From: Ginkgo biloba
Taxonomy: Eukaryota > Plantae > Ginkgophyta
Length of the DNA: 20,862 bases
Direction: 5' to 3'
Assembly: GCA_024626585.2 (NCBI GenBank)
Contig: JANKJI020000004.1
Location: 14,403,180 to 14,424,041 of the forward strand
Positions 1 through 20,862 of this stretch are shown piece by piece (within the stretch, counting starts at the first letter, position 1; every line of letters begins with the position of its first letter). A model generated the notes under the pieces. The model ran no database searches. It saw only the letters and a program-made list of their open reading frames with translations, and had not been told where the DNA came from. A program made the position numbers and the translations under genes.

Positions 1-1745
1 TCTCATGCAACTCAATTTTATTCTAAATGCACCGCATGGTCCATGTATCATAGTGCTTAGAATTATTGCAAATGCTCTCAGATGCATGTTCAGGTCAGGG
101 AGTTCTACTAGATGATCTAGTTATAATCTTCAATGCACCTTGGTTTGTTTTCATTAGCTAGTACCAACAGTATGTGCACATGGGGTAATCCACACTTTTG
201 GAAATCAACAGCATAAGCATATCCAATTACACGCCCCAAGATATGCTGCTTCATTAAATCATTCATCAACTCTTTGAGCTTCATGTTGAAAAATTCAGTC
301 ACTAAATTAGGTCAATCTGAAGGCGATTGGAATGTCAATATCTCAAAAATAATTTATGGCCATTGTGGGTTGCATGTAAATGTAATGAACAAATCAGGCT
401 TATACATTGCCCTTACTATCGCCATTGCATCCTGATATCTCTCATGCATATTACACAGTCATCCGATGAATGATGATGGAAGAATAACATGACTTCCAAT
501 GTCAGATGTTGTTGTAATATCATTAGAATATGTTGCATCAACCAACCCATTATATAACTCCGTTCTCAAAGACTTCTGATGTGTACGAATATATTCCAAT
601 CGCTCAAGCTCTACTTTTGCATACATATCAACTATGTATTAAAGCCACAACCTTCCATAATAATATATATATACTTCGTCTTTGACCTGGAACATGTATG
701 AGTAGGATTGCATTGTGGTAACTTAGTTTGAATGATTTGCCTATGTCACAATGAGAGATCATATAAACAAAATATAAGAATTCAACTTTGATTAGACTAT
801 ACCATGCCACAACAACTGCAAATGAAAGTTATAATACATTTAATAATAGTAACAAACCTCTATATTTGTACGCCATCCCATCTCCCCATGAGGGAATAAT
901 GATACATAATGCAGAGGATCATATGCAGTAGACAAATGGATGACATATTTTATGCTTCCATTATGCCCCACCTCTATCACAATAGATCTTTGGTCTATTG
1001 GTTCATTTTTCTTTCCCACTCCATCAATAATCAATGCCACCTCTGGGACCAAAGGAGCATCATATCATTTGGAAAAATATGTCGGTGGGTCATAAATATG
1101 AAGTTTTACTTCTAATAATTGCTCATGTCCTAAGCATTTGGATATGATTTGAAATACTTTAGAGAATGGATTAGCTACATGAATCATGTTTTGTAAAGTA
1201 CGCAATACAACAACATCAAGTCCATCAAAGATATTCTATCTCCATTGAAGTTGTGTCTCTAGATCATAAATGTAGATCTGTGAAAATTTAGATTTTACTC
1301 CAGCAACATTTTCTATAGGCCCAATTTGATGGTATATCATCCCATCAATCCTAAAAGTGTACACTCCTCTTATTGCATTTACCAACACAGTATCAACATT
1401 TGCCACCATAAAGGAAAAATCCAACACAGAGTTGTATACTCTTAATTTCATTTTAAACTTATACGATTGTTTATTGCTACTAGTCAAAAGTTTAATTAGC
1501 GACAAAGGGGGCATAACCAAACATGGAAGTTTAACATCCCCATCTGGGAAAAAAATTAAAAATCTAGGAAAATCCAAACTACCACCAATAGGATCAACAT
1601 GCCACATTTTTGCACCATAATATTGGCATATTGCATTCATGCATGAAAAGACATGGTGGGCAAAGTTTGACAATGTTTGGGCCATGAACATCACCCTCTT
1701 CGAAGATAATGTTTCACGTAATTCGTAGTGTTGTTGCTTAAACAT
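1..1745 (-). pseudogene. Helitron RepHel (Rep/helicase) N-terminal and HUH Rep domain, with stops and frameshifts
   Basis: Minus-strand translation gives the conserved RepHel blocks in order: LRVYNSVLDF, GVYTFRIDGMIYHQIG, FSQIYIYD, AYDPLHYVSLFPHGEMGW, YIVDMYAKVELERLEYIRTHQKSLRTELYNGL, VILPSSFIG*, YQDAMAIVRAMYKPDLFITFTCNPQWP* (Rep motif 1), DFQKCGLPHVHIL (motif 2, HUH) and MIHGPCG. There are several in-frame stops. The true N-terminus may extend a little beyond 1745. Confidence 0.95.
741..857 (-). other. Putative GT-AG phase-0 intron in the Helitron RepHel gene (117 bp)
   Basis: Donor GAG|GTTTGT at 857 and acceptor CATAG|GCA at 741, with an AT-rich interior that has an in-frame stop. Removing it joins ...GWRTNIE to ANHSN*VTTMQSYSYMFQV...GRLWL*YIVDMY in frame. 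Confidence 0.7.
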
Positions 1746-2920
1746 TGCACCTCCTTCCCCTTTCTTGCTCCCTTCTTAACCATTCTCCCCCAATTTTCTC
1801 GATTCATCACATATGACTCTACTCATGATTTCTTATAAGATGCTCCTCCCTACCTTCCAATTGTTCATGTCTTTATCTTCCACAATGACGATCTCCACTT
1901 ACACTCATGTCAGAAAATATGTATCTTTCAACTTTGCTCTTGCCCCTATTCAACACTATATCCTGTCTTATGTTATGTTTAAACAATTTGTATCAAATCA
2001 CCCCAACAACCACACACCTTTTGCATCAAATTATCTGTCACTATTTGACAAGTAGAAAGAATATCACAAAGATAATTTTTATAATCAACCACCATAGCAA
2101 CTTTATAAATTCAAAAGTGAATTCAATAACATGATTTCTACTATCGATGTTTAACATACCTTAAAGACATTTTTTTGTTTTCCACTTCTAATTCATAAAA
2201 TGATCTTTTACATCCTAAACATCCATATATGTCGAACAATTTTCATCCATCTATAAGACCATAAACAAACAATTTTATCTTTCAACTGTCAAAGTTCTTT
2301 AAGAGAAATTGCCATGGTTTGGTATGTTTGAGAATTCTTCTAAATTCACCATTCATTCATTCATTCATGCACTAATAAACAAATATGTTATTATAGTGAA
2401 TTATATGGCTATAGGTACATATGTTACACTAATAAAAGGATTAAAAATATATAGGATTAGATGTCAAATAAAAAAATTAAACAAATGAATGTTTGCGCCA
2501 CACAACATTATACCTTTCTTCATATGAATAGAGAGTTCGTGAGTGAAATATTTTAGTAGCATATAGATAGATAGATAGACAGATTATTATTGATTAATTT
2601 ATTTAATGATTATCTCGTGGGTTTTATGTCTACATTTATTAGATCATGCTACATAGGAGAGAGGATCAAATGAAATATAATTTATACATATGACATGGTC
2701 TTTTAATCTTCAATAGTGAGTGGAAGAGGCATTATAGATTTTTTCTTTTTTTTTGCATAATTATAATTTTTTAATAACTTGTGATAGTCTTTTATTGCTA
2801 TTTTATTTTTTTATCTAAGGCCATTACATATTAATAAGGGTACCATTAAGTTCTTCCATTGCTAACAGTATAATGAATTTCATCCTTCCTATATTATGGC
2901 TTAAAATTACACAATAAAGT

Positions 2921-3085
2921 GAGAAAGAAATTAATGTGCATACAAAAGAAAAACATGCAATGACATTTATAACAAAAAAAAAGAATCCATAAATTTTCAT
3001 TTAATGTTTCAAAACAAAGCGAGAATGAAATTTATGTGCATACAAGAAAACATGTAATGATAATTTAAAAAAAAAACAATCCACA
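2921..3085. repeat. Degenerate direct repeat, period about 100 bp, about 1.6 copies
   Basis: gagaaagaaattaatgtgcatacaaaagaaaacatgcaatga at 2921 versus gagaatgaaatttatgtgcatacaagaaaacatgtaatga at 3021; each is followed by an A-run and aatcca. Confidence 0.8.
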
Positions 3086-3439
3086 ACATACCTCAATGTG
3101 ATGTCAATGGTTCAAGATGGCAGTAGAGTTTTTGATCATTTTTTAAATTCTACTATCTCCTATCTTCCTTCTATAACTACATCATGCTACTTCCAATTCT
3201 TTTTGTCTGCAAATATTATTTTTTAAAGTGTAAAATACTGAAGTACAACATTCGACAGTATCTATTATGCACGAAATTAATGAAAAACTAGATAATTTTG
3301 AAGATTTATAAAGTGAAGAAACTAATGATAAAATGGAGTACCTACAACTCATCATTATTCCTTCGCTCAGATGGAACTATATTGTACTCATATATATAAA
3401 TTTGTCTCCTCCTATTCTTAATATTCTTAACGTGTATTT

Positions 3440-3689
3440 CCCTTCAAGTATCCCTACACTCTATGGAAGAAAGTATAGATACCTCAAAGAAACTATCCCT
3501 TTGTTATGCAACTAAAAGATGTCACCATATTGGAAAAATAAAACTTACTACCCTTCAAGTATCCTTGCACTCTGTGGAAGAAAATATAGATGCCTGATAC
3601 AAACTATCCTTGCGTTATCCAACTAAAAGATGTCGCCATCTTAGTAGAAGGAAACTTAGCACCCTTTTAAGTATCCTTGCACTCTATGG
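3440..3689. repeat. Tandem repeat, 111-bp unit, about 2.25 copies
   Basis: Units start with ccctt(c/tt)aagtatcc at 3440, 3551 and 3662; the two full units share aaactatcc and caactaaaagatgtc. Confidence 0.9.
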
Positions 3690-3701
3690 GCCATATGTTA
3701 A

Positions 3702-3851
3702 TATCTTATAGGGATTATAATCCTTAGGAAATTGAATTTGATCCATAATTATTTCTTAGGGAGTATTCCTACTATGTTTGGCAACATGACATCCATGAGG
3801 TTTTTGGACTTTTTAAATAGTTTGTTATCTAGATCAATAACTTATTAACTT
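3702..3851 (+). pseudogene. Plant LRR receptor-like kinase/protein ectodomain fragment 1
   Basis: The frame from 3711 reads GIIILRKLNLIHNYFLGSIPTMFGNMTSMRFLDFLNSLLSRSITY*L. This is two consecutive plant-type extracellular LRRs (LxxLxLxxNxLsGxIPxxxgxL), bounded by stops. It is not in the ORF track. Confidence 0.8.
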
Positions 3852-4724
3852 GAGAATTTTATTCAACACTTATCATGGTATGAACTTAGAGTTTGAATTT
3901 AAAGTGTTGGGCTTATGAACTATGACCATATTATGCAGGACTTGAAGGGATTGGTATGCTAGGTGGGCCCCCATCATTCAACAAGAGTATCATTACTCAA
4001 TGATGCCACCCTCATACACAAATTATGCACATGAACAATCAATAGAAAGAATTATAGCTAAGGAAAATACTCTATGAGCAATGATAGTTTTGAATGATGG
4101 AGAGAATTATAATCTTTGTAGAAAAGGTGAAAAGAACAAAAGACTCGGAGATTTAGAAAAGGAAGAATGGTCTTTATATTGTTATTTGAGGTAAGATCTT
4201 TTTCTAGGAAGATCTTACATTCCAAGGGCATATAAAGTTGAGGAGGGAAGTGGAAAAAATGCACATAGCAAGGAGAGATGGAAGACATGCAATAATGTAA
4301 GATTGAAAAGTCTTCATAGAAGACTTTTGAAAGAAAAATTAACAAGGGAAAATATGTAGTAGTAGATAGGAAAAGTAAAGATTTAGAGGCTCGTATTTTA
4401 GAGCCCAAAACGTAAGTACTAAACTCACAACTCTTGTAAAACTTTGATACTTGTTTTGGTCTATGGACATTAAATAATACACCATTTTATTTCATTTCAA
4501 ACTTCATCTATTAGGGATCCCATATCTAACATACATGTATCATCCTCTTATTGATCTTTAGAATCAATCATATCCACCTACGCGGGTTCAAAGAATCGAT
4601 TCTTCATGTTAGTGATTACATGGAATTGATTCTCCCCATTGAACCTTTGGTCGTAGTGCAATCGATGCTCATCTCTAACCTAGTGATGAATTCCTTCTAT
4701 CATTATTATTTCATTTTCATTCTT

Positions 4725-4917
4725 TTTAGTATGTGGGGTATTGGTAAGCTCGTTTGCTTCGACGCGAGAGGTGCGGGCTCAAATCTGGCCTACCCCTATT
4801 CCCACAGCCCGGGCAAGTGCCCCCCCACTATCCAGACATGGTAAATTGGGGAAATGGAACCTCAGTCCGGTGGATATCAACCCAAAGCCATGACCATTGC
4901 GCCAAACCCTCGGGGGC
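4725..4917 (-). mobile_element. tRNA-derived SINE (193 bp) with a 15-bp target-site duplication
   Basis: Perfect flanking direct repeat ttcattttcattctt at 4710-4724 and 4918-4932. The minus strand starts GCCCCCGAGGGTT, with box A TGGCGCAATGG (4904-4894) and a box B-like GGTTCCATTTCC (4861-4850) 32 nt apart. It ends in a short A tail and is GC/CpG-rich against an AT-rich background. Confidence 0.85.
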
Positions 4918-5500
4918 TTCATTTTCATTCTTATACGCCATCATATCTGAAGATCAATTACGTCACCACATCATGTTCATATAGAGCATCCAACTCAGGC
5001 ATCCTATCACCACACAATTAAATCAAATGTCTATTCGTTCCACCAATGAATGGGACAAACATCTATTTATATAAATTTGTGGCCGGGAGAGTGAATGCTA
5101 AAAATACAAGTATTAATAATGTTGAAAATAGGGTGGCAATTTTGTTCCTTATATCTTAGAGACCAAATGATCAATCAAAACTAGAACAACAATTAATGAC
5201 CAATGAAAATCAAACAAAGGTTGCATAGAACCTCACCAAACAAAGCTTGAATCCTTTTGCAGATTTATTTTTAACTATTTAGGCTTTCTACAACCATGTG
5301 AACCCTCTTTAATGTTTTGGGCGTAGTCTTAGCCTTTTGTAACCTCAAAAAATCACTTCTACATCTCACGGATGTTGGGCGAGACTCTTAGTTGTAGGTG
5401 NNNNNNNNNNNNNNNNNNNNNNNNNNNNNNNNNNNNNNNNNNNNNNNNNNNNNNNNNNNNNNNNNNNNNNNNNNNNNNNNNNNNNNNNNNNNNNNNNNNN

Positions 5501-5631
5501 AATTTGTTATCTAGATCAATACCTTATTAACTATTTGAGACATGCAAGTATTTGAGATTTATATTAGTGGAAGGCAACCTATTGGATGGTCCCATTCCTC
5601 AAGCATTGATTAATGCACTTCCTTAAAATTT
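5501..5631 (+). pseudogene. Plant LRR receptor-like kinase/protein ectodomain fragment 2
   Basis: From 5501: NLLSRSIPY*LFETCKYLRFILVEGNLLDGPIPQALIN, then (C)TSLKF after a 1-bp frameshift. It continues fragment 1 and overlaps it by about 30 bp. The left end is hidden by a gap. Confidence 0.8.
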
Positions 5632-8600
5632 GGTAGAGATATATCCTCTCTATGAAATCCCTAGGTGTCGTAGACCCAAAATTTAGTTAAAAGTAGTTAG
5701 GAAAAGTAGCATTTGAAGTGATAAAATACTTATCTAGAATCTTCAATTTTAGATTTTTAGGCATTTGGGATCTCAGTGGATGCTAAATGATTAAAAATTG
5801 ATGAAAAACCAAATGCAAGTCCATTTTTAGTCGACAAAATGGAAGAGACCATTAAGGTTCTAGGATTTGGAGGTTCAGATGGTAAAAAAATGTCATCCCT
5901 ATCAATTCTAAAGACCTCAATGAGTTATAAGCACTAGTGAAAGAGAGAAGGTGCATTTGGGTTTTGAGTAAAGGTAGCGCTTTAGATTCCATGAGTTTAG
6001 AATGATATGAATAAATACCACCTCATATTTTCCCCATAGAATCAAAAGGAAAATAGTGACCAGTTGATTAGAAAAATAGGTCTAAATTCCAACAAATATA
6101 GTATTCATAGTTTATGACTCTAACAAATTTGGTCACCAAATATATAAGAGAAGTAACAAAGTAAGAAAATTTCTTGAATAGTTTGAAATCCTTAGGTTGA
6201 ATTTGACACATGTTGTTGGTAGATTTGAATATATGAAAAACATCAAAACTTAAGATTCAAGTAAAGAATAATGAATATTATAGTCTTTTCATCTAACATT
6301 GATTTGAGTGTTGACATTCATAACCCTATTCAAAGGAGGTGTTATATTATTGGCATACAAGTATCACTTTCAAAATTATTTCCTATCTTTATTAAGGAAA
6401 TCCAAATATATATATCTATAGGGAGTCTATAATTTATATGAAAAAAAATATGTGCGCTTGAGCCCAAGGAGGAAAATTCATGATTCAAAGAAAGAATTTT
6501 CTCAAAGCAAGAAATAGTTGAAGAGGTGACTTTTACTAGTTAGTTTTTATTTATGGATAATTGTTCTAATGGTCTAAGAAGAGAGACAAGATAAAATAAG
6601 TGGAGAGAAAAATAAAAAGGGTTCCACCCAACTCTATTGGTGAGAAAATTATCATGTGTCCCATCCTTTATGTATTCATGTACCTTGTGTTTTCTTACTT
6701 ACAGTCAACTTATCCTTGATGTGTATATTTTCTTTCCTCATAAATTTTGATCAGGAAGGTCACCTTAGAGACCCTTTATGAACCTAAAAGTATTCTTCCA
6801 TTATGGTTGTATTATAATTTAACCTATATAGGATAGCACTTTTGTAATATTTTCCTTCATATTAATTTAACTCGAGGCAATAGGTATCAATGAAAATAGT
6901 TTTATAAATGTATTTTCTTTCTTAGTGATAATGTGATGAATGTGTATGCTTATATTTCATGCATTATGGGTATTTGATTGTGAATCCATATTGTCCATTT
7001 CATTAAATAAATTCCAATCAAATTCTCAAGTGAGTATTGCTACTATAAAGCTTAGATTGGAGTTTATATTAGTGTATATTTATTATGATTATATGTCACG
7101 TGTTGTTAGCATATGATAATGATAAATTGCCTAAATTTGCAACAATATGATCATACATGTAAAATGTCTTATTTCCTTTCTTGTGTTTACATTGAAAATT
7201 ATTAATTATAAAGAATTGATATACTATTTGGGACCAAATCACTTTAGCACCAAGAATATAACCTTTTGGTTGTCTTCTTTGAGTGCTCCTAGAGTTTGTT
7301 ATCTAAAGGATTTTTTAGCTCTCAAGAAAATATATCTTCACTTTTATGTACTCTTAAAGCATTGTTGGAGAGCTATGAAGTAAAGCTAGTGATATATTTT
7401 TTTACTCAGACAATCAAGAACTGTTGGTGATCTCGGATTAGGGTGACATGGTTCATTGTCCCTTAAAGGCTTGAAGTGCTTGAAATACCTCCCTTATATC
7501 ACTAAGAGAATACTTAAGAGGGTGTTCATAGTTAAATGATCTTCAAGTATTTCTTTTTCTCATTTTTATTCTCTTTGTGACTACATCCTACTCTGTTGTT
7601 AGTGTCTGAACATTTAATATTCTATCTAGGGGTATTGATAACAAATTATTTTACCATTTGTATTTCCCTTAAATGATTTGTTATATTATTTCTCTTTCCA
7701 CTGAAGTAAAATAGAAATAAATGTGAAACAATTTTGAATACCCACTATAGATACCATCCCTATTTGTATATTCTTAATATTTTATAATGAGAGGGATACC
7801 CTTCATTATAGAAGATGAAGTTAATATTCCCCTCTATTATCATATTTGTGATTCCATTCCCCTTGGCATATGATCATACTAATTTTCATCACTAGTACAC
7901 AAATTCCTAGCAACAACTACTTTCTTCTATACTAGTATATTTATTTATTTTTAATTAGTTATTTCCTACTATTTTAATATAGGGATAAATGAATGACGAT
8001 GACACAAAATAGGAATAAGAAAACTCATGGATAAAATTTAGAAACCCATCAAATGTTATAATTTTATCTACGATTCAACTACTATTTAATAAACATATTA
8101 TCATGTGTTGAGTCTAGTACATGCCTTCATATGCATCTATCTTGTACTTAATTATGGTGGTTGTGTTTACAATAGATGGAAATATACTAGCAAATACTTC
8201 CTTATTAATTAATCACATGAGCCATGCCCCATGGAAAGATGATCCATCCATTTAAATATGGTATATTTCAAAATGTATATCCAATATTTCATCAAACATA
8301 AAAAATATTTTATTTTCCTTCCACCTACTATTTAAAAATTCTATGTTAACTAAGGTTTATTCATGATTGAAGAGTTATTATTTATGGAATTTGATGTCTC
8401 TACACTTCTTTATTATGAAAATAGATGTTTAAATTCTAGGGATTTGGTAGCTACTATTATTCATGCGTTTTGACAAATTTTAGAAATTAGAAGCTACAAT
8501 ATTATAGATTGATTTTTAGAATTTAAAAGGAATGTTTTCTATTTGAAAATGTATATTATGTCTTAATAATGGTAAGGTAATAGTGTCCAAATGATTCACT

Positions 8601-11600
8601 AAGGATATTGACGATAGAAATCAAATTTATGAGTTTATATTCAGTATAGAATACATTAAAGAGATATGAAAGGTATATATTTGTTGCCTAAATTCCTTTA
8701 TGATTCATAGAATATTATGTTATTTGTAAAATATGAGGAAGGTTGAATGAGTTAATGAAAGAAGAAGAAATAGTTATTTGGATATGAAGTAGAACTCTTA
8801 CAAAATTATTTTAGTTTTATATGGATAGTATAAGTCCATCTCTTGATATATTATATTTTAATTCGATATTAAATTATATTACTATTATCCATCAAATTTT
8901 TATGCTCGATATATTAAGAAATGGGCACAAGTCACTTTAGTATTTATACAAGTCACTTTAATATCTATTCTTTGAGTAGTCTCTACTCAAAAAATATTTA
9001 ANNNNNNNNNNNNNNNNNNNNNNNNNNNNNNNNNNNNNNNNNNNNNNNNNNNNNNNNNNNNNNNNNNNNNNNNNNNNNNNNNNNNNNNNNNNNNNNNNNN
9101 NTAAGATTTAATAACTTTACATGTTTTACTAACGTCTTTTTGCCATTTGTGGATCCATTCTTTATATTTTTATATCTATGTATATATATACCGATATAGA
9201 TATATATAGATATATTATATCAAAATATGTATAATAATTATTTAATTAGTTATGATAGAGGGTTTAGACTTTGAACACTTTATCATACCAATCTTTAATA
9301 ATAGGGAATTGTATGGGCCCACCAATATGGACCCCATAATTCCTTTTTTCACTAATTGAATTCATTTCTATCACTTAGCTATGGAATTAAAATAGCTCAC
9401 AATGTATTTCCTTGTGAGTAATAAGAAGAATTATTAAAAATATATAAAAGTGCACTTAAATATAATCCACTGCATGCGACATTCTACATTGCTCTTTGAC
9501 CAAAATTTTTCCTTATATTTTCTATCACTTTGAGATGAAATTATTTTTTGTCATTAAGCCACAATGTCCTATTACTGAGCGATAAATTATTATTGTAAAG
9601 AAACAAACCCATCAGGACAAAAACAATGATGGATGTAAGTGATAGATAATTTATATCATGATTTTATCCTTTCTCTATTAGTATATTGTAGTATAAATTT
9701 GGAGTATCTTAGATCAAAATCATAAAAGGAGAGATCGCCTACGACTATTGAGATAAAATTTTGGTAGGATAGGGTCAATCATACAATAATAATAATTAAC
9801 AACACCTTTCATGCAATTATTTCACCATAATTAATAAAATAAGCCACCTAACCTTATCTATATATAGGTCTTCAATGGTTCCAGGAGTTTTCGATATGTT
9901 TTACAAGCTTGATTATCCTTCTACACAGTTCACAAGATCTAATTTCACCTTCCCCAACCCTTCATGTATATATAAATTCTATAGAGTCTTTAGGAATCTT
10001 GATTCTACTAAATTACTCCATAGATTTGCAGTATGACAAATTAGCTCACAATTATGTAGAATTACTCTATGCTCAAATTTGTTATACTACAGATTCATGC
10101 GCATTTCTGAAGTGTTTCTTTACAATCACTCATAAATCCACTATGGAGGCCTTTTTAGTTGAAATAAAATAATAAAATCAGAAAACTAAGCAATTAACAT
10201 TCTTCTTGGAATTCTTGGTTTGCTTCCAACCATTTGGGTTTCAGAAATCCTAACCCTTGCATCTTCCATAATGTCAATGATGAGATTCAAGAGATTCAAG
10301 AGATTTTTCTTTTTATTGATTAGGACCATTTAGACCATCTTATTCTCCCCTACACTTTATATTGGCGAAATGCATTTTTTGTTGAGGGGTAGTGTGGGTT
10401 AAAGTTTCCCTAAAACATATTCTTAAAGTTTAGTTATGCCTTTTTTGGGTGGATTGAAAGCCCTTATACTAGCATATGAATTCATTAAGAGTAACACCCT
10501 CATCCAAGATTTTTGATGCCATTGGGATATCTTAGGTTTGTTGTGTCATAGATTCTCGAGGCTACTTTATGGGAGACTCAACTATGGCCTCATGTTCTTT
10601 GTTTCTTTAGCATCTTTATTACTCTTATGATTTGCCTCTTTGGATACACAGAAATAAGGAATACCACGCACATATTTTGCCACCTTTACATTCACTCATT
10701 GTTTAGTGGGTTTTTGATTGGCACCATAGAATGTTTTGTCTTGGTGGCTTCACATTCCTTTTTCCTCAAGCNNNNNNNNNNNNNNNNNNNNNNNNNNNNN
10801 NNNNNNNNNNNNNNNNNNNNNNNNNNNNNNNNNNNNNNNNNNNNNNNNNNNNNNNNNNNNNNNNNNNNNNNATTATAAATTTTAACAATAATTTATAATT
10901 ATTTTTTACTTATATTGATGTGATTATAAGATATAAAAAAAAAAATAGTTTTTATTTTAATTTTTAAATATACATGACTAGTTAACTAATAGTAATCTTT
11001 ACATTAAATTTATGGGTGTATGACTTAACCTATATATTTTGTCTCTTAATTTTTAATAAAATAATTTAAAAATAAAATAAGTATAGAACAAAAAAATATG
11101 AGCACATTTATGAAGTGATAAGAACAAAATGATAAAAAATCTAGCTAACATTATTAACATTTAGTAAGGTAAACAATGCCACTACTTGAGGGGTATATTC
11201 TACAGAGAAATTCAACACACCTTTATTTTTTATATTTCTATAACATGATTTGGAGAAAACAATAATATTTGTTTTTGAAAATAAAAGATTTAGAAATCCT
11301 TTGATAAGTAGAAATTTTCATCTTTTAACATCGAGTTTAAATTCTTAAAGGAACTATGACTGATATACCATTGAAGGGATAAAAGCACCATTTTTCAATG
11401 AAATGCCTCTATAAAATATAAAAGGAAAAGTTGTCAAGCGATCTTGTTAACATCCATACCTTAGTAGGTATTAGGTTGTATCTTTCTCTAATACCAATTA
11501 TAACATTCTAAATGGGATAGTTACAAAATAATTCAGAGAACTAATAATCATAAATAAAAGTAAAATATATAATTCCAAAAAATTGATCAAGTATTAGTAA

Positions 11601-11916
11601 TAATCCCCAAAAAAAATTCTTGTAGTGATCAATTATAAAATAAATTTCATTGTTATTTATTAGATCAAGAGAAGAGTGAGCAGAAGATAAATGGGTGTCG
11701 AAGAACCTACTACCCATAAGAATGTTTATAAGGGGCATCTACTTACCATGATGGTCTTCAACTTATTGAATTCAAAGAAGAAATGTTGTATTATGATATG
11801 ATCAAATAGAATGAGAGAATGATCTCCATTTATCCCTCAAACTTGAGTGCCAAATTTTGGCTACATGCAGGTTAATTGGGGTGATGTTTTGTTAACTAAT
11901 TTCTCCTTAAGCTAAA

Positions 11917-12003
11917 TGTTAGAATATTAATGAAAATTCTAAAGCTTTTAGAGTTATCCACAAGAGTATCTAGATTATTGTGTTACCCTCAATTATGTTG
12001 GGT
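11917..12003 (+). repeat. 5' LTR (visible part; the rest is in the N gap)
   Basis: Matches 13616-13702 and starts with TG. Confidence 0.85.
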
Positions 12004-13615
12004 NNNNNNNNNNNNNNNNNNNNNNNNNNNNNNNNNNNNNNNNNNNNNNNNNNNNNNNNNNNNNNNNNNNNNNNNNNNNNNNNNNNNNNNNNNNNNNNNN
12101 NNNNNNNNNNNNNNNNNNNNNNNNNNNNNNNNNNNNNNNNNNNNNNNNNNNNNNNNNNNNNNNNNNNNNNNNNNNNNNNNNNNNNNNNNNNNNNNNNNNN
12201 NNNNNNNNNNNNNNNNNNNNNNNNNNNNNNNNNNNNNNNNNNNNNNNNNNNNNNNNNNNNNNNNNNNNNNNNNNNNNNNNNNNNNNNNNNNNNNNNNNNN
12301 NNNNNNNNNNNNNNNNNNNNNNNNNNNNNNNNNNNNNNNNNGTCTATAAGAAATGCAATGATTCTAGATGAATAGTGGCCAAGGCCATGGGATGTTGTGA
12401 AAAATACAAATTAGATCTGAATTGAAGAGAAAAGAAAGGATAGTGAATTGGTTATTTATCCTCTTGTAGGATGTCCTATCATAGAGATGTAAATAAAACC
12501 AAGTAAATGCACTAATCAAACAAGTAAGTATATAGATGAAGGATTGGGATACATTTTAGTTTCAAATTTTGAATAGGACTATGAGCTAAAATTCATTACA
12601 AAGACGATGTGATAATTTTGGAAACAAATTGAAGCAGGTGTGGAGATCAGAGAACTAAACATGTGGCATATGCCTGAGACAAAGAACACCTACCATAGAT
12701 CAACCATAGATTAGAACTAATCGATGTAGCAGATCAATGCTATACACGCAACTCACAGAGAAAAATTGCACGATGTCAAAATTAAATGCGACAATTTTTT
12801 GATATTTATTTTGGAAAAATTAATTATTTTCAAATGTTTGACATCAATTAAATTCGATTGGAATTTAATTTTAAATCTATCTTTTTAGCTCTCAAGTCAA
12901 AGATCAATGTTATATGGAGAAAATCATGCGATTGGGTACTTTAAAAATATGAATTTTCAAGCTAATTTAATTTTACCCTACCTTTGATTATTGTTTATAT
13001 CATATCTTCCACATATAGAGTCTAATTTCAAAATCATCTATTCTATTAAAAAATATATTCAGAGAGCTTTGATTCGGGTATATGGATGATCATATTTGGA
13101 GATATCTAGTTCTATCTTTTTAATGTTTGAAGTTGAGTAAATAAATTTTTGGTGTTATGAAAAGGATCCAAGTAGAAATAATTTTTTGTTTATAGAAATA
13201 TATTGGAAAATCCATCAAACAAAGTCATTTACGAAAAGAATTTGAGATACTATATCTTCTTATAGCAAAAAATTAGGGATAGTGCTCAGAACTTGTAAAT
13301 TGGTTCATCAAGAACTCATTTGTTAACCATTCCAGAATCAAGTTATAAAATGGACATAAGATGAATAATTATAGGGATGAATACAAGGACAAATATTGAA
13401 TACACAAAAGTACGAGATTGAGGTGGAGACCAAGATTGAACCAAATTTGAGAAGCACGAAGATTGAGGACTATGAATACGTGATCCATGATATATGATGT
13501 CATATATATAAAAATGTAAATGAGTACCTAATCAGCTATAAAACCCAAAGAGGTAAGCAAGAACCATATTCAATCAAATGTAATTTGTCATATAGAAGTT
13601 GTCATTAAGGGGGGA

Positions 13616-13923
13616 TGTTAGAATATTAATGACAATTCTANNNNNNNNNNNNNNNTCCACAAGAGTATCTAGATTATTGTGTTACCCTTAGTTATGTTGG
13701 GTGAAGTGTTACCCTTAGATTATTTACATAAGCCAAAGTTTCAATATAAATATATGTATTGTCTAAGTGTTAAGTTTATTAGTTAGATGAGTTGTTGTGA
13801 GTCTCAAGTGATGTAATATTGTACATGTGCAATGTGAACAATTGTTAAATTTTACATCTTATGTGTTTTGTGCTTATTGTGCTTATGTGATTATGTGATT
13901 GCATTGTGATAGTCATTTTAACA
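13616..13923 (+). repeat. 3' LTR, 308 bp
   Basis: TGTTAGAA...TTTTAACA inverted termini, preceded by the PPT, with a TATAAATA motif near 13745 and a TG-rich U5-like end. Confidence 0.85.
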
Positions 13924-14059
13924 CTAAGGAACATATGAAACCTCCTTTTAAGCCTTTTTTAAGCATGTTTAATTTTTTTATTAGACTTCTTAAGGCTATA
14001 TCTTTAATATAACTTGGGTTAGGGCTCCTTAGTATCAAATTTTCACTTTAGGTCATAAT

Positions 14060-14078
14060 ACACACACACACACACACA
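14060..14078. repeat. (AC)n microsatellite, about 9 units
   Basis: acacacacacacacacaca seen directly. Confidence 0.95.
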
Positions 14079-14486
14079 TTTTATATATGTAATACACTTT
14101 CTATTATTAGACTTGAGTATCATTTTGACTCATTTTTTAAACTATGGTATATAATAATTTATCTTATTTAATATAATAAAAAGGGAAATATTAATTGAAT
14201 TTAAGTAATAGTAGTTTGAAATGTATCTTGCCTTTAAATTCCACAACCTCCATGTCAATTTTATTAAGTCTTTAAGAAATATTTACAACATTGAATATAG
14301 TTACTATATGCTACACAAGCATGCCAACTAGAAAAGAAAATAACTATGAACATATAAGCAAGTATGCCAACTTCATTCATAATGAATATCTTATACTGAA
14401 TACTCCATTTATCATTAGTTAAAAAATTACATTATTTTAATTCCCAATATAATGTAGAGTAAGGTACAAGTACTAAAAATCAGCAT

Positions 14487-14859
14487 CATGATAATTTTTG
14501 ACAAAAGTTTGTCTTCACTCGAAGCTGTGACTAGATTTTTCCAACTTTTATTGCCATAAAAATAACATTCAATGCTAGTGGTCACTCACATCATAAATTT
14601 TTTTTCGAAATGGAAAAATATTCTAAAATGGTCACTTAAGGAGATGTGACACACCACAAAATGATAAATATGTGATTATCATGATGCAAATACTAGCAAT
14701 GAATAAAAAAATTGTGAATCATTTTAATTTTCCTAAAGATTTTCTCTCAACTTTGTCAAGGGTCTATTTGTATGTACAATTGCAAAGTCCCTAACCTTAT
14801 CAACAAGGAGGAATATCTTTCAAATATTCAAGGCATCGGAAGGAGACCTATCACCATAT
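14487..14859 (+). mobile_element. Possible highly decayed L1-type LINE reverse-transcriptase relic
   Basis: Motif remnants in the expected order across shifting frames: HDN (14487), FIAIKI (14547), FNFPKDF (14723), LIN (14796), GI/EGDLSPY (14832-14859). These resemble IxDN..MAIKID..FGFPxxF..LING..RGIRQGDPLSPY. Judged by eye only. Confidence 0.4.
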
Positions 14860-14999
14860 TACAGCTCCAAGAACATATCACATTATATCGTCTTCTCTTC
14901 CGGATTTGAATTTTTAAGACTTCAGTTAATTCTCAATAAAGACGTTACTGTTAAAAAACAATAAAATTATGCTTGCATTTAAAAGGCCAATTAAAGCTA

Positions 15000-15306
15000 T
15001 CGTTGTCCAATTTATACGCTAAAATCCGCGGCCGTATCAGATGTCCTGAATTAATTAACATTTGTCGAATTTGCAAGGTGGCACAATGAAGATCACACAT
15101 TTCATTTTCACACTACAGTAGGTTTACAGAGACAAAGGACGCAATACTTATCGCGTTTGTGTTTCGGTATACAGCGTCTACACGGGAATGGGGATGCCAC
15201 TGCTTATTCCCCTATATAAGCCCTACGCCGTTCCATCATTTTTCATAGCAGAGCGCTTTACTTGCATTGTTTTGAAGGTAATTGGTTTGAGCGTGATAAA
15301 GGATGG
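15000..15306 (+). promoter_or_regulatory. Probable RNA Pol II core promoter and 5' UTR of a gene whose body lies in the following gap
   Basis: Local CpG-retaining island in otherwise CpG-poor DNA. CCTATATAAG TATA box at 15211-15220, pyrimidine-rich initiator-like TCA about 25-30 nt downstream, and ATG at 15303 in good context (A at -3, G at +4) immediately before the N run. Confidence 0.55.
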
Positions 15307-16132
15307 NNNNNNNNNNNNNNNNNNNNNNNNNNNNNNNNNNNNNNNNNNNNNNNNNNNNNNNNNNNNNNNNNNNNNNNNNNNNNNNNNNNNNNNNNNNNNN
15401 NNNNNNGTAGTACTTATTTTTATAAGTTATTCTTCTTGTTACTCTATTCCATTGTATTCTTGATTATTATGATAATTCTTTGCATCCTAGATATTATTAT
15501 GCCTATCATAATCCATTTTTAAGCTACCATTTCATATTGCACTTATTGTTTGGATCTTATAATTTTTTGTTCTTTATGAATTATTATTTTTTCTCTAAAT
15601 TATTTAGTATTTTTTTTATTTGGGATGCTATAAGTTATATTAGAGTAATAAGGATCTTCGATTAATATTAGTATATGCTACTAATAAGACAACATGCCAT
15701 GAATAAAATATAATAAAAAGAGAAACTTCTAAAATAAGGTAAGGGAATAGTGGATAAGCTAGAGTACTTGAGCACTGAGATAGAAGCATAAAATATGAGC
15801 ATGAAGTCTTATCTATAGAATTTAAAGGGATTTTAAAGAATTAAGACACAATAACTTGGAGATTAAGTGGTTGAATGTTGTTTCATCAAGAATAAGAGAT
15901 TCTTGAAGAGTTATGAAGAGATAGTAACAATAACCATGATAATGATTTCATTGAATATTATCGTAGGATCTCATATATTTTATAGCTAAAAGTTCTAGAC
16001 TATAGTGAGAAACCACTATAAACCCATGACTAAATAAGTAAGATAAAAATTACATTGAAATAAGTAGGATTGCTCTAGTAAATGGAACAAGTTTGGATAA
16101 CCATTCAATTTATAGAAGGACCTACATATACA

Positions 16133-16561
16133 TAGAGATTGTGGTAGTGGGAAAGAAACCTAATTACAACCTAAATCTTCTAAAAATTTATCTCTAACTA
16201 CTAAAGGGCATATAAAAATTTAAATAATTCTTCTAATATTCAACTAGCACATGTTAACAAAGAAAGATAATAATTATAGAGATTATGGTAGTGGGAAAGA
16301 AACCAAATTATAACCCAAATCTTCTAAAAATTTATCTTTAAATTCTACTAAAGGAGATAGTAAAATTTAAATAAGTCTTATAATATTCAACTAACACACC
16401 TTTAACACAGAGAGATATTAATTATAGAGATCAAGATAGTGAGAAAGAAACCAAATTACGACCCAAATCTTCTAAAAGTTTATCTCTAAATTCTAATAAA
16501 GGGCTTACTAAAATTTAAATAAGTCTTATAATATTCAACTAGCACACCTTTAACAAGAGAG
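16133..16561. repeat. Tandem repeat, about 144-148-bp unit, about 3 copies, ending at a small gap
   Basis: Units start with tagagat at 16133, 16277 and 16425 and share gaaagaaacc, aaatcttctaaaa, aaaatttaaataa and taatattcaacta. Confidence 0.95.
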
Positions 16562-16769
16562 NNNNNNNNNNNNNNNNATAATTGAGGATTACATTAAGAA
16601 ATTCTAAATCATGAAGGAAAAAGAAAATATGAATGAAAATGATATGTGAGAATTTTATATTACTAATTTAAAAGTTAAAATTAAAATAAATATGAGAATG
16701 TTCAAACCTAAGACATTAGTAAATGTAATATTTATGCTTATCAGGTAGAATAAATGTAGTAATCCTTTT

Positions 16770-17460
16770 GATGAAGACATATCCCTATATAGAGGAGAAC
16801 TCAAATAATAATACTAAGCGACCATAATTGAAGGAAAATAGTAATAATTAAGTGATCAAAGTATAATAAGATAAGTACATCCTAATACAACAATCAACGG
16901 AATGATGTAAACAAGTGTCATCACTATGTAGTTCCATGGTATTTTATAAACAACATGTAGTTCCATGGTAAACTATTGATACAAATGCATTGAGATAATA
17001 TTAACATAATTATAGAAATAATGATCTCTATAGATCCTATACTTTGATAGTAAGATGAATTCTAATGTATCAGAGAGTACAAACAATGTTAAGAGAAGAT
17101 TAACCCCTTCGATTTGATCAATGCTTTTGAATACTTTGATAAAATCCTCCATTATCAAGAGGGTATATCAATATTTTCTAAGCATAATTTTTTTATCCCA
17201 ACATAATTTTTCTATAATATAATAGTTTTATAACACCTAAATTTTTTAGATATATCTAGTTCATATCTTACCATTAATTATGCTTATCCAACATAATTTA
17301 TTCTCTCCTAGAATCTTAACACCATCATGTTTTTATTTTCCTATCAATTTTTATACATGGGGGAACCACCCATGCTAGCTTCTTTTGTAGTAAATTTTCA
17401 CTCATTTCTAGCATTCGACTATTGACTAGCATTTTCAAGTAGTGATCTTTTACATTTTAT
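16770..17460 (-). mobile_element. Decayed L1-type LINE reverse-transcriptase relic
   Basis: Minus strand, shifting frames, in the expected order: KMLVNSR (like KILANR), ELDISKKF (KLDISKAF), IKKLCLENIDIPLLI..FKS..LFVL (WIxxC..LING..F..RQGDPLSPxLFVL), HSDDTCL (Y/FADDT; GATGAC at 16922-16917) and YIGICL (YLGxPL). Judged by eye only. Confidence 0.5.
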
Positions 17461-17677
17461 TTATTTTAATGATTATAACTCATGTTCTTTCATGGAAAAA
17501 TCCATTCATCCTTGTAATCCATTGTACATTCAATGGGTTAAGAATATTATTATAGATGTAATTAAATAAGGTCATGCNNNNNNNNNNNNNNNNNNNNNNN
17601 NNNNNNNNNNNNNNNNNNNNNNNNNNNNNNNNNNNNNNNNNNNNNNNNNNNNNNNNNNNNNNNNNNNNNNNNNNNNN

Positions 17678-17885
17678 TCAAGGTATTTGGAGAGAGAAAG
17701 AGAGTGTCATGGTTGTGATACTTGGGGTAGTTCCTATCAAGGAACTACCCCCTCATACTAAGAGCATTGTGAATTCTCTTAAACATGTGCATATATCTCG
17801 TGAATGGTTCTCTCTTGTACTTGTGCTGGTTCGTCACGGATTTATCTTCCTATTGGCAGGAGTTTGTCAACATTGGCGTCGTTGC
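17678..17885 (+). mobile_element. 3' end of an LTR plus tRNA-Asp primer-binding site (Athila-like Ty3/Gypsy)
   Basis: LTR-like end ...TGTCAACA at 17872, followed after 1 nt by TGGCGTCGTTGC (17874-17885). That is 11/12 identical to TGGCGCCGTTGC, the complement of the plant tRNA-Asp 3' end used by Athila elements. The left end is in a gap. Confidence 0.7.
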
Positions 17886-19583
17886 AATTAAAAAGAGTTC
17901 AAGGTCACAACTGTGAAAAACTCTGCCTAGACAATGACGTGTATATTCATACGTGACATGATTCAGATTAATGTGAGAAGGTCCAACAAAACCCAAATTC
18001 GTAAGAGGCTATGATGATATTATGTAACCCAAATAAAGAGTGGTTCATAAAGTGATGGTAGTAACATGAGCAGTAGACCCATGTATTAATGTTATGAGGA
18101 GAACTATCAAGCTCATAGTAATATTCTATTTTAGCTTCTTTGAGGTCCGTTGAACCCTTTGAGTTCTCCTCGATTAAGATAATTTTCTTTCTTTGTCAAT
18201 AGAGACTCCATTATGTGAGATAAGAATATCAAGAACTACACCATTTGGCCCTATTAACAATGCCTCGAAGCTAGCAAAGGGAAATGTTTTTACAAGTGCT
18301 AAGAAGTTAAGGGGTGAAATTCATCGAGCCCTCCTAGACATGAAAAATGCTTCTTCCATTATTGGCCTTTCACTTGAAAGAAACAAAGTGACATAATCCC
18401 CTACATCTAACACCATGCATTGCATTTTCAATATCAAGTACTAATGTCTTAGTAGAAATCCCTAGAATAGGTGAGGCTTTGCACTGTGACCAAGTGAAAT
18501 GCCTTCTAGAGAGGGTTGAAGAAGATGCCCCCTTCAAGTCTTTAGACACTATGTCATCTTAATAAATTTAGCCTCCCCTAGCAGGGTATTGGCCCTAACA
18601 GCTAAAAAATAATTTATGCTATGATTTATAGCTAATAGTAGTAACTTGACTACAAATAAATATGATCACACCATGGAGTAGAGAATGACCATAGGATACC
18701 ATAATTTTGAGATGCCATCTAATGGAAAAAATGCTGATCTAAAATGTGGGATCTTAGGTGGTAGNNNNNNNNNNNNNNNNNNNNNNNNNNNNNNNNNNNN
18801 NNNNNNNNNNNNNNNNNNNNNNNNNNNNNNNNNNNNNNNNNNNNNNNNNNNNNNNNNNNNNNNNNNNNNNNNNNNNNNNNNNNNNNNNNNNNNNNNNNNN
18901 NNNNNNNNNNNNNNNNNNNNNNNNNNNNNNNNNNNNNNNNNNNNNNNNNNNNNNNNNNNNNNNNNNNNNNNNNNNNNNNNNNNNNNNNNNNNNNNNNNNN
19001 NNNNNNNNNNNNNNNNNNNNNNNNNNNNNNNNNNNNNNNNNNNNNNNNNNNNNNNNNNNNNNNNNNNNNNNNNNNNNNNNNNNNNNNNNNNNNNNNNNNN
19101 NNNNNNNNNNNNNNNNNNNNNNNNNNNNNNNNNNNNNNNNNNNNNNNNNNNNNNNNNNNNNNNNNNNNNNNNNNNNNNNNNNNNNNNNNNNNNNNGTTGT
19201 TATGTTGTGTCTCAGTATTATATTTCCATGACTATGTAAATTGTAGATTGGTCAAAAATGATAAGTGCAACATTAGTTGCGAAGGGGCCCGCAACTGTGG
19301 TGAATCTTTTTGTCTGACCAAGGACTGGAATTACAATAGTGATAATATCGACTACAACAGACAAATTCATGCAGACAACAAGCAGAGATCATTCTAGAGA
19401 TGCACAGATTTAGATCGACAACACACCTTGGAGTTTTTTAATTCTGGTTCTTTTTCAGGCTAAGGTTTTTCTTCAAGGCAAGCAACAACAACCTCATTGT
19501 TACGACGACAAACAAAAGTGACCACTCACCCACCAATTGGAGAAGTTAAATGATTGTCTAGACAGTGAAATCAAAATAAATTT

Positions 19584-19718
19584 GGAGTAGTAGGCAAAAT
19601 GGGTCCCTCCTCCTTTGAAAATTGGATGGAAAAAGGAAGTAGAGAGCAAAATGAGTGCCTCACCCTTGGGAATTAGATTGCAGCAAGGAGTAGAGAGAAA
19701 AATGGGTGCCTCCTCCTT
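19584..19718. repeat. Degenerate minisatellite, 51-52-bp unit, about 2.6 copies
   Basis: caaaatgggtccctcctcctt (19595), caaaatgagtgcctcaccctt (19647), aaaaatgggtgcctcctcctt (19698). Confidence 0.85.
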
Positions 19719-20319
19719 AATGGAAATGTTGCATTAAAATTAAAAATGGTTAATGCAATGCACTTCATAATCAATGGTGGTCCTTTTCACAACAAATCCA
19801 GTATCTAGTGTGGTTACCTATAAGACTAACGATCACTACGATTGGTAACTTAAGCAAACCAATAAATGGCATCTACACCATATGGATGTTCTTGATTTCA
19901 TTGAAGTTGGATACTGAGATTAGTTACCAAGGCACTATAGAAGAAGATAAAGATAATGTTCTAGACTATTTTTCACTTACTTATCTTAGGACAAAGACAA
20001 GAGTTTAGGTGTGGGTGAGTGTTGGATGATAAATGTTAATGTGATATTTCTATATCACTTTATGTATTAATGAGTAATTATGTACTGAGGGAAGTTAGAG
20101 AGTTCAATAAAATCAACTACCTACAAATATGTGTATAGGATGTTGATCAAGAGGGAGGGTAGGAGAGAGAAAAAATTCATGTATATAGTCATGAGAAAGT
20201 CCTGAGACTCTCAGGACTGCATCCTAGTCTAATACATGANNNNNNNNNNNNNNNNNNNNNNNNNNNNNNNNNNNNNNNNNNGGTGTTATAGATCTTGATC
20301 TCTATTGGTACCAAATCCA

Positions 20320-20705
20320 CTATAACAAGACCCCACCCTCAAGTCATGGTAGATATAAGAGAGCCTAATATTTTATTCAATGCTATGATAAGAATAGAAA
20401 TACTTAAAATATTCAAAACCAATAAGTTCATGAAGAAAAGTAAGTTATTAATCATGATGGACTAGATAAGTACTCTTAACATCCTAGATAAAACATAGAT
20501 TAAAGAATTAGGTCTCTACGTTGATAAAATATTTTCTTTTGGCATCTATACCACAACACCTGCAAAGCATGTGTGAAGAAGTGATAAAAAATATTAAAGT
20601 GAATCTAGGAGATTACGTGCTCAAATAATCATTTTACATGAATAAAATCATAATGGTAGATGTCGTATTAGGAGTGTAGTGAAAAATCACATTAGAGATG
20701 TAGAA
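20320..20705 (-). mobile_element. Possible decayed Ty1/Copia RNase H C-terminus, PPT and LTR start
   Basis: Minus-strand remnants ISNVIFH (like IAxNPVFH), HYDFIHVK and LG..IYHDLRVG (like LG..IY..LRGGV), then CTTGAGGGTGGGG followed by TGTTATAG at 20327. Weak, judged by eye. Confidence 0.3.
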
Positions 20706-20862
20706 GATCTCCTTACATTCAAAATATTAACGTAAAAAATATATCATCAAGGGAATAAAAGATTCTAAAATAAGGTAGTAGACGGGTGAAAGAAATCTAA
20801 GGTGACACTATTTTAGGCAAAGAAAAAAAAAAAAAAATAAGGCCAAAATTTTTTTGAGGAAT

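Follow-up and report, generated by a model that had tools for sequence, protein, structure and literature searches.

Short interspersed elements (SINEs) that are derived from tRNAs and end in an A tail are well known from plants, e.g. p-SINE1 of rice, S1/SB of Brassica and the SolS families of the Solanaceae; the survey of plant SINE families by Wenke et al. in 2011 is reportedly the source for elements of this type. The Angio-SINEs, said to have been described by Seibt et al. in 2020, reportedly carry a 37-bp Angio-domain near the 3′ end. In the known dimeric SINEs the two units are arranged head-to-tail, e.g. in Alu and in the Twin SINE of Culex. A dimeric SINE is also reported from the shrew-mole (PMC13023118). 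The Au-like SINEs have box A at nucleotides 13-24 and box B at nucleotides 57-67, they end in a T run or in (GTT)n and they have a 3′ end in common with the RTE LINEs (Nishiyama and Ohshima 2018, PMC6007223).

The window, by which we mean the whole 20,862-nucleotide stretch of Ginkgo DNA that was analysed, hosts one SINE copy of 193 bp on the minus strand (4725-4917). The copy is bounded by a 15-bp target-site duplication (TSD), TTCATTTTCATTCTT, the left copy of which (4710-4724) is identical at 15 of 15 positions to the right copy (4918-4932). A repeat search found this direct repeat to be the only repeat within 4600-5050, which bears out the TSD-bounded element described in the initial annotation. 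The GC content of the SINE is 56%, against 32% in the flanks. On the minus strand the element ends in a short A tail, AAA (4725-4727), or five A if the first two bases of the TSD are included; on the plus strand this is a T run at 4723-4727. Read in the orientation of the SINE, the duplication starts with AAGAA after a T, an L1-like feature. TTTT is absent from the sense strand inside the element. The reading that we favour, and hold to be probable, is that 4725-4917 is a genuine one-headed, A-tailed, tRNA-derived SINE, and that a tRNA look-alike on its plus strand (4735-4797) is a coincidence or a structural by-product.

These ends also bear on whether the element could be a small DNA transposon (MITE), the two ends of which are alike because both are tRNA-like. 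Both ends do open with G-rich, TTGG-containing stretches in inverted orientation, but a search of 4600-5050 with a 7-nt seed found no inverted repeat at the SINE, and a TSD of 15 bp is what LINE-mediated insertion typically leaves, whereas the TSDs of plant MITEs measure 2-10 bp. We regard the probability of a MITE as close to negligible.

The head of the SINE (4848-4917, minus strand) is probably tRNA-derived and holds an internal Pol III promoter, as judged from a relaxed ARAGORN search, a covariance model (CM), copy number and a 5′ end that is common to the family. Its box A, TGGCGCAATGG (4904-4894, SINE nt 14-24), matches seven of the seven specified consensus positions, and its box B, GGTTCCATTTC (4861-4851, SINE nt 57-67), matches seven of nine, in line with the head that the initial annotation placed on the minus strand. 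In most copies box B reads GGTTCCATTCC, which raises the match to eight of nine with the majority letter at 4852. The two boxes begin 43 nt apart, a tRNA-like spacing, and lie near the 5′ end; their pair score of 14/16 is equalled by 5% of shuffles. ARAGORN calls the head as c[4840-4911] only at a relaxed threshold of 84-85%, at which just 2% of 2,000 dinucleotide-shuffled versions of the SINE yield any match. In a tRNA CM built from 22 class I tRNAs of E. coli, and run unfiltered on the whole window, the head scores 9.1 bits (E 0.7) and comes second. The Rfam tRNA model, proposed earlier as a check on both strands, matched neither the head nor the look-alike in this copy at E<=10, even when the head half, or an 81-nt stretch with the look-alike, was scanned alone. 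As the accepted head is missed as well, Rfam is not discriminating here, and we rejected it as an arbiter of tRNA ancestry. The head also contains GCTTTGGGT, which we take to resemble the anticodon loop of tRNA-Pro in the wrong register.

From these features a conventional route of retroposition can be proposed. Directed by the single internal promoter of the head (nt 14-24 and 57-67), Pol III would begin transcription at the 4917 end, the endonuclease and reverse transcriptase of a LINE would nick an A/T-rich target, and reverse transcription primed on the A tail (target-primed) would leave the 15-bp duplication. Transcription from the head by Pol III and mobilisation by a LINE are both presumed here from what is known of SINEs in general. 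The plus-strand resemblance to a tRNA would most probably be a coincidence, with some help from a closing stem rich in G, which can form in the sense RNA too, and the plus-strand unit presumably has no function.

Alignment of Logan contigs from one DNA run to 4560-5080, at 80% likeness, reveals the modular make-up of the family. Contig depth is approximately 9.4 in the unique flank, 150-930 over the 3′ part (4722-4847) and 4,500-14,500 over the head (4848-4919), i.e. the head reaches approximately 500-1500 times the single-copy depth and the 3′ 120 nt only approximately 15-100 times. The head is therefore common to far more copies than the 3′ module, and the 3′ body of this SINE (4725-4847, minus strand) is, by contig depth, present in a minority of the family. 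We interpret the 3′ 120 nt as a subfamily-specific body, and 3′ modules as rarer alternatives attached to an abundant head. At each position 51-102 contigs lose their match at 4916-4918 and run on into unrelated AT-rich sequence; this sharp boundary is the 5′ end that the copies of a large family have in common. Full-length relatives are present too, e.g. a 360-nt contig spanning 4723-4915 with 26 differences (approximately 86% identity). The check for other genomic copies that was suggested for this element thus comes out positive, with contig depth and shared ends confirming a multi-copy family. Four 'joints' that skip approximately 4747-4845 were rejected as evidence of deletion subfamilies, because the letters between are not known.

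The depth profile can also be read the other way round, with a plus-strand SINE whose head is at 4735-4797 and in which the highly repeated 4848-4917 is a conserved LINE-type 3′ domain, common to many families and without an A tail. Depth climbs toward 4917 and ends sharply in hundreds of contigs, as at the 3′ ends of 5′-truncated retroposons, and the sequence directly beyond 4917 is T-rich, as in T-tailed SINEs of the Au-like kind. However, depth does not change smoothly but jumps approximately 5-15-fold at 4848, the A run is at the 4725 end, the minus strand of 4848-4917 combines a box A without any mismatch (nt 14-24) with a box B that is nearly perfect (nt 57-67), and ARAGORN calls this head at a threshold that few shuffles pass. 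A reversed orientation is therefore extremely unlikely. It had also been suggested that the element might retropose in either orientation. The 4917 end of this copy is without an A tail and the flanks there are unrelated, AT-rich and in low agreement; a sharp end at 4916-4918, with an A run at the opposite end, fits retroposition in one orientation only and goes against that suggestion.

A protein search that covered 1.84 billion representative sequences found one relative of the minus-strand reading frame through the SINE, the Ginkgo biloba gene model Gb_22804, with 78% identity over 45 residues; by eye the likeness extends through the 3′ module (residues approximately 6-70). Because the relative is a Ginkgo biloba gene model, the SINE family lives in Ginkgo. 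The N-terminus of Gb_22804, a protein of 178 amino acids, is a translated full-length SINE copy including the 3′ module; this is an exonised SINE or else an error of annotation. Two further matches to the minus-strand frame were rejected as unrelated tandem-repeat proteins, and two plus-strand reading frames had no match in the protein database. Pfam had no match among the long ORFs of the window. Ten runs of N break up the window (5401-5500, 9002-9101, 10772-10871, 12004-12341, 13641-13655, 15307-15406, 16562-16577, 17578-17677, 18765-19195 and 20240-20281), several of them exactly 100 long, and the ORFs at 11930-12349, 11980-12375, 15188-15463, 17574-17891, 18685-19239 and 18758-19231 were set aside as artefacts because they span N runs.

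Searches elsewhere returned no further relatives. The 20,862-nt window holds no second copy of the SINE and a scan of viral sequences for further copies gave nothing. When metagenomes were scanned with a degenerate 20-mer from the 3′ module, 32 loci came up, none of them at a tRNA gene, in which the likeness was limited to the 20-mer; a 19-mer of the head gave seven matches in bacterial and archaeal genomes, all due to chance. In the literature, a search for the sequence words of the SINE gave chance primer matches only, and a search for papers on Ginkgo SINEs found none.

The initial annotation took the perfect TSD and the retained CpGs as signs of recent activity. This is not what we find. 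At 4849, 4852 and 4874 the copy has letters other than those of the family majority, and at several more positions of the head it differs from approximately half of the copies; CpGs have been lost, with an observed/expected ratio of 0.60; and the stretch 4400-5250, with the insertion, is represented in at least 17 runs (those that hold at least half of the sampled words, among 20 holders from 8 studies). The copy is an old one and not young. The flanks at 4650-4685 and 4938-5080 are mildly repeated as well (contig depths of 14-18 and 25-113, where unique sequence has 9.4), and one contig connects 4683 to 4957, skipping the SINE. These two observations suggest that the SINE sits inside an older repeat whose paralogues are without it.

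We now turn to the plus strand, where the 3′ third of the element was proposed to look like a whole tRNA. All of the motifs listed for it are present on sequence check, at the coordinates given. The look-alike, as recovered by the CM, by relaxed ARAGORN and by a custom score, spans 63 nt (4735-4797). It has an acceptor-like stem of 6 bp, GGGGTA/TACCCC (4735-4740 with 4791-4796), a box A-like TGGGGTATTGG (4734-4744), an anticodon-arm-like TTTGC/TTCGAC/GCGAG (4753-4768), a variable-loop AGGT (4769-4772), a T-arm-like hairpin (4773-4789) and a box B-like GGCTCAAATCT (4776-4786), which is separated by 31 nt from the box A-like motif; an acceptor-like CTACCCC follows at 4790-4796. Only part of the 'whole tRNA' claim can be retained. 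In the CM the 3′ third is tRNA-like about as strongly as the head, but it has no D arm and its 'anticodon' loop is 6 nt long. There are further defects: the T stem contains a G-G mismatch, and in the box B-like motif the near-invariant T54 is replaced by C and C62 by T.

A 9-mer of the look-alike, GCGAGAGGT (4764-4772), had been described as characteristic of plant tRNA-Ala and tRNA-Pro, and published sequences agree: in wheat, tRF-Ala-AGC and tRF-Pro sequences start with it (PMC8722339), as do tRNA-Pro sequences in Arabidopsis (PMC7544208); in both tRNAs the 9-mer stands at the beginning of the 3′ half. By hand count, the 3′ half of the look-alike agrees with the Arabidopsis tRNA-Pro sequence of PMC7544208 at approximately 22 of 34 positions (approximately 65% identity). 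A second explanation is that the SINE is a composite with a passenger relic: the founder of the subfamily would have taken up an inverted, already decayed tRNA (Pro- or Ala-like) or an inverted SINE head in its 3′ region, e.g. when Pol III transcribed a master copy and continued into the DNA beside it, and the relic would have no promoter function. The 9-mer and the identity to tRNA-Pro favour this, although in a stretch of such length chance would be expected to produce a 9-mer in common with some tRNA, and the head itself holds a tRNA-Pro-like word. An origin of the look-alike as an inverted copy of this SINE's own head was rejected: there is no inverted repeat, and only approximately 40% of positions agree (tRNA-model alignment, hand count).

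Whether the resemblance goes beyond chance depends on the test, and the tests disagree. The CM, which was not tailored to the candidate, speaks for a relic, ranking 4735-4797(+) first in the 41.7 kb of strand searched (10.3 bits, with E 0.31 at the level of the window), above the true head. As a control, both strands of 88.7 kb of GC-rich DNA were scanned; apart from the tRNAs themselves, matches of at least 10.3 bits occurred only antisense to real tRNAs and at one locus, which had been chosen because it holds the same 20-mer. Most of the 10.3 bits come from the 6-bp stem, since G-rich hairpins on their own, at other places in the window, reach 7.5-7.7 bits. One hairpin of the window, at 17723-17752, is a perfect 12-bp stem, GGGGTAGTTCCT atca AGGAACTACCCC, to which the CM gives, through the stem alone, 7.5 bits on one strand and 5.7 bits on the other; it is followed by CTCATACTAA, with a loose likeness to the 3′ end of the SINE (13-nt match, E 5.6).

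Strand has to be considered as well. The antisense strands of real tRNA genes, from E. coli tRNA clusters, score 8-17 bits in the CM, so the strand of a weak tRNA-like match has to be checked before the match is taken for a relic. For the look-alike, the minus strand of the same stretch has no CM match at E<=10, and since antisense tRNAs reach only 8-17 bits the signal is specific to one orientation, a further point for a relic.

A custom cloverleaf profile score reproduces the ranking of the CM. Dinucleotide shuffles reach the score of the look-alike in 0.3% of cases when made from the 3′ part and in 0.8% when made from the whole SINE, i.e. a composition-matched p of approximately 0.003-0.008 in favour of a relic, and one of 348 natural GC-rich windows of 123 nt reaches it as well; against this, the score is post hoc, having been designed after the candidate was seen, and the element was chosen by an earlier reader out of many.

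Standard tools place the look-alike at noise level, which argues against a relic. At its default ARAGORN finds no tRNA anywhere in the window, and it reports the look-alike only from a threshold of 76% down, in a range where the pass rate of shuffles rises from 9.5% (at 80%) to 25% (at 75%). At the threshold of the look-alike it makes 21 matches in the window, approximately one per kb. At 75% the look-alike is given as a 'possible pseudogene' of 63 nt, in which the D arm is vestigial and the loop has 6 nt; a four-arm cloverleaf with a 7-nt anticodon loop was found at 4735-4797(+) by neither of the standard finders (ARAGORN at default, Rfam). The box A-like and box B-like motifs have a pair score of 13/16, which 18% of shuffles of the 3′ part equal (p 0.18), and the minimum-energy fold contains no cloverleaf (z -1.26). 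Relaxed ARAGORN at 85% also calls a 'tRNA-Arg(cct)' at 7100-7168; it is AT-rich and without convincing stems, was rejected as noise and shows the noise level of relaxed searches.

The letters found in other copies cut both ways on the tRNA-likeness of the look-alike. In the family majority 4751 is A (87% of depth) and 4755 is G (66%). Both letters disrupt the anticodon stem; when they are put in, ARAGORN no longer finds the look-alike at thresholds down to 60%, while the head stays at 84-85%; this worsening of the anticodon arm counts against a relic. On the other hand, approximately half of the copies carry G in place of A at 4781 and C in place of T at 4786, and since both restore CpGs, 4781G and 4786C are probably the ancestral state that preceded CpG decay. 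They make the T loop more canonical (GGCTCGAATCC), raise the custom score from 3.2 to 9.0 and move the ARAGORN threshold from 76% to 80%, so that the inferred ancestral T arm is more tRNA-like, as expected of a relic. Taken with the absence of a D arm and the 6-nt loop, we consider the passenger relic a tentative explanation, possible but on the unlikely side.

A third explanation goes considerably further. In the initial annotation the element was a tail-to-tail composite of two tRNA-derived units that could be transcribed from both ends, giving sense and antisense RNA, and might retropose either way. In such an element there would be two working, convergent Pol III heads. The placement of the motifs is in its favour: measured from the 4725 end, the box A-like motif lies at nt 10-20 and the box B-like motif at nt 52-62, as expected of a head; the first plus-strand TTTT past these boxes (4922-4925) is just outside the SINE; and the tRNA-likeness of the look-alike equals that of the true head in the CM. 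Yet the box B-like motif has the wrong letters at T54 and C62 and varies freely across the family by CpG decay, the box pair scores at chance, and the 4917 end has AT-rich, unrelated flanks in place of an A tail. What survives of the composite is thus a weak plus-strand resemblance to a tRNA; the standard finders and the defects of the arms speak against a second working head.

The sampled RNA comprised approximately 2% of a total/other RNA run and approximately 6% of a polyA run, and within this sample there were no reads from the locus or its flanks. The few RNA reads that aligned were less than 95% alike and come from other copies. Those of the total/other RNA run cover the head alone, equally in both directions, with none on 4722-4830, and in the polyA run four reads span another copy. 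This absence of reads is weak evidence because such libraries are poor at catching Pol III RNAs; it nonetheless lends nothing to transcription from both ends, either at this locus or from its 3′ part. Two working heads are in our judgement very unlikely. We give as little credence to the more specific version, in which the 3′ module is a true inverted tRNA unit that still binds TFIIIC and would thereby produce convergent Pol III transcripts, dsRNA and siRNA.

The SINE that we favour, with one head and an A tail, is useful mainly for the annotation of a gymnosperm genome whose SINEs are poorly catalogued. If the look-alike were a true relic, it would be a rare case of a SINE body made from an inverted small-RNA gene, and only if this relic also drove transcription would it bear on double-stranded RNA from SINEs and on silencing.

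How does the element compare with described systems? In the look-alike, as in the genes for plant tRNA-Pro and tRNA-Ala, GCGAGAGGT comes before a hairpin that is T-arm-like and an acceptor strand that is rich in C. Unlike these genes the look-alike is 63 nt long, it has no D arm, a loop of 6 or 10 nt, a G-G mismatch in the T stem and C at T54, and it is not called by ARAGORN or Rfam. If the look-alike is a relic, the element would combine, as the dimeric SINEs do, two units derived from small RNAs in a single retroposed copy, although the candidate second unit in Ginkgo is inverted and without a D arm, and the arrangement is not head-to-tail. The Au-like SINEs are close in the position of the promoter, with the boxes of the Ginkgo SINE at nt 14-24 and 57-67, but the Ginkgo element ends in A, and not in a T-rich or (GTT)n tail. 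The A-tailed, tRNA-derived SINEs of plants, with which we compare it by description only, differ in that the Ginkgo SINE has a gymnosperm host and a 3′ body with an inverted tRNA-like stretch. It resembles them in its length of approximately 200 bp, in the boxes A and B that lie within a 5′ head probably related to a tRNA, in a body that is particular to the family, in the shortness of its A tail, in a TSD of 10-20 bp and in hundreds to thousands of dispersed copies, with heads that are common to subfamilies with different 3′ parts. An abundant, conserved head that is combined with rarer, alternative 3′ modules fits the known diversification of plant SINEs by the swapping of 3′ ends.
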